From: an uncultured Candidatus Saccharibacteria bacterium
GTDB taxonomy: Bacteria; Patescibacteriota; Minisyncoccia; Phycocordibacterales; CSBR16-119
Length of the DNA: 64,000 nt
NCBI GenBank assembly: GCA_964531475.1
Contig: CAZHCS010000001.1
Span: forward strand, 14,712-78,711
Reading direction: 5' to 3'
This document shows positions 1 through 64,000 of the stretch, in pieces. Under the pieces are notes generated by a model, which was not told where the DNA came from, did no database searches, and was given only the letters and a program-made list of their open reading frames with translations. Numbering within the stretch: position 1 is the stretch's first letter; the number at the start of each line of letters is the position of its first letter. The translations under genes and the position numbers were made by a program.

Positions 1-108
1 CGAGCCATGTATATGGGTGCGGTCGGACGCGTCCACGTATGATGTCTCGAAGGTAGGGCAGATTTCCGACGATAGCAAGTCCGGCGGCGATGATCGCAAT
101 GGTTAATT

Positions 109-993
109 TCATACAGATCTATTGTACCAAGTTATTCTGTTGTCTTTGCGAAACCATGTGCGCTGTCTTTTTGCGTACTGCCAGATTTTCGTCTTGAGAA
201 TATCTTTCATTTCGTCTTCCGAAATTTTACCCTGGAGGAACTTCGCAATGTAGCGGTATTCTAGTCCGAAGTTTTCAAGTCTTTCCCAAGAGACTCCTCC
301 GCCAGCTGGCGGATTCGCATGGAGTTTTCTTACCTCATCTACCATGCCAAGTTCGAGGCGCTTCTCGATACGTTTGGCAATGCGCTCTTTCAAGATTTCG
401 TCAGGGAAGTCGAGACCGATGAGCTCGAAATCATAGTTCTGTGGGCCGTATTTCACTGCAGGAATGACGCCGAGGGCGCGTCCGAGCTCAATAGCGCGGA
501 TAACCCGGCGTTTGTTTTCTGTGTCGATTTTTGCGCCTTCTTCTTTTGGGATGCTTAGCAGGATTTCTTGGAGTTCTTCTAGGCTTTTTCCTTGGAGCTC
601 TTTGCGAAGTATCGGATCGGCCGGAGCGGCGGGGAAAACTGGGTTATCGACGACGGCCTGGATGAAGTACCCCGTTCCGCCGCAAATGATGGGTGTCTTG
701 CCGCGAGAGAGAATTTCTTCGATTTTTTCAAAAGCGAGTCTTTGGTATTCCTCAACAGAAAAATCTTCATGCGGATCGCGAATATCTAGGAGGTGGTGGG
801 GAACACCTTTCATTTCTTTGTGGGTTATTTTCCCAGTACCAAGATCCATCCCGCGGTACACTTGGCGTGAGTCGGCCGAGATGATTTCGCCTCCGCCAGC
901 TGGCGGATTGAGCTCCAAAGTCAAATTTACAGCGTAATCAGATTTACCAGTCGCTGTCGGGCCGAGGATGATGTAAACTTTTGGCTTTTCCAT
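109..993 (-). CDS. miaA: tRNA dimethylallyltransferase (MiaA)
   Basis: 294 aa. N-terminal P-loop IILGPTATGKS and the ISADSRQVYRGMDLGTGK motif are typical of MiaA. It carries two in-frame NPPAGGG inserts. Confidence 0.85.
   Translation of the reverse strand: MEKPKVYIILGPTATGKSDYAVNLTLELNPPAGGGEIISADSRQVYRGMDLGTGKITHKEMKGVPHHLLDIRDPHEDFSVEEYQRLAFEKIEEILSRGKTPIICGGTGYFIQAVVDNPVFPAAPADPILRKELQGKSLEELQEILLSIPKEEGAKIDTENKRRVIRAIELGRALGVIPAVKYGPQNYDFELIGLDFPDEILKERIAKRIEKRLELGMVDEVRKLHANPPAGGGVSWERLENFGLEYRYIAKFLQGKISEDEMKDILKTKIWQYAKRQRTWFRKDNRITWYNRSV
296..315 (-). repeat. P1 palindromic insert CCTCCGCCAGCTGGCGGATT (copy 1), in-frame in miaA
   Basis: A 20-nt sequence identical to 890-909. Its 14-bp core CCGCCAGCTGGCGG is a perfect palindrome. 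On the coding strand it encodes NPPAGGG. Confidence 0.8.
890..909 (-). repeat. P1 palindromic insert (copy 2), in-frame in miaA
   Basis: Identical to 296-315. It encodes LNPPAGGGE, inserted just before the conserved IISADS motif. Confidence 0.8.
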
Positions 994-1074
994 ATGGTTG
1001 ACAATACAGGAAAAATTCTTAGAATCAAAGCGTACCGTTTACTTCACCGTCCTCATCCTCGGACAAGAAAACCT

Positions 1075-1500
1075 CTACGAGGTACCCCCCCCGAGAAAGT
1101 AGTCCGGGTCGTAAGGAGTAGCGACCCAGTTGGCGTGAATCGATTGAACGGATAGTCCGCAGTGATGCGATGCATTCCCGAATATCGATTGGACAACATA
1201 CCGGTTTCCGGTGCAATAAGCCAAGATCTGGAAAAACGACTCTAGGTACACCATTTCTTTTTCTCCGTTCTTTGAATGTTTAGCACGAATAAGCGACATC
1301 TTTTGGTGAGCGCTAGCATCTCTGGCACGCGAATGGCCAATAACCTTTACGAGTAAGACGAAGATCCGGTCACACGGATTGGAGGTCGATATGTACAGCG
1401 GTACCGCTCTGCATGTCCCGTCAAAGGGAAAGTATTTAGATGTTTCGTGCAAGCCATGCGACACGGTTTCGTATGGTGGGCGTATCAGAGGCGGATCCAT
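1075..1500 (-). CDS. hypothetical protein
   Basis: 141-aa ORF with no motif I recognise. Confidence 0.3.
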   Translation of the reverse strand: MDPPLIRPPYETVSHGLHETSKYFPFDGTCRAVPLYISTSNPCDRIFVLLVKVIGHSRARDASAHQKMSLIRAKHSKNGEKEMVYLESFFQILAYCTGNRYVVQSIFGNASHHCGLSVQSIHANWVATPYDPDYFLGGGTS

Positions 1501-1775
1501 TGCGGTCCGCCTCTTCGTTTTAATGATGATTATCCGCTTGACACTTATTTTGAAAGGAGTAGTATTTATCCATAACCCGCTGCTCTCTACGGGAGAGCAT
1601 GGGGCGGTTCTTTGGAAGCCTAGGCTTTTTCAGGTCAATCGAGCCTGTGCGCGCAATGCGGCGGAGTTTTTACTTCGCTGATCACCTAACACGCATCGAT
1701 TGGTTTTTGGACTAGTCAGCGGACCTTGTGCCCGTGAGCTCAAGGGAATTCTGGGAACCATGTGCCCCAAAGCAA

Positions 1776-1811
1776 AAAGGGCGACTGCGCAAGCAGTCGC
1801 CCTTTGTTTTT
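1776..1811. terminator. intrinsic terminator hairpin (bidirectional)
   Basis: GGGCGACTGC-gcaa-GCAGTCGCCC followed by TTTGTTTTT. It lies downstream of tRNA-Leu on the minus strand. Confidence 0.6.
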
Positions 1812-1812
1812 G

Positions 1813-1894
1813 TGCCGGAGAGAGGAATCGAACCTCCACCCCTTTCGAGACACGATTTTGAGTCGTGCGCGTCTACCAATTCCGCCACTCCGGC
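1813..1894 (-). tRNA. tRNA-Leu(CAA)
   Basis: On the minus strand: GCCGGAG acceptor, D-arm GCGGAATTGGTAGACGC, anticodon stem CACGA/TCGTG with loop CTCAAAA (anticodon CAA), a long variable arm, T-arm GGAGGTTCGATTCCTCT. No CCA is encoded. Confidence 0.8.
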
Positions 1895-1970
1895 AAAGAT
1901 GGAGAAATTCTACTTCACTTTCCCCTAAAATACAACTACTCCTCGTAGTCTTGTATGCTAAAATATCCTC

Positions 1971-2993
1971 ATGCAAAAAAGCGATCTGGTTTCTGAATCG
2001 ATATATTTCATCGAAGTCGACAAAATAGTCCCAAACCCTTATCAGCCTCGACGCGAGTTTGACGAGGCGCGACTCAAAGATTTGGCCGACTCTATACGCC
2101 AATATGGCGTTTTACAACCGCTCGTAGTTTCGCGGCTTGAAAGTCCGAACGACCATGGCGGTTTTTCGGTAACATATGAACTTATCGCCGGCGAACGCAG
2201 GCTTCGCGCTTCGCGCCTTGCCGGTCTCTCACAGGTTCCGGCCGTCATCAGAAAAGAGCAGGATCCGATGATGAAGCTCGAGCTCGCCATCATCGAAAAC
2301 CTGCAGCGCGAGGATTTGAACCCAATAGATCGTGCGCGATCTTTTATGCGTCTTGCGACAGAATTTAATCTCTCACATGCTGAAATCGGTAGAAAGGTGG
2401 GCAAGTCACGCGAATACGTTTCGAATAGTTTGCGCATGTTACAGATGCCGCAAGAGATCATCGACGGCTTGTCTGCGGGAAAAATAAACGAAGGTCACAC
2501 CCGCCCGCTTTTGATGCTAAATGATCGTCCCGAAGAACAAGCAGTACTCTTTAAAGAGATCGTTTACAAGAAAATGACGGTTCGCGAAGCAGAACGTATT
2601 GCTCGAGGTATTGCCAAGGAAAAGGTAAGGAAGCATGAACTTTTGCCTGATCCAGAAATCGAAGAAATGCAGAATCGTTTGCAAGAATCCTTGGGCACGC
2701 GCGTACATATCGATCGCAAAGACGTTGGGGGCAAGATCACGATAGACTTTTTCTCACGGCAGGATCTAGAAGATTTGCTGCGCTTGCTAGAGTCCGGAGA
2801 GGCAACCGGTGTAGACAAGTTGACACGTCATATCGAAAGCCAGCCAGTTGCTACCTTAACAGAAGCCGCTCCCGCGCCGGCTACGACCGATGTACTCGAG
2901 GAAGCAGAAATGCTCGATGATCGTTCTGTTGAAGAAAAGAAAAAATCAGAAGAAGATACCGACTTGTATAGTATTACGAATTTCTCGCTCTAG
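1971..2993 (+). CDS. parB: chromosome partitioning protein ParB/Spo0J
   Basis: 340 aa. Contains the ParB box LIAGERRLRASRLAGL and a helix-turn-helix. No adjacent parA. Confidence 0.85.
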   Translation: MQKSDLVSESIYFIEVDKIVPNPYQPRREFDEARLKDLADSIRQYGVLQPLVVSRLESPNDHGGFSVTYELIAGERRLRASRLAGLSQVPAVIRKEQDPMMKLELAIIENLQREDLNPIDRARSFMRLATEFNLSHAEIGRKVGKSREYVSNSLRMLQMPQEIIDGLSAGKINEGHTRPLLMLNDRPEEQAVLFKEIVYKKMTVREAERIARGIAKEKVRKHELLPDPEIEEMQNRLQESLGTRVHIDRKDVGGKITIDFFSRQDLEDLLRLLESGEATGVDKLTRHIESQPVATLTEAAPAPATTDVLEEAEMLDDRSVEEKKKSEEDTDLYSITNFSL

Positions 2994-2999
2994 TCACGA

Positions 3000-4454
3000 T
3001 TAGCGGAAGCGGTTCATAAATTTATTGAGGAGGCTGTTCTCGTCGAGATAGCGACGAATATGGCGGCGTGCAAGCGTAGTTTTGGCGGCGTCGAGCCATT
3101 TGCCATTTGGAACAGCTTTTTCGTTTGTTTCGACGACTACAATGTCGCCGTTGTGGAGTTTTGTATCCAATTTTGAATATTTGCCGTTTACTTTTGCACC
3201 ACTTGCATGGTTGCCTATATCGGAATGGATGGCGTAAGCAAAGTCGATTACCGAAGATTGCTCGGGTAGGTCGATAACGGCGCCTTTGGGGGTAAATACG
3301 AAGATACGTTTTGAGAAAAAGTCTATTTTAAGATTTTCCAAAAAGGCTGATGGTTTGGCAACGTTTTTCTGCAACTCTTTGAACTGTTCAATCCAGCCCG
3401 TGTGGGTTTGGTTTTTATTGAAACCTTCTTTGTAGGCGAAAAAAGAGGCTATACCATGCTCGGCCTGCTCGTGCATCTTAGGCGTTCTTATTTGTATTTC
3501 TACTACTCCGCCTTCGCCAGTGAAAATTGTCGTGTGCAGGCTCTTGTAGCCGTTCGGCTTTGGAAGGGCAATGAAATCTTTGATGCGACCAGGTACTGGC
3601 TTCCAAAGACCATGTATGATCCCGAGCGCCTGATAGCAGGTTTCGATAGTAGGAACAATGATGCGCAGCGCGACAATATCATAGACTTTGTCTATATCCA
3701 TGTCGCGCTTTTTTAATTTTTTATAAAGGCTATAGGTGCCCTTGACGCGTGAGCTAGTGCCAATGATAGGGACATTGTGCTTTTCGAATTCGCCCATCAG
3801 TGTTGCTCGAACATGTTCGAGATGGCTCTCGTCGCTGCGGCTTTTATGGCGGAGCAGATCTTCGACTTCGGCCGCTTCTTTGGGAAATGCGTAGGGGAAG
3901 GCTAAGTCCTCGAGCTCGCCTTTTAGTCTCCACATGCCGAGTCGGTTTGCCATCGGAGCGTGAATCTCGATAGTTTCGAGCGCGATACGTTTTTGCTTGT
4001 TTGGCGGCACGTGTTGGAGTGTTTGCATGTTGTGAAGCCTGTCTGCCAATTTGACCATGATGACGCGGACATCTTCGGCCATGGCGACGAAAAACTTGCG
4101 CAAGCTTTCGACATGGCGCTCTTCACCCCGGTATTTGACCTTGCCGAGTTTGGTTACGCCGTTTACTAGGAACAAAACGTCTGGGCCGAATTCGCGCTCG
4201 ACGTCTTCTTCGGTCGCGCGACCGTCTTCGATAGTATCGTGCAAGAGTCCGGCGATTATGGTTTTTACATCGGCACCGAGTCCGGCTAAAATTTTTCCGA
4301 CCTCGAATACATGATTGAAATACGGTTCGCCGCTGGCACGTTTTTGCCCGTCGTGAGCTTTTTCGGCAAAGTCATAGGCACGCCGGATCCAGGTTTGATC
4401 TGTTTCGCTTGGCGGGTTTGGCATTTTTGAGTAGATTTCATCGACGCGGGTCAT
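3000..4454 (-). CDS. rel: bifunctional (p)ppGpp synthetase/hydrolase Rel (RelA/SpoT family), C-terminally short
   Basis: HD hydrolase motif (HDTIEDG), synthetase motif (RIKDFIALPKPNGYKSLHTTI) and a TGS domain are present. The ACT domain is absent. The likely start is MTRVDE at 4454; the ORF-track start is 4496. Confidence 0.85.
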   Translation of the reverse strand: MTRVDEIYSKMPNPPSETDQTWIRRAYDFAEKAHDGQKRASGEPYFNHVFEVGKILAGLGADVKTIIAGLLHDTIEDGRATEEDVEREFGPDVLFLVNGVTKLGKVKYRGEERHVESLRKFFVAMAEDVRVIMVKLADRLHNMQTLQHVPPNKQKRIALETIEIHAPMANRLGMWRLKGELEDLAFPYAFPKEAAEVEDLLRHKSRSDESHLEHVRATLMGEFEKHNVPIIGTSSRVKGTYSLYKKLKKRDMDIDKVYDIVALRIIVPTIETCYQALGIIHGLWKPVPGRIKDFIALPKPNGYKSLHTTIFTGEGGVVEIQIRTPKMHEQAEHGIASFFAYKEGFNKNQTHTGWIEQFKELQKNVAKPSAFLENLKIDFFSKRIFVFTPKGAVIDLPEQSSVIDFAYAIHSDIGNHASGAKVNGKYSKLDTKLHNGDIVVVETNEKAVPNGKWLDAAKTTLARRHIRRYLDENSLLNKFMNRFR

Positions 4455-4495
4455 GGAGCCTATTATACATGATTTTTCTAGCCTATCGCTCCGCA

Positions 4496-4563
4496 AAACT
4501 GTGTTTCTTTACCCTGCGGGAGCGTGTCTGCGCACTAGGTCCTCGGGTTCAGAAACACAGTTT
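4496..4563. other. 13-bp inverted repeat (AAACTGTGTTTCT / AGAAACACAGTTT) enclosing a 42-nt loop, in the rel-lepA divergent intergenic region
   Basis: The two arms are perfect reverse complements. Possible regulatory RNA structure or operator. Confidence 0.5.
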
Positions 4564-4605
4564 TACTTCGCTGCGACCCTTTATTTTTCGTCATTTTCTG
4601 GTAAT

Positions 4606-6420
4606 ATGCAGATATTCATGGACCTCCGCCATATCCGCAATTTCAGCATTATCGCCCATATCGACCACGGGAAAAGCACCCTGGCCGATCGTCTTTTGGA
4701 ATTGACCAATACTATTGAAAAGCGAAAGATGCAAGACCAGGTCCTCGACAACATGGAGCTCGAACGCGAGCGTGGCATCACGATCAAGATGCAGCCGGTT
4801 AGAATGCAGCACAATGTTGATGGGCAGGATTATGTTTTTAATCTCATCGACACCCCGGGGCATATCGACTTTTCCTACGAAGTCTCCCGCGCCCTAAATG
4901 CCGTCGAAGGCTCTATACTGCTCGTTGACTCAACTCAGGGTGTCCAGGCTCAGACTTTTACGACTCTTGGGATGGCGCAAAAATCTGGGCTTACTATTAT
5001 TCCTGTATTATCGAAAATCGACTCTCCGCTTTCACGTGTAGACGAGGTCAAGGCCGAAGTTGCTAAGGTATTGCAGTGTTCGGAAGACGAAATACTTTGC
5101 GTTTCGGGTCGCACCGGAGAAGGTGTGTCGAAGTTGCTCGAAGAGATAGTTCGTCGTGTACCGGCGCCAAAACAAGAATCTATCCAGGACGGACTACGTT
5201 CGCTCGTGTTTGATTTTCAATATTCAAATCACAAGGGAGTCATTGTTTATGTTCGCGTCACCGATGGACAAGTTAAAAAAGGCGATACTCTCATATTTAC
5301 ATCGGCCAAAGAAAAATTTATTGCACTCGAAGTTGGGACGTTTAGTCCAAGCCCGGTTGCCAAGGACATTTTATCTGCTGGCGAGATTGGCTATATCGTG
5401 ACTGGTATCAAAAAGCCCGGTATCGCATCGGTTGGCGACACAGTCACGCTCGAGAAAAAGCCGCTCCCAGCTTTGCCAGGCTATATGACGCCACGGCCGG
5501 TCGTCTGGGCGTCTGTATATCCGGAAAGTCAGGATGATTTTGACGAACTGCGCGCGTCGCTCGGGAAATTGAAGCTCTCTGATTCGTCGCTGACATACGA
5601 AGAAGAATCGAGCGGTGCGCTCGGGCGAGGTTTTCGCTGCGGACTGCTTGGTATGCTGCACTTGGAGATTATTACAGAGCGATTAAAACGTGAATTTAAT
5701 CTTGCTCTTGTAGTTACGACACCTTCTATAACTTACCGGGTAAAATATCGCAACGGCAAGGAAGAAATGATCTATTCGCCGCATACTTTTCCAAACGATG
5801 GAGATATATCCGAAGTTTCGGAGCCTTGGGTGACAGTTAAGATAATAACCCCGACTGATTATTTGGGTCCTATAATGACTCTTCTTTTCGAACACGAGGC
5901 CGAAGCAAAAGACGTCGAGAATTTTGGTGATAATCGTGGCGCGCTTCTTGTTGAGATGCCGCTTCGAGAGATGATGCGTAACTTTTTTGATAATTTGAAA
6001 TCCGTTTCGTCAGGCTACGCGTCTATTTCGTACGAGATTGGCGAGTATCGTCCAGCTGATGTTGTGCGGCTTGATATCCTCGTCGCTGATGAACCGATCA
6101 TGGCATTCGCTCGCGTCGTCTCGCGTCGTCGTGTTCAAGAAGAAGCTGAACAGGCGGTGCAAAAACTCCACGCTGCGCTCCCGCGACAAATGTTCGTGGC
6201 GAAAATCCAAGGCAAGGCTCTAGGGCGCATATTGGCGTCGGAAACTCTCAAGGCTTTTAGGAAAGATGTCACTCAGCATATGTATGGTGGCGATATCACT
6301 CGTAAAATGAAGCTGCGCGAAAAACAAAAGAAAGGTAAGAAAAAAATGGCCGACCGCGGCAAGGTTAATATCCCGCATGAGGTGTTCTTGAAGATGATGA
6401 GAGGGGGAAGCGACAATTAG
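4606..6420 (+). CDS. lepA: elongation factor 4 (LepA)
   Basis: MQIFMDLRHIRNFSIIAHIDHGKST and a GTPase domain. The ORF-track start at 4453 is an upstream in-frame extension. Confidence 0.9.
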   Translation: MQIFMDLRHIRNFSIIAHIDHGKSTLADRLLELTNTIEKRKMQDQVLDNMELERERGITIKMQPVRMQHNVDGQDYVFNLIDTPGHIDFSYEVSRALNAVEGSILLVDSTQGVQAQTFTTLGMAQKSGLTIIPVLSKIDSPLSRVDEVKAEVAKVLQCSEDEILCVSGRTGEGVSKLLEEIVRRVPAPKQESIQDGLRSLVFDFQYSNHKGVIVYVRVTDGQVKKGDTLIFTSAKEKFIALEVGTFSPSPVAKDILSAGEIGYIVTGIKKPGIASVGDTVTLEKKPLPALPGYMTPRPVVWASVYPESQDDFDELRASLGKLKLSDSSLTYEEESSGALGRGFRCGLLGMLHLEIITERLKREFNLALVVTTPSITYRVKYRNGKEEMIYSPHTFPNDGDISEVSEPWVTVKIITPTDYLGPIMTLLFEHEAEAKDVENFGDNRGALLVEMPLREMMRNFFDNLKSVSSGYASISYEIGEYRPADVVRLDILVADEPIMAFARVVSRRRVQEEAEQAVQKLHAALPRQMFVAKIQGKALGRILASETLKAFRKDVTQHMYGGDITRKMKLREKQKKGKKKMADRGKVNIPHEVFLKMMRGGSDN

Positions 6421-6422
6421 TA

Positions 6423-6450
6423 TTGACTTTTAATAAGACTTGTGTATAAT
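6423..6450 (+). promoter_or_regulatory. sigma70-type promoter (TTGACT-16-TATAAT)
   Basis: -35 TTGACT at 6423-6428 and -10 TATAAT at 6445-6450, 17 nt before the ATG at 6468. Confidence 0.5.
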
Positions 6451-6467
6451 GTTCAAAAACGAACATC

Positions 6468-7271
6468 ATGCACATCGTAAGGATCATACCAGCAAGTGAA
6501 AAGGGCTTTGCAGGGCTACTCGAAGTTGCAGCTACGGGTGACAGGATTTATCTCGGTACCGAGCAAGATCTTGGTGACATTCATGTTGCAACATGGGGGC
6601 TTGGCAAACGTGGCCCCATCGTTGCCGTTGGCAACCAGCTCAAGTACTTCAATGGCAGCACTATTTATGTGGGCCTTGACGAGGGCGAGCAATGGCAACC
6701 GGCTGGCGATGGAGTCGTTGTGAGGAAGCCAGAGGGCTTCTACTATATCGACGAGAACAAGGGCAACCGGCCCATCTGCACTATCGTGAACCGGCGCGCA
6801 TGGCAAGTATCCCAGACAGGGGTGCTGATCGATGAGGGCTCGGATGACGAGCTCATGCTGGTCGAATACGGATTCGACGGCAGTCGCAAGGTCCACTTTA
6901 TTTCTGAGAAAGGCTCGGAGGACGCAGCTGCGGCCAGTTGGGCAGCACATCACACAGAAGGTGTCCTCGTCGACATTGGGAATCATGAGGGGTACAAGGT
7001 CGCTCACGTGATCAATAATGGTAATCGAGTCATCGTTTACGACGAGCTCAAGCATGGACCGGTTGATGAAGGCAGTTGGTATGCGCACCCAATTGGTATC
7101 GTAGGTTTACGATCGGGTGAGTTGCGAGTCAGCGACGAAGCCGGTACTCGCCTACTTTCCAAGGGCGACTGGGGCCGCTGTCTGGTTTCAACCCCGACCT
7201 TGCCTGGTGTTCTGTACGTTGCGCGTGAGAACTACAAGGATGTCTACTACTTTCTCGTTCACAAGGACTGA
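6468..7271 (+). CDS. hypothetical protein (GC-richer than surroundings)
   Basis: 267-aa ORF with no recognisable motifs. It has its own consensus promoter and terminator. Confidence 0.5.
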   Translation: MHIVRIIPASEKGFAGLLEVAATGDRIYLGTEQDLGDIHVATWGLGKRGPIVAVGNQLKYFNGSTIYVGLDEGEQWQPAGDGVVVRKPEGFYYIDENKGNRPICTIVNRRAWQVSQTGVLIDEGSDDELMLVEYGFDGSRKVHFISEKGSEDAAAASWAAHHTEGVLVDIGNHEGYKVAHVINNGNRVIVYDELKHGPVDEGSWYAHPIGIVGLRSGELRVSDEAGTRLLSKGDWGRCLVSTPTLPGVLYVARENYKDVYYFLVHKD

Positions 7272-7292
7272 AGGTTGCTCCTTTTGAAAAAG

Positions 7293-7320
7293 CCCCCGAT
7301 TCGTCGGGGGTCTTTTCTTT
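7293..7320. terminator. bidirectional intrinsic terminator
   Basis: CCCCCGA-ttcg-TCGGGGG followed by TCTTTTCTTT, with an A-run on the other side. It serves the convergent 6468 gene and the small minus-strand ORF. Confidence 0.7.
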
Positions 7321-7352
7321 GCGCTAACGGCCAATGGCTCATAGCTAACGGC

Positions 7353-7459
7353 TACCTGAAAATCGGCGCGTAGAGGAGGATCATCGAGATGATAACCACA
7401 ACTGCGAGTACCGACCAGGCGACCTGAATCTTTTTCTTGTGCTTAGGATTGAACATCAT
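7353..7459 (-). CDS. small hydrophobic peptide (35 aa, MMFNPKHKKKIQVAWSVLAVVVIISMILLYAPIFR)
   Basis: Too short for the ORF track. A TTGCCC-17-TATAAT promoter (plus-strand 7469-7497) precedes it, and it shares the convergent terminator with the 6468 gene. Confidence 0.4.
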
Positions 7460-7489
7460 AACGGGGTCATTATACGTGTTTTGGTCTTA

Positions 7490-7518
7490 TTGGGCAACAG
7501 GGATAGCTTTGGTATAGT
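7490..7518 (+). promoter_or_regulatory. promoter-like TTGGGC-17-TATAGT, 6 nt upstream of the ATG at 7525 (leaderless)
   Basis: Face-to-face with the minus-strand promoter of the small ORF. Confidence 0.4.
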
Positions 7519-7524
7519 AGGGCT

Positions 7525-7905
7525 ATGTCGAGTCTCAAAAAACAGCGTTTAGTGAGTCGTTTGGCGCGTTCGCCAATGTCTTATGTCACCCTGTTTTTGT
7601 TATCCGCACTTTTTATTTGGAGTGCTACAGGGGCATATAGTAAAAGCCGTTTGGCGAAAGAGCGGCTCGAGAGTGCCAGAGGGCGCCTTTTGGCTATGGA
7701 AGAACAGCGGAGCAAGCTTGCCGCTGACTTGGAGTATGCCAACACGCCTTTTGGCGAGGAAAAAGCTCTGCGTGAGAAATTTAATGTCGTCAAAGAAGGT
7801 GAAAACGTAATAATGATAGTCGAAGAAGAACCTGTGGCTGAAACCAAGACTACAGAAAATATGGGCCGCTTCGAGGCCTGGCTCCGTAAAATCTTTGGAC
7901 GATGA
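7525..7905 (+). CDS. septum formation initiator-like protein (FtsL/DivIC/FtsB family)
   Basis: 126 aa. Short N-terminus, one transmembrane segment, then a coiled-coil (LAKERLESARGRLLAMEEQRSKL). Confidence 0.5.
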   Translation: MSSLKKQRLVSRLARSPMSYVTLFLLSALFIWSATGAYSKSRLAKERLESARGRLLAMEEQRSKLAADLEYANTPFGEEKALREKFNVVKEGENVIMIVEEEPVAETKTTENMGRFEAWLRKIFGR

Positions 7906-7959
7906 TTTTCTTTTACGTTCTGGTATAATGCGGTGACATTAGTAATTAAGATATTCACT

Positions 7960-8220
7960 ATGAAATCAGTCAGCATTTATACGACTCCAACCTGCCATTT
8001 TTGCCAGATGGCCAAAGAATTTTTCAAGGCAAATGGTGTCGAATATAGCGAGTACAATGTTGCCGGTGACGAGGCGAAGCGCGCCGAGATGATAGAAAAG
8101 TCAGGACAGATGGGTGTGCCGGTTATTTTTGTCGGTGAAGATATGGTTATTGGTTTTAACGAGCCAAAGCTCAAGACACTTCTAGCTGACCAGATGGGCG
8201 GCATGCAGGCCGCAGCCTAA
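7960..8220 (+). CDS. glutaredoxin-like protein (NrdH/Grx family)
   Basis: MKSVSIYTTPTCHFCQ contains a CxxC active site; thioredoxin fold. An extended -10 (TGgTATAAT) lies at 7921-7929. Confidence 0.7.
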   Translation: MKSVSIYTTPTCHFCQMAKEFFKANGVEYSEYNVAGDEAKRAEMIEKSGQMGVPVIFVGEDMVIGFNEPKLKTLLADQMGGMQAAA

Positions 8221-8258
8221 GTGGTCGGAGTGCGGACGATATGCTAGGATGTCCGCGC

Positions 8259-8330
8259 GCCCCCATAGTTCAATGGATAGAACAGTTCCGTCCTAAGGAG
8301 TAGATGTACGTTCGATTCGTACTGGGGGCA
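8259..8330 (+). tRNA. tRNA-Arg(CCT)
   Basis: GCCCCCA/TGGGGGC acceptor, D-arm GTTCAATGGATAGAAC, anticodon loop GTCCTAA (anticodon CCT), T-arm GTACGTTCGATTCGTAC. No CCA encoded. Confidence 0.8.
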
Positions 8331-8375
8331 CACAAGCACAAAATTCCGCGTAAGCGGAATTTTGTGCTTGTGTGC
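8328..8375 (+). other. perfect 22-bp stem hairpin (GTAA loop) overlapping the last 3 nt of tRNA-Arg
   Basis: GCACACAAGCACAAAATTCCGC-GTAA-GCGGAATTTTGTGCTTGTGTGC. No U-tract follows. Confidence 0.7.
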
Positions 8376-8405
8376 CGGCCGCATAAATATGCTAAAATAT
8401 TACCC

Positions 8406-8675
8406 ATGGACGAAAAGGAATTCCGCGATCTGAAGGAGACTGTGCTAGATACGCACAGGATGGTCTCTCGGCTCTATAAATTCGAGAAAAATCGCCGCCT
8501 GTGGCGCGCCTTGAAATTCATTCTCCTAACTGTTATTATCGTTGGGGCGTATTACGCCGCTCTGCCTTTTTTCAAGCGGGTCTTGGATACCTATAACAGT
8601 TTTTCGTCGGGGGTGACGAATATCCAAAACTTCCAATTCCCGTGGCAGAAAGATGCTTCAGCCGAAGCGCAATAA
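8406..8675 (+). CDS. hypothetical small membrane protein
   Basis: 89 aa from MDEKEFRDL, with one predicted transmembrane segment (ILLTVIIVGAYYAALPFF). Confidence 0.4.
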   Translation: MDEKEFRDLKETVLDTHRMVSRLYKFEKNRRLWRALKFILLTVIIVGAYYAALPFFKRVLDTYNSFSSGVTNIQNFQFPWQKDASAEAQ

Positions 8676-8676
8676 T

Positions 8677-8692
8677 ACCAACGCTCAGATAG
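8677..8692 (+). repeat. 16-bp direct repeat ACCAACGCTCAGATAG (copy 1)
   Basis: Identical to 9044-9059. The second copy spans the first 10 nt of tRNA-Phe. Confidence 0.75.
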
Positions 8693-8757
8693 GCCCGACG
8701 CAGGACCGGGTCCTGGTCGGGCTCCCGACATCCGATTGGCGCAATCGGATCGTCGGG
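8693..8757 (+). other. two consecutive strong hairpins sharing CCCGAC/GTCGGG arms
   Basis: GCCCGACGCAGGACCGGGTCCTGGTCGGGC, then CCCGAC-ATCCGATTG-gcg-CAATCGGAT-c-GTCGGG. Confidence 0.6.
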
Positions 8758-8789
8758 ACTCAGTACGATTCAATTAAGATATAAGTTGT

Positions 8790-9059
8790 ATGGCTTGGGT
8801 TTACATACTTAGTACTGAATCGGGTAAGTATTACATCGGTAGTACAGAAAATATCACCCAAAGATTGAAACACCATAAAGGTGGGTTCACACCAAGTACT
8901 AAGTCTATGGTGTTTAAAGATTGCCTCCTAACCCAAGAATACCAGACTCTTGGCGAAGCAAGATTGATTGAGAAGAGGCTAAAAAGTTTTAAGCGTCGAG
9001 ATTACATTGAAAAAATAATCAAAGACGGGTATATTAGAATACAACCAACGCTCAGATAG
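8790..9059 (+). CDS. GIY-YIG nuclease family protein (URI-domain, COG2827-like)
   Basis: 89 aa. YILSTESGKYYIGSTENITQRLKHHK is a GIY-YIG motif. The stop codon TAG lies inside the 5' end of tRNA-Phe. Confidence 0.75.
   Translation: MAWVYILSTESGKYYIGSTENITQRLKHHKGGFTPSTKSMVFKDCLLTQEYQTLGEARLIEKRLKSFKRRDYIEKIIKDGYIRIQPTLR
9044..9059 (+). repeat. 16-bp direct repeat ACCAACGCTCAGATAG (copy 2, overlaps tRNA-Phe 5' end)
   Basis: See copy 1 at 8677-8692. Confidence 0.75.
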
Positions 9060-9125
9060 CTCAGTTGGTAGAGCATTCCCCTGAAGAGGGAAGGGTCGCC
9101 AGTTCGAACCTGGCTCTGAGCACCA
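9050..9125 (+). tRNA. tRNA-Phe(GAA)
   Basis: GCTCAGA acceptor, D-arm TAGCTCAGTTGGTAGAGC, anticodon stem TTCCC/GGGAA with loop CTGAAGA (anticodon GAA), T-arm. CCA is encoded. Confidence 0.85.
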
Positions 9126-9130
9126 AAATC

Positions 9131-9160
9131 AAGAAAGGCCTCCATATGGAGGCCTTTCTT
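9131..9160. terminator. perfect palindromic bidirectional terminator
   Basis: AAGAAAGGCCTCC-ATAT-GGAGGCCTTTCTT, between tRNA-Phe (+) and hsp20 (-). Confidence 0.7.
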
Positions 9161-9165
9161 GATGT

Positions 9166-9675
9166 TTATCGTGATTTTACCCTTACCTTCGTCCTTCGTT
9201 TCTTGTCGATCTTTGGCAGACGGATAATGATTAGACCATTTTTTTCGGTTGCGATAGTGGTTTCTGGGTCGATCTCCTCTGGCAGCATAATTGTTCTAGT
9301 GAACGAGCCCCAGTATAGTTCACGGTGTATGTAGTCTCCTTGTTCGGCAATAGAGCCTTCTTTGCGTGATCCTGATATTACCACCATGTCGCGCGAAATG
9401 TCTATGTCCAAATCTTCTGGTTTTACTCCGGCGGCCATAGCCTTGACCACTACTTCGTCCGGTGTCTGGTACACGTCAACGGCTAGTTCGCTCGCGACAT
9501 CTTCGGATTCTTCCCATTCGCGCATACTAAAATCGGTATCTTCTTCGGAAATAGCCAATCGTTTACCGCCGCGTTCTGGCAATGTCGTGTCAGAATTTTC
9601 CGCGTCATCTTCATCCATGTCTCGAAGCGATAGTCCGCCGGTTAATTTTTGAAAAAATGATCTTTTTTTAAACAT
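9166..9675 (-). CDS. Hsp20/alpha-crystallin family small heat-shock protein
   Basis: An alpha-crystallin domain (VDVYQTPDEVVVKAMAAGVKPEDLDIDIS, GSFTRTIMLPEEID) with an acidic N-terminus. Confidence 0.85.
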   Translation of the reverse strand: MFKKRSFFQKLTGGLSLRDMDEDDAENSDTTLPERGGKRLAISEEDTDFSMREWEESEDVASELAVDVYQTPDEVVVKAMAAGVKPEDLDIDISRDMVVISGSRKEGSIAEQGDYIHRELYWGSFTRTIMLPEEIDPETTIATEKNGLIIIRLPKIDKKRRTKVRVKSR

Positions 9676-9687
9676 ACGAGTACGTGA

Positions 9688-10368
9688 TTATGCTCTTCGT
9701 AATTGTTCGAAGAGGAGCAATACGATAATCGTCACTCCCCACAGAAGGCTGAACACGCCGAACAGTCCTTTGTCGCTACCAATTATAAGAAAATTAAAGA
9801 TAGAGTGCAAGGAAATTGCGGCTATAAGTCCAATAACTAAGAATGTTTTCTTTAAAAACCAGCCGCGATAAAATGAAAGTCCGAGTGCTATACCGATCAT
9901 GCCGCTTGCGACCGCGTGCAAAAGCATTGCACCCAAGAATCTAAAGTTACCAGTGAGCAAACTAACAGTCGCGTCTCCGAGTGCGACCGGATCGACTAGA
10001 AAGAGTGCGTTTTCCATGGCGGCAAAACCGAGCGCGCCAGTTATGAGGTATATGGCAAAGTCGACCGGCTCATCAGCGCTAGAGCTTTTTAGCGCGACAA
10101 AGAGCACGGCCACGTATTTAATAACTTCTTCGATGGCGGCCCAGGCTATAGTAAGTGCGCGCTTGTCATGAATGAGTCCTTCGACGAAGTTTTCTAGTGG
10201 CAAGACGACAAAAACACTGCCCATGCCTATTAGAAATGTCAGAAGTAGAATACCGCGTGGCTCTGGGTGTTCGTCGTCTTCGCGCAGCCAGAACCAAAGC
10301 CATAAGAACGCAGGAACAAGTCCTCCAGCCAGAGAGATTAAGCCTACTTTGAGATTGAGATCGGCCAC
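9688..10368 (-). CDS. PrsW-family intramembrane protease-like membrane protein
   Basis: Polytopic membrane protein with EExxK-like (AAIEEVIKY), FxxxE (FAAMEN) and HxxxN/H (LLHAVASG) motifs. Overlaps the valS 3' end by about 25 nt. Confidence 0.55.
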   Translation of the reverse strand: MADLNLKVGLISLAGGLVPAFLWLWFWLREDDEHPEPRGILLLTFLIGMGSVFVVLPLENFVEGLIHDKRALTIAWAAIEEVIKYVAVLFVALKSSSADEPVDFAIYLITGALGFAAMENALFLVDPVALGDATVSLLTGNFRFLGAMLLHAVASGMIGIALGLSFYRGWFLKKTFLVIGLIAAISLHSIFNFLIIGSDKGLFGVFSLLWGVTIIVLLLFEQLRRA

Positions 10369-12515
10369 TCTTCAATTATAAGCAATTTCTCGGGATTTCC
10401 GTTGTGGATGAGCTGCCAGATCTCTTCGGTCACGAACGGCATAAACGGGTGGAGTGTTTTTAGACAATTGCGAAGAAGCGTATGGAGTGTGCGTTTTCGT
10501 GACGCGGCTTCTGGGCCAGCGAGTACAGATTTACTGTCTTCCAAAATCTTGTCGGCCAATTCGTTCCAGATGTAGTGGTAAATCTTTTCGCTCGCGAGGT
10601 GTAGGCGCATGGCTTCCATATCTGCAGTAATATCGCCAAGGATTTCCATCTGTGCGTTGAGTAGTTTCTGATCGGCTTCTGCGAGGGCAGAGTTCATATC
10701 TGGCGCGTCGGCGTTTTGTAGGATAAAACGCGTAATGTTCCAAACTTTGTTCGCGAAGTTCTTGTAGCCTTTGATTTTGTTCTCGTCGATGCGCATGTCG
10801 GTGCCGGGTGCTGTGCCGACAAGTAAAGCCATACGAGCAGCGTCGGTGCCGAATTTCGCTGCAACCTCTACAGGGTCGAGACCATTTCCGAGTGATTTGC
10901 TCATCTTGCGACCTTTGGCATCACGGACGGTTCCGTGGAGATAAACGTATTTAAAAGGAACTTCTCCTAGTACGTATTCAGTCATGAGAATCATGCGGGC
11001 GATCCAGAAGAACAAGATCTCGTAGCCGGTCTCGAGGACATTCGTCGGATGAAAGAATTTGAGATCCTCGGTTTTCTCTGGCCAGCCGAGCGTTGAAAAT
11101 GTCCAAAGCGCGGACGAGAACCATGTGTCGAGTGTGTCTTCGTCCTGCGACCAGCCTTCACCTTCGGGCGCGCTGATGCCGCAGTGGATTTCTCCGCCCT
11201 TGTACCAAACAGGAATTCGGTGCCCGTACCAAATCTGCCTGGAAATGCACCAATCGCGCAAATTGTCGATCCAGTGAAAATACGTCTTTTCGAAAAAGTC
11301 GGGGAGGATTTTGATCCGGCCGTCGGTAACAGGGTCGCGGGTGAGGTCCTTGAGTGTTTTTGTGTCGCGGCCTGGAATATCCTTGTTCACGGCGACGAAC
11401 CACTGGAGTTTTGGCAACGGTTCGACAATTCCGTTCGTGCGTTCGGCAGTGCTGACGTTTTGTTTTACGGATTCTTCTTTTTCAAGCAAGCCCTGATCTC
11501 GGAGCCATGCGACAATCACTTCACGCGCTTCGGTTGTCTTCTTGCCGAGAATTTCAACGCCCCCGACGGACATTTTGGCGTATTCGTTGATGACGGGAAT
11601 TATTGGCAAATTATTCTTCTCGGCAATTTCCCAGTCGATCATGCTGTGAGCCGGCGTGACGCCGAGCGCGCCCGTGCCGAATTCCATAGCAACCGATTCG
11701 TCAGCGATGATTTTGATCGACAATTTCACTCCACAGAAATCATCCACTACATAGGTCTTGCCTATGTAATCTTTGTATCGCGCATCGTCAGGGTGTACGG
11801 CCACGGCGACATCGCCGACTTTTGTTTCGGGGCGAGTCGTGGAGATGCTGATAGGGAAGTCTTTTGAGTATTTGAACGTATAGAGCTTTGCTTCCCGCTC
11901 TTCATACACGATTTCGTCGTCAGAAATTGTCGTCTGACCTTTTGGGTCCCAGTTGACGATCCGGTGCGCGCGGTAGATGAGCCCGTCGTCATACATTTTT
12001 TTGAAGACCGTGTTGACGGCGAGATTTCTTTTTTCATCAAGTGTAAACGCTTCGCGCGACCAATCGCACGACGCACCGAGCGTTTTGACTTGCGAGACTA
12101 TGGTGTCATGGGAATTTTGTGCAAATTCGCGGACGCGTCGCAATAATTCCTCGCGACCCAAATCGTGACGTGACTTGCTTTCGCTTTTCTGGATTTCTTT
12201 TTCGACTTTGGACTGCGTGGCGATAGCGGCGTGGTCGGTCCCGGGGAGCCAGAGTGTACGTTTGCCGCGCATGCGTTGGAAACGGATGAGCGTGTCTTGG
12301 ATTGTCGTGCCGAGTGCGTGGCCCATATGTAGGACTCCAGTCACGTTTGGTGGCGGCATCATGATTGTAAATGGTTCTGGGCGATCGCCAGGCAAATTGT
12401 CAGGATTAAAATAGCCGGATTCTTCCCACAGCTTGTAGATGCGAGATTCGGTGTTTTGTGGATCATATGCCGAGAGGAATTTCTCGGGAATATTGGGGAA
12501 TTGCTTTTCAGTCAT
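10344..12515 (-). CDS. valS: valine--tRNA ligase (short form without C-terminal coiled-coil)
   Basis: HMGH (VLHMGHALG), KMSKS, and the TTRPET motif characteristic of ValRS. 723 aa. Confidence 0.85.
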   Translation of the reverse strand: MTEKQFPNIPEKFLSAYDPQNTESRIYKLWEESGYFNPDNLPGDRPEPFTIMMPPPNVTGVLHMGHALGTTIQDTLIRFQRMRGKRTLWLPGTDHAAIATQSKVEKEIQKSESKSRHDLGREELLRRVREFAQNSHDTIVSQVKTLGASCDWSREAFTLDEKRNLAVNTVFKKMYDDGLIYRAHRIVNWDPKGQTTISDDEIVYEEREAKLYTFKYSKDFPISISTTRPETKVGDVAVAVHPDDARYKDYIGKTYVVDDFCGVKLSIKIIADESVAMEFGTGALGVTPAHSMIDWEIAEKNNLPIIPVINEYAKMSVGGVEILGKKTTEAREVIVAWLRDQGLLEKEESVKQNVSTAERTNGIVEPLPKLQWFVAVNKDIPGRDTKTLKDLTRDPVTDGRIKILPDFFEKTYFHWIDNLRDWCISRQIWYGHRIPVWYKGGEIHCGISAPEGEGWSQDEDTLDTWFSSALWTFSTLGWPEKTEDLKFFHPTNVLETGYEILFFWIARMILMTEYVLGEVPFKYVYLHGTVRDAKGRKMSKSLGNGLDPVEVAAKFGTDAARMALLVGTAPGTDMRIDENKIKGYKNFANKVWNITRFILQNADAPDMNSALAEADQKLLNAQMEILGDITADMEAMRLHLASEKIYHYIWNELADKILEDSKSVLAGPEAASRKRTLHTLLRNCLKTLHPFMPFVTEEIWQLIHNGNPEKLLIIEEWPISISK

Positions 12516-12551
12516 TTCGAAATTCTAACACAGGTCAGCGCGGTGCATCAT

Positions 12552-12580
12552 TTGACTTTTATTATTTAGTGTTGTAATCT
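12552..12580 (+). promoter_or_regulatory. promoter-like TTGACT-17-TAATCT
   Basis: -35 at 12552-12557 and -10 at 12575-12580; ATG at 12600. Confidence 0.45.
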
Positions 12581-12599
12581 TTTGCCAAAACAACTGAAC

Positions 12600-13568
12600 A
12601 TGACACAAGAAGGAGCGGATTTTTTCGCACTGAAGATAGGTTCTGGAGCGTCGACGCCGCTCGACGGAGGCATGATACGCCTCATTAAGGCGCGGCTAGC
12701 CGAGGTTTCAGCCAGAAACCCTCATCGCACGCCTATCATTGCTGTTTCTGCTCTTGCAGGTGCGACCGATAGTCTGCATCAGGCATACGAAGCTGCTTGT
12801 GAGACGGATTTCATGGGTGCTGATGATCTGTTATCGCAGATAATGAAGAATCACCGACATGTGTGGGCCGGACTGAGTTCGTCATTGAAGGCAGACAGTT
12901 CTCTTGGTATACAGCTTCGGAAAAGCTTGGCAAACGTGCATCAGCAGGCAGCTAAGACGATTGAGCGTATAGGAGAGACAGAAGGTTCTGCCTCCTTGAG
13001 TAGCTTGCATGCGAAAATGCTTTCGTACGGAGAGGTCATGGCGTTGGAGATCTTTGACTACGCCTTTACCGCGTGCGGGTATGGTGTCGGATGTATTCCG
13101 GCGACCAAATTCATCCGTGCGGCGAGCAACCACCCCGGCGCGCTGAGCTATGTCGATGTTGCAATCAATTGGGGCGCGAGCAAGGAGATGCTGATGTGCG
13201 CACTTGGTTCTTTTCAAACATCGGCTTGCCAAGGCAACCCAAGCGAGCATCAATTGGTGCTGACTCAGGGCTTCATCGGCTCTGACGAGCAAGGCGAAGT
13301 GGTAACGCTTCCAAGGGAAGGCAGTGATCTGACGGCGGTGTTCATCGCTTCGGTCGTAGGCTCAAAGGCTCATCTCTTGAAGAACGTCAATCAGGAAACT
13401 GGCTTGCCCAAGCAAATGAGTCATGCGGAACTCGCAGCTCATCAGAGCAGGCTTGGTACGCACCTTGTCTGCATGCAGGCTATCGAGGCCGCAATTGAGC
13501 AAAATGTCGATATCGAAATCATCGACACCAGGACAGGCGAAACGTACCTGTCTGCGATGAGGCCGTAG
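12600..13568 (+). CDS. aspartate kinase (catalytic domain only, no ACT domains)
   Basis: The segment VLTQGFIGSDEQGEVVTLPREGSDLTAVFIA matches the LysC catalytic core (ITQGFIGS...TTLGRGGSDYTA). It has the amino-acid-kinase fold. Confidence 0.6.
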   Translation: MTQEGADFFALKIGSGASTPLDGGMIRLIKARLAEVSARNPHRTPIIAVSALAGATDSLHQAYEAACETDFMGADDLLSQIMKNHRHVWAGLSSSLKADSSLGIQLRKSLANVHQQAAKTIERIGETEGSASLSSLHAKMLSYGEVMALEIFDYAFTACGYGVGCIPATKFIRAASNHPGALSYVDVAINWGASKEMLMCALGSFQTSACQGNPSEHQLVLTQGFIGSDEQGEVVTLPREGSDLTAVFIASVVGSKAHLLKNVNQETGLPKQMSHAELAAHQSRLGTHLVCMQAIEAAIEQNVDIEIIDTRTGETYLSAMRP

Positions 13569-13622
13569 TACATGATGAAGAAGCGGCGGGCCGAAGGCCC
13601 GCCGCTTTTCTTTTCTATAATT

Positions 13623-14801
13623 TTACAAACTCCAATTTGGATCTGCGACGATAGTTGCAAGTTCGGGAAATGCTTTGCCACTTCGTATCAAAAAAAATCC
13701 GGCTATCGCTATCATGAGAGAATTGTCAGTCGATAGATCGTGGTCGGGGAAAACGACTTGGGTTCCAGGGAATTCCGCCCCGGCCATTTCCGTTAGGCGC
13801 TCTTTGATATATGTGTTCGCCGACACGCCGCCACCGACTATTAGAGTTGTTGCGCCGAATTCGGCTACCGCATCGCGTGTTTTTTTCACCAAAACATCGG
13901 TTACGGCCGTTTCGAATTCGCGCGCGACATCGCATTTTGTTTGTTCGTCCATTTCGCCGAGTTTTTTTACGAGATACAGAACCGAGGTTTTGATTCCGGA
14001 AAATGAAAAACTATAATCCCCCGAATTGATCATTGGCCTTGGCAAACTAATATCCGCGCGCGTGACGCCGCGTTTTGCAAGTTCAGAAACTTTTGGTCCG
14101 CCAGGGTAGGGTAACCCCAGAAGTCGCGCGACTTTGTCGAACGCCTCACCGACAGCGTCGTCTTTGGTCGCACCGATTTTTGTACATGCAAGGAAGTCGT
14201 TCATGACGACGAGCTCGGTATGGCCGCCAGAAATGAGAAGCGATATCGCAGGGAAGCGGAGGTTTGATATGTCTAGGGTTTGCGGCGTGTTTGGTGTCGC
14301 GGTGATGAGTGTCGAAAGCGCGTGCCCGTGCATATGGTTTGCCGGCATGACGGGTATGTCCCAGATTAGCGAGAGAGCTTTTGCGAAGTTGATACCGACC
14401 CACAATGCTGGTGCGAGTCCAGGACCAGCAGTGACGACGATAGCGTCAAGCGCTGGGCGTTCGATTGTGTTCGCGATTTCGAGCACCACGTCAGCCATTT
14501 TGCCTTCGCGCTCAAGGAGCCTTCTGATCTCATCCGGCCCAGTATTCAAGGTCGAACCTTGAATACTTGGATGATACATATCGGCCTGCTTCAAGCATTC
14601 GACGAAAATCGGCGGCAAGTTTTTAGCGTGTTCTCGCTTGGCCAAGTTAGGATAGACGCCGCCGAATTCGCGATGTATGTCGATCTGCGAGCGGACTACG
14701 TTCGCGAGTACGGTAAAAGTCGCCGTATTGTCCGTTTCGACGACGTCGAGGATAGAAATCGCGGTTTCGTCGCAGGATGTTTCGATAGAGAGAAGCTTCA
14801 T
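13623..14801 (-). CDS. tsaD: tRNA N6-adenosine threonylcarbamoyltransferase TsaD
   Basis: LSIETSCDETAIS, GGVSAN, LGLPYPGGP. It contains an in-frame P2 insert (PSIQGSTLNT). Confidence 0.9.
   Translation of the reverse strand: MKLLSIETSCDETAISILDVVETDNTATFTVLANVVRSQIDIHREFGGVYPNLAKREHAKNLPPIFVECLKQADMYHPSIQGSTLNTGPDEIRRLLEREGKMADVVLEIANTIERPALDAIVVTAGPGLAPALWVGINFAKALSLIWDIPVMPANHMHGHALSTLITATPNTPQTLDISNLRFPAISLLISGGHTELVVMNDFLACTKIGATKDDAVGEAFDKVARLLGLPYPGGPKVSELAKRGVTRADISLPRPMINSGDYSFSFSGIKTSVLYLVKKLGEMDEQTKCDVAREFETAVTDVLVKKTRDAVAEFGATTLIVGGGVSANTYIKERLTEMAGAEFPGTQVVFPDHDLSTDNSLMIAIAGFFLIRSGKAFPELATIVADPNWSL
14541..14571 (-). repeat. P2 palindromic insert AGTATTCAAGGTCGAACCTTGAATACTTGGA (copy 1), in-frame in tsaD
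   Basis: 31 nt identical to 25745-25775. The 11-bp stem AGTATTCAAGG/CCTTGAATACT with TCGAA loop is a perfect hairpin. It encodes PSIQGSTLNT. Confidence 0.85.
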
Positions 14802-14915
14802 CTCGTTAGAAACAGGTCGCGGTCTTTGCGCTACCTATTTTGTTAATTCTAAAAATTTTCATGTAGATTATTGTGATCCGAATTTACTCAGCAAGTGACC
14901 GTGGTTTCTAACGGG
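14802..14915 (-). repeat. leader element bounded by inverted repeats (U element, copy 1), abutting the tsaD start codon
   Basis: Arms CTCGTTAGAAACAGGTCGCGGTC and GACCGTGGTTTCTAACGGG flank about 72 nt of AT-rich DNA. It is homologous to 26525-26639. Confidence 0.75.
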
Positions 14916-14983
14916 ACTCATGGACGACACTTTACATTTCTTTTCGCTTCCTGTAAAGTCTTGGCAAACAAAACGTACTTCAC

Positions 14984-15682
14984 ATGAGCATACTCGAAGA
15001 CAAGCCTCGGTTAAGGGGGATTCTTAATTCCCTGAGGAATGACCACGTCCTTGTTATTACAGGTCAGTCAGGAGCAGGTAAGGACACCTTGGTGAAAAGC
15101 ATTACGTCTGTTGCGCCAAAACGTTTCCGTGCCTGCTATGTCGGGACCGGCGAAGAGTTCCGGCGGAACATGCCTAAGTTTTCCCGGGCGATGCGCAGAC
15201 GTATTCAATCAATTAATGACGCTGGTGAACTCCAAGACCCGCTGAATGCTGTGACGCAGGTCGTCAATAAGATCCTGCATCACTGGAACGGCGTAGATCT
15301 TCTGATACTTGAAGGCTCACCGCGAACGAAAGACGAAGCAGTATATCTCTACAAATACATCATGAGATTCCTGAAGCGTCGGATCGTTCTCGTGAACTTG
15401 GTCATCAGCGACGAGCTTTCCATTAAGCGTATGGAGGAGCGCAATGAAAAAGATCGCCTTGCCGGACGAGAGCCACGCAAGGATACCGCTACTCCGGAAG
15501 CACGACAGGCGAAAGCGGCTTACTACCATGAGCAGGTTGTCCCCGCTGTTGAATATCTCGAAGGGCTTCCTCGAACAGAGGTTGCAGTCATGAGTATTCG
15601 CGTCGATGAGATGTCAATCAGAGAAGTGTTGGAGGAGGTGCTCTGTAGTATGCCAGATATCTTGGAGATGTCATTGGCATGA
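14984..15682 (+). CDS. adenylate kinase-like P-loop NMP kinase family protein
   Basis: Walker A VITGQSGAGKDT. GVDLLILEGSPRT resembles the Adk LLDGFPRT motif. Divergent. Confidence 0.45.
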   Translation: MSILEDKPRLRGILNSLRNDHVLVITGQSGAGKDTLVKSITSVAPKRFRACYVGTGEEFRRNMPKFSRAMRRRIQSINDAGELQDPLNAVTQVVNKILHHWNGVDLLILEGSPRTKDEAVYLYKYIMRFLKRRIVLVNLVISDELSIKRMEERNEKDRLAGREPRKDTATPEARQAKAAYYHEQVVPAVEYLEGLPRTEVAVMSIRVDEMSIREVLEEVLCSMPDILEMSLA

Positions 15683-15726
15683 ACATTCTACGCGAAAAGC
15701 CGGACCAATGGTCCGGCTTTTGTGCT

Positions 15727-16701
15727 TCAACGTTCTCCTCGTTTTTTTCGAATGAGCTCCATGATCTGATACGCGTTCAGTGCTGCACCCTTGCGTAGGT
15801 TATCCGCGACGATCCACAAGTGTACGCCGTGCTCGCAGCTCTCGTCTCGACGGATACGCCCGATCAAGACCTTGTCGTCACCTACCGTGTTTATAGGCAT
15901 TGGATAGATGTTGTCGCTTGGGTCATCGTGGACAACCACGCCAGGATTAAACGCGAGTTGGCGTTTGATGTTCGGGATATCGAACGAATCTTCGAATTCG
16001 ATATTGACCGACATGCCGTGACAGCGTGGTATAGGTACGCGGACCGCCGTGGCGCTGATGCGCAAATTCTTGTCGCCGAGAATCTTGCGCGTCTCCTTGA
16101 CGATCTTCTCCTCTTCCTTGGTGTAACCGTTTGGGAGAAATTTATCGCAAGCGGGGATGAGGTTTTCGTCAATTTGGAACGGGTACGGACCCTTTGGGCG
16201 CTTGTTGTTGCGTTCGGCCCGAAGCTGCGCGAGCGCTTCTTTACCCGAACCGCTGACGCTTTGGTACGTCGAGACGAGTACGCGTTTGATAGGGAAGATC
16301 TCCCCAATTGGCGCGAGCGCCATGACGAGCTGGGTCGTGGTGCAGTTAGGATTCGCAACGAGCGTTTCGAGGCCGTCCAAGATATCTCCGTTGACCTCGG
16401 GTATCACAAGAGGTACGTGTTCGTCCATACGAAACGCGTCGGACTTGTCGATAATGGTCGATCCGACCGCCCGGAACTGCGGTATGATTTCGTGTGCGGC
16501 GTCGGCGTTGACCGCCAGGAAGACATAGCGGGGTTTCGCCTTTAGGGCCGTCTCGACTGAGACGTAGCCATTGCGGCGGTCGTCCATGTTGCGGGATACG
16601 GCCAGGAAGTCACCGCTTCTGATATAGTGTTCGGACAGGATTCGGCAGAATTCCTTGCCCACCAGGCCGGAGGCGCCTATGACGGCAATGTCGTTTTTCA
16701 T
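15727..16701 (-). CDS. asd: aspartate-semialdehyde dehydrogenase
   Basis: VIGASGLVG NAD-binding motif; STYQSVSGSG contains the catalytic Cys region. 324 aa. Confidence 0.85.
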   Translation of the reverse strand: MKNDIAVIGASGLVGKEFCRILSEHYIRSGDFLAVSRNMDDRRNGYVSVETALKAKPRYVFLAVNADAAHEIIPQFRAVGSTIIDKSDAFRMDEHVPLVIPEVNGDILDGLETLVANPNCTTTQLVMALAPIGEIFPIKRVLVSTYQSVSGSGKEALAQLRAERNNKRPKGPYPFQIDENLIPACDKFLPNGYTKEEEKIVKETRKILGDKNLRISATAVRVPIPRCHGMSVNIEFEDSFDIPNIKRQLAFNPGVVVHDDPSDNIYPMPINTVGDDKVLIGRIRRDESCEHGVHLWIVADNLRKGAALNAYQIMELIRKKRGER

Positions 16702-16747
16702 GGTTCTGGGTTTCGAACCACTATAGCTTTTTTGGGACGAAAGTAAA

Positions 16748-16775
16748 TTGCCAAAAATATAAGAAATGGTATACT
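16748..16775 (+). promoter_or_regulatory. promoter-like TTGCCA-16-TATACT upstream of tRNA-Glu
   Basis: -10 at 16770-16775; the tRNA starts at 16792. Confidence 0.4.
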
Positions 16776-16791
16776 CTTCCTGTTTTTAGAC

Positions 16792-16863
16792 GGCCCCATC
16801 GTCTAACGGTTAGGACAGCGGGTTTTCAATCCGTTAATCGGAGTTCGATTCTCCGTGGGGTCA
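16792..16863 (+). tRNA. tRNA-Glu(TTC)
   Basis: D-arm TCGTCTAACGGTTAGGACA is Glu-like. Anticodon loop TTTTCAA (anticodon TTC). T-arm CGGAGTTCGATTCTCCG. The acceptor has one GU pair. No CCA encoded. Confidence 0.7.
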
Positions 16864-16907
16864 CAAAGCGAGCAAAGCAAGCAATTTGCTTTGCTTGCGG
16901 TCGCTTT
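16862..16907 (+). other. compound hairpin directly after tRNA-Glu
   Basis: Outer arms CACAAAGCGA / TCGCTTTGTG (10 bp) enclose an imperfect palindrome. Confidence 0.5.
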
Positions 16908-17002
16908 GTGAAGCCGCAGCGATGTTTTTGTTTGAGTCCAAAGGACGAAAGGCAAAAACCGCGAGGCGGGGTCGCGCAAAATTTCCGTCAGGAAATTTAT
17001 GT

Positions 17003-17031
17003 GTGACACAGGCTTCACATTAAAGTAAAAT
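17003..17031 (+). promoter_or_regulatory. promoter-like GTGACA-17-TAAAAT upstream of tRNA-Val
   Basis: -35 at 17003-17008 and -10 at 17026-17031; the tRNA starts at 17040. Confidence 0.4.
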
Positions 17032-17039
17032 ACAAAAAT

Positions 17040-17112
17040 GCGCGGTTAGCTCAGTTGGTAGAGCGACCCCTTGACGTGGGGTAGGCCACAGGTTCGAGTC
17101 CTGTATCGCGCA
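17040..17112 (+). tRNA. tRNA-Val(GAC)
   Basis: GCGCGGT acceptor, D-arm TAGCTCAGTTGGTAGAGC, anticodon stem ACCCC/GGGGT with loop TTGACGT (anticodon GAC), T-arm ACAGGTTCGAGTCCTGT. No CCA encoded. Confidence 0.85.
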
Positions 17113-17161
17113 CACGAGGAGCATCGCGACGAGTGCGCGATAAGCAACAAACTGCTTTTTC
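17105..17161 (+). terminator. hairpin including the tRNA-Val 3' acceptor strand, plus a weak terminator
   Basis: ATCGCGCAC...GTGCGCGAT (9 bp), then AGCA-acaaac-TGCT followed by TTTTT. Confidence 0.45.
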
Positions 17162-17336
17162 TGACGCCTGGACGAGAACGACTTTTATGTACGATCCGCC
17201 GAGTAGGCGGATAGGTGTATTTGACAAATTTGATTATATATGCTAGTTTATAACCAAGTTGAACACGCGACCGAGGAACCTACCGAATCATGAAGATGAG
17301 GAGCGATTCTGAAGCGCACAAAAATTCAACGAGAGA

Positions 17337-17978
17337 ATGTCGGATCATAATCTAAGGTTTTACTTTCAGCCTGACCGCCTGAAAGATGACAGTGTCATCA
17401 GTCAAGTCAGGGCGTGGCCCTCGGTTGAGATGGGGCGCGAGGGGGACGAGAGTTTCCTTCAAATCAGCCATGATCACTTGGTTGACTTGCCTCACGAGCT
17501 CATCCCGCCAGGCCTCCCTGCACTGTTCCGGAGAATTGGAACAGGCAAGGTATCACTGAAGTCGATCTATCGCGATCCTCATCCGAGACTTAAAGATGGC
17601 CTTTACATCGTCGGAAGGGTCAAGGTCTCGAGGCTTGGTTTCGGGTACCTGGCATTTGGTGAGAACCACCTGGCTGTGATTCGTGCCTACAAGACTGTCA
17701 TCGCTGGAGGTACGATTGATTTAGCGATCTACCAGTCTGACACAGTGTTGCGTAAGCAGCTCGGTCGATTGGGTGCCGCAAACGATCAGCTTCGTCACGA
17801 GGCCAAAGAACGTGGCGCCAAGTTCGCTGAGGTGGTAAACAATGGCATCAAGGGCATGGTCCAGGTAGGCGAAAAGCTCAATGCTCTCTATGATGAGGTC
17901 GAGTGGTATCGCCTGCCTTTCTGGGAACGCTGGTTTACTCCGCGCCCCACAAAGAACGTTCGGGAATCCCGGACGTGA
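17337..17978 (+). CDS. hypothetical protein (GC-richer)
   Basis: 213-aa ORF with no recognisable motif. Confidence 0.45.
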   Translation: MSDHNLRFYFQPDRLKDDSVISQVRAWPSVEMGREGDESFLQISHDHLVDLPHELIPPGLPALFRRIGTGKVSLKSIYRDPHPRLKDGLYIVGRVKVSRLGFGYLAFGENHLAVIRAYKTVIAGGTIDLAIYQSDTVLRKQLGRLGAANDQLRHEAKERGAKFAEVVNNGIKGMVQVGEKLNALYDEVEWYRLPFWERWFTPRPTKNVRESRT

Positions 17979-18053
17979 AGCTGACAGCGTCAGCCCTTAC
18001 CTGATCGTCATCTCGTTGAAGAAAAGCCACCGCTTACGGTGGCTTTTCTCGTG

Positions 18054-18983
18054 TTAACTATTTTTATGCAGATACATGTAGATATCTTCGAGCGCTCGGA
18101 CAGCATCGCCAGCAGCGATGTTGTTTTGGTGATACAGAACGTCGGCGCAGTCACCAGCCGCCCAGATACCAGGGACATTGGTCATTTGCGAGCGCGGATC
18201 GGTCTTGATGCGCTTGTAGGCATCGAGCTCGACAACACCTTCGACAAAGCTCGTGTTCGGAATCTGACCTATTTCTACGAAGATACCTGTGACAGGAAGC
18301 GTCTGTTCGCCTTCGGGTGTTTTGATCTTTATACCGGTTACAAATTTCTCGCCCATTATTTCTGTCACTTCGGCGTTCATGATGGCTTTTGCTTTTGGGT
18401 TAGCCAAAACTTTTTCAACGGTTATTTCATCCGCGCGAAATTCTGCCGAGCGTTGGATGATAGTTACAGACTTGCAGTAAGCAAGAAGTTGCGCTGCTGT
18501 TTCAAGTGCGGCGTTGCCACCGCCAAGTACCGCGACATCTTGGCCGGAGAAAATCGGTCCATCGCACGAAGCACAGTACGTGAGACCTTTGTGTTCAAGT
18601 GCATCGGCGCCCGGAATTGATGAGTCGAGCTTTCTGCGGCCCGAACCGGAAGCGACGAGGACGGCGCGAGTAGAAAATTCTTCGCCGTTTTCAGTCTTTA
18701 CGACAAAATTATTTAGATCGGATTTCGATATAGAGGTGACGATGGCGGATTTTGTCTGTAGAAATTCGCCAACGTAATAGTCAACATGCGATTTGAGACT
18801 CTTGGCAAGATCCGCACCAGAAATTTCTGGCGTACCGATCCAGTTGTAGATCTTTTCCGAAACAACGGATTGGCCGCCCCATTCAGAGGCAATCATGAGA
18901 GTTTTTAATTGTTTTCGCGCAGCGTATACGGCTGCAGAAGTTCCAGCGGGCCCGCCGCCGATGATTATCAAATCGTATGTCAT
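18054..18983 (-). CDS. trxB: thioredoxin-disulfide reductase
   Basis: FAD motif DLIIIGGGPAG, redox-active CASCDG, NADPH motif VAVLGGGNAALE. Start taken at MTYDL. Confidence 0.85.
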   Translation of the reverse strand: MTYDLIIIGGGPAGTSAAVYAARKQLKTLMIASEWGGQSVVSEKIYNWIGTPEISGADLAKSLKSHVDYYVGEFLQTKSAIVTSISKSDLNNFVVKTENGEEFSTRAVLVASGSGRRKLDSSIPGADALEHKGLTYCASCDGPIFSGQDVAVLGGGNAALETAAQLLAYCKSVTIIQRSAEFRADEITVEKVLANPKAKAIMNAEVTEIMGEKFVTGIKIKTPEGEQTLPVTGIFVEIGQIPNTSFVEGVVELDAYKRIKTDPRSQMTNVPGIWAAGDCADVLYHQNNIAAGDAVRALEDIYMYLHKNS

Positions 18984-19056
18984 GCGAAGAAGTATAGCAT
19001 ATTTGCTTTTTCGGCTCATTCGGCTAATATCTGCTTAAACTTCAAAACTGAAAACG

Positions 19057-19842
19057 ATGCTTAGAAGGCACTATATCGGTGTAACTGGTATTACAAGTCC
19101 CTATCAGACGACCTCGCTTCTGCGAAGCCTGACGCGTTCTGATTATGATCTGATGATCGGAATATTGGTATCGAGTAGAAGCTTGGCAGGGCGACCAGCT
19201 CTTCGGTGTCCAGATCGTTACCCAGCCAAGGTCCGTCCGATTGTCGAAGGTACAAAGAGCGAGCGTGTGCTCAAGATCTTGCACTATAGCGGCCCAAACG
19301 ACCCAAACCTCTTCGGGGCAGATCTTACGTATATGCACAATTCGTGGGGAACGAATAGTCGTGGCATCCACGGATATCAGTTCAACATGGTCTGGCCTGA
19401 TGCCGACGTGCTTGCTCGCTACAAGGAGACAATGCCGGAAAAGGTAATGATCCTACAAGTTGGCAAGGATGCGCTTAGGATGGTGAATGACGATCCGAAA
19501 TCACTCATCAAGCGATTACAGCAGTATCCTCACGGGCTCTTTGATGCAGTGCTGATTGATAAGTCAATGGGTTCGGGCGAAGTGTTCAACCCCGGCTTTG
19601 TGGCTCCGTTTGTCAAAGAGATCGCTGAAAGCAATCTCGACCTGTCGACGGTTGTGGCTGGCGGCCTAGGCCCCGGGACGATGGATCGGCTCGAGCGTTT
19701 GGTCGAACTCTGCGACGGCTATCGTTTCAGTATTGATGCCGAAGGCCGGCTCCGTGACAATGTCGATCGCCTTGTCATCCAAAAGGCAAGGATATACATG
19801 CGCGAGGCACAGCGCATGCTACTTGGCCCCAATGCTCTTTAG
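19057..19842 (+). CDS. TIM-barrel protein, phosphoribosylanthranilate isomerase (TrpF)-like
   Basis: The N-terminal YIGVTGIT, a DKSMGSGEVF phosphate-binding-like stretch and VVAGGLGPGTMDRLERL match the TrpF pattern. No other trp genes are present here. Confidence 0.35.
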   Translation: MLRRHYIGVTGITSPYQTTSLLRSLTRSDYDLMIGILVSSRSLAGRPALRCPDRYPAKVRPIVEGTKSERVLKILHYSGPNDPNLFGADLTYMHNSWGTNSRGIHGYQFNMVWPDADVLARYKETMPEKVMILQVGKDALRMVNDDPKSLIKRLQQYPHGLFDAVLIDKSMGSGEVFNPGFVAPFVKEIAESNLDLSTVVAGGLGPGTMDRLERLVELCDGYRFSIDAEGRLRDNVDRLVIQKARIYMREAQRMLLGPNAL

Positions 19843-19845
19843 CAG

Positions 19846-19877
19846 AAACCCCCTCGATGAGGGGGTTTCGTGTTTCG
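19846..19877 (+). terminator. intrinsic terminator
   Basis: AAACCCCCTC-gatg-AGGGGGTTT followed by CGTGTTTCGG. Confidence 0.6.
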
Positions 19878-19908
19878 GAAAAGAAAAACCCCGCTGATGA
19901 GCAGGGTT
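19877..19908 (-). terminator. intrinsic terminator for the minus-strand lipoprotein gene
   Basis: Minus strand: AACCCTGCTCATCAGCGGGGTT followed by TTTCTTTTCC. Confidence 0.55.
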
Positions 19909-19994
19909 CTCTATGGCGCCGGTAATCCAGGTGTGAGTGCCTTGGATTTCCATACCATTCATTGTGGAATCGACCATGTGGCCAAATCTCTTCT

Positions 19995-20240
19995 CTATCT
20001 CCTTATCCTCTGCTCGTGGCATGCGATCTGAAACCGCAACATTCCAACCTCTTCTTGCAGACTCCGGTTTTCACGTCTACAGTTGGCAAGCTCTTCCAAG
20101 CATGCTCCGTACTGCTTATAGTCAACAGAGTCTTCTCGTGTTTGCTGTGTGGTCTCACTAACGTGTACCGCCGGTCCGGGATTGTCTGGGTGACAGCTTG
20201 TAAGGAAAAGTATCATACTTCCGAACAGGAGTGTTTTCAT
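19995..20240 (-). CDS. small lipoprotein (hypothetical)
   Basis: MKTLLFGSMILFLTSC gives a signal peptide with an LTSC lipobox. 81 aa. Confidence 0.5.
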   Translation of the reverse strand: MKTLLFGSMILFLTSCHPDNPGPAVHVSETTQQTREDSVDYKQYGACLEELANCRRENRSLQEEVGMLRFQIACHEQRIRR

Positions 20241-20351
20241 GGCGTTTGGTTTTAATATAAAATAGCACACCTATGATCGAAAGTAAATAAAAGCAGAAAA
20301 TCGCCCTCTGGCGATTTTCTGCTCTAGCCATTAGAAGCTAGTGACTATTCA

Positions 20352-21533
20352 CTACTTTTTGCGCCGCAAAAAGCTTGGCACAGCGCTCCAGTCATCATCG
20401 TCTTTCGAATCATCTGAAAATGCGTCGTCGATGATTTCGATCGAGTCTTTCGAAGCTGGAATGAAGTCGTCGTCGGAAGTTTCTGGTTCTGGCTTCTTTG
20501 ACTTTTTTTCTGGCAACTCAGCGACTTTTTTGACTTCCATTTCGGCTTGGGCCTGGAAGAGTGATTTGCGCGGAGAATCGGTCGGGAAGCCTGTAGCGAT
20601 GACAGTGATGCGGATTTCGCCTTTCTTGAGCTTCTCGTCGCGGGTCGTACCAAAGATAACTTTGGCATCCGGGTCGATCGACTCGGTGATGATTTTGGCG
20701 GCAGTTTGAACTTCCTGGATACCCAAATCTTCGCCGCCAGCGATAGAAAAGAGAACACCCTTTGCGCCGTTGATAGATATCTCGAGAAGTGGTGAGTTGA
20801 TGGCGCGGAGCGCGGCTTCTTCGGCGCGGTTGTCGCCACCGGCCTTGCCAATACCCATGAGCGCGCTGCCGGCGTCGGCCATGATAGCCTTGATGTCGGC
20901 GAAGTCGACGTTGATGATGCCCGGCGTAGTGATGAGGTCGGTTATACCTTCGACAGCCTGGCGCAAGACTTCGTCGCACATAGCAAACGCGTCTTTAAAT
21001 GTTGTTTCTTTGTCAGAAATGGCGAGCAGGCGGTCGTTTGGAATAACAACGATAGCGTCGACTTCTTTTTCGAGTTCTTTGATGCCGACTTCGGCGAGGC
21101 GACCGCGATGCGCGCCTTCAAATGCAAATGGACGCGTGACTACGGCGACAGTGAGAATGCCTTGTTCTTTGGATGCACGAGCAACTATCGGTGCTGCGCC
21201 GGTGCCGGTGCCGCCGCCCATACCGCAGGCGATAAAGACCAGGTCAGAGCCTTTGGTCACGTCTTGGATTTCAGCTTTGGTTTCTTCGGCAGCGCGCTTG
21301 CCGACTTCTGGGTTCATGCCAGCGCCAAGGCCTTTGGTCAAATTCTTACCAAGATTTATTTTCTTTGTTGCGAGGGATTTGTGGAGATCCTGGACGTCGG
21401 TATTCATGGCGATAAATTCGACGCCGCCGACTTTCGAATTCACCATGTGATTCACGGCATTGTTACCCGAGCCGCCGACGCCGATCACTTTGATCCGCGC
21501 GAATGTCTCGATGTCAGGGTTTAATTTGGCCAT
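20352..21533 (-). CDS. ftsZ: cell division protein FtsZ
   Basis: GGGTGTG tubulin signature (GMGGGTGTGAAPIVA); the N-terminus IKVIGVGGSGNNAV. The plus-strand ORFs overlapping this gene are spurious. Confidence 0.95.
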   Translation of the reverse strand: MAKLNPDIETFARIKVIGVGGSGNNAVNHMVNSKVGGVEFIAMNTDVQDLHKSLATKKINLGKNLTKGLGAGMNPEVGKRAAEETKAEIQDVTKGSDLVFIACGMGGGTGTGAAPIVARASKEQGILTVAVVTRPFAFEGAHRGRLAEVGIKELEKEVDAIVVIPNDRLLAISDKETTFKDAFAMCDEVLRQAVEGITDLITTPGIINVDFADIKAIMADAGSALMGIGKAGGDNRAEEAALRAINSPLLEISINGAKGVLFSIAGGEDLGIQEVQTAAKIITESIDPDAKVIFGTTRDEKLKKGEIRITVIATGFPTDSPRKSLFQAQAEMEVKKVAELPEKKSKKPEPETSDDDFIPASKDSIEIIDDAFSDDSKDDDDWSAVPSFLRRKK

Positions 21534-21591
21534 AAATTAATGTTTAGTGTCGTTGCTAAGCTGTGCCAAGTATATTACCAGAATTTAGGGA

Positions 21592-21619
21592 TTGTCAAAG
21601 GAGGGGGGCAACATTGACA
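21592..21619. promoter_or_regulatory. symmetric divergent promoter region (ATTGTCAA ... TTGACAAT)
   Basis: An inverted TTGACA pair. The minus-strand TTGACA-15-TAATAT serves ftsZ; the plus-strand TTGACA at 21614-21619 serves the 21668 ORF. Confidence 0.45.
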
Positions 21620-21667
21620 ATACAGGTTTTTATATGGTAATTTCTGGCAAAACAAAACAAAGGTGCC

Positions 21668-22183
21668 ATGACAAAACAGCGCAATTTTACCTGCAGGCTT
21701 GGAGGGACGCCTATCGCCGAGCAAATGCAATCGATGGAGGCTTCCGGTTTCGAGTTCAGTCGCGGAGCCGTTCAGTTTTTTGAGGACACTATTTCGAGCG
21801 ATAAAAGAGTTGCTCGTATCCGTTTGGTTACTCCCAAAGATCTGGGATTGGTTGATGAGGTCGCGGCCGGCTTCGATCTGCCTGTCGTTATCGAGCAGGC
21901 AAGGGCGAAAGGATATCTGCCGTGTCACCCGGAAGTCGCTCTTCATTTGCGTCGCAGGTTCAAGGGTGATGAGCAATCGGCGCACTATCCTTGGGGAGAC
22001 ATTGTTCTTGTCGTAACAAAGCGAAGCTTGCTTCCCGAGCCCAACACGCTGGTAGTCGGTGAGACTACTCAAGATCCGGATGAGTCAAAGGAGCTGAAGA
22101 TCCTGACAACAAATGAAGGGGAGTCTTCGAGACTGACCTCGGTGTATCTCAATCAGCTGTTGGCTTTCGAGGTCGGAGTCTGA
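21668..22183 (+). CDS. hypothetical protein, antisense-oriented between ftsA and ftsZ
   Basis: 171 aa with protein-like composition. It has its own terminator at 22192-22226. The overlapping minus-strand ORF 21575-22072 is Ser/Arg/Cys-rich and likely spurious. Confidence 0.45.
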   Translation: MTKQRNFTCRLGGTPIAEQMQSMEASGFEFSRGAVQFFEDTISSDKRVARIRLVTPKDLGLVDEVAAGFDLPVVIEQARAKGYLPCHPEVALHLRRRFKGDEQSAHYPWGDIVLVVTKRSLLPEPNTLVVGETTQDPDESKELKILTTNEGESSRLTSVYLNQLLAFEVGV

Positions 22184-22191
22184 CACATTTG

Positions 22192-22226
22192 AAAGCCGCG
22201 TGGTCACAGACCGCGCGGCTTTTTCA
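22192..22226 (+). terminator. intrinsic terminator
   Basis: AAGCCGCGTGG-tcacaga-CCGCGCGGCTT followed by TTTT. Confidence 0.6.
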
Positions 22227-22260
22227 TTTCGTGCTACTTACTACTCTCTACCTGCTTACG

Positions 22261-23424
22261 CTATGGCATGAGCTGCTTGCCAATGCCGCTACCAAGTTTT
22301 TTCAAACTATGCCAAATGTGCGAAAAGATATTTGGATAATCATTACCGCGGCGTTCGGTTTCTTTGCCTGACATGGCGAGTCCATAGGCGACGAACCAAG
22401 TTGGGTCTATGGTGTTTTTGCTTTTGAGGCCGTTTACTTTTGATGGCAAACCGAGGATGCGTTTGGCCACGTCTTCGATACCTTTTATACTCGCCGCGCC
22501 GCCGATGATGATTGCACCCGCTGGCAAGCGTTCATCACGGTTTATTTTTTTCAAAAACTTGCCGACGACGTCGAATATCTCGTGTACGCGTCCGGCAATT
22601 ATGTCATCAATTTTTTTCTGAGGCATGTCGGTGGTGGTGCGGCCTAGCTTCAAGCCTTCGGCTTCTTCGAGCGCGATCTTGAGCCCGAGTGCTAGGTCGT
22701 TGGTGATATTGTTCGAGCCTATCGGGAAAACTTTTAGTGAAATGATATTGCCGTCTTCGAAAACTATGACCGATGTCGTTTCGTCACCAATATCGACCAA
22801 AATACAGCCAGCAAAACGTTCGCGGTCGTCGAGGGCCGTCGTCGATGCGGCGATAGGCGAAGCGACGACGTCGACGACATCGATCCCGGCAGCGTTGACG
22901 GCCGAAACAATGTCTTCGAGATGTTGATTGCCACAGGCGATGAAAAGCGAGGTTATCTCGAGTCGTACGCCGCGAAGACCCTCTATTTTGCCATAGACTT
23001 CGCGGCCATCGAGTTTGTGTATGACTGGCACTGTTTCGATAATGCGCTTGTTTGGAACTTTTAAATTTTGTTCGCTGTCTTTGATGGCTTTTTCGATATC
23101 GAAATTGGTTACTTCATTGTCGGCACGGGAAATGATGGCCGAACCACGAGCGACTTTTGATTCGAGCGTAATGCCTCCGACAGAAACAGATGCTTCGCGG
23201 ATTTTGATACCAGAGCTCACTTCGGCCTCGCGCGCGGCTTCGGCAATAGTTTTGATAAGTTCTTTCTGGTCGTGGACGAAGCCGCGCGCGAGGCCTCGGG
23301 TTTTCGTCATGCCGGTACCGATAATACGCGACGTTTTCTTGTCGCGCTCTGCGCCATGCTCGACAACCATGATCCGTGTGGTCGAGCAACCGATATCTAT
23401 TCCGACGGTAACGTTTTTAGCCAT
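22261..23424 (-). CDS. ftsA: cell division protein FtsA
   Basis: Actin-like ATPase: VGIDIGCSTTRI, DIGDETTSV, IGGAAS. Transcribed co-directionally with, and upstream of, ftsZ. Confidence 0.85.
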   Translation of the reverse strand: MAKNVTVGIDIGCSTTRIMVVEHGAERDKKTSRIIGTGMTKTRGLARGFVHDQKELIKTIAEAAREAEVSSGIKIREASVSVGGITLESKVARGSAIISRADNEVTNFDIEKAIKDSEQNLKVPNKRIIETVPVIHKLDGREVYGKIEGLRGVRLEITSLFIACGNQHLEDIVSAVNAAGIDVVDVVASPIAASTTALDDRERFAGCILVDIGDETTSVIVFEDGNIISLKVFPIGSNNITNDLALGLKIALEEAEGLKLGRTTTDMPQKKIDDIIAGRVHEIFDVVGKFLKKINRDERLPAGAIIIGGAASIKGIEDVAKRILGLPSKVNGLKSKNTIDPTWFVAYGLAMSGKETERRGNDYPNIFSHIWHSLKKLGSGIGKQLMP

Positions 23425-23458
23425 TGGTGTGGAGGAAAACCGCAGGCTTTTGGCAATA

Positions 23459-23851
23459 TTAAAAACCGAAACTCTTCATCAAGCGTTTTTCCTTGGCTTC
23501 CATTGTACTACCGTGCCGCTGTCCGGCCAAATGGAGCATACCGTGGATAACTAAAAAGGCGACATGTTGATTACATCCGCGACCATACAACAGGCATTCG
23601 GCCTTGGCTGCGGCGAGCGAGATGACGATTTCTCCCGAATTTTTTGAGAGCGGGAAAGACAGGACATTTATATGCGTTGGATCTCCTTTGTAAGTTTGCG
23701 AGAGTTCGCGCATTTTTGCCGTCGAGACAAATGAAATGGAAAGTTCGTATTTTGGTCCCAAGATTTCTTTATACAATTCGGCAAAAGGCACTCGAGGAAG
23801 AGTGCCTTTGGTCATATTAGAGACGTCCAAATTTTCGGCGCCGCGAAACAT
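23459..23851 (-). CDS. ybeY: rRNA maturation endoribonuclease YbeY
   Basis: HGMLHLAGQRH matches the YbeY HxxxHxxxxxH metal-binding motif. 130 aa. Confidence 0.7.
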   Translation of the reverse strand: MFRGAENLDVSNMTKGTLPRVPFAELYKEILGPKYELSISFVSTAKMRELSQTYKGDPTHINVLSFPLSKNSGEIVISLAAAKAECLLYGRGCNQHVAFLVIHGMLHLAGQRHGSTMEAKEKRLMKSFGF

Positions 23852-24078
23852 TAGGCGATCTTGCCGAGCTTCTTGAGACGCGCGTATTCGGCGCGGCGCT
23901 CGAGTCGTTTGAGAGCGTTTTTCTTGTTTACGAATGCCGATGGAAGGCGCTTTGCATAGCGACCTTCTTTGACATGTTTTACGATGCCAGATTCGCGGAC
24001 GCGGCGCGAAAAGCGGCGCATAACAGATGCGCTAGATTCGGTGCCGTTCTTTTTGATTTCGATGACTGTTCGTGCCAT
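23851..24078 (-). CDS. rpsU: 30S ribosomal protein S21
   Basis: MARTVIEIKKNGTESSASVMRRFSRRV...KRLERRAEYARLKK. Start taken at MARTV. Confidence 0.8.
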   Translation of the reverse strand: MARTVIEIKKNGTESSASVMRRFSRRVRESGIVKHVKEGRYAKRLPSAFVNKKNALKRLERRAEYARLKKLGKIA

Positions 24079-24127
24079 AGGTTTGCCTAAGATACCATAT
24101 GATGAAAAATGGTGCAATAGCAGGGCG

Positions 24128-24164
24128 GGGAAAGCAAAAGCCGCCCACGTTTGACGTGGGCGGC
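24128..24164 (-). terminator. intrinsic terminator
   Basis: GCCGCCCACG-ttga-CGTGGGCGGC with a T-run on the minus strand. Confidence 0.7.
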
Positions 24165-24171
24165 TGGTGTG

Positions 24172-24699
24172 CTAGGCGACTTGTTCCTCGAGCTTGCCGT
24201 ACTTGGCAGCGAAGGTGCGGATCCCGTCGATGAGATCAGCGGACGGTTCATCCTTCTTACTGTATAGTGTGTAGCGCTCGGGGCCACTCCTGCCGAATCT
24301 TAGGTTGATGTGTCCTGCGCTTTCCCTAACGCTTTTAGTTGCATGATAAGGGAGATTGAGACGAACGAGTTCGCTGATGACCTGATTCGCTTCAGGACTG
24401 CCGTGATGCTGCATAAAAATGAGCGGTATCCGGCTTCTCCACGCCATGTTCGGCAAAAAATCATCAGTAGGCTCAAGATCCAGCATAGTCGCGAGTTTCC
24501 GGACAGTTTCTTCTGGTATCGTCTGCAGCCTGATCAGTAGTCTGCCGCTGTCTTTAGGTTCCTCACTGTCTGGTCCGCAAGCGCCAAGTCGCATTTCGTG
24601 GTCTGATGGATCGAACGTGAGCACATAGTCGTATTTCCTCACGTGTGCCTCGAAGAAATGCTCAGTTGCAAGAAAAGTTCCGAGAAGGATTGAGCTCAT
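24172..24699 (-). CDS. hypothetical protein
   Basis: 175-aa ORF with its own terminator and no recognised motif. Confidence 0.45.
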   Translation of the reverse strand: MSSILLGTFLATEHFFEAHVRKYDYVLTFDPSDHEMRLGACGPDSEEPKDSGRLLIRLQTIPEETVRKLATMLDLEPTDDFLPNMAWRSRIPLIFMQHHGSPEANQVISELVRLNLPYHATKSVRESAGHINLRFGRSGPERYTLYSKKDEPSADLIDGIRTFAAKYGKLEEQVA

Positions 24700-24762
24700 G
24701 TATTGTAAAGTTTTGGTTCGGCTGTACGATACGTGAACCCTTTGTGATTGTCAAACGTTAAG

Positions 24763-24783
24763 ACTAGAGGTCCGACCTCTAGT
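24763..24783. repeat. P3 palindrome ACTAGAGGTCCGACCTCTAGT (21 nt, odd-centred perfect), 2 nt downstream of the priA-like stop codon
   Basis: Shares the 13-nt core GAGGTCCGACCTC with the in-frame palindrome in mnmA (36192-36216). Confidence 0.75.
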
Positions 24784-24784
24784 C

Positions 24785-26524
24785 CTAGAGCATCTCCGGG
24801 TTGATCCGGATCTGCCAATCGGGGCCGAGAGAGGCGAGGATGCTCGAGAGATGCGGGTTTTGGAATAATTCGTTCCATTCATTCTTTGCGAGCTTCATGA
24901 CGATGACGGTTTCAAATGCCTTGCCGCGTTTGATTCGGCGTGGGAGCGGGGACCAGTCGGCGAGCATGGTGAGGAGTGGTGCAGCGACGCTTTCGAAATC
25001 GTCTTTTGGAGGGATACGCGACAAGCGGACGATCGTGCCAAATGGCGGATAGCTAAACTTTTCTCGCATGAGTTTTTCTGATTCGTAAAATTTTGCGAGG
25101 TCACCACTTGTCGCGGCAATGATGGCTGGCGTGCTTGGTTCGCGGGTTTGGAGAAATACATTATCGGATAGTTTTCCGATGGCCAGCGCGAGACGGAGCA
25201 TCTTTTCATACACACGAAATGACGGAAGCGAGAGAAGTGCGTCCATGGAAATGACGGCAGCGACATCGAGGCGTTTCTCGAGGTACGGCAACGCGAGTTC
25301 CGTACCGACGAGAATCGCATTATTCGACGCGTAAAACTTTTCGATGACCTCGCGGACTTTTTTGTCAGTTTTGACTGTGTCGCCGTCGATTTGAAAAATT
25401 TCTTTTTTCGGAAATAGTTTTTCTGCTTCTTGTGCCACTGTGTCCGTGCCGATACCGAGCGAATCGAAATTCCAACTGTCGCATATAGGGCAGCGTGTGC
25501 GAGTGTCTAGTACAGTGTTAGTGAGTGGGTTGATTAGTATACGCTGGCCGCCACGTTCACGAAGTGCGAGCGGTGTATCGCCGTCTTTTAATATGTGTCC
25601 GCAATCGTGACAGACGACAGAGCTCGCCAAGCCTTTTTTGAGCGAAAAGAGAAATGCGTGCTTTGATTCGCGAACAGCTTCGAACACTGCGCTTGAAAAG
25701 ATAAAACTTTTCTTATATCGCGCTTCCTTATCACTCATGTCGCAAGTATTCAAGGTCGAACCTTGAATACTTGGAATCGGGAGATATTGTTCGACGATCG
25801 TTTCGAGTGTCGTTGGATTTTCAAATATAAGTTTTGTGTTTAGGGATTTTGCAAGTAGTCGAGCAAAGACGCGCAGGTCGAAATAGGGACGCTTGATTGT
25901 GCGGTAGGCGGCGTTGCCTTCGTCGTGAATGATGATGGTGCCAAGATCGTGTCGTGGTGTGAAAAGAAAAGTTGGCGTCATAACGACGGTAATAGGATTT
26001 GTGCACTCTAATATTTCCTTGTAACGGGCGAAAAGAGTTTTCTTGCGCAAGCTTCCATGAATAATGAATGTTCTATCGAGGTCGAACTTCGATAGATTTT
26101 CATAAAGTTTTTCGGCGGCGCGGACGGTCGGCGCGATATGAAAGATAGTTGTGCCGACCGTCCGCGCCGCCGGTTTCGGCAACTCTTGGTGCTTGGTCAA
26201 GAACTCCGACGGAATAAAATAATTGATGATCTGGCCCAAGTTTCCAGCCGAAAAATCACGCGCGGCGCGGCACCCTTCGAAAAATTCTCTATAGAAGGGT
26301 GCCGCGCCGCGCTTCTCGCGCACTTTCCGTAATGCAAAATCAGAACCTTTGACATCTATCTTTCTTTTCGCCAAGTCGTCAACCGCGACTACTAGTGCAT
26401 CATAGGTTTTTTTTCGTATGTCTATAGACACGATATCGCCGACACTAATATCTTTGGACGAAAAATAGGTGAGCGAGTCTTTCGCGACTTTGTCGGTGAT
26501 TGGTGAGACTTCGATAAGCTTCAT
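24785..26524 (-). CDS. primosomal protein N' (PriA)-like, with degenerate helicase motifs
   Basis: The N-terminal 3'-DNA-binding-like region and the Cys-rich zinc-binding region (CHDCGH...CPICDSW) align to PriA. HIAPTVRAA stands where Walker A GxGKT should be, and IIIHDEG replaces DEEH. It carries an in-frame P2 insert. Confidence 0.55.
   Translation of the reverse strand: MKLIEVSPITDKVAKDSLTYFSSKDISVGDIVSIDIRKKTYDALVVAVDDLAKRKIDVKGSDFALRKVREKRGAAPFYREFFEGCRAARDFSAGNLGQIINYFIPSEFLTKHQELPKPAARTVGTTIFHIAPTVRAAEKLYENLSKFDLDRTFIIHGSLRKKTLFARYKEILECTNPITVVMTPTFLFTPRHDLGTIIIHDEGNAAYRTIKRPYFDLRVFARLLAKSLNTKLIFENPTTLETIVEQYLPIPSIQGSTLNTCDMSDKEARYKKSFIFSSAVFEAVRESKHAFLFSLKKGLASSVVCHDCGHILKDGDTPLALRERGGQRILINPLTNTVLDTRTRCPICDSWNFDSLGIGTDTVAQEAEKLFPKKEIFQIDGDTVKTDKKVREVIEKFYASNNAILVGTELALPYLEKRLDVAAVISMDALLSLPSFRVYEKMLRLALAIGKLSDNVFLQTREPSTPAIIAATSGDLAKFYESEKLMREKFSYPPFGTIVRLSRIPPKDDFESVAAPLLTMLADWSPLPRRIKRGKAFETVIVMKLAKNEWNELFQNPHLSSILASLGPDWQIRINPEML
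25745..25775 (-). repeat. P2 palindromic insert (copy 2), in-frame in the priA-like gene
   Basis: Identical 31 nt to 14541-14571. Encodes PSIQGSTLNT within ...EQYLPIPSIQGSTLNTCDMS... Confidence 0.85.
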
Positions 26525-26639
26525 CCCGTTAGAAGCAGGTCGCGGTCATTCCGCAAACTGCTTTGGTTAGAATTGTAATTTTTACTTGTTTTGCAATCAT
26601 AGATTTTATCGATATCCCGTGACCGCGGCTTCTAACGGG
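26525..26639 (-). repeat. leader element bounded by inverted repeats (U element, copy 2), abutting the priA-like start codon
   Basis: Arms CCCGTTAGAAGCAGGTCGCGGTCA and TGACCGCGGCTTCTAACGGG. The internal AT-rich part is about 60% similar to copy 1. Confidence 0.75.
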
Positions 26640-26676
26640 ATTCATAATGCCATTCTACCATTTCCAGCAAACAAAA

Positions 26677-26698
26677 AGCCCCGAGCGCGCTCGGGGCT
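26677..26698. terminator. perfect palindromic terminator
   Basis: AGCCCCGAGC-GC-GCTCGGGGCT, with a T-run on the minus strand. Confidence 0.65.
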
Positions 26699-26699
26699 T

Positions 26700-27197
26700 T
26701 CAGTACGTAGCAAGGACTTGTTGCACCATGACCCAACGATGCTCTTTGCGGTCACGTTGACCCTTGTTACAGGGGTAGAAATATGAGTGATAGGTGCAGT
26801 AAATCGGCATCTCCCATGTTTCATTCGGTGATCGGAATGCGAGGCAGCTTCGGTGGTTGGATTCTGTCGTAGGCTTAGCGAGATCGGCCATGCATATCAA
26901 GATCTTGTCGGCGATATCGAAATTGCGACTACTTATAACCGACGTAAAGAATCTGAATTGTTGCCTATCCACGGGTACCATGTTTAGAGCTGCAAGTTTG
27001 CTCGCGTAGTTGCCCGGTTCGAAGGTGCTGATACTTATCAGAAAAAGCGGTAGACGGGTCAAGCGCAAGGGCTCGACTTTCGTCTTGAAAATCGGCTCGG
27101 TTACGCGATCCATCTTTATTGGTTTTGCTTCATCTATACCACATTCCTTCCCAAAAAAGAACCGCCCGAGCCGGCGATTGTCAATAGTCGTGTACAA
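26700..27197 (-). CDS. hypothetical protein
   Basis: 165-aa ORF. The C-terminus is His/Cys/Tyr-rich (WEMPIYCTYHSYFYPCNKG). Confidence 0.4.
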   Translation of the reverse strand: MYTTIDNRRLGRFFFGKECGIDEAKPIKMDRVTEPIFKTKVEPLRLTRLPLFLISISTFEPGNYASKLAALNMVPVDRQQFRFFTSVISSRNFDIADKILICMADLAKPTTESNHRSCLAFRSPNETWEMPIYCTYHSYFYPCNKGQRDRKEHRWVMVQQVLATY

Positions 27198-27227
27198 ATT
27201 CCCAAAATGCTATACTCCGTTTATCTT

Positions 27228-28241
27228 ATGCAATTCTTCTCGAAAAAAATCGGCATTGATTTGGGGACGGCCAATATCCTGGTTTTCGTGCCTGGCAAAG
27301 GTGTTGTTTTGAACGAGCCGTCAGTTGTCGCCGTGAACGAACAGGACAATAGGATCGTCGCTATCGGCGAAGAGGCCAAGCAGATGATTGGCCGCACGCC
27401 CGACAACATCGTTGCATATCGACCAATGAAAGACGGCGTGATTGCCGACTATCGCGTGACCGAAGCCATGCTTAAATATTTTATCGGCAAAGCTTTGGGT
27501 AAATTTTCGCTCTGGAAGCCAGATGTTATGGTTTCGGTCCCAGCAGGAATCACTTCGACCGAGCGTCGCGCTGTCGTCGAGGCTACTATAAAAGCTGGTG
27601 CAAAGAATGCATATATCGTCAAAGAGCCGATTCTCGCCGCTATCGGCGCGGGCATTCCCATTTATCAGAGTCAGGGCCACATGATTGTCGATATCGGTGG
27701 AGGTACGACCGACGCGGCGGTGATTTCACTCGGCGGCATAGTCGCCTCGAACTCGGTCAAAGTCGCGGGGGATAAAATAGACGCAGCTATTGCTGACTAC
27801 ATTAAAAAAACATTCAACCTCGCTATCGGCGATCGCACGGCCGAACAGGTGAAAATGAAAATAGGAAGCGCGGTACCAATGGAAGAACCGCTCGTCGCCA
27901 CAATCAAAGGCCGCGATTTCGTACAGGGCTTGCCGCGCACGGCGCAGGTCACGACGAATGAGATCGTCAAAGCCATCGACAAAGAATTGCGTGCCATTGT
28001 CAAAGCTATCAAAGACGTCTTGCAAGAAACTCCGCCAGAACTCGCCTCTGATATTATTGATCACGGTATTATTCTAACTGGCGGATCGTCGATGCTGCGC
28101 AATTTGCCCGAGCTTATTTATCAGAAAACTGGTGTCAAAGCCCGCGTTGCTGACGAACCGCTCTACTGCGTCGTGCGGGGGACTGGTGTTGCGCTCGAAC
28201 ATTTGGACACGTACAAACGTTCTATCATTTCAAAACGCTGA
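27228..28241 (+). CDS. mreB: rod shape-determining protein MreB
   Basis: KKIGIDLGTANILVFVPGKGVVLNEPSVVA is an actin-like ATPase signature. Start taken at the second ATG (MQFFSKK). Confidence 0.9.
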   Translation: MQFFSKKIGIDLGTANILVFVPGKGVVLNEPSVVAVNEQDNRIVAIGEEAKQMIGRTPDNIVAYRPMKDGVIADYRVTEAMLKYFIGKALGKFSLWKPDVMVSVPAGITSTERRAVVEATIKAGAKNAYIVKEPILAAIGAGIPIYQSQGHMIVDIGGGTTDAAVISLGGIVASNSVKVAGDKIDAAIADYIKKTFNLAIGDRTAEQVKMKIGSAVPMEEPLVATIKGRDFVQGLPRTAQVTTNEIVKAIDKELRAIVKAIKDVLQETPPELASDIIDHGIILTGGSSMLRNLPELIYQKTGVKARVADEPLYCVVRGTGVALEHLDTYKRSIISKR

Positions 28242-28255
28242 TATACTATAAAGGT

Positions 28256-28921
28256 ATGATCGAAGCACTTGCAAACGGCATCAACCATCACGCCTACTTG
28301 CTTGAAGGCGATATCGAGCCGTCGTACGAGGCACTTTTGAAAACTCTTACCATGCTCGAAGTCGCGACGCTCGGCAATCCGGATCTCTTTATCAAAGACT
28401 ACGAAAACTTGCTCATCGACGACGTTCGCGAGATCAAAGACTTCGAAGCCGAATCTCCTTTTCACAAGCACGGACGCAAGATAGTTATTTTAAAGACGCG
28501 CATGTTTTCCTATCCGGCGCAGAATGCGCTTTTAAAAGTTTTCGAAGAGCCGCGTCCGGGCGTTGTATTTTTTCTAATACTGCCGGATTCGAGCAAACTG
28601 TTTCCGACTCTTCGTTCGCGCTTGTTCGCCGTGTCGGGACGCTTCGCTGCCGATGATCAGTTACGCGAAGACGCCCGGGCTTTCCTCGCGATGGACAAGA
28701 AGCAGCGACTCGAATTCATAAAAGTTTTTACTGATATGGAATCAAAACCGCTCCTCAAAGAAAAGTCGGTAAAGTTTTTAAATTTCCTCGAGAAAGAGAT
28801 TGCAAATGGTAAGGCAGGGGACAAGAAAAAAGCCGAAGAGCTCTATCTTGCCAAGAAATATGTCGGTGACCAGGGTTCAAGCCCAAAGATACTTTTGGAG
28901 CATGTTGCGGTGACGGTGTAG
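28256..28921 (+). CDS. holB: DNA polymerase III delta' subunit-like (HolB)
   Basis: An AAA+ clamp-loader fold is inferred. The QNALLKVFEEPRP motif matches the delta'/gamma-tau sensor motif. Confidence 0.6.
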   Translation: MIEALANGINHHAYLLEGDIEPSYEALLKTLTMLEVATLGNPDLFIKDYENLLIDDVREIKDFEAESPFHKHGRKIVILKTRMFSYPAQNALLKVFEEPRPGVVFFLILPDSSKLFPTLRSRLFAVSGRFAADDQLREDARAFLAMDKKQRLEFIKVFTDMESKPLLKEKSVKFLNFLEKEIANGKAGDKKKAEELYLAKKYVGDQGSSPKILLEHVAVTV

Positions 28922-28950
28922 GGCGCGTATTTCGGCATATTTTGGGGTAC

Positions 28951-28978
28951 TTGACAAGAATTTCAATCCGTGTATAAT
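28951..28978 (+). promoter_or_regulatory. consensus sigma70 promoter TTGACA-16-TATAAT
   Basis: -35 at 28951-28956 and -10 at 28973-28978. Confidence 0.55.
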
Positions 28979-29027
28979 ACTTCCGAAACTTCAGAGCAAT
29001 TCCGCCCTGGAGAAAAACCAAAGTTCC

Positions 29028-29543
29028 ATGAAAGTGAAAGCACTGCTGATCGCGGTGGCCCTCGCGGCTATCGCTCCGGTGTCGGCCTCGCCGCCGCCGG
29101 ATAATCCTGAACGCCATTTCTGCTTCGAAGACAAGTTGGACTACGCGATGATCAAGGACGACGCCAGCCCATTCGGCTTCCGCTACAGCACCATGCTGGT
29201 GGTCCTCGAGAACAAGTACAGCGCCGCAACGGCCGTGCTGTCCGCCCCGGACCCCGGGGTGCCGCCCGACGTCGGGTGGAACTGTTCCAGCGATATCATC
29301 TACAGCCAATCCGATTTCAACTTGAACCTCAACAGCAGTTGCCAAGCGGCCGTGATGTGGATGGACCCCGACGTGGGCATCAGCGCATCGCAGAAGTACG
29401 CCTTGGTTGAAGAAAGTGATCAGCAGTTCGGCCCGAGGTGCTCACATGAGAGCGCCGGCCTACCCAGTGCAAGCACCAGTGTGGTGGTGAGCGATGCGCC
29501 CTTGCAGGCGAACGTCGCGCCGCGACCGGTGTGGCGATGTTAG
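29028..29543 (+). CDS. secreted cysteine-containing protein (hypothetical), markedly GC-rich
   Basis: Signal peptide MKVKALLIAVALAAIAPVSA. Strong G/C at third codon positions, unlike neighbouring genes. Has its own promoter and terminator. Confidence 0.55.
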   Translation: MKVKALLIAVALAAIAPVSASPPPDNPERHFCFEDKLDYAMIKDDASPFGFRYSTMLVVLENKYSAATAVLSAPDPGVPPDVGWNCSSDIIYSQSDFNLNLNSSCQAAVMWMDPDVGISASQKYALVEESDQQFGPRCSHESAGLPSASTSVVVSDAPLQANVAPRPVWRC

Positions 29544-29641
29544 AGCGTCGCCGAAAAGCACGTGTCTGTAGCGCGATTTCCAAGACGAAACTACTAAGTT
29601 TCCAGAGCAAACACTTGGCAGTCAAGCGAAAGACATGTGGA

Positions 29642-29680
29642 GAGCCCCAGCATTCGTACGCTGGGGCTTTTTTCTTTTTT
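29642..29680 (+). terminator. intrinsic terminator
   Basis: GCCCCAGC-attcgtac-GCTGGGGC followed by TTTTTTCTTTTTT. Confidence 0.7.
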
Positions 29681-29709
29681 AAAAATTATTTTTCTGCTAC
29701 AATTACTCC

Positions 29710-30264
29710 ATGAGTTACAACTTTTCTGCTTTCAAAGACGCTGTTGTTAAGGCGCAAGAATGGCTTGCCAAAGAATACGCGAGCCTGCACACCGGCCAGG
29801 CGAGCCCAAACGTCTTGGACGGTATCTTTGTCGATTCTTACGGCACCAAGCAGCCGCTTCGTAACGTTGCGTCCATTTCCATCGAAGATCCAAAAACACT
29901 TCGCGTCGTACCGTGGGATAAGCAGCAGGTCAAAGAAATAGAAAAAGAAATCATTACCTCGGACCTCGGGCTTTCGGTCGCTGTTGATCAGACAGGCATG
30001 CGCGTTATCTTCCCAATGCTCACGACAGAAAACCGCGAGAAATTGGTAAAGATAGTCAAAGCAAAGCTTGAAGACGCGCGCGTGACTATTAAAAAAAATA
30101 GGGAAGACGTTGTTCGTGATATAGACCGCGCTGCGCGCGAAGGCGGCATGTCCGAAGACGAAAAACTGCGCGCCAAAGAAGAGCTACAGAAATTAGTTGA
30201 CGACGGCAACGCAAAACTTGAAGAGCTTTTCCGCGCCAAAGAGTCGGTGGTCATGGGCAAATAA
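29710..30264 (+). CDS. frr: ribosome recycling factor
   Basis: 184 aa. LRVVPWDKQQVKEIEKEI and IRDIDRAAREGGMSEDEK are typical of RRF. Confidence 0.9.
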   Translation: MSYNFSAFKDAVVKAQEWLAKEYASLHTGQASPNVLDGIFVDSYGTKQPLRNVASISIEDPKTLRVVPWDKQQVKEIEKEIITSDLGLSVAVDQTGMRVIFPMLTTENREKLVKIVKAKLEDARVTIKKNREDVVRDIDRAAREGGMSEDEKLRAKEELQKLVDDGNAKLEELFRAKESVVMGK

Positions 30265-30267
30265 TCT

Positions 30268-31359
30268 GTGTCGATTATCCTTTTCATTTTTATATTGGCC
30301 GTTCTTATTATCGTGCATGAGTACGGGCACTTTATTGTGGCTAAAAAGGGCGGTATTCGCGTCGACGAATTCGGACTCGGATTCGGCCCGCGGCTTGCTC
30401 GACTTTTTCGTAGAAAAGGAACTGACTTTACTTTGAACGCGCTTCCGTTTGGGGGCTTCGTCAAGATTTATGGCGAAAATCCCGACGACGTTGATCCAGA
30501 CAGTCTCGATCGCAAGCGTTCGCTTGCGGCCAAACCTAGGTGGCTTCAGGCGCTAGTGCTTTTTGCCGGACCTTTCATGAATTTTTTCTTCGCGTGGCTA
30601 GTCATTTTGGTGAGCCTGTGGATTGGACTACCGACAACGATTGGCGACAATATGGACAGTCGGTTCGTATATGAAGAGTCTTCTATAGTGACGCAAGTCA
30701 TGCCGGGTTCTCCAGCCGAAATTTCTGGCCTTCGTCCGGGAGACAAGATTTCGACAATAATTATTGATGACGCCGCACCTCTTGAACATGTCGACGCAAA
30801 AACTTTGCGCGAACTTGTCTTGGAAAATCCTGATGGGACATTTACTCTTACTATTGATAGTGAAATGCCAAAGACACACACACTCGTACCGACAGATATC
30901 GGCGGTGAAAAGCTTCTTGGCGTCGGCATTAATACTTTTGGTATATATAGACCAGGAATTTGGCGTGGCTTCGTCGAAAGTTTCCGATTCACCGGTATCA
31001 TGATCGCCGGCATTGCCGATGCGTTGCTTGATTTGGTTGTCGGGGCATTCCGCGGTACAGCTGATATTTCAAATCTATCTGGCCCGATAGGTATTGTAGG
31101 CATGGTTGGTGACGCCAGTCGCATGGGGCTAGTATATATATTGTCTTTTGTGGCGATAATTTCTATCAATTTGGGAGTTATAAATCTCATACCTTTTCCA
31201 GCGCTTGATGGGGGACGACTACTATTTTTACTTATCGAAAAAGTCATCGGCAGGCGACTAAATTCTGGCGTTGTAAACATGGTCAACGTTGTTGGTTTCG
31301 GGTTACTGATACTTCTTATGGTTTTTGTTAGTTATCAGGACGTCATGAGGCTTCTCTAG
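30268..31359 (+). CDS. rseP: RIP metalloprotease RseP (site-2 protease, M50)
   Basis: HEYGHF HExxH motif in TM1, a PDZ domain, and the LDGG motif near the C-terminus. Confidence 0.85.
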   Translation: MSIILFIFILAVLIIVHEYGHFIVAKKGGIRVDEFGLGFGPRLARLFRRKGTDFTLNALPFGGFVKIYGENPDDVDPDSLDRKRSLAAKPRWLQALVLFAGPFMNFFFAWLVILVSLWIGLPTTIGDNMDSRFVYEESSIVTQVMPGSPAEISGLRPGDKISTIIIDDAAPLEHVDAKTLRELVLENPDGTFTLTIDSEMPKTHTLVPTDIGGEKLLGVGINTFGIYRPGIWRGFVESFRFTGIMIAGIADALLDLVVGAFRGTADISNLSGPIGIVGMVGDASRMGLVYILSFVAIISINLGVINLIPFPALDGGRLLFLLIEKVIGRRLNSGVVNMVNVVGFGLLILLMVFVSYQDVMRLL

Positions 31360-31457
31360 GGCCACTTGACAACTATTTGACACTAAAATGGATTGATGAT
31401 AGTATGGGGCTACACATGACGGGCCTCCGGGCCTTATTTATCAAGTAATAGAGATAC

Positions 31458-32486
31458 ATGGCAATTATTTCATTCCGACCAAAACAGGTCAGCAAAAAAC
31501 TCCTATCCGTTCTCAAGGACAGGTCGTTCGACGTTATCGCCAACCGCTACGGTTTGACAGACGACAGCGAACGCAAGACGCTCGAGGCTATCGGCGGCAA
31601 ATACGGAATTACTCGCGAACGTGTTCGTCAGATCGAGAATGCGGCGCTTGCTTCCATTAGAAAGTCCAAAGAAATGGAAGAGTCGAAAGAGGTTTTCGAC
31701 GAACTTCGCACTGTCCTAAATGGTCTTGGCGTTGTTGTAGAAGAAGACGAACTTCTCTCTCATATTGCCAAGGACAAGGCTACTCAGAATCACGTGCATT
31801 TGTACCTTGTTTTGGGTGACGAATTCACAAAGCATAAAGAAGATGATGACTTCAGAGCACGATGGTCTCTTTCACACGACGTCGTGGATCGTGTTCACGA
31901 AGCACTTGAAAAACTCTACTCCTCTCTTGGTGACGACGAACTTGTGACCGAGACAAAAATCATCGAAAAGTTTTTGAGCCATGTCAAAGACTTGTCGGAA
32001 GAACAGCGCGATGAAGAGATAATCCGTCGCTGGCTTCGCTTGTCGAAAAATATCGGCAAGAACCCGCTTCACGAGTGGGGACGCGCCGATTCTAAAAACG
32101 TCAAAACGCGCGGCGTCAAGGACTACACGTACCTCGTCATGCGCAAGCACGGCGAACCGATGCACTTCCGTGAAGTCGCCGAAGCCATCACCAAAACTTT
32201 CAACCGAAAGACTTTGGCGGCCACTACGCATAACGAACTCATCAAGGACCCTCGTTTCGTTCTCGTTGGCCGAGGTCGCTACGCTTTGAAGGAATGGGGA
32301 TACAAGCCTGGAATTGTTCGTGAAGTTATTGCTTCGATCATCAAAGAAAATGGTCCGATGACCAAAGACGAGATCGTCGACGCAGTTTTGAAGGAACGAT
32401 TCTTGAAGCGAAACACCATCTTGGTCAACCTCCACAACGCAAAATATTTCAAGAAGACCAAAGACGGCAAATATACGAACGCGTAA
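31458..32486 (+). CDS. sigma-70 region-4-like HTH domain protein with an unknown C-terminal domain
   Basis: The N-terminal DVIANRYGLTDDSERKTLEAIGGKYGITRERVRQIENAALASIRK closely matches sigma70 region 4. There is no region 2. Confidence 0.5.
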   Translation: MAIISFRPKQVSKKLLSVLKDRSFDVIANRYGLTDDSERKTLEAIGGKYGITRERVRQIENAALASIRKSKEMEESKEVFDELRTVLNGLGVVVEEDELLSHIAKDKATQNHVHLYLVLGDEFTKHKEDDDFRARWSLSHDVVDRVHEALEKLYSSLGDDELVTETKIIEKFLSHVKDLSEEQRDEEIIRRWLRLSKNIGKNPLHEWGRADSKNVKTRGVKDYTYLVMRKHGEPMHFREVAEAITKTFNRKTLAATTHNELIKDPRFVLVGRGRYALKEWGYKPGIVREVIASIIKENGPMTKDEIVDAVLKERFLKRNTILVNLHNAKYFKKTKDGKYTNA

Positions 32487-32550
32487 AGAAACTCACAAAA
32501 GCCGCGCGCCGAAAGGCGCGCGGCTTTTGTCTTGATGCTATAATATTTCC

Positions 32551-33795
32551 ATGTTCCCAGGAATGGAGGCTATAACTTTGCCGACAGCCGAGATTATCGA
32601 GCGTTCACTCTCGCTCATTTTGTATTTGGCGCCATTACTTCTTATACCGCTTGGCTGGCGACTTTGGGTTGAGCATAGAAACGCGGACTGGATCTCGAAT
32701 ATAAAATGGATACTAATAGAAGTTAAAATCCCGCGTGATATTTACAAGTCGCCACAAGCCATGGAAATGGCACTTGGCAACGCACTTCTTCAGGGCGGCG
32801 GTGTCGGTGAGCGCTATAAGCGATATTGGGAGGGCAGGGTACTTTTTTGGTTTTCACTCGAAATTATTTCTACCGAAGGTGACATACATTTTTATATTCG
32901 TGCGCCAAAGCAGTTTAGGAACGTGATTGAGAGTCAGATTTACGCTCAGTATCCCGAAGCCGAAATAGGCGAGGTCGCTGACTACACGCTGCCAGTGCTC
33001 GCTTCTATGCGCGAAGAAGAGTGGGCTATGTGGGGCACCGAATTCAAGTGCACAAAAGAAGAGGCTTATCCTATCCGAACATATGCCGACTTCGGACTCG
33101 ACAAGCCTATATCCAAAGCCGAAGACGCAGCCGGATTAATCGATCCAATAACCCCACAGATTGAGTGGATGGGTACAATGAAGAAAGACGAGCATGTTTG
33201 GTTTCAAATCATCGTGCGCGCATCCAAAGACAGTTTTTCGACGGGTGGCTTGTTTCCGAAAAAAGTTGATTGGAAAACCCGTGCAAAAAATGTCATTAAA
33301 GAGATCCAGGAAAAATATGACTCAACAGACTCGATTGAGCTTTTGGGTAAGCGCCTGAAAATGTCCAAGACCGAGCAAGAAGCTATTGCGGCTATTGAGC
33401 GTAGTCTAAGTAAACCAGCTTTTGATATAGGAATGCGCGCCATATATTTGGCCAAGAAGCCAGCATTTCGTGGGGAAAATATCACAGGTCTTACCATGAT
33501 GTTGCGACAATACGGCTCTGGACATTTGAACAGTTTTGCGCCGACGCGCTCGACGGACTTTCCAAATCCATGGGATGACCCATCAGGAAAGAAAAAGCTC
33601 GAGCTAAAAAGGAACATGCTCCATGCGTACATCGACCGAGGCTGGTTTTATCCGCCGCACAAGCGTCCGCATTTTGTTTTGACATCAGAAGAGCTCGCTA
33701 CGGTATTTCATTTTCCTGGTCGTGTTTCGACTACGCCTACGTTCAAGAGAATCGAGTCAAAAAAATCCGAACCTCCAGTCAATTTGCCTGTCTAA
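32551..33795 (+). CDS. hypothetical membrane-associated protein
   Basis: 414 aa with an N-terminal hydrophobic segment and no recognised motif. The start codon is uncertain. Confidence 0.45.
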   Translation: MFPGMEAITLPTAEIIERSLSLILYLAPLLLIPLGWRLWVEHRNADWISNIKWILIEVKIPRDIYKSPQAMEMALGNALLQGGGVGERYKRYWEGRVLFWFSLEIISTEGDIHFYIRAPKQFRNVIESQIYAQYPEAEIGEVADYTLPVLASMREEEWAMWGTEFKCTKEEAYPIRTYADFGLDKPISKAEDAAGLIDPITPQIEWMGTMKKDEHVWFQIIVRASKDSFSTGGLFPKKVDWKTRAKNVIKEIQEKYDSTDSIELLGKRLKMSKTEQEAIAAIERSLSKPAFDIGMRAIYLAKKPAFRGENITGLTMMLRQYGSGHLNSFAPTRSTDFPNPWDDPSGKKKLELKRNMLHAYIDRGWFYPPHKRPHFVLTSEELATVFHFPGRVSTTPTFKRIESKKSEPPVNLPV

Positions 33796-33798
33796 ACC

Positions 33799-34788
33799 AT
33801 GTACGACTTTATTTCGCCCGAACCTATCGATCGTCCGCGTTCTCGTTGGAAACGCGTGCTTGCCATAGGATTGATCATAATCGGAGGCATTGCTCTTGGA
33901 CAAGCATTTACACCACCTTCGGCCTTTCCGGCTGACACGGTTATTACAATCGAACAAGGTCAGAGTCTCGGCTCGATCGCGCGCAACTTTGAAGACAAGG
34001 GGCTAGTCCGTTCGGCCGGTATTTTTGAAACACTTGTTGTTTTGGTCGAAGGAGACAGGGGTATTGCGGCCGGTGATTATGTTTTTGAAGTTCCGGTCAA
34101 TGCTCTTGAACTTGCGCGGCGCGTCACTGGTTCGGACTTTGGTATAGGCAAGATTTCGGTGACCCTGCCGGAAGGTTTGACTATTGCCGAGATGGCTAGC
34201 GTGCTCGACGCCAAGCTCTCTAATTTTGATGCGGCAGCATTTGTGTCCGCAGCAAAACCTTCAGAAGGGTATCTTTTTCCTGACACGTATTATTTTTTTG
34301 CCACAACCGATGCGCCCAAGGCGATCGAAATGCTCAAGAAAACTTTTGATAAAAAGGTGACGCGCGGACTTGCGGCGGATTTCGCCGTAAGTCCGCGCGC
34401 TATGACGGACATAATTATTATGTCTTCTATTGTCGAGGCCGAAGCGCATGGTTCCTACGAAGAGAAGCGCATGATTGCTGGCATTTTGTGGAAACGCCTA
34501 GATGAGAAAATGCGCCTACAGGTAGACGCCACGCTTGCATACGTGACAGGGCGCGGCTCTGCCGAGCTTACTATTGCCGATCTTGAAGATGATCATCCTT
34601 ACAACACTTACACACGTTTTGGGCTCCCGCCGACGCCTATCGGCAATCCCGGACTCGACTCTATTCGTGCTGCGCTTGATCCCAAGCCTTCAGAATACTA
34701 CTTTTATCTCCATGACAAAGATGGTACGATACGATACGCGAAAAATTTTGAAGAGCACAAGAAAAACATCGCAACATATTTGAAATAA
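33799..34788 (+). CDS. mltG: endolytic murein transglycosylase MltG (YceG-like)
   Basis: N-terminal TM, then YLFPDTYYF and GLPPTPIGNPG motifs of the YceG family. Confidence 0.85.
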   Translation: MYDFISPEPIDRPRSRWKRVLAIGLIIIGGIALGQAFTPPSAFPADTVITIEQGQSLGSIARNFEDKGLVRSAGIFETLVVLVEGDRGIAAGDYVFEVPVNALELARRVTGSDFGIGKISVTLPEGLTIAEMASVLDAKLSNFDAAAFVSAAKPSEGYLFPDTYYFFATTDAPKAIEMLKKTFDKKVTRGLAADFAVSPRAMTDIIIMSSIVEAEAHGSYEEKRMIAGILWKRLDEKMRLQVDATLAYVTGRGSAELTIADLEDDHPYNTYTRFGLPPTPIGNPGLDSIRAALDPKPSEYYFYLHDKDGTIRYAKNFEEHKKNIATYLK

Positions 34789-34792
34789 TCAC

Positions 34793-35338
34793 ATGCGCAA
34801 ACACAACCTTGCATTCGTTGATATTGAAACGACTGGATTTGATCGAGAAAAACACGAGATTATCGAGCTCGGACTTGTTTTAGTTCGCCAAAAAGGTGAT
34901 CTTGGAAAAGATTTTGAAATCATCGAAGAGGTTGAATATAAGATTAGGCCAGAACATATCGAAACCGCTGATCCGCAATCTCTAAAAGTAAACGGTTACG
35001 AGCCTGGCGCCTGGATTTTCGCGAGTTCTCTTGCCGACGTAATGAAGGCTTTTGCTGAAAAAACAAAAGATGCGATATTTGTTGCGCACAATCTTACTTT
35101 TGACTATTCGTTCATCGAGCGCGCATTTGAAAAGACTGGCGTCGAAAACAAACTCTTTTATCCCAAGCTCGACACTATTTCCATGGCCTATGCCAAACTC
35201 CACGCTAATCCGCTTGTCGACAAATTTCGTTTGCAGAAATTATGCGAATATTTTGGCGTAGAAAATGCCAAGGCTCACACCGCTCTCGCTGATGCCCGCG
35301 CCCTCTTCGAGGTTTATCAAAAACTGATGCAGTTGTAA
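34793..35338 (+). CDS. DEDDh 3'-5' exonuclease (DnaQ/epsilon-like)
   Basis: Exo I FVDIETTG, Exo II VAHNLTFDYSF, Exo III HTALADARAL. Confidence 0.75.
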   Translation: MRKHNLAFVDIETTGFDREKHEIIELGLVLVRQKGDLGKDFEIIEEVEYKIRPEHIETADPQSLKVNGYEPGAWIFASSLADVMKAFAEKTKDAIFVAHNLTFDYSFIERAFEKTGVENKLFYPKLDTISMAYAKLHANPLVDKFRLQKLCEYFGVENAKAHTALADARALFEVYQKLMQL

Positions 35339-35377
35339 GTGCTTCCAAATTATCGCTTTTTGTTCTAGAGTGTCCGC

Positions 35378-36448
35378 ATGGGTGAAGTGCGCAAGAAAAA
35401 GGTATTCGTCGGCGTTTCGGGCGGAGTGGATAGCTCTGTGTCTTTGGCGCTCCTGCGAGACCAAGGCTATGACGTTGTTGGTTGCTTCATAAAGACCTGG
35501 CAGCCGGATTTTGTCACTTGCACATGGAAAGAAGAGCGCCGAGATGCTATGCGCGTATGCGCCAAACTAGGTGTCCCGTTTGTCATGATTGATGCAGAAG
35601 CCGCTTATCGTGACCACGTCGGTAAATATTTCATCGACGAATACAAGGCTGGCCGGACACCTAATCCCGACGTAATGTGCAATCGCGAAATAAAGTTCGG
35701 TATTTTTTTGGATTACGCGCTCGCGCACGGAGCCGACTACGTAGCCACGGGTCACTATGCGCAAACGGAAGCAGTAAACAACAAGCATTACTTACTAAGG
35801 GCGGGGAAAGACGAGGCAAAGGACCAGAGTTATTTTTTGTGGACGCTCACACAAGAACAACTATCAAAAATAATATTTCCCATTGGACATCTGCAAAAAT
35901 CAGAAGTCCGTAAGATTGCTGCAAAATATGATTTATTGACGGCAACTAAAAAAGATTCACAAGGCGTTTGTTTTTTAGGACCAATCGATATGAAAGAATT
36001 TCTCGCACACTATATCGACAAAAAACGCGGAGACGTTCTCGATGTAGATGGAAATGTCATTGGTTATCATGACGGCGCGCTATTTTTCACGCTCGGTGAA
36101 CGCCACGGTTTTATTATTACAAAAAAAGGTAGCGACGATACTCGGCTATACGTCGTTGACCGCAATCTTGCTGACAATACTATTACGGTCGCTGGTCGAG
36201 GTCCGACCTCGACCAGAGGCTTGCGGACCGAGATACGGATTGAAAATTGGAATTGGATCCAAAAACCAGAAAATGGCAAGATTTATGGGGCCCGTATTCG
36301 CTACCAACAACCCCTTCAGGCGTGCCGTGTAGAGGGCGAGATGGTCATATTTGATCAACCGCAGGAAGCCGCGGCGCCTGGGCAGTCGTGTGTCGTTTAT
36401 GATGCAGGAGTTTTGATAGGGGGAGGTATTGTAGGCCGTAGCTCTTGA
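35378..36448 (+). CDS. mnmA: tRNA-specific 2-thiouridylase MnmA
   Basis: PP-loop VFVGVSGGVDSSV, catalytic-Cys region, C-terminal barrel. Contains the in-frame P3 palindrome insert (AGRGPTSTRG). Confidence 0.9.
   Translation: MGEVRKKKVFVGVSGGVDSSVSLALLRDQGYDVVGCFIKTWQPDFVTCTWKEERRDAMRVCAKLGVPFVMIDAEAAYRDHVGKYFIDEYKAGRTPNPDVMCNREIKFGIFLDYALAHGADYVATGHYAQTEAVNNKHYLLRAGKDEAKDQSYFLWTLTQEQLSKIIFPIGHLQKSEVRKIAAKYDLLTATKKDSQGVCFLGPIDMKEFLAHYIDKKRGDVLDVDGNVIGYHDGALFFTLGERHGFIITKKGSDDTRLYVVDRNLADNTITVAGRGPTSTRGLRTEIRIENWNWIQKPENGKIYGARIRYQQPLQACRVEGEMVIFDQPQEAAAPGQSCVVYDAGVLIGGGIVGRSS
36192..36216 (+). repeat. P3 palindrome CTGGTCGAGGTCCGACCTCGACCAG (25 nt, perfect), in-frame in mnmA
   Basis: Shares the core GAGGTCCGACCTC with 24763-24783. 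Confidence 0.8.
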
Positions 36449-36591
36449 CAAAATTTTCAAAAGCCGTAGGATACCTCGTAGGTGCAGTGTGCGTTGGCAT
36501 GCTGAAGGTGCGGGCGGGCGTGTTTTTGCCGAATGTGAAGTTGAAAATAGTGAAGTTGTCGGATTTTTACGCTGACAGACCCAAACCTTAC

Positions 36592-36623
36592 AACCCTCGC
36601 CCATCAGCGGGGGTTGTTTCTTT
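36592..36623 (+). terminator. intrinsic terminator (mnmA) overlapping the alaS -35
   Basis: AACCCTCGC-ccatca-GCGGGGGTT followed by GTTTCTTT. Confidence 0.55.
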
Positions 36624-36641
36624 GGGGCTATGCCGTATACT
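36614..36641 (+). promoter_or_regulatory. promoter-like TTGTTT-16-TATACT, 7 nt before the alaS ATG (leaderless)
   Basis: -10 at 36636-36641; ATG at 36649. Confidence 0.45.
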
Positions 36642-36648
36642 AAATGCC

Positions 36649-38328
36649 ATGGAAAGCGCAGTTATCCGCAAGAAATTCTTGCAATTTTTTGAATCAAAAG
36701 GGCATACAACTATCCCCTCGGCCTCGCTAGTACCAGTCGGGGACTCGTCGGTACTCTTTACGACTGCTGGTATGCAGCCACTAGTACCGTATCTTTTAGG
36801 TGCGTCGCATCCTGCTGGTACGCGCCTAACTAGCGCGCAAAAGTGCGTCCGCACGGGCGATATCGACGACATCGGCGATAATCGTCACCTTACTTTTTTT
36901 GAAATGCTTGGTAACTGGTCGCTCGGCGATTATTTCAAAGACGAATCGATTGCTTGGAGCTACCAATTTTTGACTAACAAAGACGTCGGGCTCGGTCTTG
37001 ATCCGTCGCGGCTCTACGTCACTTGTTTCGAGGGCGACGAGAGTGCGCCGCGTGACGAGGAATCTAAATCTATCTGGATGAAGGCCGGCATTCCCGAGTC
37101 GCGGATCTATTTCTTGGGCAAAGACGATAACTGGTGGGGACCAGGCGACAATGGTCCGTGCGGACCAGATACAGAAATCTTTTATGATGTTACTGGCAAG
37201 CTTGGCGAGCTTTCGCATGAACAGTTTCTCTTGGCACAAAAGAGCGAACAAGTTATCGAGATCTGGAATAACGTTTTCATGGAGTATGAATCGCGCGACG
37301 GCAAAGTTGTTGGTAAACTCGCGCAGAAAAATGTCGATACGGGCATGGGTCTTGAGCGCATTACCGCTGTTGTCAACGGCAAGACGAGCGTCTACGATAC
37401 CGACCTCTTTAGTAGTGAATCAACAAAAGAAGATAGAGTCGTAGCTGACCATGTAAAAGCCGCCCTCTTTCTAATATCTGATGGTGTTTTACCAGGAAAT
37501 ACTGGTCAAGGATATATTGTTCGTCGCTTGATTCGTCGTGCGGTTAGGTTTTCCAAAGAACCGCTTGTAGACAAGATTAATGCAGTCAAGAAATTGTATG
37601 CGGGAATTTATGAACTCGACGATCATGGAGAGATAGAAAAAGAAGAGGCAAAGTTTCGCACGACGCTCGAGAAGGGTATGAAAGAGTTTGAAAAAGGCGA
37701 GCGCGATGCATTTGTATTGTTCACGTCTTACGGTTTTCCATTCGAGATGACCGAAGAACTTGCTCGTGAGCGCGGAGAAACTCTATCGAAATCCGATTTC
37801 GATATGAAAATGGCCGAGCATCAAAAGCTCTCACAGTCTGCTTCCGCCGGCATGTTCAAGGGCGGACTTGCGAATCATAATGAAGCGACGATCAAGCTCC
37901 ATACAGCGCATCACTTACTTCTCGCCGCACTTCAGCAAGTGCTCGGTCCCGAGGTAAAACAGCGGGGAAGCAATATTACCGAAGAGCGCCTGCGCATCGA
38001 TTTCTCATTCGACCGCAAGATGACCGACGAAGAGAAGAAGCGTGTCGAAGATATCGTGAACGACGCCATTTCGCGTGACTTGAAAGTTATTCGCCGAGAA
38101 ATGACGCGTGATGAAGCCGAAAAGATCGGCGCGCAGATGGAGTTTGGTGCAAAATACGGTGATACGGTTTCGGTTTACTTTATCGAAAACGAAAACGGGG
38201 AAGCTTTTAGCAAGGAGTTCTGTGGTGGGCCTCATGTCGAACATACTGGCAAACTCGGTCATTTCAAGATTCAAAAAGAAGAAGCCTCGAGCCAGGGCGT
38301 CCGACGAATCAAAGCAGTTTTGGGATAA
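36649..38328 (+). CDS. alaS: alanine--tRNA ligase (short form: catalytic plus editing domain, no C-terminal oligomerisation domain)
   Basis: KKFLQFFESKGHTTIPSASLVP, FTTAGMQPL, and the editing motif HTAHHLLLAAL. 559 aa from MESAV; the ORF-track start at 36445 is an upstream extension. Confidence 0.85.
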   Translation: MESAVIRKKFLQFFESKGHTTIPSASLVPVGDSSVLFTTAGMQPLVPYLLGASHPAGTRLTSAQKCVRTGDIDDIGDNRHLTFFEMLGNWSLGDYFKDESIAWSYQFLTNKDVGLGLDPSRLYVTCFEGDESAPRDEESKSIWMKAGIPESRIYFLGKDDNWWGPGDNGPCGPDTEIFYDVTGKLGELSHEQFLLAQKSEQVIEIWNNVFMEYESRDGKVVGKLAQKNVDTGMGLERITAVVNGKTSVYDTDLFSSESTKEDRVVADHVKAALFLISDGVLPGNTGQGYIVRRLIRRAVRFSKEPLVDKINAVKKLYAGIYELDDHGEIEKEEAKFRTTLEKGMKEFEKGERDAFVLFTSYGFPFEMTEELARERGETLSKSDFDMKMAEHQKLSQSASAGMFKGGLANHNEATIKLHTAHHLLLAALQQVLGPEVKQRGSNITEERLRIDFSFDRKMTDEEKKRVEDIVNDAISRDLKVIRREMTRDEAEKIGAQMEFGAKYGDTVSVYFIENENGEAFSKEFCGGPHVEHTGKLGHFKIQKEEASSQGVRRIKAVLG

Positions 38329-38373
38329 TGTTTTCAACTTCTTTGTCGCGCAGGTTTGGCGTATACTGGACGC

Positions 38374-39507
38374 ATGTTGTTTTCTTCTCGTAAAGAAGAG
38401 TTTGTGCTCGTGCTTGATATTTCGTCGGGAAGCGTCGGCGGCGCGTTCTTTTTAAAACGTCCGTACGCGCCGCCGTTTGTGGTCGAGTCTGTCCGTACAG
38501 TTTTGCCGCTTCGCGAAGAACTCGATACCGCGCGTCGCACGGCCGACATGCTTCGTGCCGTCGACGAAACTTGTCGTCAGTTACAGCGTTCTATAGCTCG
38601 CCGTCCGGATAAAATAGTTTGTTTGCTTGCGACACCTTGGGCTTATGGTCATGTGCGTTCAATAGCTTACCAGGCCGAAGAATTTTCCGTCACTGAAAAA
38701 CGCATCCGCACTCTTGTTGATGCCGAAATGGATAGATTTCGTTCCGAGTGGCAAAATCTTTCCGAAATCATAGACAAGCGTGTAATCAAAGTCTCGCTGA
38801 ACGGTTACACTATCGAGCGACCGCATGGCAAGCGTGCACGTACTCTTGATATCGATATTTTTGCGAGCTTAAGTGATGGCCGGCTTATTGCTAGGCTCGA
38901 AGAAACTATTCACAAGACATTCAAGGCCAAAATCGCTCTCATGTCCCGCACCGCGGCAGATTTTATCGCTGTGCGAGACATGTTCGAACTCCAAAACGAC
39001 TTCATAATACTAAGAGTTGGAGAAGATACCTCAGAGGTTTCGGTTATGAGAGACGACTGTTTGGTCGGCACGGCATTTTTCCCATTTGGGACCCAAGGCG
39101 TCGCGCGATCGGTCGCCGCCGCGCTTGGTATTTCGACGACACGCGCCGCTTCGCTTCTTGCTACTTATCGCCTTGGACTTTTAGATGAGGATCACGCAAC
39201 ACGATTTATAGACTCACTAGAACATATTGGAATAGATTGGTTGCGAGAGCTCGCTGGTATCTTGGTACGGCTAGTACCTGATCGCCATATACCGCATGCG
39301 GTTTTCGTAGTTGCAAGTGACGAAATGGATACATGGTTCCGATCTTTGGTTTCTATTTCACGTATCCCGGAATTCACACTAAGCTTTGATGATTTCCATG
39401 CTATACTTGCTGACAAGAAGACGCTGGCGCAGTTTGCCGAATTCCGTTCCGGCGTCGAGAAAGATCCGTCGCTTATTATGGCGGCGGCAGTCATAAATCG
39501 TCTATGA
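38374..39507 (+). CDS. actin-like ATPase family protein (PilM/FtsA-like), tentative
   Basis: N-terminal phosphate-1-like LVLDISSGSVGGAFF. Otherwise divergent. Confidence 0.3.
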   Translation: MLFSSRKEEFVLVLDISSGSVGGAFFLKRPYAPPFVVESVRTVLPLREELDTARRTADMLRAVDETCRQLQRSIARRPDKIVCLLATPWAYGHVRSIAYQAEEFSVTEKRIRTLVDAEMDRFRSEWQNLSEIIDKRVIKVSLNGYTIERPHGKRARTLDIDIFASLSDGRLIARLEETIHKTFKAKIALMSRTAADFIAVRDMFELQNDFIILRVGEDTSEVSVMRDDCLVGTAFFPFGTQGVARSVAAALGISTTRAASLLATYRLGLLDEDHATRFIDSLEHIGIDWLRELAGILVRLVPDRHIPHAVFVVASDEMDTWFRSLVSISRIPEFTLSFDDFHAILADKKTLAQFAEFRSGVEKDPSLIMAAAVINRL

Positions 39508-40799
39508 CACCTATGCAAAAAAATTACATACACGACATCAAGCCATCAGGCCGCACTCAAAAGCGCCGAGAGGCATTTCATCGTGCTCACGAAAGGCGCA
39601 TGCACGAAGTAGAAGAAACTTACGACGATCGTCGTTATGAATCTGGCGGAGGAAGTTCTCGCGGAATGTGGTACATCGCAGCGTTTGCGTTGGCAGCGCT
39701 TGTCTTTGCTCTTACGTATGTCTTTGCTGGCGCAACAATAACAGTCACGCCGCGTACCGGTTCTGTAGAGCTATCCGGCCCGATTCTCGCAGAAAAGGAA
39801 TCTCGCAATGGTCTTTCTTTCGAGATGCTAGTTTTAGACGCAGAAGAAAGTTCAAGTGTAGCCGCAGGTGAAAAGCGCTATGTCGAGCGCAAGGCAACCG
39901 GACGAGTTCGACTTTTCAATGATCATTCTTCCTCTCCACAAAAACTTCTAATAGATACTCGTCTTGAAAGTCCCGAAGGACGTATTTACAAAACCAAGAC
40001 CCCAGTGACGATACCTGGACAGACTATTGCAGGAGGTAAAAAGACTCCGGGTTCTGTCGAGGTAGATATATACGCCGATGAGGCTGGCGAAGCTTACAAC
40101 ACTACAGAATCTGATTTCAAAATAGTCGGCTTTAGAGGTTCTCCAAAGTATGAACATTTTTATGCTCGCTCCATTACTCCGATAAGCGGTGGTTTTCGCG
40201 GAGACACTTATGATATTGGCGATGATGTTTTGGCTAGCGAGACAGAAAGGCTTCGTGCTGAGCTTCGTGAAAAACTCGTAGAGCAGGCCGGAGCGGAGTT
40301 ACCGACTGACTTTGTAATGTACGAAGACGTCGCCACATTCTTGTTTGACGAACCAGTAGTCGAAGAGGGATCCGATGGCTCTGTTGTGGTTCGCCAGGGC
40401 GGTGTCATGAACGCAGTAATATTCAAAGAGTCCGATCTTACAGACGCTATCGTCGATCGTGTTATTGCCGACAAAGAAGACAATCAAGTACGCATTCCTA
40501 ATATAAGAGAGTTAACCATAATGCTTGATCCTAAGAGTGTAATAACCGATCCAGAATCCATGACAGACATAAAACTTTTGATAGATAGTCGTGTCGAGGT
40601 GGTTTGGGAAGTAGAAGAAGCCGCCATAAAAGAGGCTTTGGCTGGGTCAAAGAAGCGGACATTTGATAGCACGATGCTTTCCTTCAAGAACATAGACAAA
40701 GCGGAACTCAAATTAAAACCATTCTGGAGATCGTCGTTACCCGAAAAGGTGGGATCAATAAAGATTATAAATACGCTGGAAAACGGTGATCAAATTTGA
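39504..40799 (+). CDS. hypothetical single-pass membrane protein
   Basis: 431 aa. Basic cytoplasmic N-terminus, TM (WYIAAFALAALVFALTYVFAG), large extracytoplasmic domain. Start overlaps the upstream gene's stop. Confidence 0.4.
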   Translation: MTPMQKNYIHDIKPSGRTQKRREAFHRAHERRMHEVEETYDDRRYESGGGSSRGMWYIAAFALAALVFALTYVFAGATITVTPRTGSVELSGPILAEKESRNGLSFEMLVLDAEESSSVAAGEKRYVERKATGRVRLFNDHSSSPQKLLIDTRLESPEGRIYKTKTPVTIPGQTIAGGKKTPGSVEVDIYADEAGEAYNTTESDFKIVGFRGSPKYEHFYARSITPISGGFRGDTYDIGDDVLASETERLRAELREKLVEQAGAELPTDFVMYEDVATFLFDEPVVEEGSDGSVVVRQGGVMNAVIFKESDLTDAIVDRVIADKEDNQVRIPNIRELTIMLDPKSVITDPESMTDIKLLIDSRVEVVWEVEEAAIKEALAGSKKRTFDSTMLSFKNIDKAELKLKPFWRSSLPEKVGSIKIINTLENGDQI

Positions 40800-40836
40800 C
40801 CACCATCGTTATTCCTGATACCATCTTAGCGACCTG

Positions 40837-41055
40837 ATGAAAGACGACCCAAATACAATAGTCGTAGTAGGCAGTGTGACAGAGTCCTTGCCTAACGCGA
40901 CATTTCGCATAGAGCTCGATGATGACCATAAGATAATGTTGGCTTATTTGTCTGGCAAGATGCGCAAATTCCGCATCAAGATAGTTATCGGCGATCGGGT
41001 TGAAGTGGTTACCGACGTTTCAAGGGAAAAGGGGAGGATTACAAGGAGGCTGTAG
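40837..41055 (+). CDS. infA: translation initiation factor IF-1
   Basis: S1 fold; VTESLPNATFRIELDDDHKIMLAYLSGKMRKFRIKIVIGDRVEV. Confidence 0.9.
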   Translation: MKDDPNTIVVVGSVTESLPNATFRIELDDDHKIMLAYLSGKMRKFRIKIVIGDRVEVVTDVSREKGRITRRL

Positions 41056-41180
41056 GCGAGATTTACCACCCTTTATACTTTTCCAGGAAAATATGGGGTA
41101 AGGACTTGCATTATTTTCTCTTTCGGGTTACTATAGGGACTCCTTAAATTTATTAGGACTTTTATCACGTTTTAGCATCC

Positions 41181-41303
41181 ATGAAGATCAAGGCTTCGAT
41201 CAAAAGAAAGAATCTCGCCCAGGGCGATCAGCTCGTCCGACGCCGTGGCAAGATCTTCCGGATCAACAAGAAAAATCCTCGTCGTAAAGCACGACAGGGC
41301 TAG
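41181..41303 (+). CDS. rpmJ: 50S ribosomal protein L36, cysteine-free variant
   Basis: MKIKASIKRKNLAQGDQLVRRRGKIFRINKKNPRRKARQG (40 aa). Sits in the conserved infA-rpmJ-rpsM position. Not in the ORF track because it is under 60 aa. Confidence 0.7.
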   Translation: MKIKASIKRKNLAQGDQLVRRRGKIFRINKKNPRRKARQG

Positions 41304-41316
41304 TATTATTTTCGAT

Positions 41317-41697
41317 ATGCGTATTGCAGGTATCACCATAAAGGATGAGCAGCGTGTAGAGATAGGCCTAACAGGCCTTTTTGGTGTCGGACGTTCACGC
41401 GCCCACGCCATATTGGATGAAGCGGGCGTCGATTACGGAAAAAAGTCTAAAGACTTGACTACCGACGAAGAGAACGCCATCCGTAAAGCTGTTGAGAAAT
41501 ACAATATCGAAGGTAATTTGAAGCGTGAAGTCTCGGCAAATATCAAGCGCTTGAAGGACATCGGCTCTTATCGAGGGTCTCGTCATGCCAAGCACTTGCC
41601 GTCTCGTGGTCAACGCACCAAGACCAACTCACGCACGATCCGAGGCAACGTCCGAAAGACCATGGGCAGCGGACGCGTAACAGCAACTAAGACATAG
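41317..41697 (+). CDS. rpsM: 30S ribosomal protein S13
   Basis: MRIAGITIKDEQRVEIGLTGLFGVGRSRA. Confidence 0.9.
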   Translation: MRIAGITIKDEQRVEIGLTGLFGVGRSRAHAILDEAGVDYGKKSKDLTTDEENAIRKAVEKYNIEGNLKREVSANIKRLKDIGSYRGSRHAKHLPSRGQRTKTNSRTIRGNVRKTMGSGRVTATKT

Positions 41698-41701
41698 TCC
41701 T

Positions 41702-42127
41702 ATGGGCAAGAAACGAATTGTAAAATCCGGCGCATCGTCGGAATCAAAAGCAAAAGCTGCATCAAAGGTCTCCAAGAAAAAAGTTTCCGAGGGCATTCTT
41801 TATGTGGAAGCAACTTTTAACAACACCAAAGTCTCTTTGACAGACAGGAAGGGCAACGTTCTTTTCTGGTCTTCATCCGGAAGCCTCGGTTTTAAAGGGG
41901 CCAAAAAGGGCACGCCTTTCGCCGCTGCAAAAGTAGGTGAAGTCTTGGCAGAAAAGGCTGAGATGGTCGGCATGAAAGAGGCTGACGTGGTCGTCAAAGG
42001 TGTTGGTACGGGCCGCGAATCTGCTATCAGATCTTTTATGTCTCGAGGTGTAGAGATAACCTCCATTAAAGACAGAACCCCGGTCCCACACAATGGACCA
42101 AAGGCGCCTAAGCCGCGCCGAGTGTAA
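41702..42127 (+). CDS. rpsK: 30S ribosomal protein S11
   Basis: GILYVEATFNNTKVSLTD...KGAKKGTPFAAA. Confidence 0.9.
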   Translation: MGKKRIVKSGASSESKAKAASKVSKKKVSEGILYVEATFNNTKVSLTDRKGNVLFWSSSGSLGFKGAKKGTPFAAAKVGEVLAEKAEMVGMKEADVVVKGVGTGRESAIRSFMSRGVEITSIKDRTPVPHNGPKAPKPRRV

Positions 42128-42161
42128 GCTAAGCATTATTGTTTAAGTATCCGATTGAGTT

Positions 42162-42764
42162 ATGAAACTAGGGCCAAAATATAAAATCGCACGACGTCTC
42201 GGCGCTGCTGTCTTTGATAAGACGCAGGGTCAGAAATTCGCGCTCGCTGAAGCCAAAAATACAAAAAAAGGCGGCAAGCGCAAGCAGTTGTCCGAATACG
42301 CCCAGCAGCTTTTGGAGAAGCAGCGCATTCGATATACCTACAATATCACCGAAAAACAGTTTGAAAATTACGTAAAAGAAGCTCTCGCTACTCGAGAGGG
42401 TTCTTCGGCTGATGTTTTGCGCGAGCTTCTCGAGGTGCGCTTGGACAACGTTGCATACCGCATCGGCCTTGCTCCGACGCGTCAGGCGAGTCGCCAGCTA
42501 GTTTCGCACGGCCATCTTGCGGTCAATGGACGCAAGACCACTGTTCCGTCATACCGACTAAAGATCGGCGACGTTGTTTCGGTGCGCGAAGGTTCGAAGA
42601 AGAGTGTTATGTTCGCCGATATCGCAAAGAAGATAGAAAAGGCAGTCGTGCCCGTCTGGCTATCTTTCGATGCTGGCGCGATGACCGGAGGAATTAAACA
42701 GAAGCCGACCAAAGAAGGCGCGATCCTAGACTTTGCCCGCGTCCTTGAATTCTATAGCCGCTAA
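42162..42764 (+). CDS. rpsD: 30S ribosomal protein S4
   Basis: MKLGPKYKIARRLG... with an S4 domain (RLDNVAYRIGLAPTRQASRQLVSHGHLAVNG). Confidence 0.9.
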   Translation: MKLGPKYKIARRLGAAVFDKTQGQKFALAEAKNTKKGGKRKQLSEYAQQLLEKQRIRYTYNITEKQFENYVKEALATREGSSADVLRELLEVRLDNVAYRIGLAPTRQASRQLVSHGHLAVNGRKTTVPSYRLKIGDVVSVREGSKKSVMFADIAKKIEKAVVPVWLSFDAGAMTGGIKQKPTKEGAILDFARVLEFYSR

Positions 42765-42783
42765 ACATTATTCATAATCATAA

Positions 42784-43776
42784 GTGCGTATGGTTGAATC
42801 AAACATCATTTTGCCGTCGAAGCCGAGACTTGTCTCCGAAGAGGGGAATAAAGGCGTTTACGAAATCGACAATCTGTACCCTGGCTATGGTCACACCCTG
42901 GGTAATTCGCTCCGCCGCATAATTCTTTCGTCGCTTCCGGGCGCCGCTATTACGAGCTTGAAAATCGACGGAGTCGATCATGAGTTCGCTGTTATGGATG
43001 GCGTCAAGGAAGACGTTTTGAATATCATATTGAACCTCAAGAAAATCCGTTTCAAAGTCGCGACCAGTGAACCTCAGATGGTCACTCTAAAATGGAAAGG
43101 TGTCGGCACCGTCAAGGCAAGCGATATCGAAGTTCCAGGCCAGGTTGAAGTTTTGACTCCAGACCAGTACATTTGTGAAGTCACGGACAAGAAAACCGAA
43201 ATCACGATGGAGATCTATATACAAAAAGGTCTAGGTTATGTTTCCAAAGAAGACATCCAAAAAGAAAAAATGTCGATCGGCCATATCGCAGTCGACGCTA
43301 TATTTACACCTGTTCGTCGCGTAGCTTACGAGGTTGAAAACATGCGCGTTGGTGATTCGACAAACTACAACCGCTTGCGTGTCTCTGTCGAAACTGACGG
43401 AACATACACACCTCGTGAAGCAGTTGAGCGTGCAATCGAGATCATGATACTCCAGCTCCAGTCTATTCACGATTTCAAAGGTCTTGATGAGAAGCCACAG
43501 GAACTAATTGACGCTGTCGAGCAGGAGATCAAAGACGTTCAGGGAGAAAAAGAATCCGCAGAAGGTGAAGACGAAAAAGAAATTATGAAAACTCGTATCG
43601 AGGACCTTAATCTCTCGACTCGCACCCTAAACGCTCTCACAAATGCTAAAATCCGCACTGTCGGAGGCATTGCTAGAAAGTCGGCTGACGACTTGCTAGC
43701 GGTGGACGGCATGGGCGACAAGGGACTTCAGGAAATCAAGAGGACCTTGAGTAATTTTGGAATTCTGCTAAAGTAG
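42784..43776 (+). CDS. rpoA: DNA-directed RNA polymerase subunit alpha
   Basis: Alpha-NTD ([23 protein letters not shown]) and alpha-CTD ([23 protein letters not shown]). Confidence 0.9.
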   Translation: [330 protein letters not shown]

Positions 43777-43796
43777 GGCAACTGTAATAAACCAGT

Positions 43797-44153
43797 ATGA
43801 GACATCACGATAACAAGCGAAAATTTGGAAGGACCAGGAACGTGCGGAACGCGCTCATCAAGAGCTTGGCTCTTTCGCTTGTAATCCACGGCCGAATCCA
43901 GACGACCGAAGCCAAAGCCAAAGAACTTCGTCCGTTTATCGAGAAATTGGTCACTCGTGCCAAGTCCGGCACGTTGGCTGATCGCCGCACGATCGTTTCT
44001 CGCCTTATGAACCGCGCTCCGGAGACAAAGATTTTGGTCGAAGAAGTGGCTCCTAAATTCAAAGACGTTGCTGGAGGTTACACTCGCATCATGAAGCTCC
44101 CTCCGCGAAAGTCTGACGGAGCCAAGATGGCGCTTATAGAATTTGTAAAATAA
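43797..44153 (+). CDS. rplQ: 50S ribosomal protein L17
   Basis: MRHHDNKRKFGRTRNVRNALIKSLA... Confidence 0.9.
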   Translation: MRHHDNKRKFGRTRNVRNALIKSLALSLVIHGRIQTTEAKAKELRPFIEKLVTRAKSGTLADRRTIVSRLMNRAPETKILVEEVAPKFKDVAGGYTRIMKLPPRKSDGAKMALIEFVK

Positions 44154-44154
44154 T

Positions 44155-44499
44155 ATGCAGTACGTCATCGATGCAACTAACAAGAAATTGGGACGAGTCG
44201 CACAGGAAGCGGCTAGCATTCTCATGGGCAAGAACGATGCTTCGTTTGAGCGCCAGACCCTTTCTTCCAACAAGGTCGTAATTGAAAACGCTTCGAAAGC
44301 TGACATTTCTGACTCAAAGAAAGAAAATGTCGAATACGAGCGATACTCTGGATATCCAGGCGGTCTCGTCTACGAAAAGATGAAGCGCACGATCGAAAAG
44401 AAAGGGTACGCAGAAGTTTTCCGTTATGCAGTCATGGGTATGCTACCGGCCAATCGTATCGCCGACAAGATGATGAAGAATTTAACTGTCAAAGAATAA
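44155..44499 (+). CDS. rplM: 50S ribosomal protein L13
   Basis: YVIDATNKKLGRVAQEAASILMGK. Confidence 0.85.
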   Translation: MQYVIDATNKKLGRVAQEAASILMGKNDASFERQTLSSNKVVIENASKADISDSKKENVEYERYSGYPGGLVYEKMKRTIEKKGYAEVFRYAVMGMLPANRIADKMMKNLTVKE

Positions 44500-44500
44500 T

Positions 44501-44908
44501 ATGTCCGCTACTAAAGAACGATATTTTGAAGCCGTTGGACGCAGGAAAACTGCGACTGCTCGCGTACGCATCACACCGGCCGCCAAGGCGTCTTTCATCG
44601 TCAACGACAAGCTCTTGACCGAGTATTTCTCTGTCACTGACTTGCATGACATTGCTGGTGAAGCTTTTGCCAAGCACAAGCTCGACAAGAAGTTCGCTGT
44701 CACGGCGAAAGTAATGGGCGGAGGCATCAATGCTCAGGCCGAAGCGATTCGTCTTGGCATTACACGTGCTCTCGTCAAATTCGACGCCGAGCTCCGCAGC
44801 CCGCTCAAAAAGCTAGGACTCTTGAAGCGCGATCCGCGCGCTCGCGAACGCCGCAAGGCTGGTCTCGCGCAAGCTGCTCGAAAGAGGAAGCAGTGGAGCA
44901 AGCGTTAG
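44501..44908 (+). CDS. rpsI: 30S ribosomal protein S9
   Basis: GGGINAQAEAIRLGITRALV and the C-terminal RKAGLAQAARKRKQWSKR. Confidence 0.9.
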   Translation: MSATKERYFEAVGRRKTATARVRITPAAKASFIVNDKLLTEYFSVTDLHDIAGEAFAKHKLDKKFAVTAKVMGGGINAQAEAIRLGITRALVKFDAELRSPLKKLGLLKRDPRARERRKAGLAQAARKRKQWSKR

Positions 44909-44954
44909 TCCTGCGAAGCCTTGGCGAAGAAGGATTAACGAAATATTCACAAAA

Positions 44955-44975
44955 AGCCCCGCGAGGGGCTTTTTG
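44955..44975 (+). terminator. intrinsic terminator after rpsI
   Basis: AGCCCC-gcga-GGGGCT followed by TTTT. Confidence 0.7.
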
Positions 44976-45023
44976 CTTGACGCATTTAGGTAATTAAGGT
45001 AAGTTGGGCAAAACCTTACAACC

Positions 45024-45557
45024 ATGGGACTTTTCAGCTTTCTAGCTACTGAACGTAGACAAAAGAGTAAACAGGCTGCTCTTGAAACGCAGTGGGAGAA
45101 GAACAGTGAATACATCCATCGGATCATCGATGGTCACTATCATTTGGCCTCGGAAATCTCCGAAGAAGAAAAGGCAATGTCGAAAAAGTCTTTCGATGCT
45201 TGGATGAGAAAGGAGTATGAAAGTTGGCAAGCCGTTCCCCGGCAGACACACCAAAGGAGAATGGAGGCAATTGAAGAAAACCTTCCGAACAACTTTATGT
45301 GGAAGGAGTGGAGAGAAGGTGAAGTTCTTGAAGAAGTGTTTCTCAATGCTTTCACTGAGCCGTTCCCTTCGACCCATGATATGCCTGAGTGGGCAGTTTC
45401 TACGAAGGTCGCCGATCTACTGATCTTGAAGGACGTCTCGATCAGGGATTCTACGAACTATCGTGTGAAGATCAGGCATCACTATGTGAACCACAACATG
45501 ATCAAGGGGATCATCCAGTTCGATCTCTATAAGCTGGAGACTTACGCGAATAATTGA
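45024..45557 (+). CDS. hypothetical protein
   Basis: 177-aa ORF bracketed by two terminators. No recognised motif. Confidence 0.45.
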   Translation: MGLFSFLATERRQKSKQAALETQWEKNSEYIHRIIDGHYHLASEISEEEKAMSKKSFDAWMRKEYESWQAVPRQTHQRRMEAIEENLPNNFMWKEWREGEVLEEVFLNAFTEPFPSTHDMPEWAVSTKVADLLILKDVSIRDSTNYRVKIRHHYVNHNMIKGIIQFDLYKLETYANN

Positions 45558-45573
45558 CCTCACCAAGGTTGAA

Positions 45574-45598
45574 GGCGCTCCGCACGGGGCGCCTTTTT
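45574..45598 (+). terminator. intrinsic terminator
   Basis: GGCGCTCC-gcac-GGGGCGCC followed by TTTTT. Confidence 0.65.
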
Positions 45599-45657
45599 CG
45601 TTTCTTAATACCTAATACTTACTACTTACTATTTACTTCGTGCTAAAATAAAAATCT

Positions 45658-47328
45658 ATGACCCAAGCTGAAGCTCTCCAAATCCTCAAAACCGGCGCCA
45701 ACGTTTTCCTGACCGGTGCGCCGGGTGCGGGCAAGACGTATGTGCTCAATCAGTACATCAAGTACTTGAAAGAACATGACATTCCCGTTGCGGTTACGGC
45801 TTCGACCGGTATCGCCGCAACGCACATTGGCGGCGTGACAATACATTCGTGGTCGGGTATTGGCGCGCGCGACAGTATTTCCGATATAGAGGCCGACGCT
45901 CTCGAAGGCAAGCATTACCTCTGGAAGCGTTACGAAAAAACTAAAGTCCTCGTCATCGACGAGATATCCATGCTCTCGGCCGGGCTTCTGGATGCCGTCA
46001 ATAAAGTTTGTCGTGGGTTCAAAAGAAATACGGCACCTTTTGGAGGAATGCAGGTGGTTTTTGTTGGCGACTTTTTTCAGCTTCCGCCGATTACAAAAAA
46101 AGGCGACGAACCAAAATTCGCGTTTGAGTCCGAGGCCTGGAAAGAAACCAATCCGCTCGTGCTCTACATCACCGAACAGCACCGCCAAGAAGACGATACA
46201 CTTTTGTCTGTTCTCGATCGTATTCGTCGTGGCGACATAGAAGACGAATTCGTCGACCTATACGACCGCCTAAACGTCGAGCTGCCCGACACGACGCGCG
46301 CCACGCGGCTCTTTACGCACAATGTCGACGTCGACGGGCTCAATGCCGAAGAGCTAGACAAACTAGACGACGAAGAGCGTTACTACGAAATGGAAACGGA
46401 GGGCAAAGAAAATCATGTCGAGCGACTCATCGCTTCATGTCTTTCGCCCGAACAACTGTGTCTCAAGCGCGGAGCCGTTGTCATGTGCACGAAGAATAAT
46501 TTTGACAAAGGTTTCGTCAACGGTACGCTCGGCGAAGTGACCGATTTTGAAGACGATACAGATTTTCCTATCATCACTACCAACGACGGTCGGCAGATTG
46601 TAATCGAGCCCGACGAGTGGGCGATCCAAGACGGCGATAAACGGCTGGCGGTTATTCGCCAAGTGCCGCTTCGTCTTGCCTGGGCTATTACCGTACACAA
46701 GAGTCAGGGCATGAGCCTCGATGCTGCGCAGATTGACCTCGGGCGCGCGTTCGAATTCGGCCAGGGTTATGTCGCGCTATCGCGAGTGCGGACGCTCGCG
46801 GGCCTCTCGCTCCTTGGGTTCAACGCAAATGCATTGATGGTTCATCCGAAAGTCATGCAGGAAGACGCTCGCTTGCGCAAAAAATCCGAAGACATCGCGG
46901 CGTATCTGGGCACAAAGAGTGAAGAAGACATGAAAAAATCCCACGAAGAATTCATAACTCGTGTTGGCGGCTCGATCGACGTTATCGACCTGGCCGCGCG
47001 GGAAGCCGAAGATGAACGCATTTCAACTTTTGAAAAAACAAAGCGCATATTACTCGAAGGCAAATCTATTGCCGAGATCGCAACAGAGCGCGGCCTGACC
47101 GACCAAACGGTTATCGACCACTTGGAAACGCTCGTCGACAAAGGTCTCATTTCCGTCGACAAGCTTGATCACATCCGTCCCAAGACGCGCGCTTTTGCCG
47201 ACCTGGTAGCGACATTTCAATCCGTTTACGACGCAACAGGGGAGACGAACCTCGCGCCGGTCAAACGCAAGGCTCCAAAAGCCTCGTACCGCGACATTCA
47301 ATTGGCCCGCATTTTCCTGAATAAATAA
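45658..47328 (+). CDS. PIF1/RecD-like ATP-dependent DNA helicase with a C-terminal HTH domain
   Basis: Walker A GAPGAGKT, PIF1 signature VVFVGDFFQLPPI, Walker B VLVIDEISM. The C-terminal ILLEGKSIAEIATERGLTDQTVIDHLETLV is HTH-like. Confidence 0.7.
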   Translation: MTQAEALQILKTGANVFLTGAPGAGKTYVLNQYIKYLKEHDIPVAVTASTGIAATHIGGVTIHSWSGIGARDSISDIEADALEGKHYLWKRYEKTKVLVIDEISMLSAGLLDAVNKVCRGFKRNTAPFGGMQVVFVGDFFQLPPITKKGDEPKFAFESEAWKETNPLVLYITEQHRQEDDTLLSVLDRIRRGDIEDEFVDLYDRLNVELPDTTRATRLFTHNVDVDGLNAEELDKLDDEERYYEMETEGKENHVERLIASCLSPEQLCLKRGAVVMCTKNNFDKGFVNGTLGEVTDFEDDTDFPIITTNDGRQIVIEPDEWAIQDGDKRLAVIRQVPLRLAWAITVHKSQGMSLDAAQIDLGRAFEFGQGYVALSRVRTLAGLSLLGFNANALMVHPKVMQEDARLRKKSEDIAAYLGTKSEEDMKKSHEEFITRVGGSIDVIDLAAREAEDERISTFEKTKRILLEGKSIAEIATERGLTDQTVIDHLETLVDKGLISVDKLDHIRPKTRAFADLVATFQSVYDATGETNLAPVKRKAPKASYRDIQLARIFLNK

Positions 47329-47409
47329 GGGTTTTCCACAGGCCATTGACATTTGGTTATTCTTTGTTGTATAATCTGGACAAAACCTGCACCCCAAAAA
47401 CGCTACACC

Positions 47410-48201
47410 ATGAAAAATGCGACAATTGCCCTGTTGCTACTGGCGCTGTGCGCGCCAGTGAACACTTCGGCTCAGATCGTGTTCGGTCTGTCGTCTGCGC
47501 AAAATGCCGATTGTACGAACAAGGGTTCGATCAATCTTTCCGTCGTCCCTCAGGTCGGCGGATCGTACGCGATCAACCTTTTCTCAAGCGGCTTCCTGAC
47601 GCAGATCAATGGCACCGAGTCGATCGTCGACTCGACGCTCGAGATGCTGCCAGGTACTGTTACCGGCAATGCCACGTTCTATGACAGCCTTGGCATGTGG
47701 GCCGCGAGCTACCAAGTGATCCCGCTCATCGTCTCGCAAACGTGTGTTGTAACTGTCGCCTGCGAAGGCAACGCGACCGTTATCCATCCGTCGAACGGAG
47801 AGGTGACGTTCCATGTCAACGGTGAAGTTTTCGAGGGCGAAGAAGATCTCGAGCTCACAGTTGATACAGCGAACGTCCAAGTCTACACCGGTTATGGGGT
47901 CCAAGTGTTCTCACAAACAGTGTACGACACCTGCGGCACCACGACCGGCACGCCCGAGCGGCCCGAACGCCCTGCGCCGACAGTCTTTCCGAATCCAGCG
48001 ACAGACGGCTCCGTGACCATCCTGGCCGAAGGCTACGATGAGTACGCGATCTACGACGTGCTCGGCGAGCTGCGTCAGAGCGCCCGCTTCGAAATGAGTG
48101 GGAAAGCGATCATCGATCTGCGAGGCTTTCCGAGCGGTCGTTACATCGCGCATGTGTCGTCGGCAACGGCGCATCACATTATCCGCTTCGTGGTCTTGTA
48201 G
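47410..48201 (+). CDS. secreted protein with SprB-like repeat and T9SS-type C-terminal sorting domain (Bacteroidota-type)
   Basis: Signal peptide MKNATIALLLLALCAPVNTSAQ. CTNKGSINL...GGSYAINL resembles an SprB repeat. The C-terminal VFPNPATDGSVTI...IDLRGFPSGRYIAHV resembles the Por secretion tail. GC-richer. Confidence 0.55.
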   Translation: MKNATIALLLLALCAPVNTSAQIVFGLSSAQNADCTNKGSINLSVVPQVGGSYAINLFSSGFLTQINGTESIVDSTLEMLPGTVTGNATFYDSLGMWAASYQVIPLIVSQTCVVTVACEGNATVIHPSNGEVTFHVNGEVFEGEEDLELTVDTANVQVYTGYGVQVFSQTVYDTCGTTTGTPERPERPAPTVFPNPATDGSVTILAEGYDEYAIYDVLGELRQSARFEMSGKAIIDLRGFPSGRYIAHVSSATAHHIIRFVVL

Positions 48202-48310
48202 CTACCTACATCTTGCAAGCCGTCCTCTTAGAGGGCGGCTTGTTTGCTTGTGATTGACTTTTCACACTCGGGAGCGCAAGATGATCTTGGACCAACTAAA
48301 ACCCTGCTCC

Positions 48311-49393
48311 ATGAAAATTTTTTCCTTCCTCGCGATGCTCGCGACGCCTTTTCTGGCCTTTGGCCAAACAGTGAACTGGATGCCGTACGAACGCCCTGGC
48401 GATTGTGCTGGTAATGGTACCGGGATCATCTACGACTTGTGGGACCCGGATGGCATTATCCTAAACCCTGCTACCGCGTATATCGTGAGCTACTACGGTG
48501 CTGGCGATTCGCTTGGCCTACCGATCGACACCTTTGGGCTTGTCACTGGTGAATTCCATGACTCGATTCCATTGCCATCGATCAATATCTCGACGCACAA
48601 TGTCGACTCTAGCCATCGTGCGACCGTGTACTACCAATACTTCGAGTGGATGATCATGGCTGCTGTGGACTGGCAGCAATCGATATTTGTCGACTCGCTT
48701 ACGATGGAGTGCGACATAGTCGAAGTCTGTCACGGCGACTCTGTACAGACGAATGGCGGCGTCGGTGTGTGGTTCCAGAATATGGCGCCGCTTGGCGTCG
48801 GAACGTCAGTCGATATTTCTGACACCGGCACTGTAGTGCTTGTTCCCGAACTTCTCTACACGGGCCGATATGACAACTGGACACCCATCATGCAATTTGT
48901 CGATCCGACTTGGGCTTCGGCAGCTGTCATGCACACCTGTGACAACCAGCATACCGGAGCTATTATGGTGTTGCCTGATGGAACCTCTCCATACGTTTAT
49001 AGTCTAAACGGCGTAAACAGCAATTTCCCCGTGTTTCCTGGATTGGATGCCGGTACCTATGTTGTAAGCGTTAGCGACTCAGACGGATGCAATATCGAAT
49101 TCGAAGAGATCGTGCTCGATACGTGTGATGTAATTACGAGCATCTCGGAAAATGTCGTTACCGAAAATCCGAAGCTCTACCCGAACCCAGCGAGCGATAT
49201 CGTTTACGTTATCGTCGAAAGCTTTAGTTCTTACGAGCTACACGATTACGCGGGACGAATCGTTGCATCTGGCACACTCGCGGAAGGGAAGAATGTTCTC
49301 GAGGTATCGACTCTTGCAGCTGGCGCGTACCGCGTGCTGCTTCGGTCGAGCGATGGGCGCACATCTCCTGCTACGTTTGTGGTCGCGAGGTGA
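48311..49393 (+). CDS. secreted protein with SprB-like repeats and T9SS-type C-terminal sorting domain
   Basis: Signal peptide MKIFSFLAMLATPFLAFGQ. CDNQHTGAIMVLPDGTSPYVYSLNG...LDAGTYVVSVSDSDGC is a good SprB-repeat match. The C-terminal LYPNPASDIVYV...STLAAGAYRVLL is CTD-like. Confidence 0.6.
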   Translation: MKIFSFLAMLATPFLAFGQTVNWMPYERPGDCAGNGTGIIYDLWDPDGIILNPATAYIVSYYGAGDSLGLPIDTFGLVTGEFHDSIPLPSINISTHNVDSSHRATVYYQYFEWMIMAAVDWQQSIFVDSLTMECDIVEVCHGDSVQTNGGVGVWFQNMAPLGVGTSVDISDTGTVVLVPELLYTGRYDNWTPIMQFVDPTWASAAVMHTCDNQHTGAIMVLPDGTSPYVYSLNGVNSNFPVFPGLDAGTYVVSVSDSDGCNIEFEEIVLDTCDVITSISENVVTENPKLYPNPASDIVYVIVESFSSYELHDYAGRIVASGTLAEGKNVLEVSTLAAGAYRVLLRSSDGRTSPATFVVAR

Positions 49394-49519
49394 GGTGAAC
49401 TTTCAAAGAGAGGCGGCGCGGGCAAAGCCCGCGCCGCTTTTTCTATCCCAAGCATCAGACATTGACAAGAAACAATAAAGATGATAAAGTACCATACAAA
49501 CCTACGTAAAAAACGTACC

Positions 49520-49918
49520 ATGAAAAAAGCAGGCCTTGTGGCACTTCTCATTGTTCTCTGCAGCTTCGGCTCGCAGTCCGACGCATCAGACCTCATCCAA
49601 AAGCGAATCACAGCTGGCGAGCGCTTTCTGTCGTTATTCGACTCGATACCGCGTTTGCGAGACAATTCCACAGAGGGTATCTATGCCATGCATTACGCTC
49701 GTGTAGTTAGTTATGCCATTGATAGCTTTGACGAAGCCATTCCTCAAGCGCGTCTCTGTGAAGAAATGAGTCGGGTGGAATGCCTGTCGCCCGAGCAGAG
49801 CAAGATGCTGAAAGAGCAGACCAGTATCGTGTTGGGCGAGATGCAGAATGATCTCAACACGATGATGGCGTACACCGATTCACTCTCCCTGCTTGTCAGG
49901 ACTGCGAAGAAGAAGTAG
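49520..49918 (+). CDS. hypothetical secreted protein
   Basis: Signal peptide MKKAGLVALLIVLCSFGSQSDA. 132 aa from the internal ATG. Confidence 0.4.
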   Translation: MKKAGLVALLIVLCSFGSQSDASDLIQKRITAGERFLSLFDSIPRLRDNSTEGIYAMHYARVVSYAIDSFDEAIPQARLCEEMSRVECLSPEQSKMLKEQTSIVLGEMQNDLNTMMAYTDSLSLLVRTAKKK

Positions 49919-49963
49919 CTTGAGCGTACGAATAGCAAAGAGCGTCCTCCGGGACGCTCTTTT

Positions 49964-50482
49964 CTATTGCAGGCCGAAACTTTCGATTAGAGATTTCTCA
50001 GTAACGGGATCGATATGCTGCGTGACGACGATCATGATTTCGTCGTGGAGACCGAGATCGTTTTTAATATTAAGGAAGAGATGTTCGAAAGGGTATGGCG
50101 AGACCCAGACAGAATTTTTCATACAGAGAAATCCTGCTTTCTTGAGGATATAGCGGATTGAGTCGCGCTCGCTCTTGCGGCTCTCCGGCAGGTCGAGTAT
50201 AACCATGCGCCAAAAGCCATCCCAGCGCGTGTCGACGAGAGATTTCGGGTTCGAGAGCTTTATGGAGCGTAGTTTTTGGCGACCCTCGGGGGTGAGGCGG
50301 AGGAATGACGACTGCGCTGTTTCTAGTTCCTCGACCAAGCCGGCCTCGGAAAGGTTCTTGAGGCTCCTGGTCATAGCATAACGGTCTTTGGCCTCGGGAG
50401 GGGTCAAATTTTCGCGATTTACAGCCTTTTTGCCGGCCAATTTTTCCAATATTTCTTCTTGGATCTTGGACTTTCTTGACAT
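49964..50482 (-). CDS. PaaX-like winged-helix transcriptional regulator (paralog 1)
   Basis: N-terminal wHTH, then C-terminal WDGFWRMVILDLPESRKSERDSIRYILKKAGFLCMKNSVWVSPYP matching PaaX_C (WDGxW..V...P.....R...R..L...GFG....VW..P). Confidence 0.55.
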   Translation of the reverse strand: MSRKSKIQEEILEKLAGKKAVNRENLTPPEAKDRYAMTRSLKNLSEAGLVEELETAQSSFLRLTPEGRQKLRSIKLSNPKSLVDTRWDGFWRMVILDLPESRKSERDSIRYILKKAGFLCMKNSVWVSPYPFEHLFLNIKNDLGLHDEIMIVVTQHIDPVTEKSLIESFGLQ

Positions 50483-50515
50483 GCATAAAAACTAACATAT
50501 AATACGGCCATTAGC

Positions 50516-50568
50516 AAGTTTTCCACGGACGTGAAAAACTTGTCAAAATTATAAACATAGTCTATACT
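50516..50568 (+). promoter_or_regulatory. grpE promoter (TTGTCA-17-TATACT, leaderless) overlapped by a 12-bp inverted repeat AAGTTTTCCACG-ga-CGTGAAAAACTT
   Basis: -35 at 50540-50545 and -10 at 50563-50568; grpE ATG at 50575. The IR at 50516-50541 has one mismatch. No canonical CIRCE element. Confidence 0.5.
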
Positions 50569-50574
50569 TTAGCC

Positions 50575-51147
50575 ATGTTAGACAAAAATGATGATAATTT
50601 TGAACCCGAAATAGAGTTTACCCCGTCAAACGGGGCAGGCGAAGACGATGTCGAGGAGTATGTTGGGGATAAGCTGAAAAAGCTCCGGCAAGACCTGAAG
50701 GACGCCAAAGCCGAATCGACTAAAAATTTGGACGGCTGGCAGCGAGCTCTCGCCGACTATGCGAACCTCCAAAAGACCTCGAACGAGCAGCTCAAAGAGC
50801 TCAAGAATTATGTTCTCGAAGGTTTTGTCGAAGAACTTCTCCCGACACTCGATGCGTTCGACATGGCCATGAAGAACAAAGAGACCTGGGAGTCTGTTTC
50901 AGAAAATTGGCGCAAGGGAATCGAATACATCTACAGCCAGCTCAAAGGCGTGCTCGAAAATAACGGAGTTCAAGCGATAGAAAACGCTCACGAGAAGTTC
51001 AACCCGGACTTGCATCACGCGATCGAAGAAATAGAAACAGACGACGCATCAAAAGATCACACTATCTCAGAAATCGTTCAGAAAGGGTACAAGAGTCCAA
51101 AAGGAGTCATCCGTCCAGCGAAAGTAAAAATATTTATCAAAAAATAA
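50575..51147 (+). CDS. grpE: nucleotide exchange factor GrpE
   Basis: Coiled-coil N-terminus, then the GrpE core ([23 protein letters not shown]...[10 protein letters not shown]). Confidence 0.85.
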
Positions 51148-51169
51148 TTATCAATCTAACAAAAACTAT

Positions 51170-53053
51170 ATGTCAAAAATCATTGGAATCGATTTGGGAA
51201 CAACAAACTCGGCAGTCGCCATCATTGAGGGTGGTCAGCCGAAGATCATAGAAAACGCCGAAGGCATGCGCACCACGCCGTCTATTGTCGCACTCGCGAA
51301 AAATGGCGATACGATGGTCGGTGTTACGGCCAAGCGCCAGTCCATCACGAACCCGAAGAACACGATCTACCAGATCAAGCGCTTCATTGGCCACAACTTC
51401 GACGAACCAGAAGTACAGAAAGACATCAAAGCTATTCCGTTCGAGACTCGCAAGGGTTCGACAGGCGGTATCGAGGTTAAATTCGGCGACGACTGGAAGC
51501 GTCCAGAGGAAATCTCGGCGATGATCCTCCAGAAGATCAAGTCTGATGTCGAAGCAAAACTCGGCACGAAAATCACCGAAGCGGTTATCACCGTTCCGGC
51601 ATACTTCAACGACGCGCAGCGCCAGGCGACCAAAGACGCCGGCAAGATCGCTGGACTTGACGTCAAGCGCATCATCAACGAGCCGACAGCGGCAGCTCTC
51701 GCATACGGCTTCAACAAGAAAAAGGATGAAAAGATTGTCGTCTTCGACTTCGGCGGCGGTACATACGACGTCTCTATTCTCGAAGTTTCCGAAGATACTA
51801 TCGAAGTAAAGTCTACCGACGGCGACGCACACCTTGGAGGCAAGGATATCGACCAGAAGATCATGGATTGGCTCGCCGAAGGCTTCCAGAAGGAAAACGG
51901 TATCGATTTGCGCAAGGATCCTTTGGCCAAGCAGCGTCTCGATGACGCGGCTGAGAAGGCGAAAATCGAGCTTTCTACGGCTGTTCAGTCAGAGATCAAT
52001 ATCCCGTTCATTACTTCGGGCGAAGCCGGGCCTCTTCACCTTGTTCGCACGATGAAGCGTGCCGAACTCGAAGAGCTTTGCCGCGAGTTCATCGACCGCG
52101 CTATGGAGATCACCAAGCGCGCTATGGAAGCTTCACCATTCAAAATTTCTGAAATCAACGAAGTTATTCTTGTCGGTGGACAGACTCGCATGCCAGCCAT
52201 CCAGGAAGCTGTCGAGAAATTCTTCGGGAAGCGTGTAAATCTTTCGGTCAACCCAGACGAAGTCGTAGCACTCGGCGCCGCTATCCAGGGAGGCGTTCTC
52301 CAGGGCGACGTCAAAGACGTTTTGCTTCTCGACGTTATCCCGCTATCGCTCGGTATAGAAACTCTCGGCGGTGTCGCGACAAAACTTATCGAAAAGAACA
52401 CGACTATCCCTGCCTCTAAGTCACAGGTCTTCTCGACCGCGGCTGACAATCAGACTTCGACCGAAATCCATATCGTTCAGGGTGAACGACCGATGGCAAC
52501 TGACAACAAGTCACTTGGCCGATTCGTTCTCGAAGGTATCCCGCCAGCACCACGCGGCGTGCCGCAGATTGAAGTTACGTTCGACATCGATGCGAATGGA
52601 ATTCTAAATGTGAAGGCGAAGGACAAAACTTCTGGCAAAGAACAGTCTATTCGTATCGAAGCGTCTTCAGGACTCACAGACGAAGAGATCAAAAAGATGC
52701 AGAAAGACGCGGAGCTTAACGCCGAAGCGGACAAGAAAAAGAAAGAGCTTGTCGATATCAAGAACAATGCTGAGATGACAATCTTTACCGCCGAAAAGGC
52801 GATGAAAGACGCCGAAGGCAAGATTGGCGATGATGTAAAGAAGTCTGTCGAAGAAAAAGTCGCGAAGCTTAAAGAAGTGAAAGAATTGCCAGATCACCAC
52901 ACTGATGACGGCGGACGCTTGAAGTCTGCGACAGAAGAGCTTATGACTGAGATGCAGAAGATTGGTGAGGCGATGAGTAAAGCGCAACAGTCAGAACCAA
53001 AGAAGGAAGACGGAACGCAGGAAGCGGAGGTTGTTGACGATAAGAAAGAGTAG
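51170..53053 (+). CDS. dnaK: molecular chaperone DnaK (Hsp70)
   Basis: [18 protein letters not shown] and all other Hsp70 signatures are present. 627 aa. Confidence 0.95.
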
Positions 53054-53064
53054 AAACGAAACCA

Positions 53065-53082
53065 CCCCGGCAATTGCCGGGG
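53065..53082. terminator. perfect palindrome CCCCGGCAATTGCCGGGG between dnaK (+) and the minus-strand membrane-protein gene
   Basis: A T-rich run follows on the minus strand only. Confidence 0.5.
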
Positions 53083-53104
53083 CTGGGTCGTTGAATGGTG
53101 CTCG

Positions 53105-53374
53105 TCAGGCTTGCGGACCGACTAGCTTCCTGTCTATGAAGCTGATGAATTGATCTGCCTTTCTTTCCACCCAATGTCTTGCCATTGTTAGGATGAAGAC
53201 AAGGTTAAAGAAGGGCCAAGCGAATACTCCGATGGAGATCCTCAAGGATCGATCACCGAAGATCAGAACAGACATCAGAAGTCCGATGTCGAGCAACAGG
53301 ACAATGGCCAAGCCAATCGCGTTGTGGCGTTCTTCCTTAGGAAGTTGACGGAATTTCTGGAAGAGCTTTTTCAT
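53105..53374 (-). CDS. hypothetical small membrane protein (PLD-N-terminal-domain-like)
   Basis: Two predicted TM segments (AIGLAIVLLLDIGLLMSVLIF; IGVFAWPFFNLVFILTMA). Confidence 0.4.
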   Translation of the reverse strand: MKKLFQKFRQLPKEERHNAIGLAIVLLLDIGLLMSVLIFGDRSLRISIGVFAWPFFNLVFILTMARHWVERKADQFISFIDRKLVGPQA

Positions 53375-53419
53375 GGGTTAGTATGTTGTTCGAGAAATTT
53401 TTATCATATAATACAAATA

Positions 53420-54304
53420 ATGTCAAAAGACTATTACAAAATTCTCGAGGTTGATAAGGGCGCTTCAAAAGAAGAGCTGAAGAAAGCTTTTCGCAAAAAG
53501 GCGCACGAGTATCATCCGGACAAGCAAACTGGTAACGAAGCCAAGTTCAAAGAAGTAAACGAGGCTTACCAGGTTCTCTCTGATGACCAGAAGCGTGCAC
53601 AGTATGACCGTTTCGGAAGCGCAGGGCCGCAGTTCGGTGGACAGGGGGGCCAAGGCTTCGGCGGCTTTGACTTTGGCGGATTCAACATCAACTTCGACGG
53701 CTTCGGCAATGGTCAAGAATTCGACCTAAACGACATCTTCTCCGCATTCGGCGGCGGAGGGTTCGGCGGGCGACGCGTTCGAAAAGGGCGAGACATTATC
53801 CTCGGGCTTACGCTGTCATTCAAAGAATCCGTTCAGGGCGTCTCCAAGACCATCAAGATCCCATCAAACAGCGTTGAGAAGGCCAAGGGCGACGTTACAG
53901 TCAAAATCCCAGCTGGTATCGAAACAGGCCAAATGATGAAAGTCGCCGGCTTCGGTGAGCCTATGGAGGGCGGTCAATCGGGTGACCTTTTGCTCAAGAT
54001 TTATGTCGAGTCTCACAAGAGTCTGCGTAAAGAGGGAATACATATCGTTACGGATCTGTCCGTAAAACTCACCGACGCGATCCTCGGCGCAACGTATGAT
54101 GTGGAGGGCGTTGAAGGCCCGATCAAAATAAAAATCCCGAAAGGCATCCAAACCGGCAAAATCCTCCGCATCCGCGGCGCCGGCGTCCAAGCGGGCCGCT
54201 TCCAACACGGCGACCTTCTCGTCGTCATCACTGTCGAAATCCCAGAATCACTTTCTCGCGAACAAAAACGTATCATCGAAGATCTTCAAAAATCTGGATT
54301 ATAA
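53420..54304 (+). CDS. dnaJ: J-domain co-chaperone DnaJ/CbpA-type lacking the Cys-rich zinc-finger domain
   Basis: J domain DYYKILEV...HEYHPDK and a G/F-rich region. There are no CxxCxGxG repeats. C-terminal substrate-binding domains are present. Confidence 0.8.
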   Translation: MSKDYYKILEVDKGASKEELKKAFRKKAHEYHPDKQTGNEAKFKEVNEAYQVLSDDQKRAQYDRFGSAGPQFGGQGGQGFGGFDFGGFNINFDGFGNGQEFDLNDIFSAFGGGGFGGRRVRKGRDIILGLTLSFKESVQGVSKTIKIPSNSVEKAKGDVTVKIPAGIETGQMMKVAGFGEPMEGGQSGDLLLKIYVESHKSLRKEGIHIVTDLSVKLTDAILGATYDVEGVEGPIKIKIPKGIQTGKILRIRGAGVQAGRFQHGDLLVVITVEIPESLSREQKRIIEDLQKSGL

Positions 54305-54348
54305 TCAAGATTATGTTTTTATTGACCCTCTCTTCTCATTATTTCTTG

Positions 54349-54388
54349 TGGTGATTATATCTAACCATATGTTAGAATATAATCACCA
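54349..54388 (+). promoter_or_regulatory. palindromic operator-like site TGGTGATTATAT-N16-ATATAATCACCA overlapping a TATAAT box and the ATG of the PaaX-like paralog 2
   Basis: 12-bp perfect arms. The inner part is nearly palindromic (CTAACCATATGTTAG). TATAAT at 54378-54383. Confidence 0.5.
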
Positions 54389-54963
54389 TGAAGATTGAAA
54401 AGGGGAGGGAAAATTTAGACTACAAGGAAATAATTCTGAAGTCTGTTTTGGTCGTGGGAATTATCGGAGTTGCTATGGTTGCGCCGAATGCGTTGCAGGT
54501 GGTTAAGTTTTTCGAAAAGGATAAGGGTTACAAGGAGCGTAAGTATGCCCTCAACAAAAAGATTTTTGTTTTAGAGAGAAACGGATTTATAAAATTTGTT
54601 TCGAGAGGCGACAAGAAGTTCGTGACACTTACGTCAAAAGGGAGGAAAGAGATCGAGAAGTATCTTTTAAATGATCTAGAGATTAAAAGACCGAAACGGT
54701 GGGACAAGAAATGGCGGATTGTTAGTTTCGATATCAAGAATACGCGAACGCCACTTAGAAATTTATTTCGGCACCATCTAAAACGGCTTGGATTTGTCCA
54801 ATATCAGAAGAGTATCTGGATCCATCCTTTTGAATGCGAAGAGGTGATTATTATGATGAAGTCGTATTTCAAATTTGGCAAAGAGGTGATGTATATTGTT
54901 GCTGAGCATCTAGAGAATGACAAAAAATTAAAACAAGAATTCAACCTTATTTCATACACGTAG
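54388..54963 (+). CDS. PaaX-like winged-helix transcriptional regulator (paralog 2), strongly AT-rich
   Basis: WDKKWRIVSFDIKNTRTPLRNLFRHHLKRLGFVQYQKSIWIHPF gives the same PaaX_C pattern as 49964-50482. Much lower GC than the surroundings. Confidence 0.55.
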   Translation: MKIEKGRENLDYKEIILKSVLVVGIIGVAMVAPNALQVVKFFEKDKGYKERKYALNKKIFVLERNGFIKFVSRGDKKFVTLTSKGRKEIEKYLLNDLEIKRPKRWDKKWRIVSFDIKNTRTPLRNLFRHHLKRLGFVQYQKSIWIHPFECEEVIIMMKSYFKFGKEVMYIVAEHLENDKKLKQEFNLISYT

Positions 54964-55085
54964 ATTTCTACCATATGTATAATTATTACGTATGAAGAGA
55001 ATGAATAATTGAAGGGTGAATTCTAAATTTATATAAACGAAAAGCCACCCATGGGCGATGGCTTATCGCGTTGGGTGGCTACGGT

Positions 55086-55571
55086 TCAGTTCGATTTTCT
55101 ATACGCCATGATCTGGTCGATCTCGCGGCGAAAGAATTTCTGGAACTCTTCCCAGGTCCATGATCCCGCGGAGCGTATACAGGTCTCACGTGGCGGTGAA
55201 ATGAGTGTGACCCCGGTTGCTAGCACTTCTCGTTTAGTCTGTCTTATGATGCAGACATGGATATCTACAAAGTAGACGGTGTCCTTCTCTTTCACGTTGA
55301 TCCGTCGATACCATGAACCTCCATTCGCCGGGTTCTCGATCATCTCCAGATCAACCTCGTCCTTCTTGGTAGTGTCCGCATAGATGGCGTATTTCCCACT
55401 ATCCAATGCGAAATCGTATCCGAAAAGGGGATTCCTACCAGGACGTTCATGGGCTGTATTAGCGGCCTGGAGCAGTTCGTCGAAGTTGGTTGCGATCCGC
55501 AGAGTGTCTTGGGCGCAACTGAAAACGGGGAGCAGCAGACCCATTATAAGGGTCTTGAAAATCTTGTTCAT
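55086..55571 (-). CDS. hypothetical lipoprotein
   Basis: Signal peptide with lipobox-like LPVFSCAQ. 161 aa. Confidence 0.45.
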   Translation of the reverse strand: MNKIFKTLIMGLLLPVFSCAQDTLRIATNFDELLQAANTAHERPGRNPLFGYDFALDSGKYAIYADTTKKDEVDLEMIENPANGGSWYRRINVKEKDTVYFVDIHVCIIRQTKREVLATGVTLISPPRETCIRSAGSWTWEEFQKFFRREIDQIMAYRKSN

Positions 55572-55630
55572 GTCCTGTTGGGTTTGGAAATATAGTAGCA
55601 GAGGTATCGATGATTGTCAAGACTGAAGGC

Positions 55631-56992
55631 TTATATTTTTCTTATCTCAAAATCTTCTCCTTTGTCGAGGATTTCGTATCCAAGTTTTGTGATTTGATCA
55701 CGAAGTTCGTCGGATTTGGCCCAGTCTTTGGCGAGACGTGCGGTATTGCGGGCGCGGGCGAGCTCTAGGACGTCTGTCGGGATTTCGTCTTTGACCCACG
55801 ACTGCATTCCAAGCCCAAGGACGCGGTCCATGTCTAGCAATGTCGCTTTTTTGTCAGCATCGAGTATCTCTTTGTCATTTGCGACTTCCCAAAGAACTGC
55901 CAAAGCTTTCGGAGTATTCAAATTGTCTTCCAGAGATTCTGTGAAGTGTTTCGTAAACGCATGATTGACCGCGCCTGTGTCGGGAAGACTCATATAAATA
56001 TTTTTGAGCTTCTTCAAGGCATTTTGCGCAGCCTCGAGCGCCTCCCATGTGAAATTCGCAAGGCTTCGGTAGTTCGTCTGCAAGAGGAAATATCGGTAGT
56101 CGGCAGGGGAGAAACCTTTTTCTTCGAGGGTTCTTAGGTAAATATCATTTCCAAGAGACTTCGATATCTTTTGGTTGTCGATGTTTAGAAACGCATTGTG
56201 CATCCAGAAATTGACGAACGCTTTACCAGTCGCGTTCTCGGACTGAGCGATCTCGTTGTTGTGGTGGATTGGAATATGGTCGATTCCGCCCGTGTGAATG
56301 TCGAAATGCTCGCCTAAATATTTCATCGACATACCGGAGCACTCAATATGCCAGCCAGGGAAGCCCTTGCCCCACGGAGTCTCCCAGCCCATTTCGGAGT
56401 TGAATTTCCAAAGTGCGAAGTCGCGCGGGCTCTTCTTCTCGGTGTTCGCTTCTATGCGTGCTTCTTTTTCTTCGGACAATCCGCCAAGTGCGCCATAGTT
56501 TGTATCTTTTGATGTATCGAAATAAAGTCCGTCTGAAGTTTTGTAAACAAAACCTTTTTCTTCGAGTTTTTTTATTATCTCGATATCTTCTTCGATATGA
56601 TCCGTCGCGCGAGGAAGAACGTCTGGCAAAATAATATTGAGTTTCTTCAAATCTTCGACAAATGCCGTTTCGTATTTGAGCGCGACTTCTTTCATGGCCT
56701 CAATCGTCATTGGCAGACCTTCACGCTTTAGCGCTTTTGTCATTTTGTCATCGCCGTCGTCTCCGTCAGAAACCAAATGTCCGACGTCGGTGATATTCAT
56801 CACATGTTTTACACGTAGGCCTTCGTATTGAAGAGCTCGTTTTAAAATATCAGCAAAAACGTATGAGCGGAGGTTGCCTATATGGGCGTAGTTGTAAACC
56901 GTCGGGCCGCAGGAATACATGGAAACCTCGCCTTCTTTTATCGGCTTGAATTCTTCCTCTTTTTTCGTGAGGGTGTTGTAAACCTTTAACAT
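55631..56992 (-). CDS. cysS: cysteine--tRNA ligase
   Basis: MYSCGPTVYNYAHIGNLRS (HIGN), KISKSLGN (KMSKS), and the Cys/His zinc-binding residues of CysRS. Confidence 0.9.
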   Translation of the reverse strand: MLKVYNTLTKKEEEFKPIKEGEVSMYSCGPTVYNYAHIGNLRSYVFADILKRALQYEGLRVKHVMNITDVGHLVSDGDDGDDKMTKALKREGLPMTIEAMKEVALKYETAFVEDLKKLNIILPDVLPRATDHIEEDIEIIKKLEEKGFVYKTSDGLYFDTSKDTNYGALGGLSEEKEARIEANTEKKSPRDFALWKFNSEMGWETPWGKGFPGWHIECSGMSMKYLGEHFDIHTGGIDHIPIHHNNEIAQSENATGKAFVNFWMHNAFLNIDNQKISKSLGNDIYLRTLEEKGFSPADYRYFLLQTNYRSLANFTWEALEAAQNALKKLKNIYMSLPDTGAVNHAFTKHFTESLEDNLNTPKALAVLWEVANDKEILDADKKATLLDMDRVLGLGMQSWVKDEIPTDVLELARARNTARLAKDWAKSDELRDQITKLGYEILDKGEDFEIRKI

Positions 56993-57004
56993 GGGGCTAT
57001 TCTA

Positions 57005-57937
57005 TCACAACAGCTTCTTGCCTTTGAAGTAGATGAACATAATGAGTCCAATAAGGCTCATAAGGATGAGGACTAGTAGAAAATCACTCATATCCTTGAT
57101 GATAAGGACTTCGTCGGGCATGTTCATGCTAAAGATACCGGTGATGAGGGTGATAGGGAGCAGGGTGAACGTCATGATGGTCAGGGTCTTGATGGTTTGG
57201 CCGGTCTTGGTGTTCAAGAGAGCGTCGTTGGTCTCGCGCAAATCGTCTAGTATCTCTTTGCCGACCTCGAGAGTGTTCTTAACCCGGTTGTATTCGGACA
57301 TGATGATACCCATGTTGTAGTCGAACATGTTGCCGAAGAGGTCTTTGGCGGCACCTTCGAACGAGGCTAGGATTTCGCCGTGGTGGCGGAGTGCTTGCTT
57401 GAAGTTTAAGAATTTCCTGTTCGTGCTCGAGATGATCTCGACGGACTCGGCCTGCTTGCCGCGGAAAATATTATCTTCGATATTTTTTAGCGAGTAGTTT
57501 ATGTCTTCAAGTTTCTCTAGGGAATCTTTGTAGAGCTCTTTCATGAGGTGGATGAAGAGGTACCCAGCGTGATCGCCGATATTGTTTTTGTCGAGGAAGC
57601 TCTCGCGGTCAAAGAGGCGAGAGAAATTATGCAACGGGTCTATTTTTTCGTAGCGGGTCGTGATGATGAAATTCTTGCCGATGACGAAGTCTATTTCTTG
57701 TTCGGAGTTGCGCTCGCGACCCTCGCCGATGACAGGGAAATGGAGCACTAGGTAGACGATTTTGAGCTTTTCATAGTAGTCGACTTTTGACCGCAGGGTG
57801 TTGGTACCGAGTTCTTCGGCCATAAGCTCCGGCAAACCGAACTGGTCGCGGATATCCGTGATTTCAGCAAAGGTTGGCGACTCTAAGTCGATCCAGGTAA
57901 CATTCCTGTATTTGTATTTTGAGACCATGACAGGCAA
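57005..57937 (-). CDS. corA: CorA-family magnesium transporter
   Basis: Cytoplasmic N-domain, two C-terminal TM helices, and a GMN-like signature (FSMNMP) at the end of TM1. Confidence 0.75.
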   Translation of the reverse strand: MPVMVSKYKYRNVTWIDLESPTFAEITDIRDQFGLPELMAEELGTNTLRSKVDYYEKLKIVYLVLHFPVIGEGRERNSEQEIDFVIGKNFIITTRYEKIDPLHNFSRLFDRESFLDKNNIGDHAGYLFIHLMKELYKDSLEKLEDINYSLKNIEDNIFRGKQAESVEIISSTNRKFLNFKQALRHHGEILASFEGAAKDLFGNMFDYNMGIIMSEYNRVKNTLEVGKEILDDLRETNDALLNTKTGQTIKTLTIMTFTLLPITLITGIFSMNMPDEVLIIKDMSDFLLVLILMSLIGLIMFIYFKGKKLL

Positions 57938-58029
57938 ATTATAGCACCCGGCGGTGCCACCGGGTTCAAAAAACAGGGGAAATCCCAGGGGGTTGCAAAT
58001 TTTATCCCATGATGTAGAATATGGGCCTT

Positions 58030-58347
58030 ATGCAATTCGCAGTTATCAAAACAGGAGGAAAGCAATACAAAGTCGCCGAAGGCGATATGCTCAAGGTTGA
58101 AAAGCTTTCGGGCGATTTCGCCAAGGGCGACAAAGTCGTCTTTGAGGAGGTTTTGATGGTAGGTGACGATACGTCTGCAAATGTCGGCACGCCGACGCTC
58201 GCCGGCAAGAAGGTAGAGGCTGTTTTCGAGGCCGCTGGACGCGCCCAGAAGATCGACGTCATCAAGTACCGTGCCAAGTCTAACTACTACAAGAAGCGCG
58301 GTCACCGACAGCCTTTTTCAAAGGTCAAAATCACTAAAATAGGCTAA
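58030..58347 (+). CDS. rplU: 50S ribosomal protein L21
   Basis: MQFAVIKTGGKQYKVAEGDMLKVEKL... Confidence 0.85.
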   Translation: MQFAVIKTGGKQYKVAEGDMLKVEKLSGDFAKGDKVVFEEVLMVGDDTSANVGTPTLAGKKVEAVFEAAGRAQKIDVIKYRAKSNYYKKRGHRQPFSKVKITKIG

Positions 58348-58360
58348 AACAAAGATAGAA

Positions 58361-58390
58361 AAGGCCGTCCGAAAGGACGGTCTTTTCTCT
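58361..58390 (+). terminator. intrinsic terminator
   Basis: CCGTCC-gaaa-GGACGG followed by TCTTTTCTCT. Confidence 0.55.
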
Positions 58391-58437
58391 TGACTTTTTA
58401 ATATAAATGTGTTAGTTTATAGGAAAACATAACGACT

Positions 58438-58845
58438 ATGAAGCACCTTCTCACCGCCATTACGGCGATCATTCTCAGCTGCACGAACGTCTTCGCCCAG
58501 AGCAACTCTGTGAACCAGGCGCCGACCTGCTATCGGTCAATGGATCCGGAATTGGTCAACCAGTACGTGCCAGGTTCTGCACCGTCGATCGACAGCCTGG
58601 AGGTTTCTCCTCTTGGCCAAGACACACTGTTGGTTTCCTTCAATGTTTCCTCGGTGTGTTACCCGGTGTACTTCCATGACGAGACCAACGCCCGCATCGA
58701 CAGCACGTTCTCTGACGGCCGGACTGATATCCGTTTGTGCTACGCGCTCAACGATGTCGGCCAGTATTCCTACTGGTTCAGCGCCAGCAACACCCGGGGC
58801 AAGACGGTTGAAAGCAGGAACCCGAATAGGGTCCCAAAGAAGTAA
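58438..58845 (+). CDS. small secreted protein (hypothetical), GC-richer
   Basis: Signal peptide MKHLLTAITAIILSCTNVFAQ. 135 aa with four Cys. Confidence 0.5.
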   Translation: MKHLLTAITAIILSCTNVFAQSNSVNQAPTCYRSMDPELVNQYVPGSAPSIDSLEVSPLGQDTLLVSFNVSSVCYPVYFHDETNARIDSTFSDGRTDIRLCYALNDVGQYSYWFSASNTRGKTVESRNPNRVPKK

Positions 58846-58847
58846 CA

Positions 58848-58900
58848 AAGGCCTAGGGCCTTGGAAGCTCTCGCTCGCGCGAGGGCTTCTTCTTTTATTT
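58848..58900 (+). terminator. tandem hairpins followed by a T-run
   Basis: AAGGCC-tag-GGCCTT, then GAAGCTCTCGC-tcgc-GCGAGGGCTTC, then TTCTTTTATTT. Confidence 0.55.
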
Positions 58901-59506
58901 CCTACTCGCAAATGCGTTCTCGAACGTTTCTTTATCTGAATATTCGAGTTCGGTACCGGTGGAGAGTCCGCGGCCGAGGATGGAAATCTTGATCCCAAAA
59001 TTTTTAAGTTCTTCTTGTAGATATTCGAGTGTGTATTCGCCCTGCGGGTTGAGTGAAAGTCCCAAGATTATCTCTTTGAGTTCTCCAGCGTCAATCTTTT
59101 TCTTTATGACATTTTTTAATTCACTCACGCGTACGAATTCTGTCGGTGTTTTTGATAGGACTGGGATCGAGCCGCCGAGGACGAAATAGAGACCTTTGTA
59201 AAAATGCATGCTCTCGAGGTTTTCGAGATCGGAATCTTTCTCGACGACAAGGAGAAGCGAACGGTCGCGGTTCGGGTCACGGGCGATGGGCGAGAGATTT
59301 TGTTTTGGGTCTTCGGAATAAAAATATTGGAATGACTCTTGGCAGATGCGGATATTGTTTTTGAGCCGAGCAATCGCGTCCGAGAGCTCGCGTACATAGC
59401 CAGAATTTTTACGCAATAGAAAATAGACGAAGCGTTTTGCTTGACGGCGACCGACGCCGGGAAATTTTTCAAAGAGTTCGGCGAGTTTTGTTATAGAGTC
59501 ACTCAT
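58895..59506 (-). CDS. recR: recombination protein RecR with a degenerate zinc-finger
   Basis: HhH FPGVGRRQAKRFVYFLL, a Toprim domain (LLLVVEKDSDLENLE...YFVLGG) and the C-terminal RecR domain. Only one Cys sits where the C4 finger should be. Confidence 0.8.
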   Translation of the reverse strand: MSDSITKLAELFEKFPGVGRRQAKRFVYFLLRKNSGYVRELSDAIARLKNNIRICQESFQYFYSEDPKQNLSPIARDPNRDRSLLLVVEKDSDLENLESMHFYKGLYFVLGGSIPVLSKTPTEFVRVSELKNVIKKKIDAGELKEIILGLSLNPQGEYTLEYLQEELKNFGIKISILGRGLSTGTELEYSDKETFENAFASRK

Positions 59507-59508
59507 GG

Positions 59509-60903
59509 TTAGAAGTCTTCAAGGCTGTTTTTGCTTGCAGAAGGTACGCCGGCGTAGTCGGCGCCTTTTTCGACCGATAGGAAAGTGGAATTTTTTTCGT
59601 CGAAATACAGGTCGACTTTACCGACCGGACCGTTGCGGTGTTTTTCGATCAGGATTTCAGCCATGCCGGTTGATTCGGCGTCGGTACGGGTACCGGTGCG
59701 GTCTTCACGGTGGATAAACATGACAACGTCGGCGTCTTGTTCGATGGATCCCGAGTCGCGTAGGTCGGAGAGGCGTGGTTTGCCGCCGCGGCTTTCGACT
59801 GCACGAGAAAGCTGCGATAGCGCAAGGACGGGTACGTCGAGTTCGCGGGCGAGGCCCTTTAGAGAGCGCGAAATTTCTGTCACTTGGTTAACCATACTGT
59901 CGTAATTTTTCGTCGTGTTCATGAGCTGCAAGTAGTCGACAACGATAAGTCCAAGACCGAACTCACTCTTGAGGCGTCGCGCCACAGACTTCATCTTGAT
60001 GATACTGTTGCCGGCCTGGTCGTCGATATAAATCGGCGCACTCGAGAGCTCGTTTAGAGAGTCGCGGATTTTGGAGAACTCATCTTCGCGAGTAATTTTT
60101 CCAGTGCGGAGTTTCCAGGCGTCAACTTTGGCATGAGCAGAAAGCATGCGCTGGGTCAGCTGCTGCGAGCTCATTTCCAAAGAAAAGATACCGACCGGGA
60201 TTTTGTGTTGGACGGCGGCATTTCTCGCAATATCAAGCGCAAGCGTCGTCTTACCAACCGATGGTCGCGCTGCCAAGATAATGAGGTCTGATTTCTGGAG
60301 GCCTGCCAACATATTGTCGAGACTCGGATAGCCAGTCGGGACGCCGCGCATGCCGCCCTTGTCGTTGTGGAGCTTTTCTATCTCTTCCCAGGTTTGCATT
60401 AGGCTTTGCTTGAGCGATACGAAGTTTTGACCCTTTGGGTCGCTGGTCACAGAAAAGACTTTTTTCTCGGCATCGTCCATGATAGTTTCGACATCTTCGT
60501 CGCTTTCGGAAAAACCGATGGTCGCCAAGTGTTCACCAGCCTCGATGAGCTTGCGCATCAATGCCTTTTTGTAGACGATTTTGGCGTAGTGTTTGATATT
60601 GGCCGAAGCTGGGACCGAGTTAGTTAGGTCGGCCAAGTATGCGCGACCGCCGACTTGTTCGAGTTGGCCACGATTTTTGAGACTGGTTGAAAGCGAGAGT
60701 AAGTCGATCGGTTCGTTTTTGGAAAACAGATCTATCATGGATTTCCAAATAATGCGATGCTTTTCGGCGTAGAAAGAATCTGCCTGGATAATGTCCACGA
60801 CTTCGTTCAGTGCGTACGGTGAAAGCATGATAGAGCCGAGTGTTGCTTGTTCGGCGTCTAGGTCGTGAGGCGGGATGCGATTAGAGATTTTTGGTTCGGC
60901 CAT
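59509..60903 (-). CDS. dnaB: replicative DNA helicase DnaB
   Basis: N-terminal DnaB domain, Walker A ILAARPSVGKTTLALD, RecA-like core. Confidence 0.9.
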   Translation of the reverse strand: MAEPKISNRIPPHDLDAEQATLGSIMLSPYALNEVVDIIQADSFYAEKHRIIWKSMIDLFSKNEPIDLLSLSTSLKNRGQLEQVGGRAYLADLTNSVPASANIKHYAKIVYKKALMRKLIEAGEHLATIGFSESDEDVETIMDDAEKKVFSVTSDPKGQNFVSLKQSLMQTWEEIEKLHNDKGGMRGVPTGYPSLDNMLAGLQKSDLIILAARPSVGKTTLALDIARNAAVQHKIPVGIFSLEMSSQQLTQRMLSAHAKVDAWKLRTGKITREDEFSKIRDSLNELSSAPIYIDDQAGNSIIKMKSVARRLKSEFGLGLIVVDYLQLMNTTKNYDSMVNQVTEISRSLKGLARELDVPVLALSQLSRAVESRGGKPRLSDLRDSGSIEQDADVVMFIHREDRTGTRTDAESTGMAEILIEKHRNGPVGKVDLYFDEKNSTFLSVEKGADYAGVPSASKNSLEDF

Positions 60904-60988
60904 GAGGGGATTGTAGCACGGAGCGGCGGGCCCGGGGCCCGCCGCTTCAATTGGGGAAAGAGTGGAAAATGGGGAAAAACATTTGGTA

Positions 60989-61017
60989 TTGACAAAAGAC
61001 TTGTGGTAGGGTATACA
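60989..61017 (+). promoter_or_regulatory. promoter-like TTGACA-17-TATACA
   Basis: Upstream of the ORF at 61043. Confidence 0.4.
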
Positions 61018-61042
61018 AGAACAAAACCAGAACCCCTAAACC

Positions 61043-61501
61043 ATGGCAATCAGAAAGAAACTCCCGAAGCCTCATGGCGGAAAAGCGGCCCGTCACGAAC
61101 TTAGTCGTCTTGATCGACACGAGCAAGAGCCTATTCGGCAACTTCTCGCAGAGGTCGAAATGCCTCTTGTAGCAAAGACTGCTCCCAGGTACGAGCTTGT
61201 TACCTCTTCAGATCAAGGTGTGGACGATGACACGCGGCATGTTACCGAAGGCGAAGGCGAATCGGCGTCTGGTCTTGATTTCGAGATCTCACAGATGTTC
61301 CGGGATTACTACGGATGCCAGCAAGAAGTCATCAGTGCAGGCAATTCGCGGAGAGCCAATACTGTTCCGACCACTGGTACGGAAAGTGATTCGCCGCGTC
61401 GTGGGAAGCCAGCCAACTTGGCCAAGGCCGTCATTGGGAGCAAGGTTGGTCTGAGAAGTGGCAGGATCCATCCCAACCAGATACCGATGAGTAAAATGTG
61501 A
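61043..61501 (+). CDS. hypothetical protein
   Basis: 152-aa ORF with no recognised motif. Confidence 0.4.
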   Translation: MAIRKKLPKPHGGKAARHELSRLDRHEQEPIRQLLAEVEMPLVAKTAPRYELVTSSDQGVDDDTRHVTEGEGESASGLDFEISQMFRDYYGCQQEVISAGNSRRANTVPTTGTESDSPRRGKPANLAKAVIGSKVGLRSGRIHPNQIPMSKM

Positions 61502-61586
61502 AGATCAGGATCTTCAGCAAGAGCCAGACGAACTACGTCTGGCTCTTTCTTTTGTACCCAGTAGAAAATCTGGTAAAATTACGCTT

Positions 61587-62570
61587 ATGGAAAAAAAGAT
61601 TCTAGTCTCAGGCATCAAGCCAACGGGCGCACTCCACATTGGTAATTATTTCGGCGCAATGAAGCAATTTGCAGACCTCTCGCAATCAAACGAGTACGAT
61701 GTTCGTATTTTTCTTGCAGATTATCATGCGCTCACGAGCGTGCACGATAAATCACTTTTGCAAAAGCTTTCTTTTGATGCTGTCTGTGCGTATCTCGCTA
61801 TCGGTCTTGATCCAAAAAAAGTATTACTCTATCGTCAGTCGACACTCCCAGAGCACACAGAGCTCACTTGGATGTTTAATAATCTAGTAACTATGCCATG
61901 GCTCGAGCGCGCACACGCATACAAAGACGCTTTGGCTAAAGGAAAAGAGATAAATGTGGGCACGTTCGACTACCCGGTTCTTATGGCGGCCGATATTCTC
62001 ATGTACGATGCCGATGTTGTGCCAGTCGGCAAAGATCAGATCCAGCACGTCGAGATGGCGCGGGAAATTGCCGACAAGTTTAACAACACTTTTGGCGAGA
62101 CATTCAAACGCCCTAAAGAGCTCGTGGTCAAAGACGTTGAGACTGTTCCTGGTATCGATGGGCAAAAGATGTCGAAAAGCTATGGTAACGTAATTCCGCT
62201 TTTTGGCACCGATGACGAGATCAAAAAAGCAATCATGGGTATTGTGACGGACTCGAAAGCGCCTGAAGAGAAAAAGATTGCCGAAGAAAATAATATCTAC
62301 AAGATTTTCAAACTCATCGCGACGCCTGAAGAACGGGAAGTGATGCGTGCGGGTTTCGAGAACGGCGGCCTCGGCTACGGCGACGCGAAAAAGATGTTGC
62401 TCGAGAAATTTATTAGTTACTTCGCACCGATGCGCAAGGCTTATCAGAAATATCAGGATAATCCGAAAAAAGTTTTTGCAATTCTCCAGAAAGGTGAAAA
62501 GAAGGCGCGGAAAATAGCTGAAAAGAAGATGGAGACGGTGCGAAAACTCGTCGGCTTGCGCCCGTCGTAA
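61587..62570 (+). CDS. trpS: tryptophan--tRNA ligase
   Basis: SGIKPTGALHIGNYFG (HIGH) and KMSKSYGN. Confidence 0.9.
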   Translation: MEKKILVSGIKPTGALHIGNYFGAMKQFADLSQSNEYDVRIFLADYHALTSVHDKSLLQKLSFDAVCAYLAIGLDPKKVLLYRQSTLPEHTELTWMFNNLVTMPWLERAHAYKDALAKGKEINVGTFDYPVLMAADILMYDADVVPVGKDQIQHVEMAREIADKFNNTFGETFKRPKELVVKDVETVPGIDGQKMSKSYGNVIPLFGTDDEIKKAIMGIVTDSKAPEEKKIAEENNIYKIFKLIATPEEREVMRAGFENGGLGYGDAKKMLLEKFISYFAPMRKAYQKYQDNPKKVFAILQKGEKKARKIAEKKMETVRKLVGLRPS

Positions 62571-62630
62571 GTCTGGTATAATGGGGACTGTCGTCCATTA
62601 CGGGCGAACACTTATAATTTTACATACGAT

Positions 62631-62834
62631 ATGAAAAATCTTGTTACATTTTTGGTCATCGCTATAGTTATTATTGCCGTTGTCGCCATCATAAAACGCC
62701 CAGGCGATGATATGAATAATGGTGCTGCGGGTACGATGCCGGAAGGAAGCGATATGACCGACAATGGTATGGTCGGAGGTGATGCTGCGGTAGAAGTAGA
62801 GCTTGGCGGCCAGGGGGATACAACGGCCCAGTAA
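62631..62834 (+). CDS. hypothetical small membrane protein
   Basis: N-terminal TM (LVTFLVIAIVIIAVVAII), then a Gly/Asp-rich tail. Confidence 0.35.
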   Translation: MKNLVTFLVIAIVIIAVVAIIKRPGDDMNNGAAGTMPEGSDMTDNGMVGGDAAVEVELGGQGDTTAQ

Positions 62835-62843
62835 AATGATAAC

Positions 62844-62888
62844 GAAGCCGGGCTGGGGTGATGCAAAGCATCACCCCAGCCCGGCTTC
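62844..62888 (+). terminator. long perfect hairpin terminator (21-bp stem, AAA loop)
   Basis: GAAGCCGGGCTGGGGTGATGC-aaa-GCATCACCCCAGCCCGGCTTC followed by TTGCTTTTCC. Confidence 0.7.
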
Positions 62889-62917
62889 TTGCTTTTCCAA
62901 GAAGTATATGGTATTAT
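62889..62917 (+). promoter_or_regulatory. promoter-like TTGCTT-17-TATTAT
   Basis: Upstream of the DEAD-box helicase gene. Confidence 0.35.
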
Positions 62918-63007
62918 GTCGGCATCAATCCTCTCTATGATTTCCGAAGTAATGTTCGATGTTCTCAGGGACTATTGATCACTTACTATCGTTAATCAAC
63001 AAATATA

Positions 63008-64000
63008 ATGTATACCATCAGTACCGATGGCCAGAATCGTGGCCAGTCTTCGTCTCGTCGCGCACCTTCTTTTTCCAAGAACCGTGGCGGTTTCCGCTCT
63101 GGCGGCTCGGCGCGTCGCGTGGCACCAGTGCGAGGAAAACGCAAATTTGCAGCCTTTGACGTCGAGGGCATGCTTCGTACTAAAAAGTCCACTAGTTCGA
63201 CACCTGTCGCAGATGTGGCTATTCGTCACACCTTTGCTGATTTTGGTTTTGGACCAAGTCTTCAGAAAAATCTTGCAGCCAAGAACTACATTGTTCCGAC
63301 TCCAATCCAAGATCAGGCTATTCCGTTTGCGCTTCTTGGCCGCGATGTTGTTGGCCGTGCCAACACGGGTACTGGCAAGACAGCTGCATTTTTGTTGCCA
63401 CTCATCGAAAAGATAGGCAAGAGTCGAGGCGAACGCGTATTGATACTTGCTCCGACTCGAGAACTCGCCCAGCAAATCGACAAGGAATTTCGTGGTTTTG
63501 CAACGGACATGCGTTTGCGTTCAGCACTTTGTGTCGGTGGTATGCCGATCAATGCTCAGATCCGCGACTTGTCGTATGGTCCTAATTTTGTCATCGGTAC
63601 ACCGGGACGTATTGCCGACTTGGCTGAACGCGGAAAAATAGTTTTCGCAAAATTCCAAAACATCGTTCTCGATGAAGTCGACCATATGTTAGACATGGGC
63701 TTTATTGATCCGATAACAAAAATATTAAAGGCTATCGCCCCAGTTCGTCAGTCACTTTTTTTCTCGGCGACCATGCCAGAAAATATCCGCACGCTCGTTA
63801 GTAAATTTACTACGAATCCAGAACATATCGAGATAGCTTCACGCACAAGTGTTGAAAGCATTGACCAAAGCATTGTAAAGGTCCGCGACGAGGCTCATAA
63901 GTTTTCAGAACTTTCGGCAATTCTCTCCGAACCGGACCACAAAAAAGCTATCATCTTTACCGAAACAAAGCGTTCGGCTGATCGTTTGGCGCGAGACCTT
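63008..64000 (+). CDS. DEAD-box ATP-dependent RNA helicase (partial; continues beyond the window)
   Basis: Arg/Gly/Ser-rich N-terminus, Q-motif region, Walker A ANTGTGKTAAF, PTRELA, DEVD (DEAD variant), SAT. Open to the window end in frame 2, so it is absent from the complete-ORF track. Confidence 0.8.
   Translation, partial: MYTISTDGQNRGQSSSRRAPSFSKNRGGFRSGGSARRVAPVRGKRKFAAFDVEGMLRTKKSTSSTPVADVAIRHTFADFGFGPSLQKNLAAKNYIVPTPIQDQAIPFALLGRDVVGRANTGTGKTAAFLLPLIEKIGKSRGERVLILAPTRELAQQIDKEFRGFATDMRLRSALCVGGMPINAQIRDLSYGPNFVIGTPGRIADLAERGKIVFAKFQNIVLDEVDHMLDMGFIDPITKILKAIAPVRQSLFFSATMPENIRTLVSKFTTNPEHIEIASRTSVESIDQSIVKVRDEAHKFSELSAILSEPDHKKAIIFTETKRSADRLARDL

Follow-up and report, generated by a model that had tools for sequence, protein, structure and literature searches.

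Why do two unrelated genes, tsaD and a priA-like gene, begin directly behind what appears to be the same short leader? The question is raised by the window (the whole stretch of DNA analysed here, 64,000 nucleotides long), in which a sequence-only reading had described two such elements and had left two interpretations side by side: a MITE-like mobile promoter and leader cassette, or a translational-control structure shared by the two genes. The answer that we consider probable is that both are copies of a start-codon MITE, a non-autonomous element found across the Paceibacteria/Parcubacteria (CPR) that rebuilds the start codon it enters and leaves the host promoter or SD upstream; the expression steps that go with it are ones that we infer.

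Two repeat-bounded elements in the window

Inspection of the sequence confirmed both elements where they had been placed, each ending at its minus-strand gene (tsaD, 13623-14801; priA-like gene, 24785-26524). The inverted repeats are present, with arms CTCGTTAGAAACAGGTCGCGGTC / GACCGTGGTTTCTAACGGG and CCCGTTAGAAGCAGGTCGCGGTC / GACCGCGGCTTCTAACGGG (20 nt on the left, 24 nt on the right), as are the described core of about 72 nt (72 and 73 nt), the extra AGGT (ACCT on the sense strand) in the gene-proximal arm of both copies and the identical gene beginning, ATGAAGCT, directly after both elements. The two had also been called near-identical, which holds for the arms but not for the cores, where the likeness is weak. 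The 21-mer of the proximal arm occurs 2 times against 0 expected, and one A-T to G-C difference between the window copies is compensated in both arms. On the minus strand the common layout begins ATGA[G/A]T - CCCGTTAGAA[A/G]C - C[A/G]CGGTC, continues through the core of 72/73 nt and ends GACCGCG - ACCT - G[T/C]TTCTAACG[A/G]G - ATGAAGCTT, in elements of 116-117 bp whose internal ORFs are only 18-37 codons long.

A scan of the window with nhmmer and a covariance model (E<=10) returned only these two copies. The covariance model places copy 1 at 14796-14921 (E=3e-21) and copy 2 at 26519-26645 (E=1e-26), E-values that are not independent as both copies are in its seed; a copy outside the seed (L127) scores E=6e-14. 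A degenerate third copy had been suspected upstream of valS (12516-12545), where neither nhmmer nor the covariance model found anything (E<=10); the segment is a native leaderless promoter, with an extended -10 (TGTTAGAAT) followed by 6 nt and ATG, and the valS orthologue in L119 (3180-3200) has TGCTAAAAT, 6 nt and ATG in the matching place. The features of the two copies are collected in Table 1.

Table 1. Features of the two elements and of a second hairpin repeat; positions are those of the window unless a locus is named.
Feature	Position	Strand	Sequence and remarks
Element copy 1, whole	14801..14916	(-)	Terminal T = 14916; terminal A = 14801, also A of tsaD ATG
Copy 1, left (gene-distal) terminal inverted repeat	14897..14916	(-)	T-CCCGTTAGAAAC-CACGGTC; from sequence, family alignment and pair counts
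Copy 1, right (gene-proximal) terminal inverted repeat	14801..14824	(-)	GACCGCG-ACCT-GTTTCTAACGAG-A; 4-nt ACCT bulge
Relic of original tsaD start, ATGAG	14917..14921	(-)	Upstream target-site duplication copy TGAG = 14917-14920; empty site in L119 = ATGAGGCTTCTC
tsaD downstream duplication copy, TGAA	14797..14800	(-)	With terminal A 14801 gives working tsaD start codon, 14799-14801
sORF in copy 1	14806..14862	(-)	MKIFRINKIGSAKTATCF-TAA; stop 4 nt upstream of tsaD ATG
Native tsaD promoter, outside element	14929..14957	(-)	TTTACA-17-TAAAGT, then 7 nt to relic ATG; kept in empty-site L119
Element copy 2, whole	26524..26640	(-)	T = 26640; A = 26524, also A of priA ATG; empty-site orthologues L123, L124
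Copy 2, left terminal inverted repeat	26621..26640	(-)	T-CCCGTTAGAAGC-CGCGGTC
Copy 2, right terminal inverted repeat	26524..26547	(-)	GACCGCG-ACCT-GCTTCTAACGGG-A
Relic of original priA start, ATGAA	26641..26645	(-)	Upstream duplication copy TGAA, 26641-26644; element-free L124 = TGGTAGAATcagcttATGAAACTC, L123 = TGATAGAATaggcccATGAGACTG
priA downstream duplication copy, TGAA	26520..26523	(-)	With A 26524 gives working priA start codon
sORF in copy 2	26529..26600	(-)	MIAKQVKITILTKAVCGMTATCF-TAA; stop 4 nt upstream of priA ATG
Local hairpin P2, copy 2	26533..26563	(-)	Core AAGCAGUUUGCGG pairs with right-arm CCGCGACCUGCUU; MFE structure and family test
Native priA extended -10, outside element	26652..26660	(-)	TGGTAGAAT, then 6 nt to relic ATG; also in empty-site L124 and L123
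AGGT-NNN-ACCT hairpins	14541-14567, 25743-25773, 24762-24784, 36192-36216; L119:1107-1133; L124:2254-2276		Second repeat

The window also carries a second lineage-specific repeat, consisting of perfect hairpins of 10-14 bp with the apex AGGT-NNN-ACCT. The tsaD and priA coding regions share an identical 31-nt stretch containing it, in both followed by PSIQGSTLNT; further copies are found immediately 3' of the priA stop and inside the CDS at 35378-36448. The three coding-region copies are in frame as GGT-NCG-ACC (G-x-T), and relatives have hairpins with different stems at homologous codons, while none was found in 866 kb of other Paceibacteria loci. This family looks RPE-like, and CGACCT is common to its hairpins and to the right arm of the element. 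Two unusually long perfect hairpins, with stems of 23 bp and 21 bp, lie at 8327-8376 and 62844-62888, the former beginning within the 3' end of a tRNA-Arg.

A dispersed family at start codons

A genome-wide search for the arm pair had been proposed by the sequence-only reading, which had also named two copies born of a local duplication as the finding that would tell against mobility. Scanning one genome per species with a pattern demanding both arms gave at least 117 loci, several genomes having 2-5 loci each; the pattern demanded intact arms, so that the apparent conservation of the arms is inflated. Chance similarity, or a segmental duplication limited to this genome, is clearly contradicted by these at least 117 loci in other genomes, by the 0 expected matches and by flanking genes that are unrelated, and can be dismissed. 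More diverged copies were detected by nhmmer inside the same 8-kb loci. The family can be written as T/C-CCCGTTAGAAGC-CGCGGTC ... AT-rich core ... GACCGCG-ACCT-GCTTCTAACGGG-A/G, with a length of ~115-125 bp. Among the matches listed, taxon-bearing record titles are nearly all Paceibacteria/Parcubacteria (Nomura-, Zambryski-, Taylor-, Campbell-, Jorgensen-, Giovannoni-, Sungii- and Tagabacteria), some MAGs with the element are labelled Saccharibacteria, and other taxa appear in 2 of 117 titles (L019, a Gammaproteobacteria MAG, and L093, a Klebsiella MAG). The viral contigs searched contained 0 copies.

The host genes, named by reading their N-terminal sequences, are diverse and unrelated housekeeping genes among the matches listed: they include replication and repair genes (dnaA, dnaE, ligA, ssb, recO, recR, holB), ribosomal proteins, secA, secY, yidC, lepA, mreB, ftsW, murG and pilB, as well as aminoacyl-tRNA synthetases, pgk, gap and tig. 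A shared translational-control structure in the sense of a regulon is thus unsupported, as the ~100 host genes among the matches listed are functionally unrelated; the structure of the element may nevertheless affect the translation of whatever host gene received the insertion.

When the copies are aligned with the arm lacking the 4-nt insertion in front, the element runs straight into a start codon in 98 of 103 oriented copies among the matches listed (94 ATG, 4 GTG), and these codons open real ORFs. The gene side is always the arm with the ACCT bulge, and AGGT/ACCT is present in 88 of 91 proximal arms, again among the matches listed. The insertion point falls 3-5 nt past the A of the gene's start codon, and the sense strand reads native promoter or SD, relic ATG-NN, left arm, core, right arm-A, TG-NN of the gene. 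In 75 of 98 copies among the matches listed, an upstream ATG or GTG lies 4-8 nt (mode 6) from the left arm. This relic ATG and the gene's ATG are followed by the same base in 74 of 75 pairs (shuffled pairs averaging 30.8 and never exceeding 42), and the second base agrees in 60 of 73 (shuffled mean 44.1), both among the matches listed; agreement at the third, which is the element's own T, is not significant. The matching bases imply that the gene's first 4-5 nt form a direct repeat flanking the element, the TGNN duplication being 4 bp long in 55 copies, 3 bp in 11 and 5 bp in 7 among the matches listed. The upstream ATG has been lost in 23 copies (23%) among the matches listed, and several of the ATG-less relics inspected are one base off ATGNNT (ATAAAT, ACGGAT, TTGAAT).

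The element boundaries are best placed at T/C-CCCG...CGGG-A/G. So delimited, the element's first base pairs with the first base of the rebuilt start codon, and a compensating 5' C is found in 2 of 4 GTG-start copies among the matches listed, as well as in one ATG-start copy (L112). It is simplest to suppose that the element itself supplies the first base of the start codon: the duplicated TG following its last base (A, or G in the first-base-C variants) rebuilds ATG or GTG and leaves the ORF unchanged, and the original ATG is the relic. A duplication length that varies between 3, 4 and 5 bp is unusual for one transposase. The relic also accounts for the uORF M-[S/N]-P-V-R that had been reported ahead of both elements. 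An upstream ATG does open M-S/N-P-V-R in both, but the peptide is not conserved as such, because the 'uORF' is the original ATG plus 1-2 nt (the upstream duplication copy) read into the left terminal repeat, and its frame varies with the length of the duplication.

Comparison with orthologous upstream regions, another check that had been suggested, revealed empty sites for both window genes. In L119/L120 the TsaD protein is 68% identical and the divergent ADK-like neighbour is the same, there is no element, and the site reads ...TTTACAGGAAGCGGAAATGAATGTAAAGTGTCGCTC-ATGAGGCTTCTCTCTATTGAAAC; the window has the same promoter, then ATGAG, the element and ATGAAGCTTCTCTCTATCGAAAC. Similarly, the priA start is element-free in L124 (65%; TGGTAGAATcagcttATGAAACTCGTCGAAGTC) and L123 (70%; TGATAGAATaggcccATGAGACTG), and filled in the window (TGGTAGAATggcattATGAA-T...A-TGAAGCTTATCGAAGTC). 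The same gene start is filled in L127 and L125, which are longer by 121 nt (element plus TGAA), and empty in L126, the flanks matching over 75 nt before the spacer and ~60 nt after the ATG and differing in that spacer, the 6 nt from the -10 box to the ATG. The element of L127/L125 belongs to another subfamily than the window's (arms CCCGTTAGAGATA / TATCTCTAACGGG), and two subfamilies at priA in different lineages point to independent insertions at this start.

The MITE-like half of the original proposal is therefore well founded, resting on inverted repeats, target duplications, numerous copies spread over many genomes, and orthologous sites that are filled in one lineage and empty in another. 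The tested marks of a MITE are all present (short length without a transposase gene, inverted repeats, duplication, dispersed copies, empty and filled sites), and the only structural one not seen is a parent IS: a search for an autonomous partner, with the same repeats around a transposase gene, yielded no arm pairs at IS-like distance in ~0.93 Mb of loci.

The 'mobile promoter' half is not supported. Promoter-like hexamers had been noted in the core, whereas a consensus scan finds no sense-strand promoter in either window core; the promoters lie outside the element and are present in the empty-site orthologues, which keep TTTACA-17-TAAAGT plus 7 nt and ATG at tsaD, and TGGTAGAAT plus 6 nt and ATG at priA. 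Many other hosts have a -10 box 6-8 nt upstream of the relic ATG, which is a leaderless layout, and others have an SD instead, so that the apparent target is the start codon and not the transcription start.

Several loci show further arrangements. In L039 (1203-1517) two copies lie back to back on opposite strands within ~315 nt, and L018 (859-1013) contains a nested copy. The left arms in L004 (1265-1413) and L026 (6998-7150) carry an extra hairpin plus CAGG opposite the bulge, and in L071 (6867-7080) a self-contained CCCGTTAGAAG...GTTCTAACGGG hairpin stands in place of the right arm. Rare copies are found away from a start codon (L031:346-478, L001:2100-2226, L042:3009-3127); that in L031 is flanked by ACAGA / ACAGA, indicating that TG is not strictly needed for the duplication. 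The divergent tsaD and ADK-like promoters of the window overlap as a palindrome at 14929-14959, with TTTACA-17-TAAAGT on both strands; in L118 (775-852) and L121 (2345-2422) a tRNA-Val gene has its 3' end flush against the tsaD ATG (..TCGCCCACAC-ATG), which suggests leaderless mRNAs made through tRNA processing. L121 (2420-2502) also has a 33-nt duplicate of the tsaD 5' end and a 49-nt insert with a GC-rich hairpin upstream of the real ATG, an insertion of another type at this gene start.

Paired arms, local hairpins and small ORFs

The sequence-only reading had pointed to pairing of the two arms in the mRNA and had suggested a covariation analysis of this long stem. Across 112 copies among the matches listed, 98% of cells in the stem are paired, and two-sided changes occur in 13 of 21 pairs (47 cells), a level reached by 0 of 500 shuffles; in diverged copies the whole inner box is exchanged for other complementary sequence. 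Two-sided changes are thus abundant, but the single-base arm mismatches among the matches listed comprise 20 of G:T type and 20 of A:C type, which gives no sign of a wobble preference on the sense strand, nor of per-site upkeep of the stem as RNA. The arm changes track subfamilies, and selection at the level of DNA or of propagation explains the two-sided changes equally well. In our view the concerted changes record the history of subfamilies or a requirement for propagation, and do not prove RNA structure in each copy; they suggest that pairing of the arms matters for propagation.

The long stem competes with local structure. The bulge ACCU and its neighbours are complementary to a core segment (AAGCAGG..), forming a hairpin, P2, that excludes the long stem. 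Among the matches listed, the bulge is paired in the local fold of 78 of 97 copies, with a median z of -3.1 versus shuffled cores, and in the examples inspected the inner helix of P2 differs in sequence between copies while its complementarity is kept. A further local hairpin, P0, engages the left arm and is significant in ~35% of copies among the matches listed. In the window, copy 2 folds at -42.5 kcal/mol (z=-4.9), its 'bulge' being paired in P2 and P2 and the long stem mutually exclusive in the MFE structure; for copy 1 the fold, at -25.5 kcal/mol (z=-1.0), falls short of significance.

An sORF of 18-26 codons that opens with ATG is present in ~58 of 112 copies among the matches listed, both window copies included; its end, ..(L)TATCF-TAA, falls within the right arm, 4-5 nt upstream of the rebuilt ATG. 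Comparable ORFs in other frames are found in 3-8 copies versus the ~58 in the TATCF frame, and an SD precedes 7 of 55 sORFs, all among the matches listed. Copies without the sORF tend to carry P0. In copy 2 the relic ATG at 26645 shares the frame of the sORF, which makes a 37-codon uORF.

Could such anatomy belong to something other than a mobile element? A cis-regulatory leader RNA passed on by vertical descent, acting like a riboswitch or by binding a protein and controlling translation through exclusive folds (long stem against local hairpins), would have its orientation fixed relative to the gene, as here, and would explain the two-sided stem changes, a P2 inner helix that varies yet stays complementary (in the examples inspected) beside P0, and the L004 and L026 variants with an extra hairpin opposite the bulge. 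It sits poorly with host genes that share no function, with close orthologues that lack the element exactly at the duplication boundaries and with a flanking direct repeat that has no role in an RNA switch; nor is there an excess of wobble over A:C mismatches or any Rfam family match, as searches at gathering thresholds over the whole window, and permissively on copy 2, returned only tRNAs and noise. We consider such an origin improbable, though the element may have been co-opted as a leader after insertion and this alternative is thus not fully exclusive of a MITE. A metabolite riboswitch was rejected on the diversity of the host genes. The 9-mer AGCCGCGGT that the left arm shares with the 530 loop of 16S rRNA was considered as mimicry and taken to be a coincidence, diverged copies swapping this box freely with complementarity kept, and the resemblance of the right arm to a tRNA (CTTCTAA as anticodon loop) brought no tRNA call. 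Translational bypass, with initiation at the relic ATG, take-off after codon 2 and landing on the matching codon past the element, would make use of the first two bases of codon 2 that match across the element and of a stable stem that brings both sites together. The gap, however, is ~120 nt, only two codons would be translated, leaving no helping nascent peptide, and the relic ATG is lost in 23% of copies among the matches listed; the match is more simply a target duplication, as the empty sites indicate. Precedents for bypass are T4 gene 60 and the mitochondrial byp elements, and the gene 60 gap is under half of ~120 nt. We regard bypass here as exceedingly unlikely.

Two further alternatives take the arms as recombination sites. 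The likeness to integron attC sites, folded single-strand recombination sites moved by a tyrosine recombinase, is considerable: two paired boxes (12 + 7 bp), one-sided extrahelical bases (the 4-nt bulge), a variable centre, and an inner box in which structure is kept over sequence (CGCTTCGC/GCGAAGCG in L038, GGAGAT/ATCTCC in L040), with GTTAGAA / TTCTAAC resembling GTTRRRY / RYYYAAC. An attC site is 5'-RYYYAAC...GTTRRRY-3' on both strands, recombines at G|TT and closes off promoterless cassettes, which lie beside an intI gene. The boxes of the element are reversed (5'-GTTAGAA...TTCTAAC-3' on both strands), it sits at the 5' ends of core genes (tsaD, priA, ssb, dnaA, r-protein genes) rather than the 3' ends of cassettes, and it has target duplications, of which attC recombination makes none, so that an attC-type site is very unlikely, if slightly less so than bypass. 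An invertible promoter segment of the phase-variation kind would likewise place an AT-rich stretch flanked by inverted repeats immediately before a gene. Yet the core has one orientation in all copies among the matches listed, sense scores being far above antisense, and P2 always adjoins the proximal arm in these matches; the window cores have no sense-strand promoter, the native ones being outside the element, the hosts are essential housekeeping genes, and flanking duplications with empty sites do not fit. Of the alternatives with anything in their favour, this inverton is the one we find hardest to credit.

Proposed host-gene expression, possible homing and known systems

If the start-codon MITE is the right reading, transcription would begin at the native host site, often right at the relic ATG (leaderless), and read through the element. 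Ribosomes initiating on the relic ATG would open the left arm, so that the long stem, which as RNA would otherwise bury the start, could not hide the rebuilt ATG. The right arm would be held in P2 and the left arm, in about half of the copies, in P0; in the other half the sORF would end ..TATCF-UAA 4-5 nt upstream of the rebuilt AUG, where terminating ribosomes could re-initiate. Movement would depend on a transposase supplied in trans. This model of host-gene expression is drawn from the anatomy of the copies.

It is possible, and we advance it tentatively, that the element actively homes to translation starts, as a self-contained portable translational leader, and does not just survive there. 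Its last base would then rebuild the start codon, the sORF stop 4-5 nt upstream would hand ribosomes over, and the local hairpins would stop the terminal repeats from closing over the start. Movement may go via a folded single-strand intermediate (DNA or RNA), which would explain the concerted change of both arms. Selection acting on existing insertions could account for the strict position and orientation in place of targeting. By rough estimate, a preference for ATGNN plus selection alone would leave about half of the copies at non-start intergenic sites in either orientation; that ~95% are at starts in one orientation argues for more than this, on an expectation that is a rough estimate and not a computed figure.

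Were active homing true, the 5' ends of hundreds of essential genes would have been colonised throughout an entire class of CPR bacteria. Transposable elements are expected to avoid or to destroy essential genes, and here core genes of replication, the ribosome, secretion and the cell wall are unbroken despite insertion into the first two codons, in streamlined CPR genomes with almost no spare DNA. This would be a natural case of an insertion that repairs its own damage, and it would probe translation initiation in the Paceibacteria, where the loci suggest re-initiation as well as starts that are leaderless or abut a tRNA. For annotation the element is a hazard, since gene callers and searches for RNA motifs can be led astray by the relic ATG, the sORFs and the long stem. 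The conserved arms offer a simple marker for strain-level variation in Paceibacteria populations.

The element is known from no description found in the literature searched and is a member of no family with which we compared it: the search turned up no paper with the arm sequences, nor any on MITEs in Patescibacteria or at start codons, and a search on leaderless genes in CPR gave nothing relevant to the element. Local hairpins exist near both ends, but an IS200/IS605-derived PATE was rejected, as PATEs have subterminal hairpins and a fixed one-sided target of 4-5 nt and lack terminal inverted repeats and a target duplication, whereas true terminal repeats and variable duplications are present here. 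Rickettsia palindromic elements (RPE) are mobile palindromes tolerated in coding genes with the frame kept usable; they are translated within the host protein, while this MITE is placed outside it. MIRUs are short intergenic repeats, oriented with the operon, whose small ORFs abut or overlap the stops and starts of their neighbours and have been proposed to couple translation. The sORFs described here similarly abut the adjacent gene, but MIRUs are tandem direct repeats without terminal inverted repeats, and lie between operon genes and not in first codons.

The Correia element is the textbook MITE of bacteria; its consensus has a 26-bp repeat and a TA duplication, and its long stem is cleaved by RNase III. 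Correia elements (CREE/NEMIS) of Neisseria are ~100-155 bp long, with terminal inverted repeats of ~20-26 bp, a target duplication and no transposase; they are present in many copies, often 5' of genes, and are co-transcribed and fold into a long stem (PMC3184786). Both are thus short, stem-forming repeats with inverted repeats and a duplication, co-transcribed in Correia and, as we infer, here. Membership in Correia/CREE proper can be rejected, given arms CCCGTTAGAAGC.. and a TGNN duplication in place of the 26-bp repeat and TA. Correia elements, with an unrelated repeat sequence, also have their own promoters and an IHF site and no tie to start codons, whereas this MITE is found in a single orientation within a gene's first two codons and contributes the base with which the start codon begins. 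In its tie to start codons it is like Neisseria REP2 and Borrelia IR-A, repeats fused to the translational starts of many unrelated genes and ending with the ATG (PMC3184786). Fusion to start codons is common to all three; REP2, however, brings promoter, RBS and ATG and lacks both terminal inverted repeats and a target duplication, while the MITE described here relies on the host's own promoter or SD and contributes only one base of the ATG.

What the first reader, a model, noticed from the sequence alone, without database searches (positions are those of the whole stretch)
24763..24783. P3 palindrome family: GAGGTCCGACCTC core at the priA-like 3' end and in-frame inside mnmA
ACTAGAGGTCCGACCTCTAGT (24763-24783) is a 21-nt odd-centred perfect palindrome lying 2 nt after the priA-like stop codon. 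It shares its 13-nt core with the 25-nt perfect palindrome CTGGTCGAGGTCCGACCTCGACCAG embedded in-frame in mnmA (36192-36216, encoding AGRGPTSTRG). This is a third palindromic family, alongside P1 in miaA and P2 in tsaD and the priA-like gene. The recurring architecture is a perfect stem, a loop of 1-5 nt, and a length that is a multiple of three when inside genes. This suggests a common generating mechanism.
Basis: seen in the sequence. Interest (0 to 1): 0.6.

Follow-up and report, generated by a model that had tools for sequence, protein, structure and literature searches.

The report
Dispersed coding hairpin palindromes in Patescibacteria
The two look-alike palindromes are real members of a widespread family of short, perfectly symmetric hairpin repeats in Patescibacteria (CPR bacteria); copies sit just after genes and also inside essential genes, where they are translated as loop peptides and stay symmetric across species.

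Summary
Both palindromes exist as described. The first extends to 23 nt (24762-24784) and abuts the priA TAG stop. The second is 12+1+12 nt inside mnmA and encodes GRGPTSTR.

They are not a separate "third family". Six of 10 family-level mnmA orthologs, and three of four genomes compared at the priA site (window included), carry a perfect hairpin there. The core is invariant and the arms differ, always changed on both sides.

None of the intragenic copies adds length relative to orthologs, so they are coding palindromes in variable loops, not in-frame insertions. The intergenic copy is about 22 nt of extra DNA compared with the closest relative. It shares a 13-nt arm with the mnmA element of another genome. 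One related genome has 9 copies in 21 kb, mostly just after stop codons.

Best reading: REP-like dispersed hairpin elements of Paceibacteria. Their symmetry is kept by arm-to-arm (template-switch) conversion, with occasional copying between loci. The intergenic copies probably act as 3' RNA hairpins. The mechanism is inferred, not shown.

This is a new bacterial variant of known kinds (REPs, coding palindromes of hairworm mitochondria). Moderately interesting.

The parts
24762..24784 (.). Intergenic P3 palindrome GACTAGAGGTCCGACCTCTAGTC (11+1+11). It abuts the priA-like stop and lies 7 nt before the -35 box of the next gene.
   Evidence: RNA fold -20.6 kcal/mol, z -2.9. Absent from the same spacer in L089, L090 and L091; about 22 nt extra compared with L089. 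Shares the arm TAAGACTAGAGGT with the L087 mnmA element.
36192..36216 (+). Intragenic P3 palindrome CTGGTCGAGGTCCGACCTCGACCAG (12+1+12) in mnmA, read GGT CGA GGT CCG ACC TCG ACC AGA = GRGPTSTR.
   Evidence: RNA fold -24.9 kcal/mol, z -3.7. Lies between the PRC-barrel (206-272) and the C-terminal barrel (284-352). Residues 275-281 have pLDDT <50 in the AlphaFold model. Length-neutral against orthologs.
35378..36448 (+). mnmA (tRNA 2-thiouridylase), host gene of the intragenic copy.
   Evidence: Pfam PF03054, PF20259, PF20258; homologs named MnmA, Candidatus Paceibacterota.
24785..26524 (-). Diverged PriA-like gene (primosomal protein N'). It carries two further family members and is followed by the intergenic copy.
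   Evidence: No Pfam hit. Homologs are named primosomal protein N', and distant ones carry PriA domains.
25743..25773 (-). P2 palindrome CAAGTATTCAAGGTCGAACCTTGAATACTTG (14+3+14) in priA at aa 251; sense reads SIQGSTLNT.
   Evidence: The orthologous codons in L090 and L091 carry P3-core or hybrid palindromes.
14538..14570 (-). P2 copy in tsaD (perfect part 14541-14567), 31 nt identical to the priA copy.
   Evidence: Lies in a variable segment of Patescibacteria TsaD and is length-neutral against the 57%-identical homolog.
26072..26096 (-). Imperfect family member in priA at aa 143; sense strand TCTATCGAAGTTCGACCTCGATAGA.
   Evidence: The orthologous site in L090 has TATTGAAATCGGATTTCAATA.
37784..37804 (+). 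TCCGA-centred palindrome TATCGAAATCCGATTTCGATA (10+1+10) in alaS. Its arms are related to the priA aa143 copy.
   Evidence: The same alaS codons in L094 carry TATCGAAGTCGGACTTCGATA; L086 has only a quasi-palindrome there.
24726..24754 (-). Promoter-like site TTGACA-17-TATCGT for the downstream 175-aa gene, directly after the intergenic palindrome.
   Evidence: 10 of 12 matches; a TTGACA is also present in L089 8 nt after the priA stop.

Best explanation
Both palindromes belong to one superfamily of short (19-31 nt) perfect palindromes in Paceibacteria-type Patescibacteria. The superfamily has an invariant core, AGGT-YSR-ACCT, and variable arms that are similar within a genome.

These are REP-like dispersed hairpin elements.
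- Intergenic copies lie just after stop codons. The 24762 copy is extra DNA placed between the priA stop and the next promoter. Once transcribed it most likely forms a 3'-end hairpin that acts as a terminator, mRNA stabiliser or insulator.
- Intragenic copies (mnmA, priA, tsaD, alaS) are 'coding palindromes'. They occupy existing codons of variable surface loops, are translated (GRGPTSTR in MnmA), and persist at the same codons across family-level divergence.

Their perfect symmetry is kept by a DNA-level process in which one arm templates the other: intrastrand template switching, also called quasi-palindrome correction. Occasional ectopic copying between loci homogenises the copies within a genome.

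Shown: family membership, the conserved core, change of arms on both sides, length neutrality, within-genome similarity, and loss in some lineages.
Inferred: the conversion mechanism, the RNA role of the intergenic copy, and the absence of any protein-level purpose.
For: - Excess of palindromes: the window has 24 perfect hairpins with stem >=10 against 0.8 in shuffles, most of them 0-20 nt after stop codons. AGGTNNGACCT has 4 sites against 0.23 expected.
- mnmA loop across 10 orthologs of >=70% identity: perfect AGGT-core hairpins in the window, L005, L086, L087 (14+1+14), L093 (13+1+13) and L088; decayed remnants in L094 and L095; none in L089 and L096. All have the same codon count.
- priA aa251: P2 in the window, P3 core in L090, hybrid in L091, none in L089.
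- Family alignment of 19 copies: the 4 core pairs do not vary (one T.G exception), and 8 of 12 pairs show changes on both sides. 93.9% of cells are paired against 26-49% when the partner is slid by 1-3 columns. The rows were partly chosen for being palindromes.
- Window against L005: third-codon-position identity is 45% across mnmA but 7 of 8 in the palindrome codons.
- Not protein-driven: in L035 the core is read in a different frame and also occurs in spacers, 9 copies in 21 kb.
- Copying between loci: the tsaD and priA P2 copies are identical over 31 nt. The window's intergenic copy shares TAAGACTAGAGGT with the L087 mnmA copy. The L094 mnmA copy and its intergenic copy share the same imperfections.
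- The intergenic copy is about 22 nt extra compared with L089.
- The peptide lies in a loop with pLDDT <50.
- Literature: CPR phyla have the highest perfect inverted-repeat density of any phylum (PMC13155455). Template-switch correction has been proposed for conserved perfect inverted repeats (PMC5941160) and for coding palindromes (PMC6649704).
Against: - There is no direct evidence for template switching.
- Template switching alone explains neither the invariant core across genes and genomes nor the 31-nt identity between tsaD and priA. A length-preserving route for ectopic copying is unknown.
- The 24762 hairpin has no U-tract, so it is not a canonical intrinsic terminator (one search does not list it).
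- Persistence with changes on both sides is equally what selection on an RNA hairpin would give.
- The sense-strand G.T against A.C mismatch test that could separate RNA-level from DNA-level constraint was inconclusive.
- Only about 64 kb of this genome and about 20-kb pieces of its relatives were seen, so copy numbers per genome are unknown.
Confidence: 0.55

Rival explanations
1. The intragenic hairpins are selected RNA structures in the mRNAs of translation and replication genes. They could be RNase or stability determinants, internal attenuators, or ribosome-pausing signals at domain boundaries. The arms co-vary because the helix is needed.
For: - The hairpins persist at the same codons of mnmA, priA and alaS across genomes whose synonymous sites are near saturation, with changes on both sides.
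- The predicted helices are strong, -20 to -25 kcal/mol.
- The mnmA copy lies exactly at a domain boundary.
- Several imperfect copies carry G.T on the sense strand (L005; the TTCGA centres of P2 and L088).
Against: - Functional RNA helices tolerate wobbles and bulges, but here the long copies are strictly perfect as DNA.
- The central base occurs in both orientations relative to transcription: CCG and CGG, TCA and TGA.
- Close relatives (L089, L096) have lost the hairpins at both sites while keeping the genes.
- The same elements occur in spacers.
- The systematic G.T against A.C count inside genes was 36 to 30, which shows no bias, although the set was noisy.
Confidence: 0.2
2. They are classical non-autonomous mobile elements (REP/RAYT-type or MITE-like). 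These would insert into spacers and, in frame, into genes, as Rickettsia palindromic elements do.
For: - There are many near-identical copies in one genome (L035).
- The intergenic copy is extra DNA compared with L089.
- Copies at different loci are identical or share imperfections.
- In other Patescibacteria, mnmA linker insertions contain palindromes (L034, L048, L035).
Against: - Every intragenic copy examined in this clade is length-neutral against orthologs.
- There is no GTAG or CGTC tag, no terminal inverted repeats beyond the palindrome itself, and no target-site duplication.
- Pfam scans of about 48 of the window's roughly 70 ORFs, plus the Pfam calls on orthologous loci for much of the remainder, found no Y1, HUH or other transposase.
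- The alaS and YceG cases look like in-situ perfecting of existing codons.
Confidence: 0.15
3. The conserved core AGGT-N3-ACCT is a DNA site for a dimeric protein, such as an operator, a partition or condensation site, or a methylase or restriction target. Alternatively the arms are DNA-uptake sequences arranged as inverted pairs.
For: - The core reads the same on both strands and is invariant while the arms vary.
- Two intergenic copies lie next to or over promoter-like hexamers: window 24726-24754 and L094 4521-4558.
- In other bacteria, uptake sequences are known to pair up in terminators (cited in PMC13155455).
Against: - An 11-bp site would not require 10-14-bp perfect arms.
- Related members lack AGGT altogether (AAATCCGATTT in alaS).
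- The density, about 6 in 64 kb, is far below that of uptake sequences.
- No single-arm copies were noticed.
Confidence: 0.05
4. The two palindromes share a core by chance.
For: Within the window alone the 13-mer statistic is weak: 3 of 100 shuffles reach the observed count.
Against: Cross-genome evidence is overwhelming. The same core sits at orthologous codons in 6 mnmA and 3 priA genes. A 13-nt arm is shared between the window's spacer copy and the L087 mnmA copy. About 22 of 37 AGGTNNNACCT occurrences in the loci extend to stems of 9 bp or more.
Confidence: 0.01

Closest known systems
REP elements (repetitive extragenic palindromes), including the intragenic REPs reported by Di Nocera et al. 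2013 (PMC3733652)
   Same: They are 20-40-nt palindromic repeats, multi-copy, mostly just downstream of coding regions. They are plausibly transcribed as RNA hairpins, and some copies lie inside genes for replication and repair.
   Different: - There is no unpaired GTAG or CGTC tag.
- The stems are perfect rather than imperfect.
- The conserved part is next to the loop (AGGT/ACCT), not at the foot of the stem.
- Intragenic copies are length-neutral and conserved at orthologous codons.
- No RAYT was seen in the window.
[quoted passage not shown] 2019, PMC6649704)
   Same: They are perfect inverted repeats embedded in functional protein-coding genes. Both arms are translated and no length is added. 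They are gained and lost between species. Perfection is attributed to arm-to-arm conversion, possibly by template switching.
   Different: - This case is bacterial, not mitochondrial.
- The repeats are much shorter (19-41 nt against up to 284 bp).
- Copies at different loci share a core and sometimes whole arms, so there is a dispersed family as well as in-situ palindromes.
- Copies also occur in spacers.
Rickettsia palindromic elements (RPEs; Ogata et al. 2000, from my own knowledge; mentioned in PMC6649704 and PMC3733652)
   Same: They are selfish palindromic repeats tolerated in frame inside essential genes of a reduced genome, where they encode surface-exposed peptide segments.
   Different: RPEs are about 100-150 bp and add residues as true insertions. 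They decay over time instead of staying perfect.
Conserved perfect short inverted repeats maintained by template switching in Proteobacteria (Lavi et al. 2018, PMC5941160)
   Same: Perfect inverted repeats are over-represented and more conserved across orthologous regions than expected. The proposed cause is correction of imperfect repeats to perfect ones.
   Different: That work does not describe a sequence family with a shared core, copying between loci, or long coding palindromes.
Rho-independent (intrinsic) terminators
   Same: The 24762 copy is a stable G+C-containing hairpin directly after a stop codon. Most other perfect hairpins in the window are typical terminators with flanking A and T tracts.
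   Different: The 24762 hairpin has no T-tract (its tail is TTAACGTTTGAC), and the same sequence family occurs inside ORFs.

Membership tests
REP elements | Short (20-40 bp) palindromic unit repeated many times in a genome | tested here: inconclusive
   The size fits at 19-31 nt. L035 has 9 copies in 21 kb, and the window has 4 AGGT-core copies plus 2 relatives in 64 kb. No whole genome was available.
REP elements | Unpaired GTAG or CGTC tag at one end (PMC3733652) | tested here: not met
   The flanks of all window copies and the 19 aligned copies show no conserved tag. The outer columns are variable.
REP elements | Predominantly extragenic, downstream of ORFs | tested here: inconclusive
   True for most L035 copies and for window 24762. 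However, 5 of the 6 window members are intragenic.
REP elements | Associated RAYT (Y1) transposase in the genome | not testable with these tools
   No Y1_Tnp or other transposase was found in the window ORFs scanned. The rest of the genome was not seen.
Rickettsia palindromic elements | In-frame insertion that adds residues compared with orthologs | tested here: not met
   The MnmA, PriA, TsaD, AlaS and YceG alignments show equal length at the palindrome.
Rickettsia palindromic elements | Unit length of about 100-150 bp | tested here: not met
   The units are 19-31 nt.
Coding palindromes (Nematomorpha type) | Perfect inverted repeat wholly inside a functional CDS, with both arms translated | tested here: met
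   The mnmA, priA, tsaD and alaS ORFs stay open through the palindromes, and the domains on both sides are intact.
Coding palindromes (Nematomorpha type) | No change of gene length; the arms align with orthologous residues | tested here: met
Coding palindromes (Nematomorpha type) | Repeats are either perfect or absent, with no excess of imperfect ones | tested here: inconclusive
   The long copies are perfect, but decayed remnants exist: L094, L095, L086 with 1 mismatch, and window priA aa143. The sample is small.
Intrinsic terminator (for the 24762 copy) | G+C-rich stem followed by a run of T | tested here: not met
   The stem is present at -20.6 kcal/mol. The tail is TTAACGTTTGAC, and the scan does not call this site.
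Known RNA families (Rfam) | Match to a curated covariance model | tested here: not met
   Only 5 tRNAs reach gathering score in the window.

The most novel reading that the evidence does not exclude
Patescibacteria may have a hairpin-directed, length-preserving copy or conversion process, or a trans-acting factor, that recognises the AGGT-N3-ACCT hairpin tip. Such a process would write and maintain these palindromes both in spacers and inside essential genes. That would make the intragenic copies products of a new kind of palindrome homing, or functional mRNA elements in tRNA-modification and replication genes, rather than passive by-products of replication.
Probability: 0.15. Interest if true: 0.8.

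Novelty: new variant of a known kind. Interest (0 to 1): 0.55.

Why it matters
- CPR and Patescibacteria are already reported to have the highest density of perfect inverted repeats of any phylum (PMC13155455), without an explanation of what those repeats are.
- This locus shows that part of the excess is a sequence family with a conserved core. The family lives both after genes and inside essential genes. It survives at the same codons across species while both arms change together.
- That gives a bacterial counterpart to the 'coding palindromes' of hairworm mitochondria. It also gives a tractable comparative system (many metagenome-assembled genomes, the same sites, presence or absence) for two questions. 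First, are perfect palindromes kept by selection on RNA or by self-templated DNA conversion? Second, how much do they shape loop sequences of conserved proteins?
- It is also a practical warning for annotation: peptide motifs such as G-S/P-T in these loops are dictated by DNA symmetry, not by protein function.

Tried and rejected
rejected by the ortholog alignments of MnmA, PriA, TsaD, AlaS and YceG.
- **Conservation at the protein-motif level (G-S/P-T):** rejected because the core is read in another frame in L035 and occurs in spacers.
- **Assembly artefact:** rejected. The mnmA palindrome is identical in four independent Logan assemblies and present with variation in ENA and NCBI assemblies.
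- **Rfam:** no family besides tRNAs.
- **T-arm or tRNA-like mimic (TTCGA centre):** considered and dropped. The loop is 5 nt rather than 7, and both orientations occur.
- **Sense-strand G.T against A.C mismatch test for RNA-level selection:** 36 to 30 inside genes and 21 to 12 downstream of genes. The intragenic set is dominated by chance hairpins, so the result is inconclusive.
- **Metagenome scan for GACTAGAGGTNNNACCTCTAGTC:** one contig (L092) of unclear relation, with few ORFs over its first 9.5 kb.
- **Viral scans:** the P2 pattern gave no hits. The P3 pattern gave one virus (four contigs), about the number expected by chance, although the match extends to 23 nt.
- **Transposase or RAYT search in the window:** nothing found.

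Full report
**1. The observation.**
- The first is a perfect 23-nt palindrome, GACTAGAGGTCCGACCTCTAGTC (24762-24784, 11+1+11). It abuts the TAG stop (24785-24787) of a minus-strand 579-aa ORF.
- The second, CTGGTCGAGGTCCGACCTCGACCAG (36192-36216, 12+1+12), lies in mnmA (35378..36448). It is read GGT CGA GGT CCG ACC TCG ACC AGA = GRGPTSTR.
- The shared 13-mer occurs exactly twice. As a within-window statistic that is weak: 3 of 100 shuffles reach the count at <=2 mismatches.
- The window as a whole is extraordinarily rich in perfect hairpins. There are 24 with stem >=10 and loop <=8, against 0.8 in dinucleotide shuffles, and 16 against 0.05 for stem >=12. Most lie 0-20 nt after stop codons and look like bidirectional terminators.

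**2. Organism and genes.**
- MnmA homologs are from Candidatus Paceibacterota, in the Patescibacteria group.
- The 579-aa ORF has no Pfam hit. Its homologs are called primosomal protein N', and distant ones carry PriA domains, so 'priA-like' is fair.
- The window otherwise holds housekeeping genes: miaA, parB, relA/spoT, lepA, a class I tRNA synthetase, tsaD, ftsZ, ftsA, mreB, yceG, alaS, ribosomal proteins, dnaK/J, cysS, dnaB and others (and the gene lists).
- No transposase was found among the ORFs scanned.

**3. P3 is not a separate family.** P2 and P3 share the core AGGT-YSR-ACCT. AGGTNNGACCT has four sites in the window against 0.23 expected, 0 of 100 shuffles. In all three intragenic AGGT-core copies the symmetry axis is the second base of a codon (GGT-YCG-ACC = G-S/P-T).

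Two further relatives are present:
- an imperfect copy in priA at aa 143 (26072-26096; sense TCTATCGAAGTTCGACCTCGATAGA);
- TATCGAAATCCGATTTCGATA in alaS (37784-37804), which shares the TATCGAA arm and a TCCGA centre.

**4. The intragenic copies are not insertions.**
- In a 23-sequence MnmA alignment the palindrome codons align without gaps to non-palindromic residues of orthologs. The query's extra length comes from an unrelated insertion at residues ~130-140.
- The same holds for PriA aa251 and for TsaD. The palindrome there lies in a ~40-aa segment that Patescibacteria TsaD has and E. coli-type TsaD lacks, but it is length-neutral within the group.
- It also holds for AlaS and for a different 39-41-nt palindrome in YceG.
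- In MnmA the peptide lies between the PRC-barrel (206-272) and the C-terminal barrel (284-352). Residues 275-281 have pLDDT <50 between two strands in an AlphaFold model with mean pLDDT 79. This is a permissive loop.

**5. Orthologous sites keep a hairpin while the arms change.** I fetched the DNA of close relatives. At the mnmA loop:

| Locus | Sequence at the loop | Form |
|---|---|---|
| window | CTGGTCGAGGTCCGACCTCGACCAG | perfect, 12+1+12 |
| L005 (78% aa identity) | TGGTCGAGGTCCGGCCTCGACCA | one T.G |
| L086 | CTAC(C)CGAGGTCGGACCTCG(A)GTAG | one mismatch |
| L087 | TAAGACTAGAGGTTCAACCTCTAGTCTTA | perfect, 14+1+14 |
| L093 | ACGATTAGAGGTCGGACCTCTAATCGT | perfect, 13+1+13 |
| L088 | CAAGGTTCGACCTTG | P2 core |
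| L094, L095 | recognisable remnants | decayed |
| L089, L096 | none | - |

At priA aa251 the window has P2. L090 has TGTTCGAGGTCGGACCTCGAACA (P3 core). L091 has CCCAAGGTCCGACCTTGGG (P2 stem with P3 centre). L089 has none.

At alaS, L094 has TATCGAAGTCGGACTTCGATA where the window has TATCGAAATCCGATTTCGATA. At priA aa143, L090 has TATTGAAATCGGATTTCAATA.

Between the window and L005, third-codon-position identity is 45% across mnmA but 7 of 8 in the palindrome codons.

In a 19-copy family alignment the four core pairs do not vary, apart from one T.G. Eight of 12 pairs have changes on both sides, and 93.9% of cells pair against 26-49% when the partner is slid. That alignment was partly chosen for palindromy, so it describes the family rather than testing it. 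The sets chosen by orthology are the test.

**6. It is a nucleic-acid feature, not a protein one.** In L035 (30% G+C) the unit ATCTCCGGAGGTT[G/C]AACCTCCGGAGAT occurs 9 times in 21 kb. Most copies are just after stop codons. Two are inside genes, including mnmA, where it is read in another frame (SPEVEPPEI). Across all loci, about 22 of 37 AGGTNNNACCT occurrences extend to stems of 9 bp or more.

Nine Bacilli control loci have only three intragenic stems >=10 bp, and none of this type.

**7. Evidence for copying between loci.**
- The tsaD and priA P2 copies are identical over 31 nt, including 4 nt beyond the palindrome.
- The window's intergenic copy shares TAAGACTAGAGGT...ACCTCTAGTC with the L087 mnmA element. 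They differ only in the centre, TCCGA against TTCAA, which is a compensated change.
- In L094 the mnmA remnant (GATACTTGGTTCAACCAGCTATC) and an intergenic copy at 4521-4547 share the same imperfections.
- Cores are more alike within a genome than between orthologous sites: both window P3 copies have TCCGA, both P2 copies have TTCGA, and all L035 copies have TT[G/C]AA. This indicates homogenisation within genomes.

**8. The intergenic copy.**
- In the window, 30 nt separate the priA stop from a TTGACA-17-TATCGT promoter-like site. These are the 23-nt palindrome plus TTAACGT.
- In L089, 8 nt separate the stop from a TTGACA. L090 and L091 also lack the palindrome.
- So here the element is about 22 nt of extra DNA.
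- As RNA it folds at -20.6 kcal/mol, with 0 of 200 shuffles as stable. It has no T-tract and is not called as a terminator.

**9. Mechanism.**
- Persistence of perfect symmetry over distances where synonymous sites are near saturation requires active maintenance.
- I favour DNA-level arm-to-arm conversion by intrastrand template switching. This has been proposed for conserved perfect inverted repeats in Proteobacteria (PMC5941160) and for the coding palindromes of Nematomorpha mitochondria (PMC6649704).
- Four observations support it. The long copies are strictly perfect. The centre occurs in both orientations relative to transcription. Sister lineages lose the hairpins at several sites at once (L089). 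The alaS and YceG cases look like in-situ perfecting of pre-existing codons.
- Conversion alone does not explain the invariant core or the copies shared between loci. Some ectopic copying must occur, and its length-preserving route is unknown.
- Selection on RNA hairpins remains a serious rival. My G.T against A.C test could not separate the two.

**10. Comparison and novelty.**
- The elements work like REPs: short palindromic repeats after genes, with some intragenic copies (PMC3733652). They fail the tag criterion, and no RAYT was seen.
- The intragenic copies behave like Nematomorpha coding palindromes, but they are bacterial, short, and part of a dispersed family.
- They are unlike Rickettsia palindromic elements in size and in being length-neutral.
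- A 2026 survey reports that CPR phyla (Campbellbacteria, Kaiserbacteria) have the highest perfect inverted-repeat density of all phyla (PMC13155455). So richness in palindromes is already known.
- Five full-text searches found no description of a conserved-core family with coding copies in Patescibacteria.
- I rate this a new variant of a known kind, with interest 0.55.

Noticed in passing
window 34361-34399 (yceG/mltG, 33799..34788 +); L001 8911-8951: A 39-41-nt G+C-rich coding palindrome, ACGCGCGGACTTGCGGCGGATTTCGCCGCAAGTCCGCGCGT. It is perfect (18+5+18) in another sample of the same species and has one C>T mismatch in the window. Orthologs in five related genomes have same-length, non-palindromic sequence encoding a similar peptide, so it arose in situ.
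   Followed up: partly
window 298-313 and 892-907 (miaA, 109..993 -): Two identical 16-nt perfect palindromes, TCCGCCAGCTGGCGGA, lie 594 nt apart inside miaA.
   Followed up: no
window 13581-13607 and 60922-60946: Two intergenic perfect hairpins share the arm AGCGGCGGGCC (AAGCGGCGGGCCGAAGGCCCGCCGCTT and AGCGGCGGGCCCGGGGCCCGCCGCT). This is another small within-genome family.
   Followed up: no
window 8327-8376 and 62844-62888: Two very long perfect hairpins (23-bp and 21-bp stems). The first starts at the 3' end of a tRNA gene (8259-8330).
   Followed up: no
window 23784-23809 (ybeY N-terminus); L090 12053-12078: A terminator-like hairpin, AAAGGCACTC...GAGTGCCTTT, lies inside the annotated start of ybeY. 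It is conserved in L090 with a different loop. The true ybeY start may be downstream, or the hairpin may terminate the upstream small gene.
   Followed up: no
L008 7072, L029 10893, L034 10902, L048 5326, L073 10122 and 10943, L010 10147, L012 11055, L033 11027: mnmA of many other Patescibacteria carries unrelated long perfect palindromes, often in the same inter-domain loop and sometimes within extra residues. About 17 of 66 intragenic palindromes (stem >=10 bp) in the MnmA-centred loci lie in mnmA itself, which makes up about 5% of the sequence. L012 and L033 have 12+1+12 units centred on GTC[C/G]GAC.
   Followed up: partly
L035 9072-19212: There are nine copies in 21 kb of ATCTCCGGAGGTT[G/C]AACCTCCGGAGAT in a 30% G+C genome. 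The arms contain GGAGGT/ACCTCC, which resemble Shine-Dalgarno and anti-Shine-Dalgarno sequences.
   Followed up: partly
L097-L100 (IMG/VR; e.g. L099 2315-2331): One virus (four contigs) has a 23-nt exact match, TCGAGGTCCGACCTCGACCAGAG, to the window's mnmA palindrome plus 2 flanking bases. The match lies inside a 1331-aa phage ORF in another frame. The 17-nt core hit is expected by chance; the 6-nt extension is mildly surprising (my rough estimate is p ~0.005).
   Followed up: partly
L092 7662-7684 and 9147-9169: A JGI metagenome contig with few ORFs over its first 9.5 kb carries GACTAGAGGTTAGACCTCTAGTC and GACTAGAGATCCCATCTCTAGTC. These are the same outer arms as the window's intergenic copy. 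The organism is unknown.
   Followed up: no
window 24785-26524 and homologs P0121-P0212: The PriA of this clade is short (about 580 aa) and matches none of the PriA helicase Pfam domains, although it keeps the Cys-rich motifs. It looks like a strongly diverged or reduced primosomal protein.
   Followed up: no
window 45658-47328: A PIF1-like helicase with a C-terminal HTH_40 domain. Pif1-family helicases unwind DNA secondary structures, so it is a possible candidate factor in a palindrome-rich genome.
   Followed up: no

Follow-up and report, generated by a model that had tools for sequence, protein, structure and literature searches.

The start codon of a priA-like gene in the analyzed window, a stretch of 64,000 nucleotides from an uncultured Candidatus Saccharibacteria bacterium, is occupied by a short palindromic element that, judged from sequence comparison, is very likely a non-autonomous, MITE-like insertion of a family found across the CPR/Patescibacteria. 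For the complete statement, which adds to this insertion origin a model of how the host gene continues to be expressed, we estimate a probability of about 0.75. The element combines inverted repeats, a target-site duplication, a small size without a transposase gene, multiple copies (two in 64 kb), and presence at some but absence from other orthologous sites. According to the original prediction, it was a leader element serving priA and tsaD, a view that had to be abandoned in light of its multi-copy insertion, the 96 gene families that it precedes, and the empty orthologous sites.

Organization of the element on the priA-like gene start

On the minus strand, the site reads in the order terminator, TGGTAGAAT, ggcatt, ATGAAT, CCCGTTAGAAGCCGCGGTCA, a 71-nt interior, TGACCGCGACCTGCTTCTAACGGG, and ATGAAGCTT. 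The predicted intrinsic terminator (26674..26701; 12-bp stem with seven G-C pairs and a T run) belongs to the upstream ORF at 26700-27197, and because it precedes the priA-like gene, the latter appears to be the start of its own transcription unit. An extended -10 promoter element, TGGTAGAAT (26652..26660), was read from the sequence and is identical in the empty-site ortholog L119. It is separated by the 6-nt spacer ggcatt (26651-26646) from the old start codon of the gene (ATG, 26645-26643), which overlaps the upstream target-site duplication TGAA (26644-26641); together they occupy 26641..26645, and the old ATG now opens a uORF. The repeat unit (26524-26640) has T and A as its terminal bases and consists of the distal terminal inverted repeat TCCCGTTAGAAGCCGCGGTCA (26620..26640), an A/T-rich interior of 71 nt that is little conserved between copies (26549..26619), and the proximal terminal inverted repeat TGACCGCGACCTGCTTCTAACGGGA (26524..26548), which contains the bulge ACCT at 26540-26537. 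The two arms thus measure 21 and 25 nt, and on the plus strand they read CCCGTTAGAAGCAGGTCGCGGTCA (26525-26548) and TGACCGCGGCTTCTAACGGG (26620-26639). The interior contains the motif AAGCAG as well as in-frame ATGs at 26600-26598 and 26549-26547. The terminal A at 26524 is also the A of the main ATG (26524-26522), and together with the downstream target-site duplication TGAA (26520..26523) it restores ATGAA. The host gene (24785..26524, minus strand) has a product of 579 amino acids, a PriA-like protein (primosomal protein N') of degenerate type that is full length compared with its orthologs; homologs of this ORF are annotated as primosomal protein N', and it represents a degenerate PriA of the Paceibacteria.

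From the old ATG, the uORF crosses the entire element and terminates at the TAA of the proximal arm (26529..26645, minus strand); this stop codon (26531-26529) is followed by CGGG and the main ATG. The inverted-repeat arms, the uORF, and the TAA located 4 nt before the priA-like ATG are all found in the sequence as originally described, and the uORF peptide is MNPVRSRGHGISIKSMIAKQVKITILTKAVCGMTATCF, as had been given. Its end within the proximal arm was also recovered, but its length of "40 codons" has to be corrected to 38 sense codons, or 39 including the stop.

The second copy that had been reported before tsaD (13623-14801) is real. It covers 14801..14916 on the minus strand, contains a short uORF coding for MSPVRNHGHLLSKFGSQ and ending in a stop codon, and represents an A-U variant of the arms (GAAAC/GTTTC) with two arm mismatches. 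Common to both window copies are the arms, with ATGA ahead of the distal one and GATGAAGCTT behind the proximal one, whereas the interior differs. The tsaD-side copy is flanked by ATGAG upstream and ATGAA downstream, and is preceded by the putative promoter TTTACA-17 nt-TAAAGT (14929..14957, minus strand), in which 7 nt separate the -10 hexamer from the old ATG (14921-14919). The hexamers of this promoter read identically on both strands. The empty tsaD site is not directly comparable, as the ATG in L121 lies 3 nt after a tRNA gene and L122 is otherwise rearranged.

Empty and filled sites and target-site duplication

The closest PriA orthologs provided an insertion comparison of the classical kind. 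Both L118 (70% identity) and L119 (65%) lack the element and have TAGAAT, 6 nt, and ATG. The L118 site is TGaTAGAAT-aggccc-ATGAGACTG, immediately after a terminator, and the L119 site is TGGTAGAAT-cagctt-ATGAAACTCGTCGAAGTC. The corresponding window site is TGGTAGAAT-ggcatt-ATGAA[T...A]TGAAGCTT, i.e., ATGAA[T...element...A]TGAAG, with TGAAGCTTATCGAAGTC directly 3' of the element. As read from this comparison, the element evidently inserted in the first codons of a leaderless priA-like gene and duplicated TGAA (+2 to +5). Its last A and the downstream TGAA evidently rebuilt ATGAA, and thereby kept the start intact. The original ATGAA still lies 6 nt downstream of the -10 box. In L120 (60% identity), a member of a different family occupies the same site between ATGAAT and ATGAAA, with the arms CCCGTTAGAGATA and TATCTCTAACGGG, and the PriA site of L050 carries a short form of the element.

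The duplication is a feature of the family at large, in which the gene's initial nucleotides recur in the 5-7 nt immediately preceding the distal arm. When the last base of the 5' flank (T) and the first base of the 3' flank (A) were taken as element termini, 83 of 114 copies showed an exact duplication of 3-5 nt (4 nt in 60 copies), compared to approximately 25 with shuffled partners. The base after the upstream ATG equals that after the ATG of the gene in 82 of 84 copies, against 36.7 ± 3.8 with shuffled partners. The commonest duplications are TGAA, TGGA, TGG, TGAG, TGA, and TGTA, thus usually TGNN, and copies located away from an ATG are likewise duplicated (CAGA, TTCA, CTCA). Around 25 of the 114 copies have no duplication, and some of these come after the stop codon of the upstream gene. 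Where the upstream flank has TTG or another first base, the downstream base is still A. Since this A is constant and the terminal pair covaries, the A of the gene's ATG belongs to the element.

A dispersed family in the CPR/Patescibacteria

The search for further copies upstream of other genes, which had been suggested with the original prediction, was successful. A scan of one genome per species, based on 20 specified bases of the proximal arm, detected GACCGCGACCTGNTTCTAACG exactly at no fewer than 117 CPR/Patescibacteria loci. Among the listed matches, Paceibacteria, Nomura-, Zambryski-, Buchanan-, Sung-, and Taylorbacteria are represented, as are assemblies labeled "Saccharibacteria"; the only label outside the Patescibacteria/CPR among these matches is that of a short contig assigned to the Woesearchaeota. 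Several contigs of the same metagenome-assembled genome often carry the arm (four in JAGOOZ01 and three each in JAENWX01 and JBAYUP01). Complete copies, with the complementary distal arm upstream, were found for 114 of 121 listed matches. They have a length of 107-124 nt (mode 115-118), and a short class measures 78-79 nt. In 108 of the 114 copies the element is directly followed by ATG or GTG, and in 104 an in-frame ORF of at least 60 amino acids comes next, always on the side of the bulged (ACCT) arm. An invertible promoter switch was rejected as a candidate, as the bulged arm is gene-proximal in all gene-followed copies, which occur in one orientation only. The 104 downstream proteins span 96 Pfam families and include SSB (n = 6), T2SSE (n = 4), aminoacyl-tRNA synthetases, SecA, FtsW, the delta' subunit of pol III, trigger factor, and MurG. 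A metagenome scan with the PriA-like protein yielded 69 pattern matches, none of which was confirmed.

With this range of downstream families, the copies do not define a regulon. A vertically inherited cis-regulatory leader (riboswitch, attenuator, or operator) of a regulon including priA and tsaD would be in line with the extreme conservation of the arms and with the recurrence of the element before the same orthologous genes in different genomes (SSB six times, MurG, and PriA four times). However, we consider it very improbable, because apart from the 96 downstream families the closest PriA orthologs are empty, the flanks are duplicated, nested and tandem copies exist, and neither a conserved interior structure nor an Rfam match was found. 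Moreover, in the SSB orthologs the upstream hexamer follows the gene's own second codon (ATGTAT vs. ATGAAT). A riboswitch or regulon leader had also been tried as a candidate class, and was rejected based on the 96 Pfam families among 104 proteins and on the terminal stem as the sole fold found by RNAalifold.

The insertion reading is further backed by signs of mobility. One genome contains identical interiors at two contig starts and before different genes (L029, L033). In L013 an insertion is nested in another element with the duplication CCTG, in L032 the internal ORF of one element has a further copy inserted precisely at its ATGAA, and L054 and L115 contain tandem copies of two families with three copies of ATGAA or ATGAG. 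Variant families have just the outer 12-13 nt in common, (T/C)CCCGTTAGAAG(C/T), and the termini of the superfamily are (T/C)CCCGTTAGAAG...CTTCTAACGGG(A/G); in inverted orientation the element termini read TCCCGTTAGAAG and CTTCTAACGGGA. G + C-rich relatives are located inside genes, namely in RibD of L013 (74 + 4 nt) and in L082 (71 + 4 nt). These are multiples of three and are translated (...PVRS...ASNG...). A search for a transposase partner revealed no arm pair more than 250 nt apart in approximately 1 Mb of fetched loci, and the distal arm had no matches in viral contigs.

Probably leaderless host genes and possible translational coupling

The genes of the window appear to be largely leaderless. 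In at least 12 of them, exactly 6 nt separate the ATG from a TAnnnT hexamer, in many cases with TGn in front of it. No Shine-Dalgarno motif was found before the window starts or the main ATG, and none recurs consistently before the internal ATGs. In the family as a whole, hexamers resembling a -10 element are most frequent 6-9 nt ahead of the upstream ATG. Because of the 6-nt spacing to the -10 element and the leaderless context, the old ATG probably marks the 5' end of the mRNA, and its A at 26645 is, as far as promoter geometry tells, very probably the first base of the transcript. A promoter within the proximal arm that recreates a leaderless start was rejected, the hexamer at -12 to -7 being GCTTCT.

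Based on these observations, the following model is proposed. Transcription would still begin at the old A and produce an mRNA with a leaderless AUG at its 5' end, the insertion point lying between +1 and +2 of the mRNA. Ribosomes would start at this AUG, read the 38-codon frame through both arms, thereby melting the 22-bp stem, halt at the UAA of the proximal arm, and reinitiate 4 nt farther on at the rebuilt priA AUG. Operon-internal genes of the same organism appear to be started likewise, by reinitiation. The uORF itself is then a by-product of the insertion, which in the priA-side copy probably rescues expression of the host gene. Its start codon is, as the duplicated flank indicates, the gene's former start, which was left by duplication and not brought along by the element.

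The geometry of the junction agrees with this model. Operon-internal genes in the window start -4 to +4 nt from the preceding stop, and the TAA-4 nt-ATG spacing is the same as at native junctions (e.g., 34788/34793 and 41697/41702). Within the family the distance from TAA to ATG is invariant, as it lies in the arm. The relay of frames is unbroken in both window copies; it is direct on the priA side and involves two ORFs on the tsaD side, where 17 codons, 5 nt, and 18 codons (MKIFRINKIGSAKTATCF and a stop) are followed by 4 nt and the ATG.

Family-wide analyses point to an excess of open frames. The frame of the 5' AUG reaches the TAA of the arm in 16 of 81 copies (3.3 ± 1.6 in shuffles), and an internal ORF of 21-25 codons starting with ATG does so in 53 of 114 (7.7 ± 2.4), but these shuffles overstate independence since the copies are related. 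The frame that ends at the TAA is depleted of stops, with a median of 24.5 open codons compared to 11.5 in shuffled interiors. In 14 more copies the stop of the 5' ORF is at most 14 nt from the start of the internal ORF or overlaps it (as ATGA in six). We interpret these data as open frames to the TAA being favored in several sub-lineages, which include both window copies. In these, reinitiation would be the simplest route by which the host gene is translated. About half of the copies, however, have no ORF reaching the TAA. In a simulation with generous settings, a full relay from the 5' AUG to the main AUG was found in 28 of 81 copies and is not significantly above the 21.8 ± 3.7 of shuffled interiors. 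Codon-position entropy was nearly flat (1.47/1.53/1.65), and the uORF peptide is barely conserved. The peptide motifs K(Q/H) and TATCF were discarded as a coding signal, as they are nucleotide motifs that also occur in copies without an ORF.

Coupling by reinitiation at the priA-side copy accordingly appears plausible from the arrangement of its frames, but in our estimate its chances are somewhat below even. The translational attenuation or coupling design of the original prediction is borne out with regard to the stem, the uORF, the spacing, and the ORF enrichment, but not as the defining function of a family in which about half of the members lack the ORF; coupling neither defines nor conserves the element. 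Likewise, a stem at the supposedly occluded main start exists, but only the A and U of the AUG fall inside it.

Instead of translating the element, a ribosome that started at the 5' AUG could cross the base of the stem by a shunt or hop to the identical AUGAA 121 nt downstream. Processes of this kind include the shunt in the CaMV 35S leader, the hop in T4 gene 60, and mitochondrial "byp" elements; we know of no such mechanism for leaderless bacterial mRNAs, which counts against it here. The stem does bring the two identical AUGNN sequences together, and half of the copies stand before essential genes without any ORF leading up to the main AUG. The identity of the two sites is, however, fully accounted for by target-site duplication, and the third base of the second codon is often not the same (AAT vs. 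AAA), so that the peptidyl-tRNA could not re-pair. Such bypassing is therefore judged highly improbable.

Structure and conservation of the arms

Each arm matches just two places of the window at up to three mismatches, where 0.00 were expected (100 shuffles), which rules out a chance occurrence. A covariance model built from 106 family members retrieved only the two window copies, both on the minus strand and with 106 and 82.5 bits; plus-strand scores were far below those of the minus strand. The stem is composed of 14 bp, a 4-nt bulge (ACCU, on the 3' side only), and 7-8 bp. The predicted RNA fold of the priA-side copy has -42.5 kcal/mol and z = -4.2, while z is -0.3 for the tsaD-side copy. 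In 106 copies, 98.1% of the arm positions are paired, and the arm conservation of approximately 98% has to be read with the proximal arm having been fixed by the search pattern. Covariation was observed at one pair (G-C in 88 copies, A-U in 13, and five intermediates) and at the terminal pair (U-A in 96-102, C-G in five). As indicated by this exchange of G-C for A-U with few intermediates, the two ends are kept matched. RNAalifold recovered the terminal stem alone for the family, without interior structure.

Two alternative hairpins were only marginally longer than in shuffles: one between the interior AAGCAGG and ACCUGCUU of the proximal arm (5.52 vs. 4.98 nt), and one between the 5' UCCCG and the interior CGGGA (4.13 vs. 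3.39 nt). A search of the whole window against Rfam 15 at the gathering score returned five tRNAs only, and scans of both copies at E ≤ 10 gave weak matches at chance level only, the best of which (23.6 bits, compared with a gathering score of 37) lies on the terminator. A tRNA-like origin of the arms was rejected, as ARAGORN had no match at either copy. With a full-text literature search finding no account of such an element from CPR bacteria, the family, which is without a known Rfam match, is apparently undescribed.

The universally conserved parts of the element are its arms, the one-sided bulge, its length, and its position. Conserved arms with divergent interiors across distant genomes fit a selected structure, and one candidate function is that of a domesticated signal for RNA processing or stability. 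The 22-bp stem with its ACCU bulge might be a cleavage site of RNase III or the target of a binding protein. A priA mRNA with a short leader and an accessible AUG would thereby be released, or its half-life set, and the uORF would then be incidental. RNase III is reported to cut the processing signals of phage T7 and the Correia elements of Neisseria. It has also been reported to be kept in CPR bacteria (PMC12641178), which is counted in favor of processing, as are the restriction of universal conservation to arms, bulge, and length, the constant location of the bulge on the gene-proximal arm, and the perfect arms of the half of copies that lack a coupling ORF. Changes in the distal arm bear no RNA-specific signature, however: wobble-forming C-to-U changes number about 2.0 per site and disruptive changes at G positions about 3.8 (our count). 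Since wobble-forming changes are not favored, there is no sign that the constraint acts on RNA rather than DNA. A processing signal also leaves the ORF enrichment unexplained, and no way is known in which an organism that looks leaderless could initiate on the resulting leader of 12-17 nt, which lacks a Shine-Dalgarno motif. Processing is therefore considered quite unlikely.

Targeting or selection

An almost absolute position at start codons and a uniform orientation are unusual for a MITE and could mean maintenance for a host function. Position and orientation could be due to targeting or to selection. A purely selfish and inert insertion may prefer words like ATG(A/G)A, with only those hits surviving in a gene-dense genome that fall on start codons, because the start is rebuilt, and the uORF and stem may merely reduce priA expression to a tolerated level. 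The predominance of TGAA, TGGA, TGAG, and TGTA among the duplications agrees with this, as do the nested copy on an internal ATGAA in L032, the decaying arms of the tsaD-side copy in the window, and the close relatives that manage without the element. We nevertheless regard it as unlikely, because the occupancy of start codons in 108 of 114 copies exceeds the rough expectation from a sequence preference combined with the loss of hits in coding regions, which is about 2:1 over intergenic sites (our inference), the orientation is uniform, stop codons are strongly underrepresented in the frame that leads to the TAA, and the duplications TCGA, TCAA, CCTG, and CAGA indicate a loose target preference.

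Loose duplications such as TCGA, TCAA, and CCTG speak against strict sequence targeting, and the nested insertion in L032 speaks for some preference for a word. A doubtful extension of the MITE-like insertion model is that the family homes actively to leaderless genes at positions +2 to +5, recognizing the start of transcription or translation as such and not a particular DNA word, and is built to be harmless: it donates the A of the new ATG, has a stop 4 nt upstream, and in about half of the copies contains an ORF that would pass the ribosomes on. To our knowledge, start-codon homing has not been described as a target specificity of bacterial transposons.

Implications and comparison with known systems

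Genomes of the CPR/Patescibacteria are generally regarded as small and streamlined and as poor in mobile elements, and hardly any of their gene expression signals have been characterized. The findings described here suggest that a whole superfamily of small palindromic insertions has spread through them, and that CPR genomes, at least that of the window, begin most transcription units at the ATG, a point which the element exploits. The priA-side copy thus offers a natural experiment in which a leaderless gene has survived the placement of 117 nt between its promoter and its coding sequence, whether by reinitiation after the relic uORF, by RNA processing, or by something new. If the homing extension is true, the family would consist of mobile elements that home to start codons and bring their own translation relay. 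From a practical perspective, assemblies are interrupted at the repeats (L029 and L033 have them at contig ends), and the uORFs and in-frame copies will mislead gene callers.

The family shares a number of properties with the Correia/NEMIS elements of Neisseria, which have a size of approximately 100-150 bp, terminal inverted repeats of about 20-26 bp, a short target-site duplication, and many copies per genome without a transposase gene, and which adjoin genes, are co-transcribed with them, and form a long RNA hairpin. In contrast to Correia elements, which duplicate TA and are located at varied distances and in either orientation, the family duplicates 3-5 nt, mostly TGNN, sits on the start codon to the nucleotide (108 of 114 copies) and in the orientation of the gene, and supplies the A of the ATG. 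The palindromic elements of Rickettsia (RPE) are also small palindromes in reduced genomes that are tolerated as the host genes stay readable, and the superfamily relatives in frame within genes (RibD of L013 and L082) resemble them. The window family differs by its location outside the host protein at the 5' end of leaderless genes, and by being out of frame with the host gene as often as in frame; it is also unrelated in sequence and belongs to another phylum.

A resemblance also exists to the mycobacterial interspersed repetitive units (MIRU), which are short, gene-oriented intergenic repeats containing small ORFs whose stops and starts lie at or overlap those of the neighboring genes, and these ORFs have been interpreted in terms of translational coupling. 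However, MIRU are direct, tandem-type repeats in operons, while the family has long terminal inverted repeats and a duplicated start codon, and an ORF is found in just about half of its copies. As in termination-reinitiation leaders, a stop is located 4 nt before the main AUG and a uORF runs through a structure that contains part of the start. Unlike in such leaders, the start of the uORF would be what remains of the host start on a leaderless mRNA, the peptide shows no conservation, and the arrangement most likely arose by insertion and not as a dedicated regulator. Finally, the gene-adjacent, imperfect inverted repeats with an extra-helical bulge in one arm and GTTRRR-like cores (GTTAGAA/TTCTAAC) are reminiscent of integron attC sites. 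This assignment was rejected, as the order of the cores is reversed (GTTAGA...TCTAAC vs. RYYYAAC...GTTRRRY) and the elements are located 5' of genes and not 3' of cassettes, have duplicated flanks, and are dispersed rather than arrayed.

Translation starts in the window

The organism represented by the window appears to use leaderless initiation together with termination-reinitiation as its mode of starting translation. Many gene starts in the window carry a -10-like hexamer TAnnnT, often accompanied by TGn, that is separated from the ATG by exactly 6 nt; examples are the starts at 1971, 29710, 32551, 35378, and 50575, and at 10368, 12515, 56992, and 60903 on the minus strand. No Shine-Dalgarno-like motif was found upstream of any gene in the window, and genes within operons begin no more than 4 nt to either side of the stop codon of the upstream gene.

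A palindromic promoter (TTTACA, 17 nt, TAAAGT; 14929-14959), which reads the same on either strand, is located between tsaD (minus strand) and an adenylate-kinase-like gene starting at 14984 (plus strand), and is apparently bidirectional. At the locus of the closest tsaD ortholog (L121, ~770-850), a tRNA gene ends (3' end) only 3 nt ahead of the ATG (…tcgcccaCAC ATG), which suggests that tRNA processing there gives the tsaD mRNA a 5' end that is nearly leaderless. The start of tsaD is rearranged in another way at the L122 locus (~2915-3000), where a 33-nt stretch duplicating the 5' end of tsaD (ATGAAAATCCTATCCATTGAAACCAGCTGCGAC) is located between a tRNA gene and tsaD. Next to it, on the downstream side, is a small hairpin, CCCCATACGAAAGC...GCTTCGTACGGGG, similar to the termini of the canonical element.

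Proteins encoded downstream of the element

For the PriA-like protein (24785-26524, minus strand), no Pfam match was obtained at E<=0.001. It is ~150-250 amino acids shorter than canonical PriA proteins, a feature of which are the DEAD/helicase domains, and PF17764 is retained in only some of its homologs. The Pfam match of TsaD (13623-14801, minus strand) is split into two stretches and begins at residue 101 versus profile position 35, so that its sequence suggests an insertion of ~65 residues in the N-terminal part.

Variants and relatives of the canonical element

Some canonical copies (L003, ~1270-1405; L022, ~7003-7141) contain an additional G + C-rich hairpin, CC(T/C)GCC...GGCAGGCAGG, in the distal arm. 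Its insertion point lies exactly opposite the ACCT bulge of the proximal arm, with which its GCAGG could pair.

A second family located on start codons has the arms CCCGTTAGAGATA / TATCTCTAACGGG. At priA in L120 (9886-10000) this family stands by itself, and in L054 and L115 it is in tandem with a canonical copy, on the upstream side of the latter, resulting in three copies of ATGAA or ATGAG.

Within coding sequences, a G + C-rich relative with the common termini CCCCGTTAGAAGC...GCTTCTAACGGGG was found in L013 (1277-1351 and 863-1010) and L082 (5268-5339). Since this relative and its 4-nt duplication together comprise 78 or 75 nt, the reading frame of the host gene (RibD in L013) is kept, and the translated element reads ...PVRS...ASNG.... 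One of the L013 copies harbors a further nested element with the duplication CCTG.

Two contigs of genome JAGVCW01 (L029 and L033, both 1-93) start at the same base within identical copies of the canonical element, which therefore is a repeat at which short-read assemblies break.
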